A stretch of 63,999 nt of DNA, filler included, from Globobulimina sp. (GCA_003354225.1; 7 parts of 7 records of this genome joined end to end with filler, not necessarily neighbours in it), one strand, 5' to 3'; counted from the first letter of the whole stretch, positions 1-63,999 are shown. Translations and numbers: made by a program. Notes: a model not told the origin generated them from the letters alone.

Positions 1-1442
1 AATCTTGTGTACTGAGCACATCCAAATAATCTTTCTCTAAAAAGCCCAAATCCTCTCTAGCTTCCGCTAATTCTCCTTCTTCCATACCGTGACCGATCAA
101 GTGGTGAACAAAAGCTCTTTGTGAATATAATAAGTCATATTTCTTTGTAGTTCTCTCCGATAGCACTCTCGAAAAAGCAGTATTATTTCCAACCATTGCC
201 ACTATTTTATCGCCAGTCATAATATCAGCACTTTTCAATGATATCAATGGACATTCAATATATTTGACAGATGGCTTATTAGTCGCACTCCAGTCAACAA
301 ACTTAAATTTCACATTGTTTCTCATAAAACGCATACTTTGGTTCACATTCATCATATCCGCATTGATATTGCTTCCTTTATAAAACAATGCCATTGACAT
401 AAATTTATCCTCTTCAACATCATAGCAATCATTTACAGCGCCAAATCGTTGGAAAAAATGCTTATAATTTAAACACTGATCAGTTAGTGCTTGGATATTA
501 TTTTTGAAATTGGCATTTCTTTTATTTCTTTTGTTGATAATCGGAGACAATGACGAAGATAGAAAATGTAATCGAGGAAAAGGAACCATGTCTCTCGCAA
601 AAATGTTCATATCTTCGCCCAAAGCAAATCTGTATTTGGCAGTAATGGTTGATATCAAAGTGCTGCACAAAGCATTATAATGTTTATATTTTGGTGCTTT
701 TATATCCAACATTTGCCTGCAAATCTCATCCAATTTCCAATTATCCAAAATTATGGATATTTCGAGGTGGTCCAATAACCAATGAAAGCATAGTAAGGTG
801 TTATATATTTGAATGATGCTTGTTAGCTTTCTGTCGTCGGGAAACACACAATTCCCAAATTTGCACTTTCTGCGATAATCCACAGCGATCCGCTCCATCA
901 CTAAGGCTCCGGTCCCGGCTCCGCTGCCACCACAGACACTGTGGTTTATTATAAAGCCTTGGATATTTGCACATTCTTCCACCATTAAACGCAATCTGTC
1001 ATTAAATGTGTCAATGAAACACTTACCGGCTGGATGCATATAAATTATATAAAGAGTAAATAAAAGAATTAAATTAAAGAATGTATGAAACAAAACTTGT
1101 GTAATGACCAGCAGCAAAATTATTGCTTACATCTGCTTTGCCGGATATACACATTGAATCTCGCAAAACATTGTTGTAGCGATACAAGGTTTTAGTCATA
1201 TTAATTGAGTATGGATCCAAGTCAAAGAATAAAGCTCTTGCATAGTATTTTCCTTTGGATGTTTCTTGAAATGATACTGATATACTCTCTCCATATTTTG
1301 TTTTACATTCTGCAGAACCACTGGCCGATATTCCTTGTTCCACACAAAGGTGTTCCAATGTTGCTTGGCCTAAATTGACACCACATCCACCAACATTTAC
1401 TGTCACTATTTCACGATTGCGACCTGAGGTTTTGTTTGACAT
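1..1442 (-). CDS. Highly divergent alpha-tubulin, 3' end cut by the window edge; intron 1030-1096
   Basis: REIVTVNVGGCGVNLG start, ARALFFDLDP, NNFAAGHYT. After the GT..AG intron the frame stays open to base 1 and gives QGFIINHSVCGGSGAG, MVPFPRLHF and RAFVHHLIGHGMEEGELAEAREDL. Confidence 0.92.
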
Positions 1443-1554
1443 GGAATGTTACTGAGGTTTTTTTTTCAACGCACAGATAAACGGTATAGTGTCAGTTATT
1501 GCAGCGGCACTCAATGCAGCTGCATTCTCCTAATTACGTCAATTCGCAAGAAAG

Positions 1555-1601
1555 TTAAATCGCCGATTTCATCATTTAAATCGCCGAAATTTAAATCGCC
1601 G
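1555..1601 (+). promoter_or_regulatory. Three copies of TTAAATCGCCG between divergently transcribed genes
   Basis: Copies at 1555-1565, 1576-1586 and 1591-1601, about 30 bp before the ATG at 1632. The first copy overlaps the palindrome AAATCG-C-CGATTT. The regulatory role is inferred. Confidence 0.4.
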
Positions 1602-1631
1602 CAAGACATTTAAACCCATCATTTGACGAAC

Positions 1632-3110
1632 ATGGTAGTAAAAGTAGCATTTGTGGTATCAATAATATTCTTATTTAAAACACAAGCACTGGTCACAGAA
1701 ATAGAAGATGTTACCAGTTTATTCCCAGCAGCTCAAGATGCAGTATCTATTTCAAAAGAGACATTTCAACATATTTTCGAAAAGTATAATGTTTCATTAG
1801 TGCATGGTACAAAAGCAAACACATTGTTACCATTGCTTAGCAGAACAAATTATGAAATGTTAAATGTATTGGATTTATTACAACTGGGTGTTGCCCCAAT
1901 GGTCGGTGAATTAAATGACGGAATACGTTACGATGCTGGTATCAATTTAAAACAATTAGATTTTGTGTCACCATCTGAACAAATGGGATTAGATTATTGG
2001 GATTATGCACGTTCAAATTATGGTATTTGGGCTCAAAGTCACTTAAATAAAGATAGTCAGCTAATTAATACAAGAATATTAAAACTCAAATTGCAAAAGA
2101 TTTGTGATGATATAATTGATGATGATCTAGCTCGAAAAGATGATTTGTTTATAAAATTAAGCATTGCTGTTATTAGACTTGAATTATTTGATATTGATGC
2201 ATTAACATCGGATGGTGCACTCGTTGAAAAAATACAAAAGGCACAGAGAGCGTGTTTAGAATTCATTGGTGCATTTATGAAACGTTTGAGACGTGCAATA
2301 TCAATATGTGATGATTCAGATTTCCAATTACAAGAAGATCGAGTTGTAAACAAAGTTGTTACCGACAAAATTGTAGCATTATTTCAACAAAAGCTTGATG
2401 TAAATCGATTTAGCAACGTAAGTGATTGTAATTTTGATAAAGTTGGAATTAGCGGTAGGAGCAATGGGCACATTAATGACTGGCTGGAGATCATGGCACA
2501 CACTGCACGCAATAGTGCTAGAGGAGGAGATTCCAATCAACAGCAAGAATTTATTCATTTTCATTTGTTAGACACCTTCAAAAGTCCCGCTGCTAATAAA
2601 CATTTGGCTGAATTACCATATACACTGCAGTTAAATGTATGTGAATTTACGATTATGCTGAAGCAATATCCATATATTGTGTTACATTATAAGTATGATC
2701 ACAAAAGAAACCCCATTGACAATATAAGTCGTCATTGGAGAAAGTTATTAGAAAATACATTAGAATTTGAGAGCGAGAGATATGAATTATTACAAAAAGT
2801 AATAATAAGTGAACCTGTTCCTTTGGCAGATTATGAAAAAGAGTTTCTTGTTAATAATGATATTCCAATGGTTGTTGGTATGACAAATCCATTGCCAGTG
2901 GAAGAAAGGAATCATATCAAATTTGGTAAAACTGAGGAGGTTGCTGCTAAATGTATTGATGTTATTGTTGTTGAAAAGAGCAATTTGAAAGCGGTTCAAA
3001 CGTACATTGATAAACATTTTGGATATGATGGAACTTTGAAAATATTAACGTTTGGAAAAGATATACCAAACAATAGCAACCCACACATTACAATGCTCCA
3101 TCAATACTGA
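1632..3110 (+). CDS. Intronless secreted hypothetical protein (~490 aa) with an HGT motif
   Basis: Long ORF with signal-peptide-like N-terminus MVVKVAFVVSIIFLFKTQA and the motif LVHGT...GVAPMVGEL...GIN. Confidence 0.75.
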   Translation: MVVKVAFVVSIIFLFKTQALVTEIEDVTSLFPAAQDAVSISKETFQHIFEKYNVSLVHGTKANTLLPLLSRTNYEMLNVLDLLQLGVAPMVGELNDGIRYDAGINLKQLDFVSPSEQMGLDYWDYARSNYGIWAQSHLNKDSQLINTRILKLKLQKICDDIIDDDLARKDDLFIKLSIAVIRLELFDIDALTSDGALVEKIQKAQRACLEFIGAFMKRLRRAISICDDSDFQLQEDRVVNKVVTDKIVALFQQKLDVNRFSNVSDCNFDKVGISGRSNGHINDWLEIMAHTARNSARGGDSNQQQEFIHFHLLDTFKSPAANKHLAELPYTLQLNVCEFTIMLKQYPYIVLHYKYDHKRNPIDNISRHWRKLLENTLEFESERYELLQKVIISEPVPLADYEKEFLVNNDIPMVVGMTNPLPVEERNHIKFGKTEEVAAKCIDVIVVEKSNLKAVQTYIDKHFGYDGTLKILTFGKDIPNNSNPHITMLHQY

Positions 3111-3280
3111 CAGTATGATCCATTACTTTCAGCCGGAAATAAAGCAATCAAATATTGTTTGTTTGATATTGATTAAAATTTTGTTTTCTGATTTAATTTA
3201 AATTTTGACTTTTGTTTGACAAAAAAACTCAAAGCACAAAAGGCAGGTTTTTCCTGAGTAATACCAAGGTTACGGCCCCT

Positions 3281-3499
3281 GCTCCGCTGCCACCACAGAT
3301 ACTGTGGTTTACTGTAAAGCCTTGGATATTTGCACATTCTTCCACCATTAAACGCAATCTGTCATTAAATGTGTCAATGTAACACTTACCGGCTGGAATG
3401 CCGCTGGATGCATATAAATTATATAAAGTGTACGTTTACAGACAACAAATAAAAGAAAGAATGTATGAAACAAAACTTGAGTAATGACCAGCAGCAAAA
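3281..3499 (-). pseudogene. Partial direct duplicate of the tubulin gene (~918-1119, including its intron)
   Basis: Near-identical to 918-1119 with substitutions and small insertions. No flanking tubulin sequence. Confidence 0.9.
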
Positions 3500-3611
3500 G
3501 AGCATCCGGTTTTCAGCGTCAGATTTTTATTGTTTCTGAGAAACGAAGGCAAACCTATATTATTTTTACCTTTATCAGTCACCAGAAACTGTTTGCTTAC
3601 ACCTTACTGGT

Positions 3612-4118
3612 TTGGGAGCCTACGGAAAAGACACATTGTTGGTGACGACAGATGAGGAGGAAAATAAATTGTTGCAGTACGAAATGCGGCGTTCAACAAA
3701 TAATGAGAATGTAATGAATGTTATGCGCGTGAAAGGAAACGATGCGTTTGGCGATATGTACAATGATGTGACAGGAACCAATGTTGAATATATAAATATG
3801 ATGCTGTCATTGTTAGGAAAAGAAAGAAAAGATATGGATGTGTTGGCGGTTGGGCAGGAATTTGGAACTTGTTTGCTTCAAACGTCAGTGTTGCAAGCTT
3901 TGCGTTTCAGCAATGCAGTGTATTGGGAATATATTAATGCAACAGATATGCATGGAAAGAGTGACATTGTTAATGACGCAGTGTTGAAGGAGTTAGAATT
4001 TATTGTGGGGAACGCTCGAGAAATTGAGAAAAGTACATTTTATGTTGAAGATGTTGAATGGAAAAGAGACGTTGTTCAACGTGGCTTTGTTTTGTTTGCT
4101 TCATTGTTTAAACGGTGA
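3612..4118 (+). CDS. Hypothetical ORF or gene fragment
   Basis: 168-codon open frame with protein-like composition, no clear ATG start and no recognisable motif. Confidence 0.35.
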   Translation: MGAYGKDTLLVTTDEEENKLLQYEMRRSTNNENVMNVMRVKGNDAFGDMYNDVTGTNVEYINMMLSLLGKERKDMDVLAVGQEFGTCLLQTSVLQALRFSNAVYWEYINATDMHGKSDIVNDAVLKELEFIVGNAREIEKSTFYVEDVEWKRDVVQRGFVLFASLFKR

Positions 4119-4201
4119 TGTCATTGTTAAACGTGACTAATTGGAACGTAAAATTCAATCGGGAAATATTGACCGCAGCAACTGTTTCTCGGAAATGTCA
4201 A

Positions 4202-7024
4202 ATGTCGACTTCAGTGTTTTTACTGCCTGTACTGATGTACATGCATGCTAATGATTTGAATGGCAATCGCTGCCACTACAATAGAGAAATAAACTTCTAT
4301 AATACTGTGGAAGCAGCAGGATGTTGGCTATTTCATGAGCCAATAACTGATTTGTTCACATGTATTAGAATCTGCATTGCATTGTATTTGTTGGTGATTG
4401 TAATCTGTTCTTTCATGTATTCATCATCTAATCATAAATACAATTCATATTGGTTCGGTATATACGCAGAATGGGTCCTATTAATCAATGCGTTCGCTGC
4501 GTTATTATCCTCCTATATCACATGTATTATATGGTATAAATATAAATATAAATATCCGCAACAAGCAATGAGTAAACATAACAACGGCAGCTATTCCATT
4601 GCCAACGATTCAGAAGACATTGAATTGGAACTAAAACAACATTTAGGTATAAACTTGCATTCTGATACAGATATAGTTGAGACAATGGACGATGACAACG
4701 ATGATGACATCGACGAAGCACAATTTATGATTAAACAAAGAAATAAATTGAATATTATGAAATTAGATAATATCTCCTATGGTTTAGGGTCATTGCATAA
4801 TTTGTATAACATGGTATTACATATTGGGCTCTCCGCATGTTGTATGTCTTCCATTTCTTACTGGTTTATGGTTGATTACAGTTTGGAGAATATCAACGAT
4901 GACATTGATTGGATTGTTACTATTTTGAATATACAATATTATATTTTTATTGTTGCTATATTATTATTTCAATATTTTGTCACCTTTACGCAGTTGACTT
5001 ATTTTAATGGCACTTTGCAAATATTAACATTTGACGCAGTGTTTTCTCTTTTTATCGTATTGTTTGATATCATACAAAAAGAACCAAGGTCAGCTCAAAA
5101 TAGTTTACACATTTCAGCAGATATTAAGATATAATCCAAATACTGTCCATTTTCTGCATTCTATCATTCTGTGACATAGAACTTTTGTAGAATCCAGAAA
5201 ATGTGGATTGTATCAATTGAAATGTCAGTAAAATCTGTAAATTATTTTGGATATGTTCTGCAAGGATAACGTTTATGGGCATACGCACAGAAAATGACAA
5301 CTTTGACTTTGAATTATTAGCGCTGATATTTATATTTATGAGTGTTCATTTTGGCATTCATTTATTTTTAACATTTGTGAAAAATACATTTTTGATCCAA
5401 TATATTAAGTTATTAAAATATGTGGAAATATTTAACAATAAAAAGTATAGATATTACAATCCAGATATCACACTCAATGACATTATGGATCCATTCGATT
5501 TCGAGCTCTTAGTTGGCGAAGATTTTATAAATGACATAATTATTGAAAAAAAAGCACAGGACAACAATATCGATGATAATATCAATAATTACGAATCGGA
5601 AGGAAGCGACATTGGTTATTCAAGTCATGATTTTCACCGCAAAGACAAACTAAAAAATAACATGAATAAAAAACAAATCATCACAAACATTCTAAAAAAG
5701 AAATGGAAGTCAATAAAATTAAAACAATATCAATATTCAACCATGACAACAGTCGAAAATAATGGCATATCATTTGACGGAGACACCGCAAATAACGCAA
5801 TTAAAATTGTGTTTGGCAGCAATATGCATCAACGCTTTAATGACATGCCAGCGGTGCGAGCATTGACCAGTTATAACCCGCATATTGTCATGTTTCTGGG
5901 CAATAATATTTATGTGGATGAGGCACCGAGAAAATGCGGATTATTAAAGACAATCATCGACGGTATGTAGGTAACGTATAACATATATTTTCTATCATAT
6001 ATACACGTACGCAGATGATACAACATTCGGACATTCCATGAATGCAATGTTCAATTTTTGGAAACTGGACGATATAAAATTGGATCCTTCCACAGAGTAT
6101 CAACGCTTATTGAAGCATAAAGACTTTATTCTGTGCAATCCCGATGATTCATTACCAATTGTTTTAGGTACGTGGAGCAAGCATGATTATGGCGGTCAAA
6201 ACAAAAACGCTGAATACGAAAATAAATACCATTCTAAATCAGCATTCCTATCGTTTTTAGATCGCATTGATTTAAAACATGAGCTGACGAATTATATTGA
6301 CACTATGAAAGCGTCCACTTATCGCGGGATATATTACCACTATGACTATCATTACGTATTTGAGCATGACGATGATATCATTGATGAGCAGGATAAGCAC
6401 ATATTTATTCGCTTTGTAATGTTGGATTTGAAGTTTCATCGCAAAGAGGAAGATATGTTTGGTGTGGATCAATGGATTTGGATCAATAAATTGTTGCAGA
6501 ATACAAAAGAGAGGAAAGATAAACCGGATTGGCACATATTTGCATTCGGTACGCCTTGCTTTGTGGAGAAATTCAATTTAAATGAAAATATGCAATCAGC
6601 AGCAACCTATGTCGCAGGAGATGGTTGTAAGCAGTTTAAATTACCAAATATATTGTCGCCGATTCCGATGTCGGATTACAATGAATGGGATATATTGTCA
6701 AAAAGGAAATTGTTAATGTTAATTAACGAGATTGGCATTGCGAATCGCACGATATTTGTAAGTGGAAATATGAATTATTCGCAGGTGTTGCAAGAGAATG
6801 AATATAAAATCTATGAGTTTGTTAGTTCGTCGTTGACGCATTCAATACCATCCTGTATACCAAACGATTATTATATTAAAAATAAATATGAGTTTAACAC
6901 GGCACAAACTGATGTGTGCAATGTTAATGGTTATGGATATCTCGAAATTGATAAAAATGGTTGGAAGTTTTGTATAAATGATGCTAAAGGAAATGTTCAT
7001 ATTCCTCTATCAAAAAGATTTTAA
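4202..7024 (+). CDS. Multi-pass membrane protein fused to a degenerate PhoD-like (alkaline phosphatase D) domain; introns 5089-5264 and 5963-6014
   Basis: Both GT..AG introns join the three ORFs in frame. Several TM segments in the N-terminal half. PhoD-like motifs IVFGSN, FLGNNIYVD, GTWSKHDYG, FGVDQWIW, VSGNMNYS and YEFVSSSLTHS. Confidence 0.8.
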
Positions 7025-7216
7025 TTTTGTTTTTTTTTGTATTTCTTTTTTCTTAAATTGTTTGTTTCTTTTCTTTTGCTTATTTGTATTTTTTTTCTCA
7101 TTGTCAATGAATGAATGCATAATTATGTGTGTACAATTTAACTTTACTTGAAAGGTTTTCACAGATATCATTTAACTTTCTTAGGATCGAGAAACGTTTT
7201 CCATTTTTATTCTGAA

Positions 7217-8898
7217 ATGGTCGTAAAACAATGCACAGAATTTATAAGGAAATTACTCACAAACTACAGATGGAAGGGATATGTATCGGGAGCAATAGCT
7301 ATGTTGCCACTTTATTTAATTTCACGATATTTGTTTTTAAAAATACGACAAAGATATATCTTAAAATCACGTGCACCAAATGGCCCTATTGGATGGATTC
7401 CATTCTTGAACAGTATACCAATGGTCATATCACATGGCATGGTCGAATTTCATAAAACTATCGTTCATCGATATGGCGTTGTTTGTTCGTATTCAATTGG
7501 CTTATTGCAAATATTATATTCAACGGACCAAAAAAACAAGATACAACATTAGGAAATACAGAATTTCCTCATCCAAAAGGATTTGTTGAGTCGAACCATC
7601 ACAGGAATTTATTTGGAAACAATTTTGTTTCAATTCGAAACCTAAAGCGGTTATTTTCCCACCAATCATTAACTTATAAATATTTAAATATTGGCATCAC
7701 AAAATCGTTGAATAAATTGATATCTAATCAATTAGATAATGAAATAGTTGATGTTGAAGGACTTATCAAACCGTTGCATTTTTCTGTTCTCTGGTATGCC
7801 ATAACCGGTTAAGTCACGTGGGTTAAGTGATATGTTCAGTTTTATTTTAATATTTGTAATGGCAAATCATTATATTTGCAAAGGAGTAAATATAGATTCA
7901 TTGGATGATAAATTATGGACGGATTTCTATGAAATATCGAAACCAGTCTTTAAACAAATTGTTGATAAGAATTATCCAAATTTAATGTTTGGCAGAAAAG
8001 CAAAAAAACTAAATTCAAAGATTAATTTTAATGATAATACGCCATTATTTTCACCGAAATATAAATTATGTTTTTTTATCGATAGATTTATAACAAAACA
8101 CAATAAAAACTTATTGCAAAATAAAAATGCATTTTATGCAAAATTAATGGATCAACATTTTGATAATAACTCATTGGATCAACCCAGAAACGAATATTAT
8201 ACAAAGAATGAATTGTTATTTGATATTTCGACAATGTTGTTTGCGGGAATAGATACAATAAATTCTGTCATGCATTCACTGATAATAAATATTTGTAAAT
8301 ATCAATATATTCAAGAAAGTATTTCTAACGAATTAATAAATATATTTAAAAATAATAATGAAACGTATTTTGATTCAAAAATATTACAAAATGAATTTTA
8401 CGCTTATTTCCGCCATATTCACCCATAATAATTGGAATTATAAGAATTGCAAAAAATGCTATTGCTGTAAATGTAACAGATTCGGAAACACGAATGATTG
8501 CAAAAGGCAGTTCATTCCAAAATAATTTGATTGGAATACATTATAATGATAAATATTGGGGCAATAAAGACGAAGGCATTAAAGCGAATGCATTGTATTT
8601 GAACAATTTCAAAGATTCAAACGGTAATTTTATGAAATCTAAGAATTTATTTACTTTTGGTGCTGGCCCCAGAATGTGTCCTGGAATGCACTTTACATTG
8701 AAAGAAATTTATATATTATTTGCACATTTTATATTTGAATATAAAATGGTATTTGATCCAAATGATGAAAATGTAAAAAATAAACAAATCAACGACATTG
8801 AAATTAAATTAACACATTATCCAAGGACTGGTTCACCGATTCTTTGTGCCGCACCAAATATAAAAGTAAAATTTATCAACAGAAGTAAATATGTTTAG
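7217..8898 (+). CDS. Cytochrome P450 with two 1-nt frameshifts (~7500, ~8396) and an intron near 7808-7883; possible pseudogene or assembly error
   Basis: N-terminal TM anchor then PNGPIGWIPFL, I-helix MLFAGIDT, E-x-LR restored by adding one base at ~8396, heme motif FGAGPRMCPG. Confidence 0.85.
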
Positions 8899-9397
8899 TT
8901 TTCTTAAGTTTTTTAAAAAATAGATGATGATACTTTTTTGTATCTGTGAACAGCTATTGGTTTTAGGCATTTTTTCACATTTCTATCATTATTTATTTAT
9001 CTCTTTTTGAATATTTTTTGTTGTATTATGTAAATTTTTTTTGAACACGGGGGGTAATTAAGGTGGATTGCAATTTAAATAATTATTTGGAAACACTTGT
9101 GTATGATCGTTGAATATATGTTTGTGGAATATCGTCATTTATTTGTGTTTTTGTTTTTTTTCTATAAGATAAGCACGGCCGTAATTTTTTAACACTTTCC
9201 TTTTAGAATCTATCTGATTGATACAACACACACACAATACCAAAAGAGCAAAGCAAGCAAAATGACGAAAGAGTTCGTGTGCTCACTGTGCTGATGCCTA
9301 TAAGTTTGGTCGAAAGCAATTGTCTATTTATCGTTTTTTATACATTCTGAATGCATAAAATAACGTAAACAAAGCAATTAAGTCCAGCACAAACATT

Positions 9398-9497
9398 NNN
9401 NNNNNNNNNNNNNNNNNNNNNNNNNNNNNNNNNNNNNNNNNTTAATTAATTAANNNNNNNNNNNNNNNNNNNNNNNNNNNNNNNNNNNNNNNNNNNN
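9398..9497. other. Artificial contig spacer N44-TTAATTAATTAA-N44
   Basis: The same 100-nt spacer occurs six times; its 12-mer gives stops in all six frames. Confidence 0.98.
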
Positions 9498-10772
9498 GTT
9501 TTCATTTTGATTCGGTGGTTTTTGATTGTGAGCGAGCTGAATAATTATAAATCCAATAATGATACAAACAGCTCCTGCAACAGAATATATATTTATAATG
9601 CTCATCGATATCTTTTCGAATATTACAATGTCCGAAAAGAAAGTGATTGGAATAACTAAAATAAGACCAACCGACATAAAGAGTGCCCCACAAAATGTAA
9701 TGCCACACAATAATGATGCTGTAAATAATAAATCCAAACCACACGGCAACAATATTCCATTTATTAACTCGTCATAATTTGCGGGGAGTTCAAATGTTTC
9801 AATGTTGAAATCATTCAACATCCAAACAAAGGGCCAAAACAATAACATGTTACACAAACCAATACCAGCTTGAAACAACAAAGTATCTGACAATTCGTAG
9901 CCATATCGGAAATATTTATAACCGAAATACTTAAATAATACCTCGAATAAAGCAAAAAGCATCATCGACAATATACATAATATGATGCCAATAAGTGATG
10001 AGGAGGCCGATGACGACGAAGACGAAGGCGTCGAAAATGAAATCAATGCCACTCCGCCTATGGCTATTATGGCAGCAATACATTTCATAAAACCTAATTT
10101 TTCTCCCAATAAAAAGCGCGAATATATTAATACAAAGACACAGTTTGATTGAAAAATGGTGTTATTGACTGACGCCACAGTCTGTGATAAGGACAGGTAC
10201 CAAATGTATCCACTCGCCAAACTGAAGAAATTTACCAATATTAAAGACAAAAAAACATGACATTTGTTTGTTTGATGATTTATAACTAATTCTCCCGCAT
10301 TATGGAAGGATATATTATACGATGCCGGCTGTGATGTACGTTGTAGCTCATTGGGTGGGGATCGCCAATGCGTAAATGTCATATTATTGGCAACTAAGCG
10401 TTTATTGATTGAATAGACACAAATCCACGGAATGATCATTAACGTATAACCTGAATTTACTACAAAACGGATTAAAAATGGTTTATTGTAATTGTTTTGT
10501 TCCGATGACTGTATTACTTCAGACATCATTACCCAGTCAATTACGGCAACTACAATACAGACTAAACCACCAATTAACGAGCAAATATTGTTGTTTCTTT
10601 TATTTTTTTCCACCGCATAATTTTCTGATATTTCAGATATTATCGATATTTCCGATTTGTCATTCTCTTTATCTTTATTACTTTCTATTGGTGTGATAAA
10701 AGTATATTTGGGGAATTGTTTTCCTTTTATATATCCAGGTTCGAGCAATCTAGTTGTTTCAAGAAGGTCCAT
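9498..10772 (-). CDS. EamA/DMT-superfamily (SLC35F-like) transporter, 3' truncated by contig end
   Basis: About 10 TM helices; YNKPFLI, YLSLSQTVASVNNTIFQSNCVFVLIYSRFLLGEKL and ALFMSVGLILVIPI motifs. Confidence 0.85.
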
Positions 10773-11012
10773 TTGATTAAATTGTAAAAGAGAAAAGTTT
10801 TGATAAAAGGTTTTAGTAAGTTTTGAGACAAAAGTTTTTTTATCACACTTTGAGATAATAAAATTTTTATCTTCTTCGTGCAAGGATAGACGGAGAATTG
10901 AAATAGTTTCGTGGGTTTGTTTATTAATAATATTCTGGACTTATTCATGACATTAATCATTAAAAAAATTAAGCAAAACTGACTGATTATAGATGACTGA
11001 GTATTGAGTAAT

Positions 11013-11764
11013 TTAAACAGCTGAATACTGATTCCATCCCGAAAATTTCTTTTTTTTACCCGTTCTTTTATCATTATTTCGATTATAATCCAAATCATAA
11101 TTATCATCCCAATCTGAATCATTACAATTACCCCCGTTTCCATATGGATTTCCATGTTGATTTGCTTCACTTTCACTCATTTGATTCACAGATTCATATT
11201 CTCTCATTTTCCATTTTGTAAATGATCCCTTAATAAAACATATAAATATAAATAATAATATGCACGAACCAATCAACGTGACATAAACCGCTGTATTGCT
11301 ATCATTGCCATCATCCATTTCCATATCAATTACGTTTGCTGCTGCTTCTTGAGTTGAGAATGGCATATTATTTGGATTTCCTTCGTCTGAAATACCATAT
11401 TTATGTTCGTATCGTTGTGCAACTTTTTCCCAATGCGCTTTATCATGGTCTTCCATGCATTTTGAAAAATCCCTCTGTGACTCTTCCACTTCGAATAAAC
11501 AATGACAAAATATGTTCCTTTCTTGCGTTTCATCATTTTCATCATTAGCACCTTTAATTTTATTTTTAATTTGCAGTTCTTTTTAATTTAATATCATTTT
11601 ATATGCCGATATAGATACATTTTACCTGCAGACGGAGCTGTTGTCGTTGATAATGTGCTACATTCCGTTTGATACATTAAATTGATATCATAGTTTGTTA
11701 ATGTTATAGACATTGCTTCCGATTCTAAAACTAATACAACAGCAAATAATGATACTAACGTCAT
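11013..11764 (-). CDS. Type I membrane protein of unknown function, one intron near 11552-11624
   Basis: Signal peptide MTLVSLFAVVLVLESEA, single TM AVYVTLIGSCILLFIFICFI, and a GTAAAA..TAAAG intron linking the two ORFs. Confidence 0.65.
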
Positions 11765-11860
11765 GCTTCCTAGCATAAAGCCAAAGTCGATGTTTTTTGT
11801 TGCATTAATCCTTGCACTCAAGTAACAACAAAACCGTTTATACATACAAGACACAAGCAG

Positions 11861-12487
11861 TTAATAGGAGTCGTTATTATTATTATTATCAAAATCATTT
11901 TGTTGTTGCTTTCCAAAAGGACTTTGATAATTTGGATTTGGATTTGAATTTTTTTGTTGATTTATTTGTTGCTGCTCCTTAGTTTTCATAATGATTCTAC
12001 AATTTTTACACCACAATATATTTGCATCACGAATAAATCCAGGATCATTTGCTAATCCTTTTTCGCACTGATTACATTTAAAACATTCCTTATGATATTT
12101 ATTATTATCGGAATCAGCCATATATGAACCCGACAATTTCTGTTTGCAAATAAAGCAATATCTTTCCTGATCTTCCACAGATTTGTAATTTTCTGACACT
12201 ATTTTAGTATTATCACCAAAATGTTTTTTAACACATCCATTATCTAAACATAAAAAAGAACCATTTTTTGTTTCATGATATTTGCCTGTAATTGCTTGTG
12301 AACACATATCACATTTAAAACAATTTGGATGTGCTCTACGATCTTCGTCTAATTTTCTCCACCGTTCCCACGTTGGCGACGTTGAATCCTCAAATTGTTG
12401 GTCACAAATAAAACATATCATATTGTTAAATCCGCTGGCATTAAAACTATGTTGCTGTGGTGGCTGCTTTTGTTCGAACGCTGCCAT
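11861..12487 (-). CDS. Two-LIM-domain protein
   Basis: CFIC..HPNCFKCDMC..CLDNGC and CFIC..YHKECFKCNQC..CKNC patterns. Confidence 0.9.
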   Translation of the reverse strand: MAAFEQKQPPQQHSFNASGFNNMICFICDQQFEDSTSPTWERWRKLDEDRRAHPNCFKCDMCSQAITGKYHETKNGSFLCLDNGCVKKHFGDNTKIVSENYKSVEDQERYCFICKQKLSGSYMADSDNNKYHKECFKCNQCEKGLANDPGFIRDANILWCKNCRIIMKTKEQQQINQQKNSNPNPNYQSPFGKQQQNDFDNNNNNDSY

Positions 12488-12564
12488 GGTTAATATTACT
12501 GTTTTTAGCAATATTTACATAGAAACGAATTGAATTTAGTCTAGACTCTCGAGCTCAAATTGAA

Positions 12565-13671
12565 TCATTGAATTTTTACACAAAACAATCGTTCTTCTTT
12601 GATCGCAAGATCCATACTTTGAAAATGAATGCCTTTCGACCAATCATACACTCGATCAATAATAAATTGTGGCAATAATATGTTAATACCAAATACAATT
12701 TGTTGAAACAACCCCAAAGGAATTAAACATTGATTACACATTTCATTGTAATCATATTTCTTATTTTTTAAATTATCAATAACTCTGTCTTGAATTGATG
12801 ACAATTGTGATTTTAGCATAAGATTTACTTTAATATTTACAGAATGGGGCAATATTGCTTCGAAAATTGTGCTATTATATTTTAATAGAACAGAACCAGG
12901 AACAACAAAATATTGTGATGATATTTTCAACGGTAAAGATTGTGCGGTGATAAACTTTTTCGTCCATAGCAGCAACTTATTAATGGCTTCAGGACTTAGA
13001 TTGGGTGAATCGGGACAATTATTATGTAACCACCTTATCAATCTTGTCCGGTCCAATTGTAAGGTCTCTGCAATGAAATCAATTGACACAATGTGTAATT
13101 CATCCAATTCTCTTAATATTTCCGGTAATGGTTTAACTGAATCAGGTGCATCATAGCCATTACTGTGCGTTCTTAAAACATAGATCCGTTCCGGTTTGGA
13201 TGATAACAATATCCATTCATCGAATTGAACACTAAAATGTTTGATATGAATCAATAATTTAATATCATATTTTTTACTAAGCATATCATCATCATTTTTA
13301 TTTTTATTCTCACAAACTCGAACTTTTTTAATTATTGCTTCAAATATTTCTTTATTGGAATCCTCAAAATCAATATGCATCCCAACAAAAAATGTCTCAA
13401 ATAAAGTTTGTATTTGTTTTGCATCATTTATGTCATGTTGATATCGATCAAAAATATTTGATTTTAAAAAATCATTCCAATTTACATCGTTTTCAAATTC
13501 AAATTGATATTCAATGTATTCTTCCAATTCTTGCTCAATATATATTTGTCTTGGTCCAGCCGCTTTAATTCGTGAAGATTTGCGTCGTTTCTTTGATGGT
13601 TGCTCTTTTGGTTCATATTCCAATGATGGAAGTGATAGTACGAGTTGATCAATTTCTCTTTTTCGTTTCAT
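12565..13671 (-). CDS. Nuclear protein with a chromo-barrel/Tudor-knot-like domain
   Basis: Basic NLS-like stretch KKRRKSSRIK; LLIHIKHFSVQFDEWI....ERI...THS motif. Confidence 0.6.
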   Translation of the reverse strand: MKRKREIDQLVLSLPSLEYEPKEQPSKKRRKSSRIKAAGPRQIYIEQELEEYIEYQFEFENDVNWNDFLKSNIFDRYQHDINDAKQIQTLFETFFVGMHIDFEDSNKEIFEAIIKKVRVCENKNKNDDDMLSKKYDIKLLIHIKHFSVQFDEWILLSSKPERIYVLRTHSNGYDAPDSVKPLPEILRELDELHIVSIDFIAETLQLDRTRLIRWLHNNCPDSPNLSPEAINKLLLWTKKFITAQSLPLKISSQYFVVPGSVLLKYNSTIFEAILPHSVNIKVNLMLKSQLSSIQDRVIDNLKNKKYDYNEMCNQCLIPLGLFQQIVFGINILLPQFIIDRVYDWSKGIHFQSMDLAIKEERLFCVKIQ

Positions 13672-14122
13672 TTTTGTCAACTAAATTTTTTGTTAACTAA
13701 GCTTACTGTAAAACGCGTTAAAAAACTGTTTTAGTATTACGTACTTTAGAATAGCACATATTTGAAACACAATTGTTGTATACATTATCTGAGAAACGCT
13801 TTGCAAATCCAGAAACTGTTTGCTATAGGTTTGTCTTGGGTTTGTTCTGTGTTTGTTCTGTGTTTGTTATAACTTTTGGACGCCAGTAAAGACAGACACA
13901 CACAAAAGAAGTGGTTTAGAAGTGTGAACCTAAAAAGTCAACTATCCACTTTATGAAATTCCAGCATAACTGAACTGTTGCATGTGAATAAACAATAAAA
14001 AAAAACGAGTTAGAATGTTAGATTACTAAATATAATATATCAAAAAGTAAGGAACATACCAAAAAGTAAGGAACATATCAAACACATGTACATATAGTTT
14101 GGATTAAGGAACATTTCATTTT

Positions 14123-15172
14123 TTAATGTTTAAGAATATTTGCATCGTCATCTTGTTCTGAATAAAGACTTTTCATTTTGGCAATTCCACCTAAATATTG
14201 ATTAGACGGTGCTGCAGTGATTGAATATTCATTTATTATGTGTGTATTTGCATTTATGTTTGTATTTGTATTCGATTCGACAGCAATCAAAGTAGACATA
14301 TTATAATTATAATTATATGGTTTTTTATCGCTTAGATCCGAGGCGTCGTTTACAAGCAGAAGCGGAGTGTTTGCAGCTTCATCATCTGTTCTTTTATAAT
14401 GTTGATTTATATACATTTCAAGATTAAAGGCTCGCATTGGGATTAATGTTGGATTGGATTGGTACAATATCTCCATAGCCGGATTGAATTTGAGTTTACA
14501 AACAGATATCTCCTCAACTATGACATCGTAGGCATGGCAATATAAGGGATGAATGCCATCCATATTCTCCTTAAAATTATGGCTCCACCACTCCTCATTT
14601 AATAGTAAAGGTTTGTATGTTGAGGCATTGCCAAAATACAAATCGTTAATCCTCGTCAACTCATTGCTGATGTCATCCCATGTCTTATCATCTTGCAACC
14701 ATAATATTAATCCATTTGAATCTTTTTTATTTAAATATCTTAAAAATTCACTGTTAAAATTAACTTTATGTCGAATGGATTGCAAAGATTGTTTTTCTTC
14801 GACGCTATTTGACGGAAAAAACCATGACCTTTCTGCTTTAAAACAAAATATAGATTCTTCCAAAATATATGGTGGTACAATATCAATGCAAGCATTTAAT
14901 TGGACGATGGAGATAAATACACTCCGTTTGCGTGGCGGAGGAATTTCGTCTGACAGCAAATTTACATCACATAATTCCTTTATGTTTTTCTCTTTTATAT
15001 ATCGTGAATTAAATTCTTTTATTTCCTCATTTTGGTTTTCTTCCGTTGGCGCTGTTATTTTACTTAATTTTATTTGTGATGCAGTTGATTTTAGGCGAAA
15101 ACCAATGTTTTTTGTGGCCTGTTTTTTCGTAAATTTGTAGTCTGCCATTACTGATTCGTGAGTTATCGACAT
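14123..15172 (-). CDS. Hypothetical protein; may extend upstream into the ORF at 15060-15458 via an intron
   Basis: 349-codon ORF with no recognisable motif. Confidence 0.6.
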   Translation of the reverse strand: MSITHESVMADYKFTKKQATKNIGFRLKSTASQIKLSKITAPTEENQNEEIKEFNSRYIKEKNIKELCDVNLLSDEIPPPRKRSVFISIVQLNACIDIVPPYILEESIFCFKAERSWFFPSNSVEEKQSLQSIRHKVNFNSEFLRYLNKKDSNGLILWLQDDKTWDDISNELTRINDLYFGNASTYKPLLLNEEWWSHNFKENMDGIHPLYCHAYDVIVEEISVCKLKFNPAMEILYQSNPTLIPMRAFNLEMYINQHYKRTDDEAANTPLLLVNDASDLSDKKPYNYNYNMSTLIAVESNTNTNINANTHIINEYSITAAPSNQYLGGIAKMKSLYSEQDDDANILKH

Positions 15173-16015
15173 ATTGCTGACAATGTTGGGTTATTTTCAT
15201 GTGGGAAATGGGAATAGATGCAAATATAGAAAATAATACGTACCCAGGATCATATGTATCTGTCAGATGTGGTGCTAATTCTAGTTTTTTGTTGCAATTT
15301 TTTTCTTCTTCTATCTCATCTGAAACTGATGCTGGTTGAGAACTAAATATATTATGTGTATATTCACGATGTTGCAATGTGTGTTGCAAAAAGATATTGT
15401 ACGTACGACAAACAACCCATGATAAAGAGTACACGATGCTACTAAAAAGTAAAAACACGTCAAAAAAAAACAGGGTTGGTTAGTTAGTTAATTATCAACA
15501 AGATCGAAGTGATTTAGCGTCGCTATTCTAGATCTATCATTAATTTGGATTATTGAATAACAAATAGCAATTAAAAACAAATATTAATACTTTGTGAAAT
15601 AATGAAACTTGCCGTTGTTGGTGTTTATGTAGAAATAAAATGGAGCTATTTTTAATGTGGTCAGGGTTTGGTGGATGAACCATGGCAGCATAGCTATGTC
15701 TATATCATTGAACACGCAGTCTTGCTGCCCCAAGATAGACCACATTAAACATACACCTTTGTCACTTTACACAATACAAAATACAAAAACAAAGCACACA
15801 ACAGATTAAATACACCGATAAACAACACACCGAAGGCAATTCTGAATCATTTTACACAGAAAAAAGATAATACAAATAAACATGCATACAAATAAAAGTA
15901 CAGATAATCCAAAATTAAAGACAAAAAAAAGAAAAAAAATAGAGAGGAAAAACACGCAAATACATGATAAAAAAAAAGAATATATGTACACTGTAAACGA
16001 GGTATAAATTTGTAA

Positions 16016-18884
16016 TTAATTATATCTCATCGTATATTGATGGTGGTATTGCTGATTATATTGCATATTATAATGCGTGCTATAATTAGCATTATTATTA
16101 TTATTATTATAAAAACAGTTGACGGCATTTGGCGATGTCGTGACTGTGTTTATTGTATTTACTGGATTAAAATTTGAAGGTAAGAAATTGGCAAAATATT
16201 GTGCATTTTGCTGTAATTGTTGTATATTTGGTACACTGCATTGCTGCATATTTGCATATGATGGGTGTGAGGATTGTTGCATCATACATGGCATAGATTG
16301 CATTGGAAGGGAGGGGATCGAAGAAGCAACGGAGCCAACGGAAGAAGATGCAATTAATTGGGGAGCAGATGCTCGAATATTATTATTTTGCATCAATTGC
16401 TGTAAAGTATGAGTATAATTCGGTTGTGGCTGTGGTTGTGGTTGTGCTCTCATGACCGGTGTACATGGTGCCATTGGGCTTACTTTTGGAGCAATAAAAC
16501 GTATCTTCTTTTTCATTTTTTTGCTTGCTTTCTTTTTCTTTTTCTGATTCTGGTGATTTCGGCCAAAGGTAGCCGGCGTATCATGCTGTCCAATGGTGAG
16601 ATTATTGACAGTCATATCATTATTGACAGTCATATTAATATTTAACCACGAATCAGTGGGTACTTGTTGTACTAAGTTTGCTTTATTTTTCATATCGGTC
16701 AAGTCGAGACAGACACCGGAGGCCTGGGTCCGCCCTCTCTCAGTCCCCGCCATCGCCACTTGATTGTACCAGAAAGATATAGCGACATATTTGCCATGCT
16801 CCGGGATGTAAACAGGTAGCAACTTCTCTAAATGATATTTGTTTTTGCGAAACTTAAAATGAGCGATGGGTGTCAATGGCATGCCCTTCTCCCGATATTC
16901 AAGCAACGATTTGAGCGCTAACTGTTTAAATCTACGCTCAGATATCGCCAATACACCAATACCATTACCATTGCAATTACTTTTATTGCTTTTGTTGCTT
17001 GGATAGGAAGACGATGATGAAGATGAAGAGGATAGTCCTAATTTGCCTAAATTTTGTTTGCTTTGTACAATACGAATATGCGACCAATTGGTGGTACGGA
17101 TCAAGGCTTTGGTGACATTGATTTTATTCTTTAATTCCACAAAATTATTATGTTTGGCTTTGCTCCCTTTGGGTAAATCGATGATAAATATACCATATTT
17201 CTCTACTAATTGTGACGCGGTCATAAATGCTTGGGATATGTGAGTATAATCAATGATTTTCCATTTTTGTTTGGATTTAAATGTATTTTCCACAATCACG
17301 GCATATAATAATTGTCCGTTTCTATGTAATTCGGTATTGATGAGGCAGATGGATTTGTCATTTTTCTTGATATAAATGGTTTGTTTGTCAATGATTTCCA
17401 TCCCGACGGTATAATCCATTTTGTAATACAATTTCTCCGCAGATTCAAAGCTTTCATCGATATATTTGTTTAAGTCTTCGGTACACGATGGCGAATTTTT
17501 GGCGATGAACACATTGCCCATTGCTCGGCAATTGGACGGATTCCAATATGGCTCGAAACATTCATACGCCATTTTATTATTGAACCAATATTGTCCGACT
17601 TGGGCATAGCCAAAATCTTTAAATTCGCGATACGAATTTATAAAATCGGTTCGCTTGCTATCGACGATAATATGTCGACCACTGATTTGAGGCTCAAATA
17701 CCATGGGTAATAGAGATAATATATCTTGTTTGAATACGCGCGATTTATAATTAGCATACGATAAATACACTTTGTTGCAGTCGGGGGAATGCAAATGATG
17801 GCTTAAGCCTAATATGCCTTCGCCAGTGGGGGATAATCCATGTACTCCATTCATGATCGTACCACATTTGCTGTTTAATAAATAGCTTAATTCGACATTA
17901 TCCGATACAAAGCCCGGAGCTATCTCGGTGTCGCTTGATTTATAAATATATACGGTATCACACGAAGTATCGAATTTTTTATCGCGCACTATCAACATTA
18001 TAAACCTCTGTCCATTTGCTTTATTGATACTATTTGCAGCTCTTCGTAGTAAATGATAAATGTCGGCAATAGCGTCCACTGCGCCGTTTTTACGAGAAGC
18101 TCGATCCGATTTTATTTTATCAACACCCGGTAATGAATGTAAATTTAAACTGAATATATTGAATGTTGCGATTATGCGTTGAGAGAAGAGAACATTGAGA
18201 GAACTTATGCGAATTTGCGTAACTGAGTATACATTTGGGGCGCTACGAAGAACACATCCAATTGTACCGGATATGAGGTTTGCTTCGAGAGCACTTTGTT
18301 TATACCGAGGTTGATTTCGATGATATAATTCATAATAATGGTAATATCGTCATTATATTTATGGTGTTGTTGTAGCGGTAGAGATTTGAGATTATGTATT
18401 GGTTTACAAACCACTTTTTCATATTCAATTAGATAATTTGTCATATGTTGATGCGCGATGTTGATGTGTCTGTTGATTGGGGATAAGTCATAATTTATTT
18501 TTAATTGATTAAATAACTCATTTTGTGCAATATATTGGTTGATTGGTAGCCCGCTTTGATGGTATCCCGTCACTAAATACTCACTCAAAGGGATGCCGTT
18601 TTTAACTGATACTTTTTCCAAAGGTTTGAGGAAACGATATTCATTTCCTATATATTTGTCTACAGTGATATAGCTCTGGTCGCGGGTTACAAATGGACTA
18701 CGATTCTTGCTAAAATCTATTAGATTTGTAAAATGGTCAAGTTTGTTATGTAATTTCTTTCGGATTAATGAGGATTGTTGGAATTGCCCCACATTTTGAT
18801 TATGATGATGATGACTATGATGGTGATGGTGATGGTGATGATGGTTACGGTTTGATTGGGGATTTATAATTGATGTTATTTTAT
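16016..18884 (-). CDS. His-rich N-terminus, DUF3825-like domain and Q/N-rich tail; intron 18150-18232; 5' truncated
   Basis: The intron joins the ORFs at 18205-18792 and 16016-18079 in frame. LINTEL..LLYAVIVEN, LEKLLPVYI and LDLTDMKNKANLVQQVPTDSWL resemble DUF3825 motifs. Confidence 0.7.
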
Positions 18885-18984
18885 NNNNNNNNNNNNNNNN
18901 NNNNNNNNNNNNNNNNNNNNNNNNNNNNTTAATTAATTAANNNNNNNNNNNNNNNNNNNNNNNNNNNNNNNNNNNNNNNNNNNN
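18885..18984. other. Artificial contig spacer
   Basis: N44-TTAATTAATTAA-N44. Confidence 0.98.
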
Positions 18985-19536
18985 CAAAATTATCCATTAA
19001 TATTACTGAAATCCTGTGCTAAATCATTTGATTTTTCAGCGCGAACAATTTTATAATGCAAATATAGTAAGTAATAAATATTTTATGACTTGGAATGAAT
19101 GAATAGGTTCCTGATCACATGAAGTAATACTATCGGGTGATGCATATGCTTGAATTGAGGTTATCAAATAACAGAATATTGCAATAAGAAATGCACTTTT
19201 TGAGATGTTGCTGCTGTTTTTGCTGCATAAATGCATCCAATCCCACAATAGCATTGTTTTGTTTTCATTCTTATTCTCTGATATTGGACTACACGCATTT
19301 ACTGACTCTTCATAACGTTCATTTTGGTTCATTGCAGACCAGTCTTTTTGCTGATTTCTTTTGTGATGGTATAACGTGCAAAATGATGTGGTGTTTAAAA
19401 TGATGTGGACAAAATCAGTGACATTCAGTGCGCAGGAGACTGACAAGCAAAAAAAAACAAAATTATCCATTAATATTACTGAAATCCTGTGCTAAATCAT
19501 TTGATTTTTCAGCGCGAACAATTTTATAATGCAAAT
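18985..19536. repeat. 79-bp exact direct repeat (18985-19063 and 19458-19536)
   Basis: CAAAATTATCCATT...ATAATGCAAAT occurs twice and duplicates the 3' end of the RelA/SpoT-like gene. Confidence 0.92.
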
Positions 19537-20944
19537 GCATTTTTTTTCTTACCTTCAAAAAAGGCAGTAACATGAGTTGAATCTCCACAATCATATTCTC
19601 ATAAATTGCATTAATCATTAAAACTCTATATCCAAATTCAGCTTTGGAATGTTGATCAAATCCATTTTTAACTCTTAATATTTTCCCACCAAAATATTGC
19701 GGTTGACTTATCAAATTAAATAAGCTGATCAATTCAGCAGAATTTTCACAAACCAATGCACAACGAACCCAATCTTGAACCATAAAATAAGCGCTGGGAA
19801 ACTCATGCTTTTCTGAATAATCTCTAAATACTTTACTCCAAACTCTTGATTTTGTTTTAATTGGTCCTCCTCTGTAACCAATATCATGATCATAGTCTGT
19901 TTTTAAATCCATTCCAATTCTATTTTCTTCAAAACATTGTTGCATCAATGCTTGGAATGCATCATTAATTTTCGATGATATTCTCCAAAAAAGCTCCCTT
20001 AAAACAATAGATGGCTCCAATATCGCTTCAGCATTCCTTATATCATCCAGCCATCCATTTACATCATGTTTAGCAAAGCCTAACTCTCCAAATTGTTTTA
20101 TAATTAATGGTTCCAATTCTTTATCAATAAAAAAGCCTGATCCATACCATGCAAATACATCATCTGATATTCCAATCACATGTTTACGAATAAAGTCTGG
20201 AGATAATTCAAAGTTACCTGCACAAATGCAATATGTTAATGGAATATTTTTACACACAAAAACATTTCAAAAATTACATTGTTTATATATACCTTTATTA
20301 AATTTCATATTATCATCGCATACAATATCTAATATCGGATCATTGTTACTTTCTAAATTGGAATATTCAGTGAGTAACGGTTGCGATAATTGTATCAATT
20401 GATTTTGTGATAAGTTCTTTAATTCATTGAAATATTTACTGTCTCCTTTGAAATTCCACGATAATATTGATTTTAAATATAATTTTATATCCTTAGACGC
20501 AGACATTGATGAAATAGATAGCGATTTCAATAAATCAGCGCTGTCATTGAATATATGTTTGCAATATTGCTTATATTTTTCTTTATTTGATCGAAAGGTT
20601 ATTTCCGATAATAAATAAATATATGATGCATTTAATCGTACTTTTTTGTCCTTAAATTGTGTATCTAAATGTGTTTCAATCAACGTAGTTATTTTATTTG
20701 CCGCTTCAGACTCTGAATCGGATGAAATTGACTTTCCAATTGTTACTCCAAGATTCCATAGTATTCCACCATTTATATACTCAGGAAATGTCATAGGGGA
20801 ATTGCATATTTCAGTTATCAATGTATCAATTAATGAGGATGTTTGATTATCTATGCCTGGCGATACCTTATTACTATCTTCATCAGAGAGATGAGTGTGG
20901 TTTGCTATATCACCCAGCGCATTGTTTGACACACAACATCCCAT
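19463..20944 (-). CDS. Predicted N-myristoylated RelA/SpoT-like nucleotidyltransferase domain protein (~468 aa); intron 20218-20292
   Basis: MGCCVS start and an in-frame GT..AG intron. Motifs GPIKTKSR..SK, QDWVRC, RVKNGF, GYRVLMIN and IVEIQL. Confidence 0.8.
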
Positions 20945-21031
20945 TATAAAAAAAAAAGGTTTTTTTGTGGTTTAATACAGTAGAAACATATCACTAGTAC
21001 AAATTTATTGAAAAGTTACAAGATCTAAGGT

Positions 21032-22039
21032 CTATGATTGCATGCAGTTATTTTCAATAATACCATATTCCTTAAATTTGCCGCGCTGCACTACATAATT
21101 ATTTTGTTTTAATGCCACAATTTCTAGCTCAATACGTATATACATATCAGTTAATAATTGAATATCTTCTGTTTGTATATTGGTTCTATGATCTGGCCAT
21201 AACTTAACTAAATTTTGATGTCTTGACACTGTTTCCCGTCCATTCCATGTTATATTATCCATACTTGTATTAATATTTATTTGCACCGTAATATGCGTCA
21301 AGGCATGATGCATTTTTAATAATTTCAAGCCCAAAACAAAACATCCTTTGCTGGAATCGCCTGAACCATTCGGTGATAAAATAATACAAAAACAATCATT
21401 GTTAAACGAATCCGCATAAAAACCGCGTCCATTTTCGGCTGTTTTAAATGTATTTAATAATGTTTCATCAATCTCCCATTTATATTCACTACGTGCATTC
21501 ATTATAATTGGTTTATAATAATTTGCTGTATTATAATATGTTTTATATTCAATCGCTAATATTTCTAAATAACAGCAAAGGTTCAGATCAATAAATTGTT
21601 CTAAATTGGTTGTGCTGACAGTTTTTGTTGGCCATCCTTTGCTGCGTCCAACTTTTTGTTTAATATCAAATGATCTAAATTCATATTTTAACTGTGTACA
21701 AAATAGCTGCAAGAAGTAGGTTATAGATCTAATATTTGATGGAATTGATACTAAATATAGATCAAGTTCAATTTGTTGATTATAACGAGTTTTATATAAT
21801 TTACATTGGAATTCAATCTCATTGATAACAAATGATGGCCCTTGTAGTGGCTGCTTGTGTTCTTTTCTTGCAAGAAATGATTGTAACTTTTCATTGTTAA
21901 AGTACCATTCATGCACATCATCATAGAATAAAGAACATAAATCAATGATATCAGTTGGTGAATTCTTTGTGATTTGCTTAATATATGCAGACACTAGATG
22001 TTTTCGATCAGATCTCGTAAGGATGCCTACAGCTGCCAT
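21032..22039 (-). CDS. Tandem MATH/TRAF-like beta-sandwich protein with a short N-terminal helical motif
   Basis: Two repeats of (E/K)W.I/F...L..F..A.......F......F...L. followed by L.L...P/H, and the N-terminal LVSAYIKQ...PTDIIDLCSLFY. Confidence 0.6.
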   Translation of the reverse strand: MAAVGILTRSDRKHLVSAYIKQITKNSPTDIIDLCSLFYDDVHEWYFNNEKLQSFLARKEHKQPLQGPSFVINEIEFQCKLYKTRYNQQIELDLYLVSIPSNIRSITYFLQLFCTQLKYEFRSFDIKQKVGRSKGWPTKTVSTTNLEQFIDLNLCCYLEILAIEYKTYYNTANYYKPIIMNARSEYKWEIDETLLNTFKTAENGRGFYADSFNNDCFCIILSPNGSGDSSKGCFVLGLKLLKMHHALTHITVQININTSMDNITWNGRETVSRHQNLVKLWPDHRTNIQTEDIQLLTDMYIRIELEIVALKQNNYVVQRGKFKEYGIIENNCMQS

Positions 22040-22839
22040 TGTGTTGCTAATGTTTTCATGCGAGTTACGTTTTAAATGAAATAAAAAAATCGTATCTTGA
22101 TTTGGATATGTTGCCATTGCGTGGTAGCGCAAGTGTTTGGGATAATTCATAGGTTATATTGGTCCGCTGCTATCTATTTGATACTGATATAGATTTATGA
22201 AAGTACACTTCCCATAAAACTAAGCAATGTATCGCTATTTTCATTTGCTTTTTTTTATATTGCTATTGTTTTTCTATGTGTTAAACGCAGTTAATTACTT
22301 GGATTAAATAATAATATTGTTATAATTTGTCCCACGACCTACAAATGAATCAACAACCCACTGCAGTCACAACTATTGAGCTAATTTTAATTTTCATAGA
22401 CTTACTTTCTCTGTAGATTGGTTAGGAAGTACTACAGATCAGAATTTCAGATATTAGAAAGTACACTGTACTTACGTCGTCTAAATATAAATACGAGCGT
22501 AGAGTAAGCTTGTAGCCTTGTACGCACCCCAGCATTTAGTGCCATTTACATGCAGGGCAAGGTGTACGCGTCTCCACGCCCGAATTATATTGACATTCCT
22601 AATACTAAACTTTCTGAATCAATGTATCGATTCTAAAACCACATCATTTCTAACCAATCTACAGGGAAAGTACTGCAAGCAGGTCAATAGTTGTGACTGC
22701 AGTACATAGCATCTAAAAAGTCTAAAAAGTCTAAAGAGTAATCCCTCCAAACCAAAGTATAGTGAAAGTAAGTTTAAATAAATCTTTTCAGTAAAATAAC
22801 AGTCAAGAAATCGACACATTTTAGAAGTCTCGTTTAGCA

Positions 22840-25000
22840 ATGGCAACAGTGACTTATTGCAGAATACAAGGCAACGATTTCATTACATATTCAGAGGATT
22901 GGACAACAAAAATAGTACGTAAATTTGGTGCAACAGCTGGTAAACAATTCGCAGAGATTTTAAATGATCAGGTTTGTGTATAATTTTTTTTCATTTTTAA
23001 CAAATTACATTAAATACTTATATACATATATAATTATATATATATATATATGTTTTACATGACCGACACAGTACGCGTCAAAACAGCAATTACTACACGA
23101 TTTAGAAGATCCCCATTGGTTCCATTCATTTATAATGACCAGACTCCATAATTGTAAATCAGCGTATATAAATCGAGATTTTTGCAATACATTTTATATA
23201 ACTTTAAAAGCGATAATCAATGGAAAGGATTACATGTCAAATGGACAACAATTACAATTAATAAAGAATAATATTTTTGATGAATGCATACGTAGAGAAT
23301 TAGAGAAAATTGGATACAATAAACAAGATATTATGCGGATATCATGGAGAGTAAATTCGTTTTGTTTAATATATTCCCGCTCACTAAAAAATTGGTGCAT
23401 TGGTAAAATAATAAAAATATTTATTAACAACCAGACCAATCAAGAATGGTTTCAAGTGACATATGGCAAAAACATAAAAGATATTCAAAGGTTTTGTAAA
23501 TATATTAAGCCGATCATTAATAATAACCATCCTTTGCCTGCTCCTTTATTCAAACATAAAAACACTACAAAACCCACAAAAACAAAACAATATAACAATG
23601 GATTGATATTTCATTTTTATGGCTTAAAAGCGTCAAAACCAAACAACTATAAATCGGGCCTGATTCTGAATGATTTTTTGTTTAAAAATTTAAATAAATC
23701 ATTGCTAACTTCCACAAATTCAACATTACAAAAATATGATACCGTACTATCATTAAAAAAATTCATCCGTAAAACCTTTGACATCTCGCCAGAACATGAT
23801 ATCTTAATAATATTTGCTGATAATATTATATCCAGAAATAATAAACTGAAGCTGCGTAATTTTGGTCTCAGCAATAATTCACTATTATTATTAGCAATAA
23901 ATTGCGATAAATATGATATGGAAAACAATAAAAACGGCACAGATATATATAATTATACGCTATCCATCAAAATGAGAAAAGGATTTGATATCATAACGCA
24001 AGAAGCAAACAGAGAATTATTTAAAATGCCGGTTTGCGGCCATTATATGGACAGACAATCACTGTTTCAATATTCATTAAATCAATTAAAAAATGAAAAT
24101 AATACACATATAAAATGTCCACATAGAAATAATGAGGAAACTGATATGAAATATGAATGGCAGTGCACATTTTGCACTTTTTTAAATGGCATCGATGAGG
24201 ATGTCTGTGAGATGTGTGACAATCCCAAATCAGCAACAAAATTGTTTTGCGAAGCGAGATGGAATTATTGTTTGTTAAAACAAATATTATTGTTCAATGA
24301 TGAAAGTAATTGGTTGAATACCAGCAAGTTAGAATTGTTATTATCACGCAATACAATGCAAAAAGAATGCAATGTGCAGAAATGTGGCAGATGCCAGACA
24401 TTACATTATAGAAATTATACTTTTTTGAGTGATATTAAAACAAAATCCGACATAAAAAGAGCATTTAAAACTGAATGTAGAATTTGTAAGGATTCATTTT
24501 GTTTTTGTTGTGGTGAAGAATGGAGATATGGGCATGTTTGCGACTCCTCCTTTAAAGCTGATGTAATGCAAATTATTCGCAAAGCGGAAACTAAACAAAT
24601 TGGTGATGTTGATGGTGTGCCATCGATTAGATTCTGTCCAAATTGTGCACAGTTAATAAAAGTATGTTGTTTTTGTATGTTATTTTGTAGAAACAAAATT
24701 TATGCGATTTGCTTTATGATTATACAGCATACAGAAGCATGTAAACAGTATGTTATTTTTATATGTTATCTTAAATTAATTTTGTTTGCGTGTTTAATAT
24801 TTGATGTGTTGTTGTTTATATTATGCAGTATGGAATGTAGTCAATGTAATACAGAATTTTGTTTTGTTTGTTTATCGATTTGTGTTGGTGGTCAATGGCA
24901 ATGTGGAAGCTCTGGGGCTGTCTGTCCAGTTTCAAGGCAAAATATTAATGCGTTACCAAATACGATAGTTATTAACAAGAAAACATTTCAATTGTTTTAA
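22840..25000 (+). CDS. RBR (RING-IBR-RING) E3 ubiquitin ligase with ubiquitin-like and RanBP2 zinc-finger domains; introns 22972-23071, 24662-24727 and 24748-24828
   Basis: Splicing restores RING2 CPNCAQLIKHTEACKHMECSQCNTEFCFVC. IBR CGRC..CRIC..FCFCC..H.C, RanBP2 WQCTFCTFLN....CEMC, Ubl DTVLSLKK..LRNFGL. Confidence 0.9.
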
Positions 25001-25246
25001 TTCATTAAACTTTCAGTCGATTGAGTATGTTGTGTTGCTCATCATATTGTTTGTTTAATATAGTTTTATTAATTTTGTAAGAGACTATATAGCTCTTGCA
25101 TTTCTTTACAATTACAATTAATGTTTTATTTGACTACTATAAAAGTTACTTTATTAAAAATTACCTAATAAAATGGAAACGAAAAACACTTTATAGGTCC
25201 TATTCTCAAATTAATTCTGTCAATCAATCAAAAAAGAAAAAAATAT

Positions 25247-28200
25247 TTATAATTTTGAAGTATCATTATACGGAAATGGATAATAACCATATTTTTGCCT
25301 TACTCCCGCAATGTCTTTAATATCCCAATTAATTACATTTTCATCATGAAAACAGGACTCTTTATCATCAATATCCTCCTTTTCCACATTATGTTGATTA
25401 CCAACACATTGTATCGTTAATTTACTTCTTTGTTTTGATTTATTATCAAGAAAATTGTAATAAACATTTAAAATATCAGTTTTTGTTAATTTTTCAATTT
25501 CTTTTGCAACGTTTTCATTTCGTTCAAATTGATATCGATTTTTTATGATTTCCCGCCAATATTTTCCATTTTGCTGAGAAATTGTTTTTGATTTTTCTAA
25601 TAAATTATTAATGACTGATTTCTTATTTAATTCAAAACTCGCATCATCCAAATTGATTAAAAAATCTTTGGTTTGGGTCTGTAAAAAATCTTCAATTCGA
25701 CAATTCAATTTATTTGGATTTGCACAATTTGATTGGATAATAATTCTAAACGACCAGAAACCTTGGTGTGTTGGGTGTGTTGGGTATGTTCTGTCTGCTC
25801 TTGTTTGTGGCGTGAGCTCTGTCTGCTCTTTTGTGTGGTGTGGGCTCTGTCTGCTCTTTTCTGTGGTGTGTTCTGTCTAACCTAAACTCCAAAAATAATT
25901 TTTTTCTGATTGATTGACTCGAACATATGTGTAATCACTTTATGACGCTCAGAACACACACCACACAAATAAGAGCAGACAGAGCCCACACCCCAGACAA
26001 GGGCAGACAGAACACACACAAAAGAGCAGACAGAGCACACCCCAGACAAGAGCAGACAGAACACACACCTTTGCAAATGCTATTAAATGACCACACAATA
26101 TAACCCAACTGCTGTTTGGTACGCAATTCATCGAAACATTTTGCATTTATTATATGACAAAATAATTTTAAGGCGGCAAAATCAGAAATATTATTATCCA
26201 TTTTATATAAATATGTACTCGAAATTGCTGAATTTTTATCTTCTTCGTTGGGACATTTAAACGATACACAATAATTATGATTTGGTGCTAATTTTAAACA
26301 ACCTTTCTTATCATTTAATACTTGCTTTTTTGTATAGTTTGAATCATTATTCTCTTTAATTAAATACTTATCAATCAAATTATAATACGGTTTTATGGTA
26401 TCAATATCATTGATATTTCCATAAATTAATGATTCAATATATAATTTCTCAAATATTCTCTCATATTGTTGACACACCAAATCGTAACTGATTTTTTCTT
26501 CATTTTCTTGCAAATCATACAACGAAACGGCTCGCGGACATAAAAATAACGTATCAATCATATCACAATGCGAATAAGGCTGCGATTTGGCCATTGATAC
26601 AATAATACGATGATATTTTTCTTTATTTATCTCATATTTTTTTTTACATATTTTCAAATTGATAAATTTATGTAATACCGTTTGAACCAATAAATTTAAC
26701 TTATCATTGTACCCTGAAAACTTAAATACGATTCCATTCGAACCATTAAACGCAACAATAAATGACAATGCTGCCTCTTCAAACGCATACGTTAAATCTG
26801 ATAATTCATCATTTAATATCAATATTATTACATCCGTCAAACACTGAGACAGCACCAAATCATTTAAAAACGGTGAATAGCATATAATGGACACACATAA
26901 TTTTGGTTTACGGAATGTTTTATCCATTTTGAACCATATCTTACTTTGTGGCGTCTCACGAATAATATACGGCATATCCTCGGCAGTTTCCTTATTATCC
27001 TCATCCTTGTGCTCATCACATAAAATTTTGAAATCATCCGCAATGTATTTATTCTCCAAAGGCGTGAATAATTTCTGTTCATCAATCACAAAATCACCAG
27101 TTTCAAAGTCAATGGCTTCTTTTTTATACAATGTACCGTACCATTTCTCTTTCTCTTTACATTCACTCTCAAACTCTTTGCTTACTAATTGATAATAACA
27201 ATTCTGTGCAGTTAAACAATTCAAATATTTCCACATTAAATCGTAATTATATTCGAATAATAATCCACTTGAAAACTGCAAGAAATGCTCTCTCGGGAAA
27301 TATCTCTGTAAATTCATTGCCAATGAACGTGAATACCCATATTCTTTTTCTTTCCCTTTGAAATTAAAATTCATTTCTCGAACTTTCCTTCGTTCAATAA
27401 AATAACTCTCCCACTCCTTACCTGTCAACAGTTTCATTTTCGAAATATATTTATAAACAATGCCAATAATTTCTGTATATCTCTCCAATCCATTCGGTGT
27501 CAAATCAATCGTAATATTCATCATACAAAATTCAGGCAAATTATAGTTTAAACCCGCCATTAATCCGCTGGCTAAGCCCAATTCTTTCAAATAGGACAAG
27601 ATAGAACCAACACACTCATCGCCTAAGCAAAAAGACAACAAATTCATACACGTACTGGCCGCTGGTACATAATAGCAATTTGAGTCCATGACCCAATTTA
27701 ATTTAAGTTGGCGTTTCTCGACAATGGGTACTAACTTATACAAATAATTAACGTCCCCAAAGACCTGTGGATATATCCCATATTGCGGTGGCTTGATTTT
27801 TTTATTTCGAATGGGCGAAAATGAATTTTCCGCCAATTCACATAATTGATTCACGTCTTGTTTGCCCACAATGGCTAACTTCATGACTGAGGAAGAATAG
27901 TATTGCTCGTAAAATGACAATAACTCCGCTCGGACATTTACGGATTTGTCGACATCGGTTTTTAAAGTCCGTATATTTCCAGTACCAAATTTATGGAATG
28001 GATGCGATTTATTTGCTAATGATTTATCAAATTGATACAAACGATGTGCATCACTTTGTTCATTGTTGCTATTCTCAGAGTTCACTGCGTTTAATTCGCG
28101 ATCTGTGGCGGATTCGGTGAACAATGGATCTATGAAAAACTGAGCAAAACTATGTATATTTAATATCCTTGCACTCCGGCAAATATTTAGCAACTTTGAG

Positions 28201-28344
28201 GACGACATACCGGTCAATGGCTTGTGGCAAATACTCGCTGCCGACGTCAAATTGGTAGCAAGTGTCGTGCATTCCGGTGGACGCATTGCTTGATCCACCG
28301 TGATCTTTTAAGAATTGTTTATATTCAGCCTCGTCGGGATATTT
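25247..28344 (-). CDS. IDE: Insulysin/pitrilysin family M16 metallopeptidase, 5' truncated; introns 28150-28210 and 25762-26068
   Basis: KYPDEAEYKQFLKDHGGSSNAST, DRFAQFFIDPLF, RELNAVNSE, HPFHKFGTGN, FDELRTKQQLGYIV and FRIIIQS. Confidence 0.92.
25765..26069. mobile_element. 305-bp non-autonomous foldback/MITE-like element forming an intron in the insulysin gene
   Basis: Termini GGTGTGT...ACACACC, inverted arms of repeated TCTGTCTGCTCTT / AAGAGCAGACAGA, TT on both flanks, and a second copy at ~47052-47222. Confidence 0.85.
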
Positions 28345-28444
28345 NNNNNNNNNNNNNNNNNNNNNNNNNNNNNNNNNNNNNNNNNNNNTTAATTAATTAA
28401 NNNNNNNNNNNNNNNNNNNNNNNNNNNNNNNNNNNNNNNNNNNN
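28345..28444. other. Artificial contig spacer
   Basis: N44-TTAATTAATTAA-N44. Confidence 0.98.
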
Positions 28445-29587
28445 TCTGTTTAATCTCATTTGGTTGCTCATTGTTATAAACAATAATCATACCCTTTGCT
28501 ACCACCTTCATTGCAATGTCATTATCATCACCACTCAAATTTATTTCATTATCACTCCATTTTATAAACGGTATACATTTTATTAGCACAGCTCTTTCAT
28601 TACGAATGATTCCTAAAATGGCTTGTTTTATAAAGAAAATTGCCAAAATTCTCGAAGTGCTCGACAAGAGCGAGTGTAATGATAATGTGGCATTAGTCAT
28701 TGATACATTTATTTTATAATCATGCTCTTCTGGGGATAAAAATTGATGCGCAATGGACAGAAAACAAAAATAAGCGCCAACCAGTGCTGCAAGTATTGCT
28801 TTCCATCGTTTTGTGGCAGGGAAGCCATCCACGGCTGATATTGCCATTGTAGTTAATATGAGCACGAATATGTTAACAATGTTGTTTATCAGACCCAGCA
28901 TAATAAACACCTGCGAACAATGAGACAGACACCATTTATAATAATAAAAACAGGTTAACATTCCATAAATCGCAGCATACATACTTTTAAACCAAAATTC
29001 GAAGGAATTCATCAATAATTTAAAAGCAGATCGATTTGTTGCTAAAAGCCAAATAATTCCAAAAGGTATCCACAATAAACATTGCATTGAAAGAAAATAT
29101 AATTGCATCACCCAAATGAGGTTGAAATCGTCAAATTGCGTAGAAATACCAAGGAAACCCACATAAATTATAACAGACAAACCAACCACTATTTGGATTG
29201 CTTTATTTCGTAATGCATTTAACATTGTTTTTGAATGTTTTTTCCGCAAAATACACGCAAAAATGTGTCTTTTTCATCAAATGCATAATAAAAATTATCA
29301 TCACATTCAATATTGTTGGGGTTATTATTTATTTTTATTGATGGATTTGGTTGATATGTTTTGGTAGTTTGTATTATTTCCTTTATTTGATGCAATTCAT
29401 TCTTGTTTAATCTGTCCATATTAATAAAATAATCTGTTAATATCGCATCAATACCACCTAACACTTGAACAATTTGTAAGGTATTATGGTTGTTATTCTT
29501 TCCATTCAACAATTGTTTTTCATGCAAATTGTACAATGATTTTACAGAGATTTCACTATCAATGGAAGATTTTGAATTTTGTGACAT
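28445..29587 (-). CDS. Multi-pass membrane protein of unknown function; 1-nt frameshift at ~29240; 3' truncated
   Basis: The ORFs at 29219-29650 and 28389-29249 join if an A6 run is A7; about 6 TM segments. Confidence 0.7.
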
Positions 29588-29688
29588 GTTGGATCTCAGC
29601 AGAAGTTTTTTAGTATTCTTGCCAAGTCGAGTGAAAACGTAAATGTTCACCTAATTATCCTTGCACTCAACAAAGCCACTTTAACGGC

Positions 29689-32600
29689 ATGGCCTCGTTG
29701 CCGCGTGGTGCCGGCGTATCACAATTTGCATTATTAAGAGAAGAGTTGAAACAAGATTCAAAGGAGCAGCAACCCTCACATCTGCCAATGACAATGCGAG
29801 AGATATTAGAGTGGCAGCCCGATTTAGAAGCATTTCTAAGCAAAATCAACAAGCAACACAAAAGTTATATGAGTTACATCTCGCAAATATATAATGATCT
29901 GCGAAAAACGCCATATCCGCATACAAACGGCGACGTAATCTGCATTTATGAGAGTGTGACCCAGCAAGGCTTGAAACGAATGGGTTGTAATATGTGCAAT
30001 GAATATCAGTACATTGCCAATGACGCACAGTCGGCCCCATGCCAAATGGCAGCAGATTTTGGTGGGCAAATGAAGGCCTTTAATATGGACGAAATGAAGG
30101 ACCATTTTGCAAATAAGGCTCATTTAAACGTCAAGAGATATGTTGGAATGATGCAGTTCAAAGACAAACTGTTAAAGCATGAATTTGGTGGCAACGACCA
30201 CATTGTGATAAAATTACGCGAATTGACTGAGAAAATGTTGCAAGAATCGGTTCCAATTATTTTTAACAACCACACCTCGCATTTATTGATGTTGAAACAA
30301 AGCAAACCGCCGTTATATCCCTTCGATAAATCGTCCATCAAAAAAGTGAAGAAGCAGTTGGGCGATTTGTTGGCATTCAGTTTGCCTCAAAATGAGTTCG
30401 TAGAAGAGATCATTTATCAATCGATGCAAGAATCGAACATTCATACTTTTAATAGAAATACTTTTCATATTCTACGAGACATAGATTGCATTCCTGGCGT
30501 TTTGAGTGATTTGCCATTCGTGAATAAGGCATTGCAGGTTTTATCCGTTTCCACTCCGATTATCATCAAACGTTTGTTTCAAGCTTTAATCCGAGAAAGC
30601 AAATTGAACCACGCTGCTCACAATGATATGGATTTGAGTCATTTTGGCGACATATTTGAGTCTGCCTTGAAAACCACAAAAAGTACCATTACCAATGACG
30701 TCGTGGCGTTGAATGAGAGGCAAAAAGCGGGCAATGATGGCAACGAATTGAGCTTATTTGAGAATGGCCGGAATAACATCAATGTGGACAACTGGAAATA
30801 TAAAGATATTGATTTGAATCTGTTGTTTGACATTTATAGCATTTACAGGATTGAGCAGTATGTCGACAACGGAAAGTTTGATACTTCGATTGCGGATTTA
30901 CGACATCGATGCGGCGGATTTGTGGATAATGATATCAGCATTGACGAAGCCACGGTGTTTCAGAAAGCCATTCGATATTACATTGAGAACATTGTACAGC
31001 CGATAAATTTAAAGAAAAGCTGCGTTATTAACGGCGATGTCGTGGCGTATATGAATTATATATTCGCTCTCAGCACTTTTTTAAAAGAATTATTGAATGA
31101 AAATAATGAGATTGACGGCGTACAGTTTGATATGGCATTGATTGCACAGTCCGCCATCAATATATATGTCGGGAAAGAGATCGCAAATCAAAGCATTGCC
31201 GGTTTGGACATTGATGATGGTTTAAAGCAATGTAAAATAATATTTGTGAGGCACGAGATAGCGGAGCAAAACTGCACAGATCGGCATTATATCACTGATG
31301 CCATAAACAGCACATTCCACAAAATCAGCACTGGAAATAAGAGTGGTTTGAATGATAAAAGGTTTGTGATATTGATTGATAAAAGAAAGCTGAACAGCAA
31401 CAATGACATATTGTACATGTTTGAGAGTATGGATTATATTGAAAGCGAGCAGAAAAACAATAATATCGGATTGCAATTGGATAATGACGGAATTATGCAC
31501 TATTTGACTCAGCAATATTTAGTTCCAAATGTAAGGAAAGATGACAGTGAAAATAGCATGAAATGGATTGGTAGCATGCAGGCAATGGACGGATATTTAT
31601 TTACGTATTCTTTCCATATCCATTCATACAATGTCTGTCGTTGCTATTTCTATTTTAATGGAGGATGTACTCGAACATTCCCTGAACATTTTGTGCATTT
31701 AATACCAAAATATTTCAATTATAAAGATTCCAAGAAAGAATTTATAAAAATATTATATTCGCCGGATTACAAACACGGTTTTGATTTGGTGCTAAATGAC
31801 GAGATATTTAGCACATATTATCGGCGAATAACTGGTTTATATCACATCACTGTCAATTATCGAAGAATAGGCTCGCAACAAAAGGACGAGTTGGCCGCTA
31901 AGAGTACGAACTTATTATTTATTCCAAAAAAGAACTTGACTGAGTTAACAAAGGAGGAGTTTTGCTTTATTTTGGCGTGGTTTTTGAAGCTGGCAAACAT
32001 TGAAATTGATGCTATGAAATTGAAACAAATCGTGATTACCGAATTAAAATTGGATGGCAATGAGTTTGCTAATATGAGTCGCAAGAACTTTCGCGACGGA
32101 GTTAAAAAGTTGCAGATTGCGGGCGGTCCGGCGGCCAAATTATATAAGAAAATGAAGGAAGAATTGAAGAGCGAGGAAAAAATAGCCACCATTTTAATGG
32201 ATTTTGAGCCTGTTTTAAAAGCGCAGAACAGCGTCGATAATATGATGAATAGTATGGAGGACCAGGACGACGAGGAACAGTTTGTGATTTTGGATGATTA
32301 CAACAATTATAATATCTGCATTGGAGATGAAGATTTGTCATTGAATGAGCTGAATATCGAAGAGATGTTTGTCATTGTCCGGCATTGTATGGATGCGATC
32401 AAATTAGAGACAGACTATGAGCAAATATGCAATTTAGTAAAGGTGGAGATGAAAATGGACGGCGCTGTGTTTGGCAGCGTTGGCCGCAAAGAGTTTGGCA
32501 AAAAGTTGAAGAGCATCGGTGTCAAAGGAGGCCGATCCACCAAACTCTACCGAGAGATCAATATTTTGTGTGCGAATAAGAAGGAAATGAATGAGATATT

Positions 32601-35600
32601 ACGCGATAATTTGCTCGAAGCAGATCCGGAGCAAAAACAAGATGAATTTGCGAAGCCGTTAGAAAAGTTAAGCGCCGACGAAGTGAATTTTGTGTTGCAT
32701 GAAATAATTAGTTCTGACGATAAATTGAATAATGTCCAGATTGATATTGTTTGCATGAAGGAAATAACCATCAAACAGGGTTTGGACGGCAGCAAATTCA
32801 AAAGCATCACACGCAAAGACTTCAAAAAATTGTATGCTTCCTCTGGAATGAAAGGCGGTCATTCATCCAAATATTTGCAAAATTAAGCAAAATCCAGGCC
32901 GATGAGATTGGGATTTATTTGCGACTGAAACAGAAAGAAAAAGACATTGAAAGCAAACACATCGAAGACGAACAAGAAAAGAAATTGGATGAAATTGAAA
33001 AGGAAGAAAAAGAAAAAGAAGAGGGAGATATTCAAGAAATGGAATTAGAGACTCTGAGTATCCAACAATTTCCGCATTTGTTTATCTGCACATTGCAACA
33101 GAAAGCAACGTATGAAAATAAGTTGGAAGAATGCAAAAATATTCTATTGAAGGAGAAAATGGATGGACTCAAATTTAAACAAATGAAACGCAAAGATTTT
33201 GCCAAATTGTTTAAGGCCATTGGAATGTCGGCCGGTCCCTTGGTCAAAATACACAAAACTCTCAAGAATCTGCAGCCGAATGAGATTGGCCGCAAACTAT
33301 TAATCCCGACGCAATGCGACGGCAAACTGTCGGAATGCCCAAATGTCTCAGATTTGTGTAATGTGTTAGCTCTGTTTCACAACAAATCGGTGGAGCAATT
33401 ATTGGCAATTAAAGTAAATATATGGCAGACAGTGCAGATTATAAATAACTACAATCATTTAAGCAGCAAACACAGCTTATTTGGTGACCAAATTTATGAT
33501 TTAGCGGAAGTCCGCAATGAAGACGAAGCGGATCCGCTTATTTTGAGCCCTCAACAGCAATATAAACAATTCCAACATCGAGTTTATACGCTGATATCCG
33601 GTAAGATTGGTCCCTGTCATTGGGAGGGGAATAAATGTTATTTTATAAGGCGGCATTCGCGAGATATTGAATTGGCGGACAATGCGAAAAAGTACGGCAA
33701 TGAGACGAATGCAGTCGTTTTGGATGCAATCGCGTCAATGCATAGCTATATATTTCATAATATGGAGCATCAATTATACCGCTTATTCGATGGACAAGCT
33801 GTGGCCGAAGGGGCGTACACCGATAATACGACAGTGATGCCCGAGGACAGTAATACTGGCTCAAATATGATGGAGTCGACGGATACAAAGACAATAAAGA
33901 TGCGGCAACGGAAAGGGCTGAAGAATAATGGCCACGACGTGTTTTATGCGGAAGTACCAAATGCAAAGTCGTCGCCGTTGGACGATGAGGACAGTGATAT
34001 GGAGCGGGAAGAGGGCGTACCACAAAATAAGTGGCGGCGGACAGATTGTGAGCGATTTTCGACGCCGATAAATGATGCAAATATTACTAGCAATGTTGTG
34101 GTTGCGGTCCCGGTCAAACAGAAACAGAAAGAGCAGAAACCAGTGATACCACCGCTGGCAACCCATTCTTTTACAGATGTGGTTTCCATCCCTTATTCGA
34201 ATGCGTTTCCGTCCGATTACCCCTCGCATCAATCAAATGTCTCCTCTTTGCAGTTGCAGGTCGGCGGGAAAACAATCTCCAACAAATCGCATTCATTGCA
34301 GCAAAGTGGCAGCAAATTCAATACTTCGATGGTGAACGTCAAGAATAAAAAGAAAAACAAAGAGGAGATCTACGCCATCAATTTTGGCGAGAAATTGGAT
34401 GATTGGTTCAGTCCGTTGGAAGGCCCGTTATTTAACAATGTCTACGAAGAGGTGACGCGCAATGAATATGAGAAGATCTTTGAAGAGACGTACAAGGAAA
34501 TCAAGAAAAAGTGTCAAATATTAGCGAAATGCGCGTCCAATGACCAAATGCTGTTCAGTTTGGAGGAGCTGATTGCGATAAAGTTATACACGGATTGTGA
34601 CAAACTACAAAGCAGATTTCGACGCACTTTTTGGAGCGGCACCGCCAAGAAACAGAGACAGTCCTTTTTTCAGTGGGCGCTGATGTTACAAAAAACCATT
34701 TGTTACGGCGCGGTGCCGATTACTTTCGATGTTTTCCATGGTTTGTCCAATTTGTTTACAGTCAAGAAGCTGTTGCCCATTTTCCACGGACCGATATCGA
34801 CCACGACCTCGGCCAATGTGGCCACCAAATTCGCGGATACAAAGGGGATGTTATGGCGGATCCAGCCGCGGCTTTGGAGCGAATTGGAGAATCCCGTCGG
34901 CATCAAAGTGCATTGGATGTCGCGCTTTGAGTATGAAAAAGAAGTGCTTTTAATGAACTGCCCATTGCCGATCCGCAAGACAAAGGCCTTTGAGACTGGC
35001 ATTCATAAACGAATCGAATATTTATTGGATTACTTGGCCAAATATAATGAGCCCATCATTGATAAGAAGAAGTTTTATACGCAAGTCGGTTTAGACAAGT
35101 TGGTGTCGGACAAATTTATGGGCTCCGAACTGGAACGGCTATGGCTGTGCGATTTGGGCAAATCCGAGAATTTGTGGAAAATATCAAAGCGCGCCGTGCC
35201 GCAAAGCAAGTTATTACAATGGATGGGTTCGCGGAAGACCTTAAACCAGAAATATTGGCAGAAATATGTGGGCCAGAAAGTGGCCAATGCGAAGCACACA
35301 TTTTTTAAGAAAATGCAGAAAATCCAGGAACAAGTGACCGAGGAACAGAAAGTGTATTGTTATGGCATGATTTTGTCGAAATTGTTTGAGAATCAACGCA
35401 GGAAATATCAGCAACAATTGGTGCTCGACAAAGAGGAGTTGGCGCGGACCAACGACCCCCGACAACAGCAAATGTTGACGAAAAGAATAAAAAGTATTTC
35501 TAAGACCATTCAGTACGGCGTGTTGGAGAAAAAAGGGGCGACGGAGATGTTGAGTTTGTTGCGGGGATTACCCATCGATAAAATATCCGAAACTGATCCG

Positions 35601-37714
35601 GCCATTCGATTATTTCGCGGGCAAACTCAAAATGAGATTTATGAGTTCCTGACGGAGAGAATTGAACCGGCTCCATTTGCCTCATTGAAATTGAACTATT
35701 CCGTTTATTACCGCTTATTGAACGAATTGGATATGTTTTATTTGCCATTTGCTGCGTTTACGCGAGTCGTATACAACGGAGCCGTGATAACAAAAGATGA
35801 GAAGTCGAGTTTTAAGGATCCGGTCAAAGATTACAATAAGTTATATGCTCGGAAACATGCCAGCAAATCCAACTTATTTCGGCATGGCCGGTATGCGACG
35901 ATCGTGCACTTAGAAGAAGGCATTCCTTTATTGCAGGAAATGTGCGTCAAACATCGCATAAAATATAGATTACAGTTTCGATTTCGACCCGTTCGACCCG
36001 ACAAACAAAGCAATATTCGGGATATGAATGTTAATTTCAATGTGTTGCAAGCTGCTTTTTCTGATTTGGAGATAAATGGACATACTTTCAATGAGATAAT
36101 GGACAATGAATTTGAATTAATCTCTCAATCGGTTGCATTGGCGGAGAGAGCAGACATTGTGGCCTCTGAAGTCATGAAAGTGTTCGAAGAGATAAAAAAC
36201 GAATATTTGCAACAAAAACAGCCATTGTTGGAAGACATGAGCTGCGATGCACTATTTGTGGTATTTAAGGATATCATGTCTCGGAATTGCAGGCAGCGGA
36301 AACAGCGAAAAGAACGCCGAAAGTCTGAGAAATATGTGTGGCAATTTGTGGATTTGGAGGTGAAAAAAATAAAAAAGGAAATGATTTATTTGAATATTGC
36401 GGGTTGTGTCCATTTCGAAGTGCTGAATGGCGAAAACATATGGAATTACAAGTTAATGTGTTGTGTGATGGACGAAGATCCGGATAAATGGATCTGTGTT
36501 GATAAGGGACGGTATCACGTCGACTTAGACTGCGTGGTTGCGGCCGGCGAACAGGTTAAAATCTCGTCGTATGCCGCCATGCCAAAAGGAAGGAACAAAT
36601 TGAAAAAGTTCCATCGCAATGTCTGGCTTTTTCGCTCATTGCATTTGAAAGAAAACAGCAAATTAGAAATACAGCCCTTTGGCTATGACTTTATATTAAA
36701 TAAAGAGGAGAAGGATAAGGAGGCGGAGGAGAAGGAGGAAGAGAATGATTATGATTTTTATGAGGCTGAGATGAAGGAACTCGGCGATAACAAAGAATTT
36801 AAGTTTGGCAGTATTCGCATTTTTGCGTATGACAGCATTGTAATTAAAGAGGGCTCCAAGATTACGGTGAATGGCAAAGGAATGTTTGGTTCGCCATTGA
36901 CGGCGGCGATAAATATTGGGAGTGGCGGCCGGGTGCAATGGACCAATGGCAAATGTAAGAAGAGCAAAAACGAGAATGTGTTCAGTGGTGCCGTGGATGT
37001 GTTTAGTGGCGGCGGCTATGGCCCAGTCGGCGGCGGCGTCATTGATGAGAGCAAAGATGGACAATATGAGAGGAAACGGGGCAATGCGCCGTAATATTGT
37101 TTGGCGGCGACGTGTATGGCGAGAAGGAGTTAGATACTTTGTATTATGGCTCCAGTGGCGGCAAAGGCTGCGTCGAGAGCAATGATACCAATTATTATCA
37201 AACGAGTGACCGCGGCGGCGGTATTATCGAATTGATTGCACATAAAATCGTCATAAAAAAGAATGGCAAGATTACGGCCAATGGAAAAGTGGGCAAACCG
37301 GGCGGCAAATGGTTTAGTGCGGGTTCTGGCGGTTCCATTAAAATAAAATGCAAACAATTTGAACATGATGGCTTTATACAGGCGGTTGGTGGCAGATTGC
37401 CTTTGTCCGCCAACACCAATGAAAGGGACAAAGATGGCAACACAAAAATCGATAAACATTATCAACCAATCCATGGCGATGGAGGGAGTGGAAGAATTGC
37501 AATTTATTTTGATGAGTATTTGTCAAAAAATGATTTGAATGACAGTGAGTTTGTGGAGCCGGCGCCTTATGTCGATAACACTGCAAAATGTAACAAATCG
37601 AGACTTCCTCAGTGGAACAGACATGCTTCGAATAATAAAAATGAAGCATTCCAAGTTCCTCAAATCAAACCTAAGAGTGGTGCTGGACAGCAAGTCGTCT
37701 TTTCTTTATTGTAA
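29689..37714 (+). CDS. Giant (~2,670 aa) protein: zinc finger, four SAM-like repeats, Cys/His domain, ADP-ribosyltransferase-like domain and Gly-rich C-terminal domain; 1-nt frameshifts at ~32870 and ~37069
   Basis: Three ORFs join with one added base each, and the first join restores a repeat unit. ART-like VFHG...FHGPISTTT...SRFEYEKEVLL; GGGYG..GGDVYG..YGSSGG..GGGIIEL tail. Confidence 0.75.
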
Positions 37715-37797
37715 CTTATATTTTTATTTCCTTTTTTTTGTTGAATTTCTTTTTTTTGTTGAATTTTTATTTTAAATTTGTTTTAGTACTGTTATCC

Positions 37798-37897
37798 NNN
37801 NNNNNNNNNNNNNNNNNNNNNNNNNNNNNNNNNNNNNNNNNTTAATTAATTAANNNNNNNNNNNNNNNNNNNNNNNNNNNNNNNNNNNNNNNNNNNN
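37798..37897. other. Artificial contig spacer
   Basis: N44-TTAATTAATTAA-N44. Confidence 0.98.
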
Positions 37898-38403
37898 TTA
37901 TATTATACACAGTCAGCTTGCAATTGCCAACATTACACGAAACAATGCATAGCAGCAACAGTTAAGTATAACTCATGACACATCAGACATTTTCGTAATG
38001 TTTTTGTTCCTTCAACGAAAAATGTATACTGTACATTACAGCCGAATTCAATGAGGATATCATTCAAAATACATTGGAATCAGTTATGTTATTTTAGTGT
38101 TTTTTTGTGTTTTGTGCATTTTCTGAGGTTGCCATGGTTTGAATGTTCGACGAAAATGTTTTTTCCAAAGTAAGATAACTAAAAAAAAACACTTTTCAGT
38201 GTAGACCATGTCAACCCTGGTAACATAGACAAAAACAAACAACCACTTAACACCATACCTTATATTTACAGGCTGCCGATCGTAAGCAGCTGAATCTGAG
38301 TTTAGTTTCCAAAAAATATTATTACTAATCAACATAAGAAATAACAAAAAAAATCAAAATAGGTTTGACACCAAACAGAAAACCAAATTCCGCAGAACAA
38401 TCC

Positions 38404-41400
38404 ATGCTAAATTTAGTGCCATCACCACTGAAATCACTAAAACCAATCAATGACAAAAAACGCAAACGTGATGAATTAGTAACCACTGTGAATAATTTTA
38501 CATCCAATGGCCATACCAATCCAACCAAAAAAAGGAAAACCAGCAATCATTCCCTTCCTTCATCACTCACAATTACACACACACCAAATCACTCAGATAA
38601 TCCTTACAAATATCTTAAAAACAAAGTTATGCAAATTCATGAAATTTCACATCAAAAAAAAACCAATTTCCATGCATAACATCCCAATGAAATTTACTTG
38701 TACATTATTTTAATTTTAATTTGCTTTTTTTCATTAAAATCAAAAAAAAAATAATAAATACGAATAACGATCTGATTTGTATACAAATACTTAGTCGAAG
38801 AACACTGCAAATTTTATGGATGAATGTCACATCGGTCTCAATGACTGGCCCTCGAATCTAGACCGGCTCCATAACCACAATCCCAAGCATAACAGTGAGA
38901 GTCGACCACAGTTCCTCTTACCATCCAACACTTCATCTCTATCCCACTCCCAATCCCATAACTCATCCATAGCCAATTCACCGCAATGCAGTCACAAATC
39001 CAAGCACAAACATCGTAGAAACCATAGCAAATCCAACAAAAAAAGCAAACACGGCCACAATATCACCGCCACCAAAGCTAAAGACATGAATGATGTGTTA
39101 TTGTCGCAGTTAATGAGCGGTATAGAGGAAGACATGGGTCTACCAATCCACATTCTAGCCACCATCAAACAGGAACTAATCAACAACAACCCGCGCAACT
39201 TCCAACTGTTTAGTCACCCATTCCGTATTTGCGCTCGCTCCCTTTGCTTTTCATGGTGCCAGGATAGCGCAGTTCGACCTATACTAAAAAAACGAAACTG
39301 AATGTGTATAATCCTTGCACTCCCAATACAACATAACCTAACCCATACACTGCAATACATAGATTTTTGCAGGGAATGTCGCTATGCTCCATCGGCATCA
39401 TCAAACCGGACCAATTCGTCAATATGATGTCGCCGCTATTTGTCGGGAACAAGAAGTTGAAATTAGTGCTCCACCAATTACGCACCATCCTGCATATCCC
39501 GTTGCATTACTTCCATTCCACGCCGCTCTACGCGCCCTTTCTCAGCGACCTATCCACGTGCGATAAGAACATGAATCTCTCCTTACGCGCCACCGCCGAG
39601 CAATACTCTCAGATCGTCGACTTCAACAACGCCGGCACCAAAATCAGAATGAACCCCTATTTATCCAACAAAACACCCTCGGTTTCACCCAAGAAAAGCA
39701 CCCAAAACTCCACGCTGAGCAGCAGCAAATCCGCGAGCGTCTCTGCCAACTTTAAAGCCGCCATGATAGGCAGTGGCAGTGTGTCGTACCGACAGAACCC
39801 ACACTATAAAAAGAATATGCTCTGTTCCAGCAAACAGGCCTTCCATTTGCGTGTAATTAACGACGAATATGCCTCGCGTAGTACCGGTGCGGAAAATAAC
39901 CCTGAAAACGACCATATGACCAATCGGAATAAACACGAAATCGAATTGAACGACAAAGAGCATATCATGACACTAGTTACGTACATCGTATATCCCCTTT
40001 GTCTCAACACAGACACATTAAGAATGCAATACATGTACAGGGGGACTATTACGTCGAACAGAACAGCCACGCCATACAATGCTTAAAACGCTTAGAATCG
40101 CGCATTTTGTATCTGTACAAAGAATATAAGAAGTTATTTATCATTCGCGATGACTATGACTCGCTGGACAGCAACGACGATGACAAAAACACTGTTGTCG
40201 ATGAAACGAATTTGCATTTCTATGACTCGGACACTTACACCACAGTCACTGAAGAGGCTCACACGGACAGCGATATCAGCCTCGACGACGATAATCATAG
40301 CACCACCTCCGAGCCCTTGCGGCATAGAAATAACCGCAACAGCAACAGCAACGTCACTGTAGGCGGACATGTAAGCAGCTCGCCACGCAGTGTAAACATA
40401 CCCTTTCCGCGCAAATCCACCTCGATGGGCGGCCTCAACACTATCCCCTCCATACCCGAACACAAGTCGATGATGGAAAATAATGACTCGGATGGTACTG
40501 TAATGACCGCGCGCTCCGACGGACGCTTATCTTTTCCCAAAGTGCCGTCACGAGCTAGGCCGAAGCGCATAATTACAATCGCTCCCAAACCGGTGCCCAA
40601 ACCCAAAGCGAAGCGCAGATTACGCCGCAAACGCAACCTACAAAAGACAGAAACGGATAAAAAGTACGTCCTCAGCCGCATTTATGCCGATATTGACATG
40701 GATTACTATCTCACGCCGGTGTGCTGGAGTGCGCTGCGGAGATTATATGAGGAACATTTTGATTCTGTTCGTGCGGCGTTTAAAAACAACCCGTTATCTG
40801 CGATCAACGTAGTTTTGCCGCGGTTGCAGCGCAAACAGAAAGAATGGTCGTCGAACCGGAAGATTGCGCAGGAGATTTACCGTGATGTGGCTACGCGAAA
40901 TTGCATGAAGGCGCTAGATTGGCAGCCGAAGTATAAGCGGCTGGATAAGACGCGATTGAGCCACAATGAGTTGTGGCGGGAACTGATTACCGCGCAAAGT
41001 GTATTGAATCCGCAGTATGCGGTGATTCTCGAAGGGGAGCGGCAGAAACGCAGTGGTTTGAAGGATGCGCAGCGGGAACAGTTTAACAAACCGTACTCGC
41101 CCATGGACGGTGCGAGCAGTATTAAGCCGACACGGTTGATTCGGCAACATTTCACACCGAAAGTAGCGACCAATTCCACCATTGCGATTGCGCGGAGATT
41201 AGAGGGGAAACATAAGCACAAAAATAGCCACAATCGCACGCGGAAAGACAGTGTGAATGATGTGATGGATGTGGATGGAGAGAGCGATGAAGATATCAAG
41301 ATGGCGGATGGTGGGAATGCCAATCATAAAAAGCATAAATTTGATTTCCGAATGAATATATACTATAATTACGGCTTGCGGTTCGATTTAAAGAACAATG

Positions 41401-44279
41401 ATTTTGAGAGCGTGATAAATTTACCGTTGACGTCGCACGAACATTGTTGGAATGTAATTGTTCAATATCTGAGTACGGAGAACAAGCACAAAAAGATCAA
41501 GGACCAGATGTTGGAGGATGTGATTAAGTTTTATAGCAATTTTCTATTTTTGCTGTTTGAGTTTGATATATTTCACGAGGAGTTGTTGCCGAGTAAAATC
41601 TTCGAGAAGTTGTCGTTCAAAATGAATGAAAACATGCTGACTGAGGCCGGTGGCGTTGGCAGTGATGAATCGGTGGTGAAGTTTGATGATTTGTGTAAGT
41701 TGAAATACATTGGATTGAATATTGGAGAGTTGCGGTTTAAGCCTTTGGTATTTGATTATGAATATTTTGGGAAAGATATCGATTTAAATAACGTGTTGGA
41801 TGACAATGTCTTGTCGTATCACAATCGAATCTCGCATGTTATCTTTGTAAATCGTGAGATTTATAATATATTGCGATTATATATTCATTTATTTCAACGG
41901 CTGCAGAAAGCGCGCGATTTGTCCACCAATCGGTGGCGATTAAATTTCGATGCACTTAAAAAGGAAGAAAACGAATTGCGGCAAGAAAAGAATGAACGCG
42001 AGTTCTATGGGAAATTGATGGCTTTGATACAAGGACAGATTAAAGATACGGAGTTCGATGCCATTGTGCAGCAATTATTTGGCCCGGAGGGCTATGAATG
42101 TTCCAATATTAAATATTTAATCAAAAACTTATGTGTAAGCATGCAGAATATACTAATTTGTAAGAAAAATAAGCAGAAAAGAAGCGGTAGGAACAAAACC
42201 TGGGAAATTCTCAAATTGTGGCATTTTTATTATGCGAAATGGAAAGAGATCGATGTCAATAACATCAAGCAAAGAATTGCGTTGCTGCGGATTTATTATG
42301 GCGATATTCGTAATATATTAGGCAATAAAGAGTGTGTGGTGATGATTGAATATTTCCTCGATTCCAAAGAGATCGGCGTACAGTTTTTAGGCGAGAACAC
42401 TGCAAAAATGGATAATGATTACGTACAAAGTAATGCTGTCATTCGTAGCTGGCAAACGCCATTAAAACAACACAATTCGTACAAACATGTTCGTAGTGTG
42501 CCGTTTTTGAGAAAAAAACTGGAGAAATTAGAAAAATATCGCATTAAAAAACAAAACAAAAGTAACAATAACTCGAATAATAAGAAATCAGCGTCGTACA
42601 AACGTATTAGTACCACGATTGATAATGTGAGTATGTATATTTTCGAAGCGTATTCCAAGCGAACGAACAGGAAAAAGGGCAAACAAAAAGCGAAAAAGAA
42701 TGAGGATTTATTATTTTTAATGAGACGACAAAACCTTGAAATGAATAATAATAACAATCATAATGACGGTCATGAATATACGTCGGATGATAGCAACCTA
42801 TCCAAATCCAAACGGAAACGCAAACGGAAACACAAAAATAAACAAATAAATGGACATTTGCCATTGAATAATGGCCACATAAGCAACGAACAGAAAACGC
42901 AGGAAAAACAGCCACATAATAACGATAAAAAGAATTTGAGTCTGTGGTACCATCCAAGCAGTTTATTATATTTCCAATCTGTAAATCTATCCAAAGTCAG
43001 CAAAAGAAGCAAACCGTTGCATAAGAATAGAATCTCTGTCTCCAAATACGACAAAAAAGTGAAAAAGTTCAATATTTGGCACGAGAAACGATTTAAAGAT
43101 CTCGAGAGGTCGCAACATTTACATTTGAGTGCCAGCAAAAGCAACAAATACACCTTCTCCCCACACTTAAATGGCAACCATGCCAAAAACAACCTATTCG
43201 GCATCAATACGGACCATTTACTAACCAACAACTCCGCGCTCCGCAGCCATAACAATTCGCCCTATTCCACCAATACGAGCAATATCGTCAACTCTGCATT
43301 GAACAGTATGATGCCGCAAACACAAAACAACGTCTCATCATTGTTACAAGGCACCAACACAAACACCAACATCCAACAACTAATCAACAACAACAACCAA
43401 TTATCCCTCAACAACAGCCAATCCATCAACAACTTATTAATCAACAACATCTCCGCCGACACCTACACCGCCAATGGACAAACTGCGCAAAGCAACGGCA
43501 ATTCTGCCGGCATATACAGCGCCGCTTTGAATGCCAGTAATGGCGGTGTCAATGCCTTGAATATAGCTCAACAGCAAGCCGCCGCACAGCAATATTACGC
43601 CTCCTACAGAAGCACTGCCGATGCAAGCGGAGTGCCGGCAGCGCACAGCCAAGCCAGTAATGTCACGCCCACTCAATACACAGTGACTACGAACTATCCC
43701 TCCGCGTATGCTGCGTATGGACAGTATGCAATGGGCACCACACCGACGGGCTATGTCGCCATACAGCAACAAGGCGTGCCCTCTCACGGGAACACCTCGT
43801 ACGTTATGGATAATAGAACCGGCTCCATCTATGCGGCGATCCCCGCCCCGCAGCATTATGCCACGACTGCCAATGGAATGGGAGTGTATGCCGCCGCTCC
43901 GCAGACGCAGTATGTCAGCATACCCACTGCCAATATGTCGGCCATTGCGCAGCAAGGCATACAGCAAGGGATGCAGCAGCATATTGTGCAGGGTGCGAAT
44001 GGACAGTCTGCGGTGGTTTTGACGCAGAATAATCAGAATAGTGGTAATGCGAATCCATCGCCGGGGAATGGCGGTGGCGCCAATGTGTCGGTGGCGAGCG
44101 GCGGGAATAATACCATGTCGACTCCACCAAATATAACGGTGACGGACAAAGGGAACAATACGGATGGCAGCGGGGGCAATAATAGCAATAATAACGGGAT
44201 GCAGTTGCCTGTGTTGAATGCGGCGGTGAGGAATAATTCGACAGACACGAGTTGTAATAATAAAAGTGATGTAAAATGA
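38404..44279 (+). CDS. SIN3: Sin3-like transcriptional corepressor; introns ~38700-38794, 39208-39362 and 39976-40040; probable homopolymer frameshifts at ~38660 and ~38813
   Basis: PAH-like FQLFLQGMSLCSIGII, HDAC-interaction domain SYR...CS...VINDEYAS...NKHE, AINVVLPRLQRKQKEW, and Sin3_C-like IFVNREIYNILRLYIHLFQRL...EFDAIVQQLFG. Confidence 0.85.
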
Positions 44280-44588
44280 TGGGAATGTTGTTTATTCACA
44301 AATTGTTCCAAATGACTAAATCGAATGAATAATGTTTTTGTTATTTTTGTGTACTGTTTCGTATTTTTTTTAATTAAATATATTTGTGTTGGAAATTGTT
44401 TGTATTTTTCCGTTTTGTTGTTTTATACACGCACTCGAATTTTACTATGCTTTGTTTGCTTTGTCGTTTTTTCTTTTTTTAATGTTAAAATTTAAGATTT
44501 GATTTTTTGTATTAAGTATTTAACGCAATGATTAATATTAAATGATTAACACAGTAAAATTTATGGTTTCACGACTTAAGTTACAACA

Positions 44589-46920
44589 ATGGCGTTCAGC
44601 TTAGCCTTCATTTTAATATTTTTGGTGCTTGTAGGTGCTGATTGGAACAATCCATGCTCATCTGAACCAGTGGCATCATTGCCATTTTGCAACATCTCAT
44701 TAACATTTGAAGAACGAGCATATGATTTAACTTACAATCAAATCCCAAAGCTCACAGATTATTTATTTGCTTATGAAGGTTTAACCGGAAGCGATTCCCT
44801 TGGGATAAAAGCATTGAATATTCCACCATATCAATGGTGGAGTGAAGCACTTCATGGTATTGCAGTCTCTCCCGGAGTCGATTATTATCGCCATGATGCA
44901 ACAATTCATTCCACAACAATGTTCCCTCAAATTATAACAACATCATCCAGTTTCAATGCAACATTATTTCACCAAATCGGGACAGCAATAATCACAGAAG
45001 GACGCGCAATGAATAACCACCATCAAGCTGGCCTTACCTACTGGGCACCAAATATTAATGTGTGTTCATTTAATTTTATATTCATGAATGTTTCTATAAA
45101 TATCAAGTAATCCAATATATACTACAGATATTCAGAGATCCTCGGTAAGTCATCTATGAATTATTTGCGTTATATTTATAATTATATCGTTTAAGGTGGG
45201 GAAGAGGGCAAGAAACGCCCGGCGAAGATCCATTTTTAACATCAGTTTATGCCACAAACTTTGTGCGTGGTATGCAAGGAAACGATGATAAATATTTGAA
45301 AGTAAGTAGCTGTTGCAAACATTTTGCAGATTATTCTATGGAAGATTCAGACGGTTATAACAGACACACTTTCAATGCCCATGTCAGTGAATACGATCAA
45401 AATGATACATATTTAGTTGCTTTTAAATATTGTGTTGTTGCGGCAAATGTGTCGTCCATTATGTGCAGGTTTTGTTCCTTTTATTTGAATAAATTAAACA
45501 TCATTTTAATAATTAATTATGTTTTAGTTACAATGAAGTCAATGGCATCCCGTCGTGTTCAAATAAGGATTTAATTACAAACACACTACGAAACACCTAT
45601 GGTTTTGATGGCTATTTGGTATCAGACTGTGGTGCCGTTAGTAACGTACAGAACACGCATCATTATACAAACACAACTGCGGATACAATAGCTTCTGTGT
45701 TTGCTGCTGGAATGGATATCGATTGCGGTGTTTATACTCAAGTGCATACTGTGGATGCAATCAAATCAAATTCCAATTTGCTGCCGGCCATTCAAGAAGC
45801 AATATATCACGCTTTTTTGGTACAAATGCGATTGGGAATGTTCGATGACAAATCATTAAATCCATGGAATAACTTATCAGCATCGGATGTCTGTTCCAAT
45901 GCAACTTTGACATTATCTCACGAGGCAGCTAAACAAGGCATAGTTTTGGTGAAAAACAGCATCAACGCATTGCCCATTGACATTTCAAAAATAAAAACAG
46001 TTGCTTTAATTGGGCCAAATGCGAAATCCAAAGATGTAATGACTGGAAATTATCGCGGAATTCCGCCATTCATTTACGATGTTTATAGCGGATTTGAAAA
46101 ATATATGGACACAGAAAACATATTTTATGTCAAAGGGTGTGATATTAATTCAAATTCAACGGATGGTATTGCTGCTGCAGTAAATATATCGTCAACTGCA
46201 GACTTAACTGTTTTGGTTATGGGTTTGGATCAAAGTCAAGAGGGCGAGCAATTGGATAGAAACAATATAGCATTGCCAGGCCAACAACATACTTTGATTC
46301 AGCGAGTTGGAAATAATGCAAAATGCACTGTTATATTGGTAATATTAAGTGGAGGTCCTGTGGATATTTATGGTGAGAGAGACAGTTTGTATGTGGATGC
46401 TATATTAATTGGAGGGTATCCCGGAATGTATGGTGGTTTGGCTATTGCTGATGTAATATTTGGTGCTTTCAATCCAACAGCTCGATTGTCGCAAACTTGG
46501 TATTACAATAACTATACGGAGCAGATCAAAATGAGTGACATGAATATGAGAGGTGCTGTTGGCAGAGGCTATAGATATTTCAATGGAAGTGTTGTGTATC
46601 CCTTTGGTGCCGGAATGTCATTTACTAAGTTCAGTTGCGGTGAGTTGAAAGTGTATGATAATGTGTTGGATGTTGAGGTTACGAATGTTGGTCAAATGTC
46701 TGGTGGTGCTGTGGTGTTAGTATATTTTGTGCCGAATAATGCAGGACAGAGTGGAGTGGAATTGAAGAGATTGATTGGATTTGGGAGGATTGATTTGTTG
46801 CAACCAAAGGAAACTGAATTAGTGTCAATGAGAATGTATGCGGAGTTTTATAGTTCAAAAGAACATCAAGATATGAATGGAAAGTATGTATTGAATGGAG
46901 TGTGTGGCACTGGCACATGA
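44589..46920 (+). CDS. Secreted GH3 beta-xylosidase/arabinofuranosidase with three introns
   Basis: Signal peptide; WWSEALHG, GLTYWAPNIN|IFRDPR|WGRGQETPGEDP, CCKHF, YLVSDCGAV and YPFGAGMSFTKF. Confidence 0.93.
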
Positions 46921-47051
46921 CTTAGATTTATTTTGTTTTTGTTTATATTCCATGGGCGTATGAAGTTGTTCAATTTATGTATTATATAACATCACGAATG
47001 TCGATATTTTAATTCTTTAATGAAAGAAATGCATTTAAGTCAGAGGTTGAG

Positions 47052-47222
47052 GTTCTGTCAGCTCTTTTGTGTGTGTTCTGTCTGCTCTTTTCTGTGTGGG
47101 TGGGCTCTGTCTGCTCTTTTGTGTGTGTTCGTCTAACCTAAACTCTAAAAATAATTTTTTTCTGATTGATTGACTCGAACATATGTGTAATCACTTTATG
47201 ACGCCAGAACACACCCCAGACA
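47052..47222. mobile_element. Second, intergenic copy of the foldback element, cut by the contig end
   Basis: Left arm of TCTGTCTGCTCTTT units plus a core of ~75 bp nearly identical to 25875-25948. Confidence 0.85.
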
Positions 47223-47322
47223 NNNNNNNNNNNNNNNNNNNNNNNNNNNNNNNNNNNNNNNNNNNNTTAATTAATTAANNNNNNNNNNNNNNNNNNNNNN
47301 NNNNNNNNNNNNNNNNNNNNNN
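47223..47322. other. Artificial contig spacer
   Basis: N44-TTAATTAATTAA-N44. Confidence 0.98.
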
Positions 47323-47984
47323 CTACGGGTGCGCAATTATTCATCTTGCACAACGTATCCATGCCCATGGCAAACGACAATGGCATGATGCAACAGCAGC
47401 TGCAGCAGCAACAGCAACACCTCCCCGTGCAGGTCACTGCTAACGTCAATATGGTGAACACTATGGCTCGCCATCATGGACAGATAGCATTGCAAAATAA
47501 CGCATTGGCCGCGCAGACAGCCACTGCCAACGCAGCGCGTGTCATCTCGAGCCATATGAATCCGAATCAGTACACACCTGCGACAGCCCAAGCTATTCAG
47601 AATGCGGCGTTGATTCAACAGGCTGCCATGATGCAGCAACAGCAAATGGTTGCGTTGCAACAGCAAGCTCGGATACTGCAACAGCATCAGCAGAGGGCGG
47701 CTGCGGCTGCTGCCCAACAACGAGCTGCCATGGCTGCATCCGGCCAAAAGGAACAAGCTAACCAGTCACAGTCACAACAGCCACAGCCACCGCCTCCGCC
47801 GGGTCCGTTTCTGGGCAGACCACCGCCGCCAAATATGATAAGGCAGCCACCGCCGCCGCCGGGGATGTTCATGCCGGGGATGTATGGGCCGAGGCCACCG
47901 TTTATGGCCCCACCTCCACCGCATCCTATGCTTATGAAGCAGAATAACGGTGGTAATAAAATCGGAAAGAGCAATGAGAATTGA
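47323..47984 (+). CDS. C-terminal fragment of a Gln/Ala/Pro-rich low-complexity protein
   Basis: Frame open from the contig start; polyQ, polyA and PPPPGM repeats; GC-rich coding-like composition. Confidence 0.7.
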
Positions 47985-48137
47985 TGGGAGTAGGAATATT
48001 AATGAATATTAATGACTCTGTGTTGGAGATGTAATATTGTAATAAAGTGATATTTTTTATTTAAAATTAAATTCCACTTGTTTTTTATTAGTAAAATTAA
48101 ATACTTGCTGCTCTAAGAGTCCTCTCTAGTGACTATA

Positions 48138-49094
48138 ATGATATATGAGCTCGCAATAATTGGCACCACTGTTATTGTTCACCAACTTATTCAATTTATA
48201 CAGCATCAAAAGAAAAGACAAGAACCGGCTGTAAGAGATGATGCAATAAATGTGAATGTTGGAAAGTATTTACCAAAATCATATGATAAGAAAACATTAT
48301 CCATTCCTGATAAAGCAAAACAAGCAATAAATGAAGCAATAAGAGACAAATCATTATTATATCCGATGAGTGAGGCACCAATACGTTTATCACAGTCAGA
48401 CATCGAAAACGATTTTGATTTTGGTTGGGGATGGGATGACAAAAATATATTACATATTCATTGCAATACAATATTTCCAAACGCCACGCCAGAAATGATA
48501 AAGTTTTGGTTTATAAACCATGGATCTGGGCGTGGCAAATATGAATGGTATAAATGGTGGCATCCAGGCGATCATTGTCGTGCATGGTGGAGTGACACAC
48601 AAATTCATCCAATGCGCGATAAAAAGAATGGATATGTTGGACATACATCGTATGTGTATGAATATTTATGTAAAGAGTTACCAAACACGGAAATGGATTA
48701 TTTGCGAATACATTTTGTTGATCCAAAAGAATATGGCTTCACCCAAAATATGTTAGATTCAAATGAGAGAGAAATAGTTTGTGCAAGAATTGGTTATTTA
48801 AAATATCAAGTTGAAAGCGGTAAATTTATTCATTATTTTGAGAAATATGGTGATAATTTGGATTCATGTATTATGAAATCAAGATTTTGGATCGGTGAAG
48901 CAAGCGTTGATAAGACATTACCAATACCATTTCGATGGATTATTTCAATATTATTTTCAATTCCTTTCATGAGGAAAATATTAATTCCTGGGGATACTGG
49001 TAAACGTATTTTAACTCACTGTGCAAAGGAAATGAACAATTTAGCGACTTTCTTGCCACAATTATATAATTTGTATCACAAAAACAGCAACTAA
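48138..49094 (+). CDS. PhlG-like (2,4-diacetylphloroglucinol hydrolase family) protein
   Basis: PNATPEMIKFWF..H, YKWWHPGDH, SYVYEY, LRIHFVDPKEYGF, MKSRFWIG and HCAKEMNNLATFLPQLY. Confidence 0.85.
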   Translation: MIYELAIIGTTVIVHQLIQFIQHQKKRQEPAVRDDAINVNVGKYLPKSYDKKTLSIPDKAKQAINEAIRDKSLLYPMSEAPIRLSQSDIENDFDFGWGWDDKNILHIHCNTIFPNATPEMIKFWFINHGSGRGKYEWYKWWHPGDHCRAWWSDTQIHPMRDKKNGYVGHTSYVYEYLCKELPNTEMDYLRIHFVDPKEYGFTQNMLDSNEREIVCARIGYLKYQVESGKFIHYFEKYGDNLDSCIMKSRFWIGEASVDKTLPIPFRWIISILFSIPFMRKILIPGDTGKRILTHCAKEMNNLATFLPQLYNLYHKNSN

Positions 49095-49099
49095 CGTTT

Positions 49100-49675
49100 T
49101 CATAGTTTATTAGTTAGTATTTTTACTTTAGTGCGAGGTAATGTTAATTTGGACGGTCTTTTCTCCACATTGTACGCCTTGCAAATATCTAAGAAATCAG
49201 TGACAATTTTCTCATTTGGTCTTACTTCGTATCCGCACGATTGATTATAATTTTTGCATAATTCATCACCAATTTCAATATCCCGAATTGCAATTAATTT
49301 CCATTTTTGTTTTACGTAAAACTCACCAGTTGTTTTGACATTGGGTGACATTGAATGATTAAAATAGTTATTCCAATGGTGGTCATTTGGTATCAATATT
49401 TTTCCATTCCCTGTTGGCACACTGTGTTCAATGCATTTTCTTATATCTTTAACAGAATTCAATTTCATTAAATACTTTTTAAATTGCATAATATTTGGCA
49501 GCAAAAATAATTTGATATCATTCATATTCAATTCAGCGATTACACTGTTTTTTGCGATAAATTTTGTTGCAAATAAAATACGCCCTTTTTTTAGATCAAC
49601 CACCGATCCAATATAACCTGTATAATGTGTAACATCATGTCTTTCAACAAATAAACTTTTTACTTCTTCAGCCAT
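49100..49675 (-). CDS. Small SET-domain protein
   Basis: GRILFATKFI, YFNHSMSPN and AIRDIEIGDELCKNY. Confidence 0.88.
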   Translation of the reverse strand: MAEEVKSLFVERHDVTHYTGYIGSVVDLKKGRILFATKFIAKNSVIAELNMNDIKLFLLPNIMQFKKYLMKLNSVKDIRKCIEHSVPTGNGKILIPNDHHWNNYFNHSMSPNVKTTGEFYVKQKWKLIAIRDIEIGDELCKNYNQSCGYEVRPNEKIVTDFLDICKAYNVEKRPSKLTLPRTKVKILTNKL

Positions 49676-49779
49676 CTTCCAACAAGTTCGAACTGTGACT
49701 TTTCAAACAGCTTAAAATTCGGTGATCGAACAACTGCCTTACAGTTCATTTTGAAACTAATATTTAGATTCAAGACAGG

Positions 49780-50700
49780 TCAAACATAATTATACAACTT
49801 CATAAACTGTGAATACTTTTGAAATATTTGTTGTTCTGTTTTCTTATCCAATTTCTTTACATTTCCTTTAGTATTCTGATTACTAATATGCGATGGCCAT
49901 AGTTTGCTAATATTATCAGGACCAAACTTATTTATTGGCGCTGTCAATCCGTTCAAATCCATACACACACAATTTAACCAACTCTTACATTGCTTGTTTG
50001 GTTTAATATTATCATTTAAAATTCCAATATGTTTTGCAATTACCTCCAATGCATTGATTTGATCTTTCAGAACATCTTCAAATCCTAAATCTAGAGTGGC
50101 AATTTCTGCCCATTTTAAATGATCTGACACATAGTTATATGGTAAAAACGAAGCCCATCCAACTCTCCGATATGATAATACAACACTCCTTAAATCGCGA
50201 TGACTGATTATAATTTTTGCTTTTAATTGCATTATATCTGATAATTCTTTGTCATTTTTTTTAAATGCATATTCATGTGTTTTTATCAATAAATGTTCAA
50301 TTGCCTCAGCATGGATATCTTTCATTGTTTTTTCATTCATTTGAGATTTTTCATCATTTTGCAATTGATCATCATTTGCATGCACATAACTCAATCGTGC
50401 TAATATTTTATTTTTATTTACTGTATGAATCCAATATGAATTTATACATTGGTTGGAATGTAAAAATAATAATCTTATTGCATTATATAACCACGTTGAC
50501 CCTGATCTTTCTGGTCCGGCAGTGATAATTAATTGTGGCTCATCAAGTATATTAATAAATGATGGGCGTTGTTTTAGAATTGACGACAATGGCGTTCGCC
50601 GAAGCGATTTTTCTGTTGTAGAAAAATGACGATACTCGCACTCATCGTTAGTGCACCATTTTATCTTTTCAAACTGTGAGCAATCTAAATTCGGCAGCAT
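49780..50700 (-). CDS. Sulfotransferase-family protein
   Basis: PAPS-binding-like AGPERSGSTWLYN, LIKTH and SHRDLRSVVLS. Confidence 0.8.
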   Translation of the reverse strand: MLPNLDCSQFEKIKWCTNDECEYRHFSTTEKSLRRTPLSSILKQRPSFINILDEPQLIITAGPERSGSTWLYNAIRLLFLHSNQCINSYWIHTVNKNKILARLSYVHANDDQLQNDEKSQMNEKTMKDIHAEAIEHLLIKTHEYAFKKNDKELSDIMQLKAKIIISHRDLRSVVLSYRRVGWASFLPYNYVSDHLKWAEIATLDLGFEDVLKDQINALEVIAKHIGILNDNIKPNKQCKSWLNCVCMDLNGLTAPINKFGPDNISKLWPSHISNQNTKGNVKKLDKKTEQQIFQKYSQFMKLYNYV

Positions 50701-50752
50701 TAAAACGATGCAAGTGCAAAACTGTAGAGTCCTCCCCTTTTTTTCATTTATA

Positions 50753-52954
50753 ATGGGTAACATTTGTGGTGGTGATGTAAAAGACGAAACAACCGACACA
50801 GCTTTACCAGGTCTACCATTGGACGATATATTTAGTGAAATATCATTAGAATTTCCATGTTATAAAAAATTATCACATTGTTTGGCGGCAAAACGAATAA
50901 GTACAATATTAATCGAGTTTCATAAATTTAAAAATGATCCAAATTCATGTACATATAAAAGTATGTACGAATATATTCAACAATTAGGATCGTATAACAA
51001 TACCAAATTATTAAATGATTACATTCATTTAGTAAATAACCATCAAACAAACGAAGATTATGAAAATGTATACAATTATTTCGTTTCCGAAATGCAAACA
51101 AGATGTGATGCAAAGAATTGTAATAATTTATTCCGAAATCAAAGAGATCGATCAAATGATTATAATACAAATATACGAATGCAATTATATAATACATCAG
51201 AAACAAAAGAAACGAACACACAGCAAACTATTGACAAAATACATTGTTACTGGTTACATACATTCGATTTAGGATACCGGTTAACAATAAATGAAAGACA
51301 AACAATTATTAATAACAATGATAATGATCACGACAACGACAACAAAAACGATAACGATGATGGTATTGACAAAATATTATTGCAGAGACAAAAAATAGTT
51401 CGATCCAAACGCCAACGATTGACGTTGATAGATACAAATAACGCATTATCAGCGTCAGACAACAAAGCACAACCAGCCATATTAAACAATTGCAACAGGA
51501 ACAGAATAAATAATAATAAATGGATCTTAAACAAAGATACAAAAATGAACAAAAGCAGGAACAAGAAGCAAGAAGCAATATATTCGTTTGGTTTTCCATA
51601 TAAATATGGCGAGTCGCATCAAAATGATACATGGTACATAAGATATAAATATTCATCATTTAAACAAGAAATAACATGTAATATTATCCATCAATTATCA
51701 ATGGAACAATTTAATGATTGGCTCGCAGCGTCAGCCGATCATTTATCGTCGGATCATTGTCGCGGCATAAAATATTTAGGAGCTATCATCGGTGTACAAC
51801 ATTTATTATCCATTATGATATATTGCGGCGCCGACGAATTGCAACGATCACTGACGCAAACATATAGGAAATGCAATGAGGCAGAGAGCGATAACGAACT
51901 AATTCATCGACATTCAGAATATGCATATTGGGCTCAATTACTGTATGAAACTGCAAACAATTTTGGCATTAAAGTCAAAAATGGCCCATATGGTAAATTC
52001 TACCATGGCATGGATCATGAGATGACATTTGCATCGACCATTGCTTATTTCCATGGGCCGTTATCCACCTCCTCCGAGTATGAAGTAGCTCTAGTATTCG
52101 CCCTTGCGAATCAGAAGGATAATGGCTTAATTATTGAATTGCGTAATTTAGACGCACTGCATGCCTCTTATTTTGACTGTGCGTGGATCAGTGAATACGG
52201 CTACGAGTCTGAGAAGTTCTTTATTGGGGGCGATTTTGGCTTGATTATAAAGAATATTATTGCACCGATCAGCGCACGCAACTATGAGATATATGTGGAA
52301 TGTCTAAATATTATCCAACAAATGATGAAAGGCAATACGTATGAAACGAACTATTGTGCGCCGCTTGGCAGACATATTAAGAAATGTGTACACAAATTAT
52401 TGCAACATGAATTATCATTATCTGACCCGGGCAGTTACGCGAGATTTAATAAATTACCATTGTACATTGCGAAAACATTGCATTATTATTGTTTGAATGT
52501 GTTTGAGATATCAATTGATTGGCGATCATTGCACGAAATGAATGAAAATACAGTGCACAAAGGATACGGGTTTATAAAAGATATGTTAGTCAGTGCTAGT
52601 TTCAATCAATCTTTTTTGGATTTAAATGTATTGTCGTTGTTATTTCCACATTTACATAAAATAATTGTTTGTAATATCACATTATGTCGTGATGCTATGG
52701 AAGCCATATCGCAATATTGCCAAATAAACAATAATAATAATAATAACAGTCAGGTTGAGGATGATGAGGAAAAGATGAATTATAAAAATAATAAATCATT
52801 GAAATTAAAAGAAATTATTATTTATAGACCGACTAAAACTAATATACAACAAACTATTGATGCTGCAATCGAGGACTATGCGGATGAATTTGCTAAATAT
52901 GGGTGGAAATTATATAAAAAAGCTAAATTTGAATTAGTAATTGCACAAATGTAA
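50753..52954 (+). CDS. Predicted myristoylated Cys/His-domain plus ADP-ribosyltransferase-like protein
   Basis: MGNICGG start; FYHG...FHGPLSTSS...WISEYGYESEKFF; colinear with the central part of the giant gene. Confidence 0.8.
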   Translation: MGNICGGDVKDETTDTALPGLPLDDIFSEISLEFPCYKKLSHCLAAKRISTILIEFHKFKNDPNSCTYKSMYEYIQQLGSYNNTKLLNDYIHLVNNHQTNEDYENVYNYFVSEMQTRCDAKNCNNLFRNQRDRSNDYNTNIRMQLYNTSETKETNTQQTIDKIHCYWLHTFDLGYRLTINERQTIINNNDNDHDNDNKNDNDDGIDKILLQRQKIVRSKRQRLTLIDTNNALSASDNKAQPAILNNCNRNRINNNKWILNKDTKMNKSRNKKQEAIYSFGFPYKYGESHQNDTWYIRYKYSSFKQEITCNIIHQLSMEQFNDWLAASADHLSSDHCRGIKYLGAIIGVQHLLSIMIYCGADELQRSLTQTYRKCNEAESDNELIHRHSEYAYWAQLLYETANNFGIKVKNGPYGKFYHGMDHEMTFASTIAYFHGPLSTSSEYEVALVFALANQKDNGLIIELRNLDALHASYFDCAWISEYGYESEKFFIGGDFGLIIKNIIAPISARNYEIYVECLNIIQQMMKGNTYETNYCAPLGRHIKKCVHKLLQHELSLSDPGSYARFNKLPLYIAKTLHYYCLNVFEISIDWRSLHEMNENTVHKGYGFIKDMLVSASFNQSFLDLNVLSLLFPHLHKIIVCNITLCRDAMEAISQYCQINNNNNNNSQVEDDEEKMNYKNNKSLKLKEIIIYRPTKTNIQQTIDAAIEDYADEFAKYGWKLYKKAKFELVIAQM

Positions 52955-53041
52955 CGGTGAGGATGTAAGTACGTTGTTAATTGTATTGTGTGTGTACTTA
53001 GATTAGTATCAAAACTCACATCATTAAGTCTGAAAACATGA

Positions 53042-54691
53042 TCAGTATTTACCACCACTTATGTCTTTGAAATAATTCCGATGATGGAAAGGTGGCTCTG
53101 GTAATTGGCCGTGTTTCCCTTTATGCCTCAATCGAATGTATTGATAGATTTGGTTCATTCTCAGTCTAGTTATATTCAGACAATTTGCATGCTTTACTGC
53201 CAATGATCTCTCACTAATCACAACATTCTTTGGCTTGATCATTTCTCGCATCCTTTCATATCTTTTTATTGTTTCCACATCATTCCTTTCCCATCGCTGT
53301 CCGTTATCACATGAATAGTTCGGACATGAATCGCTAAATTCTGGTGAAATGGAATAGAAATTGTGTCCATTAATAAACCAATCTTCAAAGAAAGTATTTA
53401 AGTCTGGATAATCATTTCTCACTGAATTACAAAAAGAATATGTTAAATTATCCGATTGTGGCGTGATTTCATCATCTAACAAGTCATCGAAATATAAATG
53501 GCAACAAGTGACACGCGCATATTTTTCCGTCAGTGGCTTCGCATATTTCCAATGTCCAGTAATCCTATGATGTGCTTCATTTTCTCCGTTGATATTCCAA
53601 TTATCAATGTGCCACTCATACTTATCATGTTCAAACATATACGCATAATTCATCAATAATGAATATTCAGAATACGGCTTATTGCTAAAATTGGACGCAA
53701 AAAACATGAATGCTCTCTCAAATGAAAAACTATCCACATCGCTCGGATCGTTGCCCAAAACATATAACAACGTTCGGTCCATTTCAGTATTGTTTAAAGC
53801 ATATTTGTCGTCAATGTTGAAACTCAATTTATCATAATTTGGATGTGTTTGATTGAAATGCAACACAAATTTTAGATAATGTCTTCTCATAACTTCGGTA
53901 AAATACTTTCGAAAGTTTATTAAAGTGGAGGTGTGGTATAACTGTGGCAGCATTGTCATGCCGTCAATTAAAAACTTGCCGAATAATAACTCACAGGACG
54001 CGCTCCAATCATGTTGACGAGCAGCACCACCATAAATATTGGAGGCCACTAACTTTATTTTATTGGTGGCATCGTCAATGAAGTCGTGACGGCTTGGCAT
54101 GGCAATGAATGGTGAGTCTGTGTCCAACATTATGATGATGTCTTGCTTGGTATATTTATCTAATTGCAGTGTGCTGTATTGCTGTCGATCATAGCCTGTC
54201 AAATATAATTTGTTCCAGTATTTTGGCAATGTTTCTTTCTTAAATATTACATTTAAAATGGGTGCTAATGTGGAGCGCGCATCGTCATCCATCCAATAGC
54301 TCGGATAATAGCGATCTTCATCTAAAACAATTATCAAATTGTGCGCTAAATTCTCGTTCCAAAACGCCAACAATGATGGAAATACGGATTGGTAGAACTG
54401 GGAGACGGGGTCCACTAATATTGTACTGCGGATCATCAAAGCAAAAGTCAGCAATTCATCTGATGATTTGAAGTTTTTTAGATCATTCCGCTTATTCTCT
54501 TGCAAAATTGCATGCTTTTTGACGGGATTTGATACTAAGTCTAAATGTGCGTGTTCATTCTGCACATGTAAAAAACCAAAATAAATGATAAAAGTTACGA
54601 TTAACCAAACTAGAATCAACATCGCTAATGTCTTCTTTCTGCTTAATTTACAATTTGACACACCATCCAAACTCGAGAAAACGAGCTTCAT
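53042..54691 (-). CDS. Type II membrane protein, putative glycosyltransferase
   Basis: Single N-terminal TM segment; GYDRQQ, DxD motif IIMLDTDS, and YSEYSLLMNY. Confidence 0.6.
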   Translation of the reverse strand: MKLVFSSLDGVSNCKLSRKKTLAMLILVWLIVTFIIYFGFLHVQNEHAHLDLVSNPVKKHAILQENKRNDLKNFKSSDELLTFALMIRSTILVDPVSQFYQSVFPSLLAFWNENLAHNLIIVLDEDRYYPSYWMDDDARSTLAPILNVIFKKETLPKYWNKLYLTGYDRQQYSTLQLDKYTKQDIIIMLDTDSPFIAMPSRHDFIDDATNKIKLVASNIYGGAARQHDWSASCELLFGKFLIDGMTMLPQLYHTSTLINFRKYFTEVMRRHYLKFVLHFNQTHPNYDKLSFNIDDKYALNNTEMDRTLLYVLGNDPSDVDSFSFERAFMFFASNFSNKPYSEYSLLMNYAYMFEHDKYEWHIDNWNINGENEAHHRITGHWKYAKPLTEKYARVTCCHLYFDDLLDDEITPQSDNLTYSFCNSVRNDYPDLNTFFEDWFINGHNFYSISPEFSDSCPNYSCDNGQRWERNDVETIKRYERMREMIKPKNVVISERSLAVKHANCLNITRLRMNQIYQYIRLRHKGKHGQLPEPPFHHRNYFKDISGGKY

Positions 54692-54793
54692 TTTTGAGGC
54701 GGTTTTGGTTTGGAACAAGAAGGAGAAAATACTGTTATTCAACACAAAACGTAACAAGTTATTCAGTTTAATTTCAACAATACAGTCAAGTTA

Positions 54794-56473
54794 TTACAAG
54801 ATACTCAAAGCATCCTCGAGATACAGATTGATTTTATTATAAATTTGTATAATTTGCGGCGATGTGAGGTTATTAAAGAATCTTCGCACCGACGTAATAT
54901 TGGTCACAATATCGATAAATTGCTTTCCGTTAATTTTTTTCGATCGTATTTTCTGACAAATCTGATAGAATTTATTCGTTTGACACCATTTTATTAATCT
55001 TTTAAAGGACCAATCCGATAAATTACCAAAATAATGACAAAACCGCAATTTAATCTCCTTGGATTTATTCACTTTGTTCACACACAACATATCATTCAAT
55101 ACATCGAACTCTGAGCAATACCGCAAACTTTGGAGTTTCTCATTGATTTCTCGCAAATCCATGCATAATTTGAACTCATTTAATAATTTCTTGATAATTA
55201 ATATCCATTCCTCCTCATCCGCGTCATTCTCATTCTCATTCTCATCAACGTCGTCAATTAAATCGACAATATCTGGCCGCGGCGCTGCATGGCTCGGCGC
55301 ATTGATACAATCCACCGACGATAAAGCCGCTGAGAAATCCACCGATGATAAGGCCGCCGAGCAACGCTTCTTTTTCTCATAGTCTGTAAAGAAATTGTTG
55401 CTATTATTATTATTCGCATTTGTCACCTCGTTATTGCACAAATCGTACGACTGCACAGCTGCACTTTGCTGGTTTTTCAAATTATGAATGGTTTGCAATT
55501 GAATCTTATTATCATTACAGATTAATTCTTGCTGATTTTGTTTGATTTTCTCTATATTTTGTCTCAAATAATTGATTTTCTTATCATTAAATCTCAAGTT
55601 TTTCCAAGTTTGCCAGTTTGGATTTGCTCGCAATTTTTGATATAAATCGTGATAAATATGGTTATGATTTTGCTTTAATTGGTTTAATAAGAACGAGATT
55701 TGCATTCGATTGCCAATATCGATCATATTTATGTATTTTATAAATAATATTTGCTCGTCGCATATTTTGCGCGCATTCCATAATTGTTCAAACAATATTT
55801 TGATCAACAATTTGCACTGTGAGATGGTGGATATATTTAACGAATCTTGCGATAATAAATAGGATAATTCATGCGAATTATTCTCAAATTTGCGTAGTGA
55901 TTCAATGATGGACTCGTAGCCATTGTCAGTGTCGCGCATTACCAATGGCCTTGCGGCTGTGGTGATATTTGCGATCAATTCCTGTGTTTCGTCATTTTTC
56001 TTGTCATTGCTATCCATATTCAATTCAAAGCGTGGCACATTAAATTTAATTGGCTTATTTTTCGTTTTATTTTTATTTTTCTTTTCGTTTTTTTTCTTCT
56101 CTTCTTCTTTGCGTAATAATTGCAATTTGGATCGAAATTTATCGTTGTCGCCACATGAAAGTTTATTGTCGTTGGTGTCGTTATTGTTATTATTATTATT
56201 GCCGACAATGTTATTTTCTTTACATTTTTTAATCACATTGGCAAAATTAGAGGTAGTGGAAACTAACAATTCATTGTGATATTTGGAATAATGTTCGTGT
56301 AATGATGGTGATGGCATTTCACTTAAACAGATAACACAAACCATTTTTGTGTTATTGTTATTGTTGCTGTTGTTGCTATTATTATTGCCATCGTAATCCA
56401 CATCATTTACATTGAATTTTCGTTTTTTTCGTGGCGTGTTAGCAGCATTTATATATTTCTCTCTATTACTCAA
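54794..56473 (-). CDS. Asn-rich hypothetical protein with one C2H2-type finger and a possible C-terminal SAM-like domain; 5' end uncertain
   Basis: CVIC..HYSKYH; LSDWSFKRLIKWC..KKINGKQF; 27-bp internal duplication (SAALSSVD x2). Confidence 0.65.
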   Translation of the reverse strand: MSNREKYINAANTPRKKRKFNVNDVDYDGNNNSNNSNNNNNTKMVCVICLSEMPSPSLHEHYSKYHNELLVSTTSNFANVIKKCKENNIVGNNNNNNNDTNDNKLSCGDNDKFRSKLQLLRKEEEKKKNEKKNKNKTKNKPIKFNVPRFELNMDSNDKKNDETQELIANITTAARPLVMRDTDNGYESIIESLRKFENNSHELSYLLSQDSLNISTISQCKLLIKILFEQLWNARKICDEQILFIKYINMIDIGNRMQISFLLNQLKQNHNHIYHDLYQKLRANPNWQTWKNLRFNDKKINYLRQNIEKIKQNQQELICNDNKIQLQTIHNLKNQQSAAVQSYDLCNNEVTNANNNNSNNFFTDYEKKKRCSAALSSVDFSAALSSVDCINAPSHAAPRPDIVDLIDDVDENENENDADEEEWILIIKKLLNEFKLCMDLREINEKLQSLRYCSEFDVLNDMLCVNKVNKSKEIKLRFCHYFGNLSDWSFKRLIKWCQTNKFYQICQKIRSKKINGKQFIDIVTNITSVRRFFNNLTSPQIIQIYNKINLYLEDALSIL

Positions 56474-56574
56474 CTTAGCTTCGTCTCACCATTGCGTTTA
56501 GATTATGATGATCTGGGCGGCCGGTTTTAATTGCGGCTTTATCTTTGCCCTCCCACTTTACGTTTCGTGTGGGG

Positions 56575-56674
56575 NNNNNNNNNNNNNNNNNNNNNNNNNN
56601 NNNNNNNNNNNNNNNNNNTTAATTAATTAANNNNNNNNNNNNNNNNNNNNNNNNNNNNNNNNNNNNNNNNNNNN
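56575..56674. other. Artificial contig spacer
   Basis: N44-TTAATTAATTAA-N44. Confidence 0.98.
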
Positions 56675-56758
56675 TGCAAATATTCGACTCATAACACAGT
56701 TCAACAAAAAGGTTGGCAAATGTGTACATAAATAATTAATTAGAAGGTTTGTAAATGC

Positions 56759-57250
56759 TTAGAGTTTAATATGTGTTTTATAATGTATTTGTAATGAATG
56801 TTTTCGAACGAATGTTTTTTTGCATTGTCTGCAAACAAAAGGCTTTGCCTGTAATCCATCGCAATGAATATACTTTTTATGTTTTCTGAGTGCGGCCGGA
56901 TCTTTAAATCCCTTTAAGCAAAATTTACAAACTTCATCTCTTTCCTCATTATGTATTCTTTCATGAATCTGTAAATCTTTTTTTGCTCCAAATCTTTTAC
57001 CACATTTTAAACATTCAAATAACTTCAAATGAATCTTTTTGTGATTGTTAAATGGCCCCAATCCATCAAATACTTTGTTACATCCATTATAATCGCATAA
57101 GTAAAAAGATGCTTTATTCAATTTTTTATTTTTATTTGTTTTAATTTTTCTTTTTGATTTTTGATATGCATGGCATTGATGTTTAAATTCCTTTTTATGC
57201 TTTTTTAATTCAACTTTATTTAAAAATATTCTGCAGCATTCATGACACAC
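56759..57250 (-). CDS. C2H2 zinc-finger protein (about five fingers), ends uncertain
   Basis: Repeated CxxC...HxxxH, for example FECLKCGKRFGAKKDLQIHERIH. Confidence 0.88.
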   Translation of the reverse strand: MCHECCRIFLNKVELKKHKKEFKHQCHAYQKSKRKIKTNKNKKLNKASFYLCDYNGCNKVFDGLGPFNNHKKIHLKLFECLKCGKRFGAKKDLQIHERIHNEERDEVCKFCLKGFKDPAALRKHKKYIHCDGLQAKPFVCRQCKKTFVRKHSLQIHYKTHIKL

Positions 57251-57761
57251 TGAGACTTATTATTTTATTTTATTGCAGATAAAAATTGTCAGAAATTTAT
57301 GCAAAATATTGCATCATATTTACATACATGCATAGGAGCACACTTTTCGGTGCTTGAGAATTTCGTGAAGGGATTTTGTTATTTTACGTTGACAGACGCA
57401 TAGCTCACGGCATAGCTCACCAGGGATACGAATTTGGAGCGTTATTGTTTTGATTGGATATACGTGACTTCGGTGGCGAATTCATACTGATATTATGTTG
57501 CATAAATGGCTGTAGCATGCAAAGATTTAAGTTTTGCTAAAAGCTCTAGTTTTTTGCAAAGTATTAATACTAATCATGGACACCTCGTATATGAGTAGCT
57601 TATCATATGTTGTTTAGCCTATTCAAATTCAAATAAACTTTGCTCAAAACTTTTTTTATGGTTCGCTCTTTTAGATAACATCTCGAAAATCTTCCCAACC
57701 AAGAAAGGTCGTACACAATCATCTATCGGCCCATTATCTACATTCAATATTCCGTACAGTG

Positions 57762-60325
57762 ATGCAAATAGATACTTACGATGATGACTTGGACACAGCA
57801 CTATTAATCATTGGTTTTATCAAAGAACACTGCTGCCTATCACCCAAACTATTGACTTTTCCGGAAATTATTGATATCATACAATTATTCTATTTCTCTG
57901 ATGGTCCCATTACAAATACTACCAACACACTCATTGACCCACCACAACCAACACCGACGCCAGAACCAATGGTAATTATCAATGAAGAATCGCATGAATT
58001 AAAAGAAAGAAATTCTATCGAACCATCTCTATTATTGGTCGACGGATATATTCGACAAATATCCTCTTTATGCAAGCTCTCCATCTCAGCGGTTATCAAT
58101 AATTTAATAAACTCATTTTACACCAAAATGAATGGTACTACTTTTGTATGGAAAATTGATAATAAATCAAACTTATTAAACAAATTATTATCGAATGCAG
58201 GCGCTGGCACAGAAAGTGTGCATTTTGACAGTGATGTTTTTGAGGTGACCTCTGTCATAAAAGACGAACCAAAAAAAACAAAAACAAATAAAACACAATG
58301 CAGTTACTGCAACAATAACGGCTGTTGTTCGCATTGCAATCGCATCAATAATTTATCATTAAAATATTATTTAGCACTCTTCCCGAATGGGACGGATACG
58401 AATACTGTCGGACAGTTTGCGTTGCAGATCAATTTAGTTTCTATTCCCGGTATGTTGGAAAGCATTGCCTTTATTTATAATATATATTGCCACGAATTAA
58501 ATCATTGTTGGTCGTCTTCGTCAAATCATAACAATTTCAACGCCGACGGAAAAGTGACAAAATGTGTGCCGCAGAGCATAAATACGAATGAGATTAAGGT
58601 TTTGTATGAATTGAACCGGATGGAATGCCTTACTTTTTATTGTACCATCGATATTGGACACGTTGCATTGCAGCATTGCAGTAAAAATAATAAATATAGG
58701 TTTAATCCCATTTATTATTTTGATAAAAAATATTACTTAAATAACTATAAAAATGCCATGTTTAGGTACGATATGTTTTGAGTTATTTTGCAATTTGGAA
58801 TTAGATGCAATTTGGAATATATTTTGTCGACATTTGCTTGACATTAAAGTAACAAATGTCGGCAAAATGCTATCTCATAACATCAAAACACAACAAAATA
58901 ACTGAAAATGTCAGCAAATTTATGATGGTGAATGATAAATGGAAGTGTGAATGGAATTTAATGTCAGCTACAATGTCCAAATTAAAACTAACAAATATTT
59001 CAAATACATTTATAGTCAGCGATATATTCTTCAATATGTGGCTGTTGACCTTAGATAACAAAAAAATAGACTCGCCTGAAAAGGATGACATTGGCACAGT
59101 GTCCACAATCGGCTTACAATTGTGTTCATTGCCAAGCAACATCTCATCCATTGTGGTGCAAATAAAATTCATTTGCCTGCAATCGCAAAGCAAAAGTTGT
59201 TGGAGCGCAGTCAAGAAATTCAACACTGAAAATAAAATCTACCGCGGACAAGAGATCATAATGCCGGACAATGACACCGTAAATAGGTTGGCCATCGTTT
59301 GCGATATAACCGTCATTGAAGCCTTTGACAAGAAAGGCAATGAAATGAGTTCCTGCATAAACTCTGAAATTATGGATTTAAATTATAACTCTTCCACTGC
59401 AGGACATGCGTTTGAACCATTGATTGTTTCTCATGGCGACTTGTTTGGGCATGGAATGAGGGAATATTTCCAACATATTTGTATCTCGAAAGATGGTGAA
59501 TTTGAACATATTTCGGTAGAGGAGTTGCATAAACATGATCGCGTAAAAAACCCTAATGCTTTTTTTCGTAATTTCACAAATCTCATTGATGCCCAACATA
59601 TTGACAATAATTCAGATTTGAACGAGTTTACTGATTTGCACAGAATCGGGACGCAAGGATGGAACTTTATACCTTTTGAGGAGAATAAAAGGAAAAATAG
59701 CAAACGGAGAGCGACTAAATTATATTACCAACATGTTGGGATTGCGAAGCCATTTCTAAATAAACAAAATGAAGAGTTAAGGTTCGAGGATATGTATAAA
59801 AAATGTGCGAGTAAGCAAAGCAGTTATAATATATTTGAAGATAAGAAAATATTTCTGCAAAGCAAGAATGATAAATATTTTGAGGAAATGAAGGAGAATA
59901 TGCAAAATTTGGTAGTTAAAATAAGTGAAATGTGTAACAAATTGGACGTGGACAAGGAAGCGGAGTCAGTGGATGATAAACAATGCAATGGGAATGAGGA
60001 TGCGGATGAGTTTAAAATGTGGTATGATGATAAGATTGGATTGGATGAATATTATGGTAGTTTTATTGAAAATGGTTGGAATGAAATGGAGATTTTGGAT
60101 GCATTGACAGAGAGAAACTTAATTCAAATGAAAATCGAAAAAGAAGGGCACAAAATTAAAATATTAAGGAAGATTAAGGAATTGAAAAGTAAAAAAATTG
60201 ACATAACTGATAATAGTAACAACAAAAATATACAGAAAATTGAACATAATTTAACTTTGAAAGCTATTGTCTTTCTGGTTGTTTTCATTTTGGTTTGTAA
60301 CATGTTTTTATTATTCAAAGATTAA
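57762..60325 (+). CDS. Protein with MATH-like domains, two GLEBS-like motifs, a SAM domain and a C-terminal TM anchor; intron 58766-58914
   Basis: The intron joins the ORFs in frame. FVWKI..FDSDVF..YYLALFPNG; SAM IGLDEYYGSFIENGW..LTERNLIQMKIEKEGHKIKIL; hydrophobic tail. Confidence 0.75.
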
Positions 60326-60527
60326 TTTATAGTTTGTTTATTCATGGGGGTCTTGGTAAATATTCGGTCCCAGCTGAATATTGCGTGTAAGTTCTTGCAT
60401 TGGTAGACTCAAACATATCAGCACTGTATGACTAAATATTTGAGAATACGCCAGTAAAGACACACACACACACACAAGTCAGAAAGGACACACACAAAAA
60501 TAAATTAGAACATTCAACGATTTAAAT

Positions 60528-61559
60528 TTAGACAAAATGAAATTGATGTGATTTATAACTAGTTTTGGATTGATTGACTTTTGTATTGATACGTTGGTGT
60601 TGTATGCGATTGTTCTCTGTGTTTGGCTCAGTTGAATTCCTTATTTTGTGCTGGGAACAGTGTCGTTGATTATAATATTTTGTTTCCAGATTTTGCAAAT
60701 GTTTGTGCTTAATGGCAATAAAAAACGACTCTTTTAACAAAATGTCAACATCTCGGCAATATTTGTGCAAATCCAATAGATATCGCAACATGACATCAAA
60801 CTGTTTTATTTTTAGCAATTGTTTGGAATTCAAAGTTAATAAAGCTAAAGAAATCCGAAATATGAATTTGTTTCCTTCACTCAAATAAATGTCCCAGATT
60901 CTATGAACGAAGTTTATCGGAAATTGTCGACAGAATCTGGTTAAAAACCAATTGGCAGCGTACAAATTCGGAGTGATCCCAAATGAATTTATATGTTTAT
61001 GCAATTGTGGTGAAAATCTGTTGAGCAATCCATCAAATTGAAAGCATTGCAAATGTAACAACGGTAAGCCATCGCAGTACAATCCTCGCATTGCAAAGCT
61101 GCCGTTGTCGTCCAGCAATTTGCAAAAACACCAAAATGTCTCGACTTCACTCATCAACATCAAAAATATGGCGACAATAAAGCCCATTCCTTGCGTGTAT
61201 CCCACCAATGTGTCGTGATTGGAGTATGCGTACAGCACATTTCGCAATGCTTTTATGCCCTTATTTGTATTGCTGTCATTGCCGAATAATGCATGCCTGG
61301 GAAATGTACGGTGGATATCTGCGTCGATCGTTCTTTTGAATTTCGGATTTGGACTCTTTCTGCAAATCTTTAGGTAATACGATTTTTCTTCATTTGATAA
61401 CCAATCAACTCCCAATAATTTCTTCCATATTTTTGCGCGTATTTGGGGCGGGATTCCTTTGCGGATTCTGGATTTGAGCTGTTTCTGTTTCTGTTTCTCT
61501 TTTGTTGATGTAAATGTGTCCCAATTCTCCTCCATTTCCAGCCATTTCGCAATGCTCAT
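60528..61559 (-). CDS. TBC-domain Rab GTPase-activating protein
   Basis: RKGIPPQIRAKIW, IDADIHRTFP and GYTQGM. Confidence 0.93.
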   Translation of the reverse strand: MSIAKWLEMEENWDTFTSTKEKQKQKQLKSRIRKGIPPQIRAKIWKKLLGVDWLSNEEKSYYLKICRKSPNPKFKRTIDADIHRTFPRHALFGNDSNTNKGIKALRNVLYAYSNHDTLVGYTQGMGFIVAIFLMLMSEVETFWCFCKLLDDNGSFAMRGLYCDGLPLLHLQCFQFDGLLNRFSPQLHKHINSFGITPNLYAANWFLTRFCRQFPINFVHRIWDIYLSEGNKFIFRISLALLTLNSKQLLKIKQFDVMLRYLLDLHKYCRDVDILLKESFFIAIKHKHLQNLETKYYNQRHCSQHKIRNSTEPNTENNRIQHQRINTKVNQSKTSYKSHQFHFV

Positions 61560-61669
61560 AATTATAATTGAAACTGTACAAAAAAGCGGCGAAATTAAAG
61601 CAATGACTGGCAGCTGTCAATTTTCAAGAGAGTACAAATTAATTTATTACAGATATAAGTTGCAATTGT

Positions 61670-63013
61670 TTAAATAAGGGAGTCGACAAAAGTATAGGTG
61701 CACAACACCAACATTACTATTCCGAATCCAGTGGCAAAATAACCAATAATCCGATCTATCACTTTGATTTCTATCGCATTTGCGCCCTGCACTCGGTTCC
61801 GCGTACTCCCCGCCTTATTTTTCAATTTCACCAACTTGAAGTACATAATCGGCGGCATCATCAGTCCCAACACATTATTGCCGAACGCGCCGGTCAAAGC
61901 CGTCAATTTTTCAAAATCCGGCACAATCATCGCGATGCCACAACTGACCAAAATCAGCAATATCCGCAAAACATTCCTTTTGATCTCGAGCTTGGCGTCC
62001 AATGCTTTTCCAGTTTGCGGATCCACATCGAATTTGAAGATGGTCAGTTCCAAGCATTCGGCCATGGGAAATAAGAACAGCGGATAGGTGAAGAACAAAT
62101 TGATGCACAATGCCACCATCACCAATTTGTTGGACCACTTCGACGAATCCAAATTGTCGATGATGTTGCCCCGGGTTTCGTTGCCAAATGAAAAATAAGT
62201 ATATTGCGCAAACACTAAAAACGAAATTGTAACAATCACAATCGACCGATTTAAGGATTCGATAAAGTCCGTAGACACCTTCTCCTTTTTCCTGTCATTC
62301 ATGCTTTCTTCGATGGGCAGTATGACGCTGTGGATCAAAAATGCGAAGGCGGCATTCCCCAAAAAACGAGGGTACGAACCCCAGAGATCCTCGACCTTGA
62401 AATGATTGTAATATTTCCAATCGTAATCAGTTGGCATACCGTCTGCTTTGGCGGCTTGAATAATTACCATAACCACAGAGAAAAATAACGAGAACAATCC
62501 CAAGATATTGAAAGGAACTAAAAAGCGGTAACTCCGAAACAAGGATAAGCCCATCAGCGGCACCGAAACAATCAAAATAATCGCATTTTGCTGCAATGCA
62601 TCTATGTCCATTATGGCCTGCAACTGCGATCCGATAAAAATTAAATACGAGCCGCTGACCCCCATCGTCATGGATAAAATTCCCAGCCATGCCACGTAAA
62701 AACCAATTTCTCCAAATGCGACATATGCGATGTCCGGATAGGTGGGACAGTCATTGGTTGGATGCATGTGGCCGCACAAAACCAGCCAATATATGGTGTA
62801 ATAGGTGAGGAAGGCGAGGAACACAAATGATACGGCACCTAACACCATTCCAGATTGCAAAAAGGCCCAAGGGAGCACGAACAAGGAAGCTCCCGTGAAA
62901 CATTTGCAAATATTATTCAATGCGTCAGATTTTGACAGTAGCATTCTCGTAGTGTCTGTTGCTCTGATTTTAGTCAGCGCCCTCATGGATATATTACTCG
63001 CATATTGCGATAT
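61670..63013 (-). CDS. Amino acid/auxin permease (SLC36-like) transporter; upstream exons uncertain
   Basis: NICKCFTGASLFVLPWAF, TYPDIAYVAFG, AFAFLIHSVILPIE, FTYPLFLFP and about 11 TM segments. Confidence 0.9.
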   Translation of the reverse strand: MSQYASNISMRALTKIRATDTTRMLLSKSDALNNICKCFTGASLFVLPWAFLQSGMVLGAVSFVFLAFLTYYTIYWLVLCGHMHPTNDCPTYPDIAYVAFGEIGFYVAWLGILSMTMGVSGSYLIFIGSQLQAIMDIDALQQNAIILIVSVPLMGLSLFRSYRFLVPFNILGLFSLFFSVVMVIIQAAKADGMPTDYDWKYYNHFKVEDLWGSYPRFLGNAAFAFLIHSVILPIEESMNDRKKEKVSTDFIESLNRSIVIVTISFLVFAQYTYFSFGNETRGNIIDNLDSSKWSNKLVMVALCINLFFTYPLFLFPMAECLELTIFKFDVDPQTGKALDAKLEIKRNVLRILLILVSCGIAMIVPDFEKLTALTGAFGNNVLGLMMPPIMYFKLVKLKNKAGSTRNRVQGANAIEIKVIDRIIGYFATGFGIVMLVLCTYTFVDSLI

Positions 63014-63999
63014 GCCTGGATCAATTTGTAATGTTGCATGTGATATGCGGTGCGATGCAATATATATATTTTCATGCCTTGCGAGATGGTGGATTTTAAG
63101 TCGTCGCCGTCATGCAGACGTATTGCAATTGTCAATGTAAACTGCGTATTCTGCCAAATTTCTTTCTGCCAATCAATCGGATCTATCAATTTAATTTAAA
63201 CCAATCGGATCATGTACTTATTTTCAATTCGTCGTGCTTTATTTGTAATGTTAGTTTTTTTGTGGGTTGTCATGATAAAAGATGAGAAAAACTACTGTCA
63301 AACTGAACAAACTAAAAAAAAAACTTAACTTAATTAATTCATCATTTTTATATAACTTTTTTTGTTGTTTTTTCTTTTGATGGGATTTGCCATTAAAATA
63401 TATACGAATATGCGCGCGCATATGAATACAATCACTTTGATACAATTAAATTGATGACATGCAAATTCCTGTCCAATGAATTATAACTATTTTTTTTTCT
63501 TTTCTGTGTATTTTAAAATTCAAAAAATTAATATTAAATTGTTTTGCGCGCCACATAACCTGAAATAGAACAAATGGAGCATCAAATGTCTCACCAAAAA
63601 GTTCCCATTCGCTACATCCACAACATAGGCAACGTTGGGCCGTAAATAATGCTGGACCTATTTTAGGAGTTGACCAATGGACGTATTGGATCCGACAGAC
63701 GGGTCAACAACGCTGCTTCCTGTGTAGCGGAAACTTTTAGACAAACTCTGACGCACATTTGAGAGATGCAACAAACAACAAGAAAGAAGAAAAAAACAGT
63801 AAAGTTAGTTATATTTTCGTAGCAAACAATGTCACATTCCTACCACCACCATACCACCATACCACCACCCCGCCACTGCCACCCCGCCACAAAATTGCTG
63901 GCCCGGATGCTGATACATATTATTTAGATTCATCTAAAGCCATTGGAACGGCACAGTGCGTTGAAGCCAATCTCATATCTCAGTGTTTGGCTCAGTTGA

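Follow-up and report, generated by a model that had tools for sequence, protein, structure and literature searches.

A foldback element in the insulysin gene of a foraminifer-like genome, with the splice geometry of an introner-like intron

Introduction

A mobile element that lands inside a codon of a conserved gene poses a simple question: has the gene been broken, or has it acquired an intron that is removed without trace? The insulysin (M16) gene described here raises this question because a short element with inverted, repeat-bearing arms interrupts its coding sequence, and a GT..AG pair at the borders of the insertion would restore the codon exactly. Intron gain through transposons is now considered a main source of new introns, and those documented so far are concentrated in algae, dinoflagellates, fungi and a small number of animals. 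Huff et al. (2016) reportedly dealt with the introners of Micromonas pusilla and Aureococcus anophagefferens.

The insulysin insertion is clean, datable and situated in a conserved single gene, and sequences of both filled and joined forms are public, which would make it a convenient test case. It could reveal how an intron-poor protist with introns of ~50-60 nt handles a structured insertion of 307 nt; if the insertion is unspliced, the case is a mere MITE knockout. A transposon-derived, introner-like intron is a plausible reading of this locus, in a lineage for which we found no such case described, and its distinguishing feature would be the foldback arms built of tandem units.

Results

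The window – the whole stretch of DNA that was analysed, 63,999 bases in length – consists of seven pieces of ~9.3-9.5 kb chained through runs of N around TTAATTAATTAA linkers. The pieces are AT-rich (~30% G+C), with a high coding density and long open frames, and the insulysin insertion lies wholly inside piece 3 (18985-28344). Two minus-strand open frames (28307..25935 and 25876..25247) adjoin the element, and the insulysin frames carry the Pfam domains Peptidase_M16_C, Peptidase_M16_M and PqqF-like_C_4. Following the gene strand, there is an exon fragment running from the piece end (28211..28344, minus strand), the 5′ part of the gene being absent from the piece; a native intron of 61 nt (28150..28210, minus strand; G|GTATGT...ATAG|T), used here as a comparison intron; an exon upstream of the element (26069..28149, minus strand) with Peptidase_M16_C, Peptidase_M16_M and the start of PqqF-like_C_4; and the last exon (25247..25761, minus strand), which holds the remainder of PqqF-like_C_4 and the stop codon at 25247-25249.

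Among the matches listed, the best homologues are foraminiferal transcripts with 60-64% identity – an MMETSP Ammonia protein at 64% and Bolivina argentea P0003 at 60%, with Nonionella stella proteins matching too – and oomycete and animal insulin-degrading enzymes rank next at ~33% identity. The description of the host as foraminifer-like is based on this protein similarity. When the 307-nt segment discussed below and the native 61-nt intron are both removed, a single frame of 909 codons runs up to the stop, and it matches Bolivina P0003 in one 882-column HSP at 61.6% identity, junction included. Eighteen homologues, chosen among the 120 matches listed, were aligned with MAFFT; the protein is collinear with them, the junction is free of gaps in all 18, and the residue of the split codon is glycine in 17. 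The PqqF-like_C_4 profile is continuous in the same way, with positions 1-27 finishing five residues ahead of the junction, positions 36-100 resuming two residues past it, and eight residues standing in the gap for eight profile positions. Unspliced read-through, by comparison, would meet a stop after 44 codons of the element and cost the protein its final 170 residues.

The element itself (25765..26069, minus strand) is 305 nt long, has a foldback or MITE-like structure, and differs sharply in composition from its surroundings (46.6% G+C versus 27.6% in the flanking 2 kb). Arm 1 (25765..25878) carries GGTGTGT at its terminus, along with a terminal duplication of 9 nt and three ~28-nt units containing TCTGTCTGCTCTT; it is followed by a unique AT-rich core of 71 nt (25879..25949, 29.6% G+C) and then by arm 2 (25950..26069), which has four units, one of them mismatched, and the terminus ...ACACACC. 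TRF reports a period of 28 in 2.9 copies with 90% matches at 25790-25870, and periods of 26-28/49 at 25950-26069. Pairing between the inverted arms extends over as much as 79 nt (77% complementarity) or, more strictly, 42 nt (88%), and the gene-strand RNA of the intron folds into a single long hairpin (-166.9 kcal/mol, z = -14.4) that none of 100 shuffles equalled. With at most one mismatch, TCTGTCTGCTCTT has 10 occurrences in the window where 0.02 are expected, a count reached in 0 of 100 shuffles; seven of the occurrences are in the insulysin element (three on the plus strand, four on the minus) and three are in a second copy at 47033-47222.

The element is flanked by TT on each side (AA on the gene strand), one copy at 25763..25764 and the other at 26070..26071, the latter extendable to 5 nt (ACCTT on the plus strand). 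On the plus strand the insertion reads ...GAAACC TT GGTGTGTTGGG...AACACACACC TT TGCAAA..., where GGTGTGTTGGG and AACACACACC are the two ends of the element. Sequence inspection, TRF and folding thus bear out every structural part of the original prediction: an element at 25765-26069 with inverted termini, arms of repeated units, an AT-rich core and flanking TT. The boundary repeat can be read at 2 to 5 nt (on the gene strand AA, AAG, AAGG or AAGGT), which makes the target site duplication (TSD) ambiguous in length and the transposon superfamily not assignable from this copy; a superfamily call from a duplication that reads as 2, 3, 4 or 5 nt was given up. At 305 nt the element is too short to encode a transposase, and its 65-aa ORF, used as a protein query, matched neither longer proteins nor ones of similar length. 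The only Rfam matches to the element are long-hairpin models of miRNA precursors (61.9 against a gathering threshold of 245 bits, and similar), and these were rejected as generic hairpin similarity because their scores fall far under gathering.

The intron proposed at this site is a phase-1 intron of 307 nt on the minus strand (25762..26068), running from GT at 26068-67 to AG at 25763-62. By script, deleting 26068..25762 (307 nt) is the same, letter for letter, as deleting the element and one TT, and it yields the same peptide that had been claimed, so that splicing here and precise excision are indistinguishable in product. Read along the gene strand, ...TGCAAAG closes the upstream exon and GTGTGTGT opens the intron; on the downstream side the intron ends ...CACACCAAG and the exon restarts GTTTCTGG. 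The donor GT corresponds to bases 2-3 of the element, with G|GT formed from bases 1-3, since arm 2 on the gene strand starts G|GTGTGT; the acceptor AG consists of the last duplicated A and the flanking exon G (25762). A donor carried by the element is thereby combined with an acceptor recruited from the TSD and its flank, giving a spliceable placement, and the repair is scarless because the exon base G is the same as the first base of the element. The empty site, AAAG|GTTT, looks from its sequence like a proto-splice site.

Three native introns provide local signals for comparison, with lengths of 49-62 nt, donors G|GTATGT or G|GTATAT and acceptors YAG; a phosphoglucose isomerase gene on contig L001 (PJEL010020259.1) has introns of 62 nt (GTATAT...ATAG) and 49 nt (GTATGT...ACAG). 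The element's donor, G|GTGTGT, and its acceptor, AAG, agree with these signals, and the proposed intron is 5-6 times the length of the three native ones. In Reticulomyxa filosa there are two introns per gene with a mean of 87 bp (table in PMC13746701). Besides its excess in length over the native introns, two features of the element speak against splicing: the donor sits within a very stable stem, and the 3′ arm has many upstream AGs that are possible competitors of the proposed acceptor. In the orientation of the gene, arm 1 contributes the 3′ portion of the proposed intron, whose last 30 nt are C/A-rich and free of AG.

The element is not alone. The second copy (47033..47222, plus strand) has a single visible end, since piece 5 stops within it, and comprises one complete arm, the core and the first part of the second arm; its core (47131-47204) is 99% identical (73/74) to that of the insulysin copy (25875-25948). 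It begins 113 nt past the stop of a GH3 gene and is therefore outside coding sequence. A third copy, this one full, was found by an arm 22-mer scan at 522-821 of contig L001 (4889 nt, 34.6% G+C), where two convergent frames flank it, the stop of a CAP-Gly protein frame being 148 nt before it, and is 88% identical to the insulysin copy over 307 nt. That contig was the one match of the scan in metagenome_contigs, with none in genome_contigs; a core 24-mer scan gave no match in metagenome_contigs or viral_contigs, a core 29-mer scan gave none in genome_contigs, and blastn of the element against phages gave none. Transposase families were sought with 36 of the 40 window ORFs of at least 180 aa, with no match, the other four being two antisense overlaps and two that touch linkers. 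In sequencing run X1 (described below) the depth of the element core is 318-360 and that of the exon 5.1, a ratio of ~60-70 that suggests a copy number of roughly 60-70.

These copies establish a real, repeated family of foldback or MITE structure, with inverted termini, arms of tandem subrepeats and a unique middle, and the unique core is common to all three. Their ends are more variable. The termini differ among the three (GGTGTGT.../...ACACACC versus ...TGTGCTCTG/...GCACACCCC versus GAGGTTGAGG...), and the arms of the copies begin in different phases of the tandem unit. The copy on contig L001 ends ...GCACACCCC, with its last 35 bp pairing perfectly, and has no recognisable duplication in its flanks, contrary to the expectation of termini and TSDs that are consistent across copies. 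Among the loose ends of other copies in runs X1 and X5, two read ...CACACC followed by AA, and others have quite different flanks. As for position, two of the three copies whose surroundings are visible are intergenic, 3′ of genes, and the insulysin copy interrupts coding sequence. The original prediction of an intron-generating transposon family with repeat arms therefore stands as regards the repeat family and its armed structure; with two of three visible copies intergenic and with termini and target duplications inconsistent, intron-making as the rule of the family is unproven.

Eight sequencing runs, from four studies, were found to contain the stretch, none of them RNA on record, and four of these (X1, X5, X6 and X8) were aligned to the window. 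In X1 (organism A) the filled form is represented by a 1090-nt contig that extends from 26037, 33 nt within the element, into the exon without a break or joint. X1 is possibly the window's own source. In X5 (organism B, from another study; the kind of run is not on record) a 251-nt contig joins 25759 to 26067 with no mismatches, omitting 307 nt whose ends on the gene strand are GT..AG, at a depth (170.5) similar to that of the flanking exon contigs (140-143). One record of X6 (organism C, ~90% alike) has 80 nt between two aligned pieces versus 387 in the window, that is, 307 fewer. No record of X8 (organism A, guessed to be RNA) aligned to the stretch. The exact 307-nt joint in X5 is the only joint seen across the four aligned runs, none of which has the joined and filled forms together, and the left junction of the element was unseen in their independent contigs.

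The exact joined sequence thus occurs in nature; in X5 it could be spliced mRNA, or it could come from a relative that lacks the insertion, whether sampled as mRNA or as DNA. The depth of the element core in X5 (71-84) is about half that of the exon (140-177), though at least five different element flanks are present in that run, and such a ratio is hard to square with genomic DNA and fits RNA, contig depth being a poor measure. Of 458 bases in a neighbouring X5 contig, 6 are unlike those of the window, and because X5 is also labelled organism B, the joined form may stem from a locus that never carried the element. Of the predicted spliceable new intron, the insertion into a conserved codon, the GT..AG placement and a joined form in X5 have held up; that transcripts of a carrier of the insertion are spliced is likely.

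The strongest alternative is a recent, disruptive MITE insertion that is unspliced or poorly spliced, with X5 representing the empty allele of a close relative. The filled allele would then be null or truncated, and would be tolerated because the cell is multinucleate or polyploid, or within a single strain. The distribution of forms is as this would have it, X5 with its other organism label showing the joined form only and X1 the filled form only, and so is the intergenic position of two of the three visible copies, as for a general MITE. Moreover, by an estimate from base composition, roughly one insertion in twenty would have a suitably spaced A|G acceptor, and with tens of copies at that chance, a single spliceable case needs no special adaptation. 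What tells against disruption is that the frame is intact on both sides of the element over 909 codons, and that both donor and acceptor agree with native signals. In addition, four of the six exon differences between the window and X5 are synonymous third-position changes, which counts weakly against disruption, and the insulysin copy is ~12% diverged from the copy on contig L001; if this divergence arose after insertion, an interrupted yet intact gene would have been long-lived. We regard disruption as unlikely, while taking it seriously.

Splicing might also occur inexactly, with other GT/AG pairs in the arms producing a small indel or several isoforms. GT and AG dinucleotides are indeed numerous in the arms, and in Aureococcus an introner leaves the transcript 12 nt longer (PMC9860276); the sole joint in the four aligned runs is nonetheless the exact 307-nt one, and homologues show no length variation at this position, leaving inexact splicing quite improbable.

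A further alternative is removal at the DNA level, in the manner of ciliate IESs, between the short direct repeats in some nuclei or stages, X1 and X5 then being two states of one genome. The segment is TE-derived and bounded by direct repeats of 2-5 nt, and it is present in X1 and exactly absent in X5, with no run holding both states. Nothing demands such a reading, however: the boundaries are canonical GT..AG with flanks of the local consensus, and the core-to-exon depth ratio favours X5 being RNA. We know of no demonstrated IES excision in foraminifera, and consider DNA-level removal very improbable here. Least probable of all, and scarcely credible, is an assembly artefact in which the repeat was wrongly threaded into the gene: the family does break assemblies (piece 5 stops inside the second copy) and the left junction has no independent contig, but an X1 contig (of the run that may be the window source) passes the right junction without a branch, and a chimeric join is unlikely to yield a flanking duplication together with an exact codon-restoring boundary.

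Discussion

Splicing of the element is likely, and we think it probable, with moderate confidence, that a 307-nt intron is spliced exactly in vivo. The events behind it may be pictured as follows. A short, non-autonomous foldback/MITE element entered a GGT glycine codon in the last domain of the insulysin gene, in a host whose genome appears AT-rich, intron-poor and foraminifer-like, duplicating 2 to 5 bp of the target. Because the element starts GGTGTG on the gene strand, its bases 2-3 would supply the donor G|GTGTGT, which is near the native G|GTATGT, and the last duplicated A with the following exon G would serve as the acceptor. The spliceosome would then remove exactly the element and one duplication (307 nt, phase 1), leaving no scar. 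The long hairpin may assist by drawing the two splice sites together, and CCAAC motifs in the AG-free last 30 nt are a possible branch site. Mobility of the cut-and-paste type is presumed, and the joined form in X5 would be spliced RNA from a filled locus.

A wider proposal can be put forward tentatively. The insulysin element may represent an active family of foldback-type introners in Foraminifera, the first in Rhizaria, within a lineage of few and very short introns; the symmetrical GGTGTG termini would provide a donor in either orientation, and scarless introns would be arising now in conserved genes, the insulysin gain being one observed at a stage when public data contain the filled form as well as the empty (or spliced) one. 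This is possible, and we hold it as a speculation rather than an expectation.

A similar architecture is found in the foldback (FB) transposons of Drosophila and other foldback-type elements, whose long inverted arms consist of tandem subrepeats, differing in unit number from copy to copy, around a unique middle. FB arms are far longer than those of the insulysin element and FB TSDs are 9 bp; to our knowledge, FB elements are not known as intron makers.

Most classified introners (~82%) are TIR DNA transposons (PMC12130899), and no introner signal was reported for the rhizarian Lemnamoeba (PMC13746701). Rhizaria, foraminifer and Reticulomyxa are terms absent from the main texts of two large surveys (PMC9860276 and PMC12130899), whose supplementary species lists may include such a case, and of a 2024 review (PMC11282704), and a full-text literature search found no paper titled on foraminiferal introners.

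The introners of Micromonas and Aureococcus (PMC11282704, PMC9860276) resemble the insulysin element in being short and MITE-like with TIRs and TSDs, and in carrying one splice site while drawing the other from the duplication or flank. They differ from it in several respects: Micromonas TSDs are 3 nt rather than 2-5 nt; Aureococcus introners are also described as carrying both sites and leaving 12 extra nt (PMC9860276), whereas the insulysin element leaves no scar; and both families are overwhelmingly genic, in contrast to the two of three visible copies that are intergenic here. According to PMC9860276, Chrysochromulina introners, like the insulysin element, bring their own 5′ site and recruit the 3′ one, and Symbiodinium introners have TIRs and a 4-bp TSD and carry the 3′ site, whereas the insulysin element carries the donor and has a TSD of 2-5 nt.

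The Amoebophrya introners (PMC7789003) share with the insulysin element hairpin-forming inverted repeats that bring the exon ends together, and they too have short direct repeats, 3-5 nt in length, lying across the exon/intron boundaries. Their inverted repeats are 8-20 nt, in contrast to arms of ~115 nt made of tandem units, and their introns are mostly non-canonical, whereas the sites at the insulysin element are canonical GT..AG.

The closest match is to class 13 of the introner-like elements (ILEs) of Polarella glacialis (10.1101/2020.10.14.339549). There the donor is formed by element nucleotides 2-3 and the acceptor by the last base of an NNNA duplication with the downstream G, and, as proposed for the insulysin element, the element and one duplication are removed exactly; the splice geometry is identical, and that of the insulysin element is thus already described. 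The two differ in TSD and donor (4 nt, NNNA, with GC in Polarella; 2-5 nt with GT here), in abundance within genes (hundreds of intronic copies per class, versus one seen in a gene), and in arms of tandem units, which the portion at hand does not mention for class 13. Polarella is a dinoflagellate, and the host of the insulysin element is foraminifer-like. The insulysin element would therefore belong to a type of transposon-made intron that is already known, in a lineage for which we found no description.

Composition of the window

The window consists of seven pieces of about 9.3-9.5 kb each, chained from longest to shortest, and no feature is to be read across the joints between them (9398-9497, 18885-18984, 28345-28444, 37798-37897, 47223-47322 and 56575-56674), each of which is a run of N's around TTAATTAATTAA.

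Foldback-like and other repeats

A short GGTTTGTTCTG tandem array, followed by ...GACGCCAG...AGACAGACACACACAAAAGA, is present at 13828-13905. This segment weakly resembles the arm units and the core end of the foldback family – the repeat-armed, MITE-like elements with a copy inside the insulysin gene – with local alignment scores of 35 and 31, compared with a maximum of 25 among 200 shuffles. It may be a decayed relic with an internal deletion.

Another MITE-like element lies in an intergenic region of the third piece (22360-22705). It has outer inverted termini of about 20 nt (ACTGCAGTCACAACTATTGA...) and an inner inverted pair of 26 nt (22403-22428 and 22647-22672) with 92% complementarity; its sequence shows no relationship to that of the foldback family. 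The same piece starts with an exact direct repeat of 79 nt (18985-19063 and 19458-19536), the two copies being 473 nt apart. In the first piece, beside a tubulin gene fragment, the segments 900-1119 and 3263-3499 have two collinear repeats in common, one of 135 nt (93%) and the other of 63 nt (87%), with a spacing of about 2.37 kb.

Coding regions

Within the insulysin exon sequence, position 26353 is T in the window and G in the contigs from two public sequencing runs, one showing the insulysin site with the foldback element in place and the other showing the exactly joined form. The difference falls at a second codon position (Glu versus Ala), and the T is either a variant specific to the window or an assembly error.

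Two very long open frames, at 32745-37094 (1449 aa) and 39933-44279 (1448 aa), are located in regions of 40-49% G+C, and neither has a Pfam match. Glutamine-rich stretches are present in a similarly G+C-rich region at 47340-47700.

The metagenome contig carrying the third foldback copy (PJEL010020259.1) also bears a phosphoglucose isomerase gene (contig positions 2381-4279), with two short canonical introns of 62 and 49 nt, and is similar to the window in composition and gene density.
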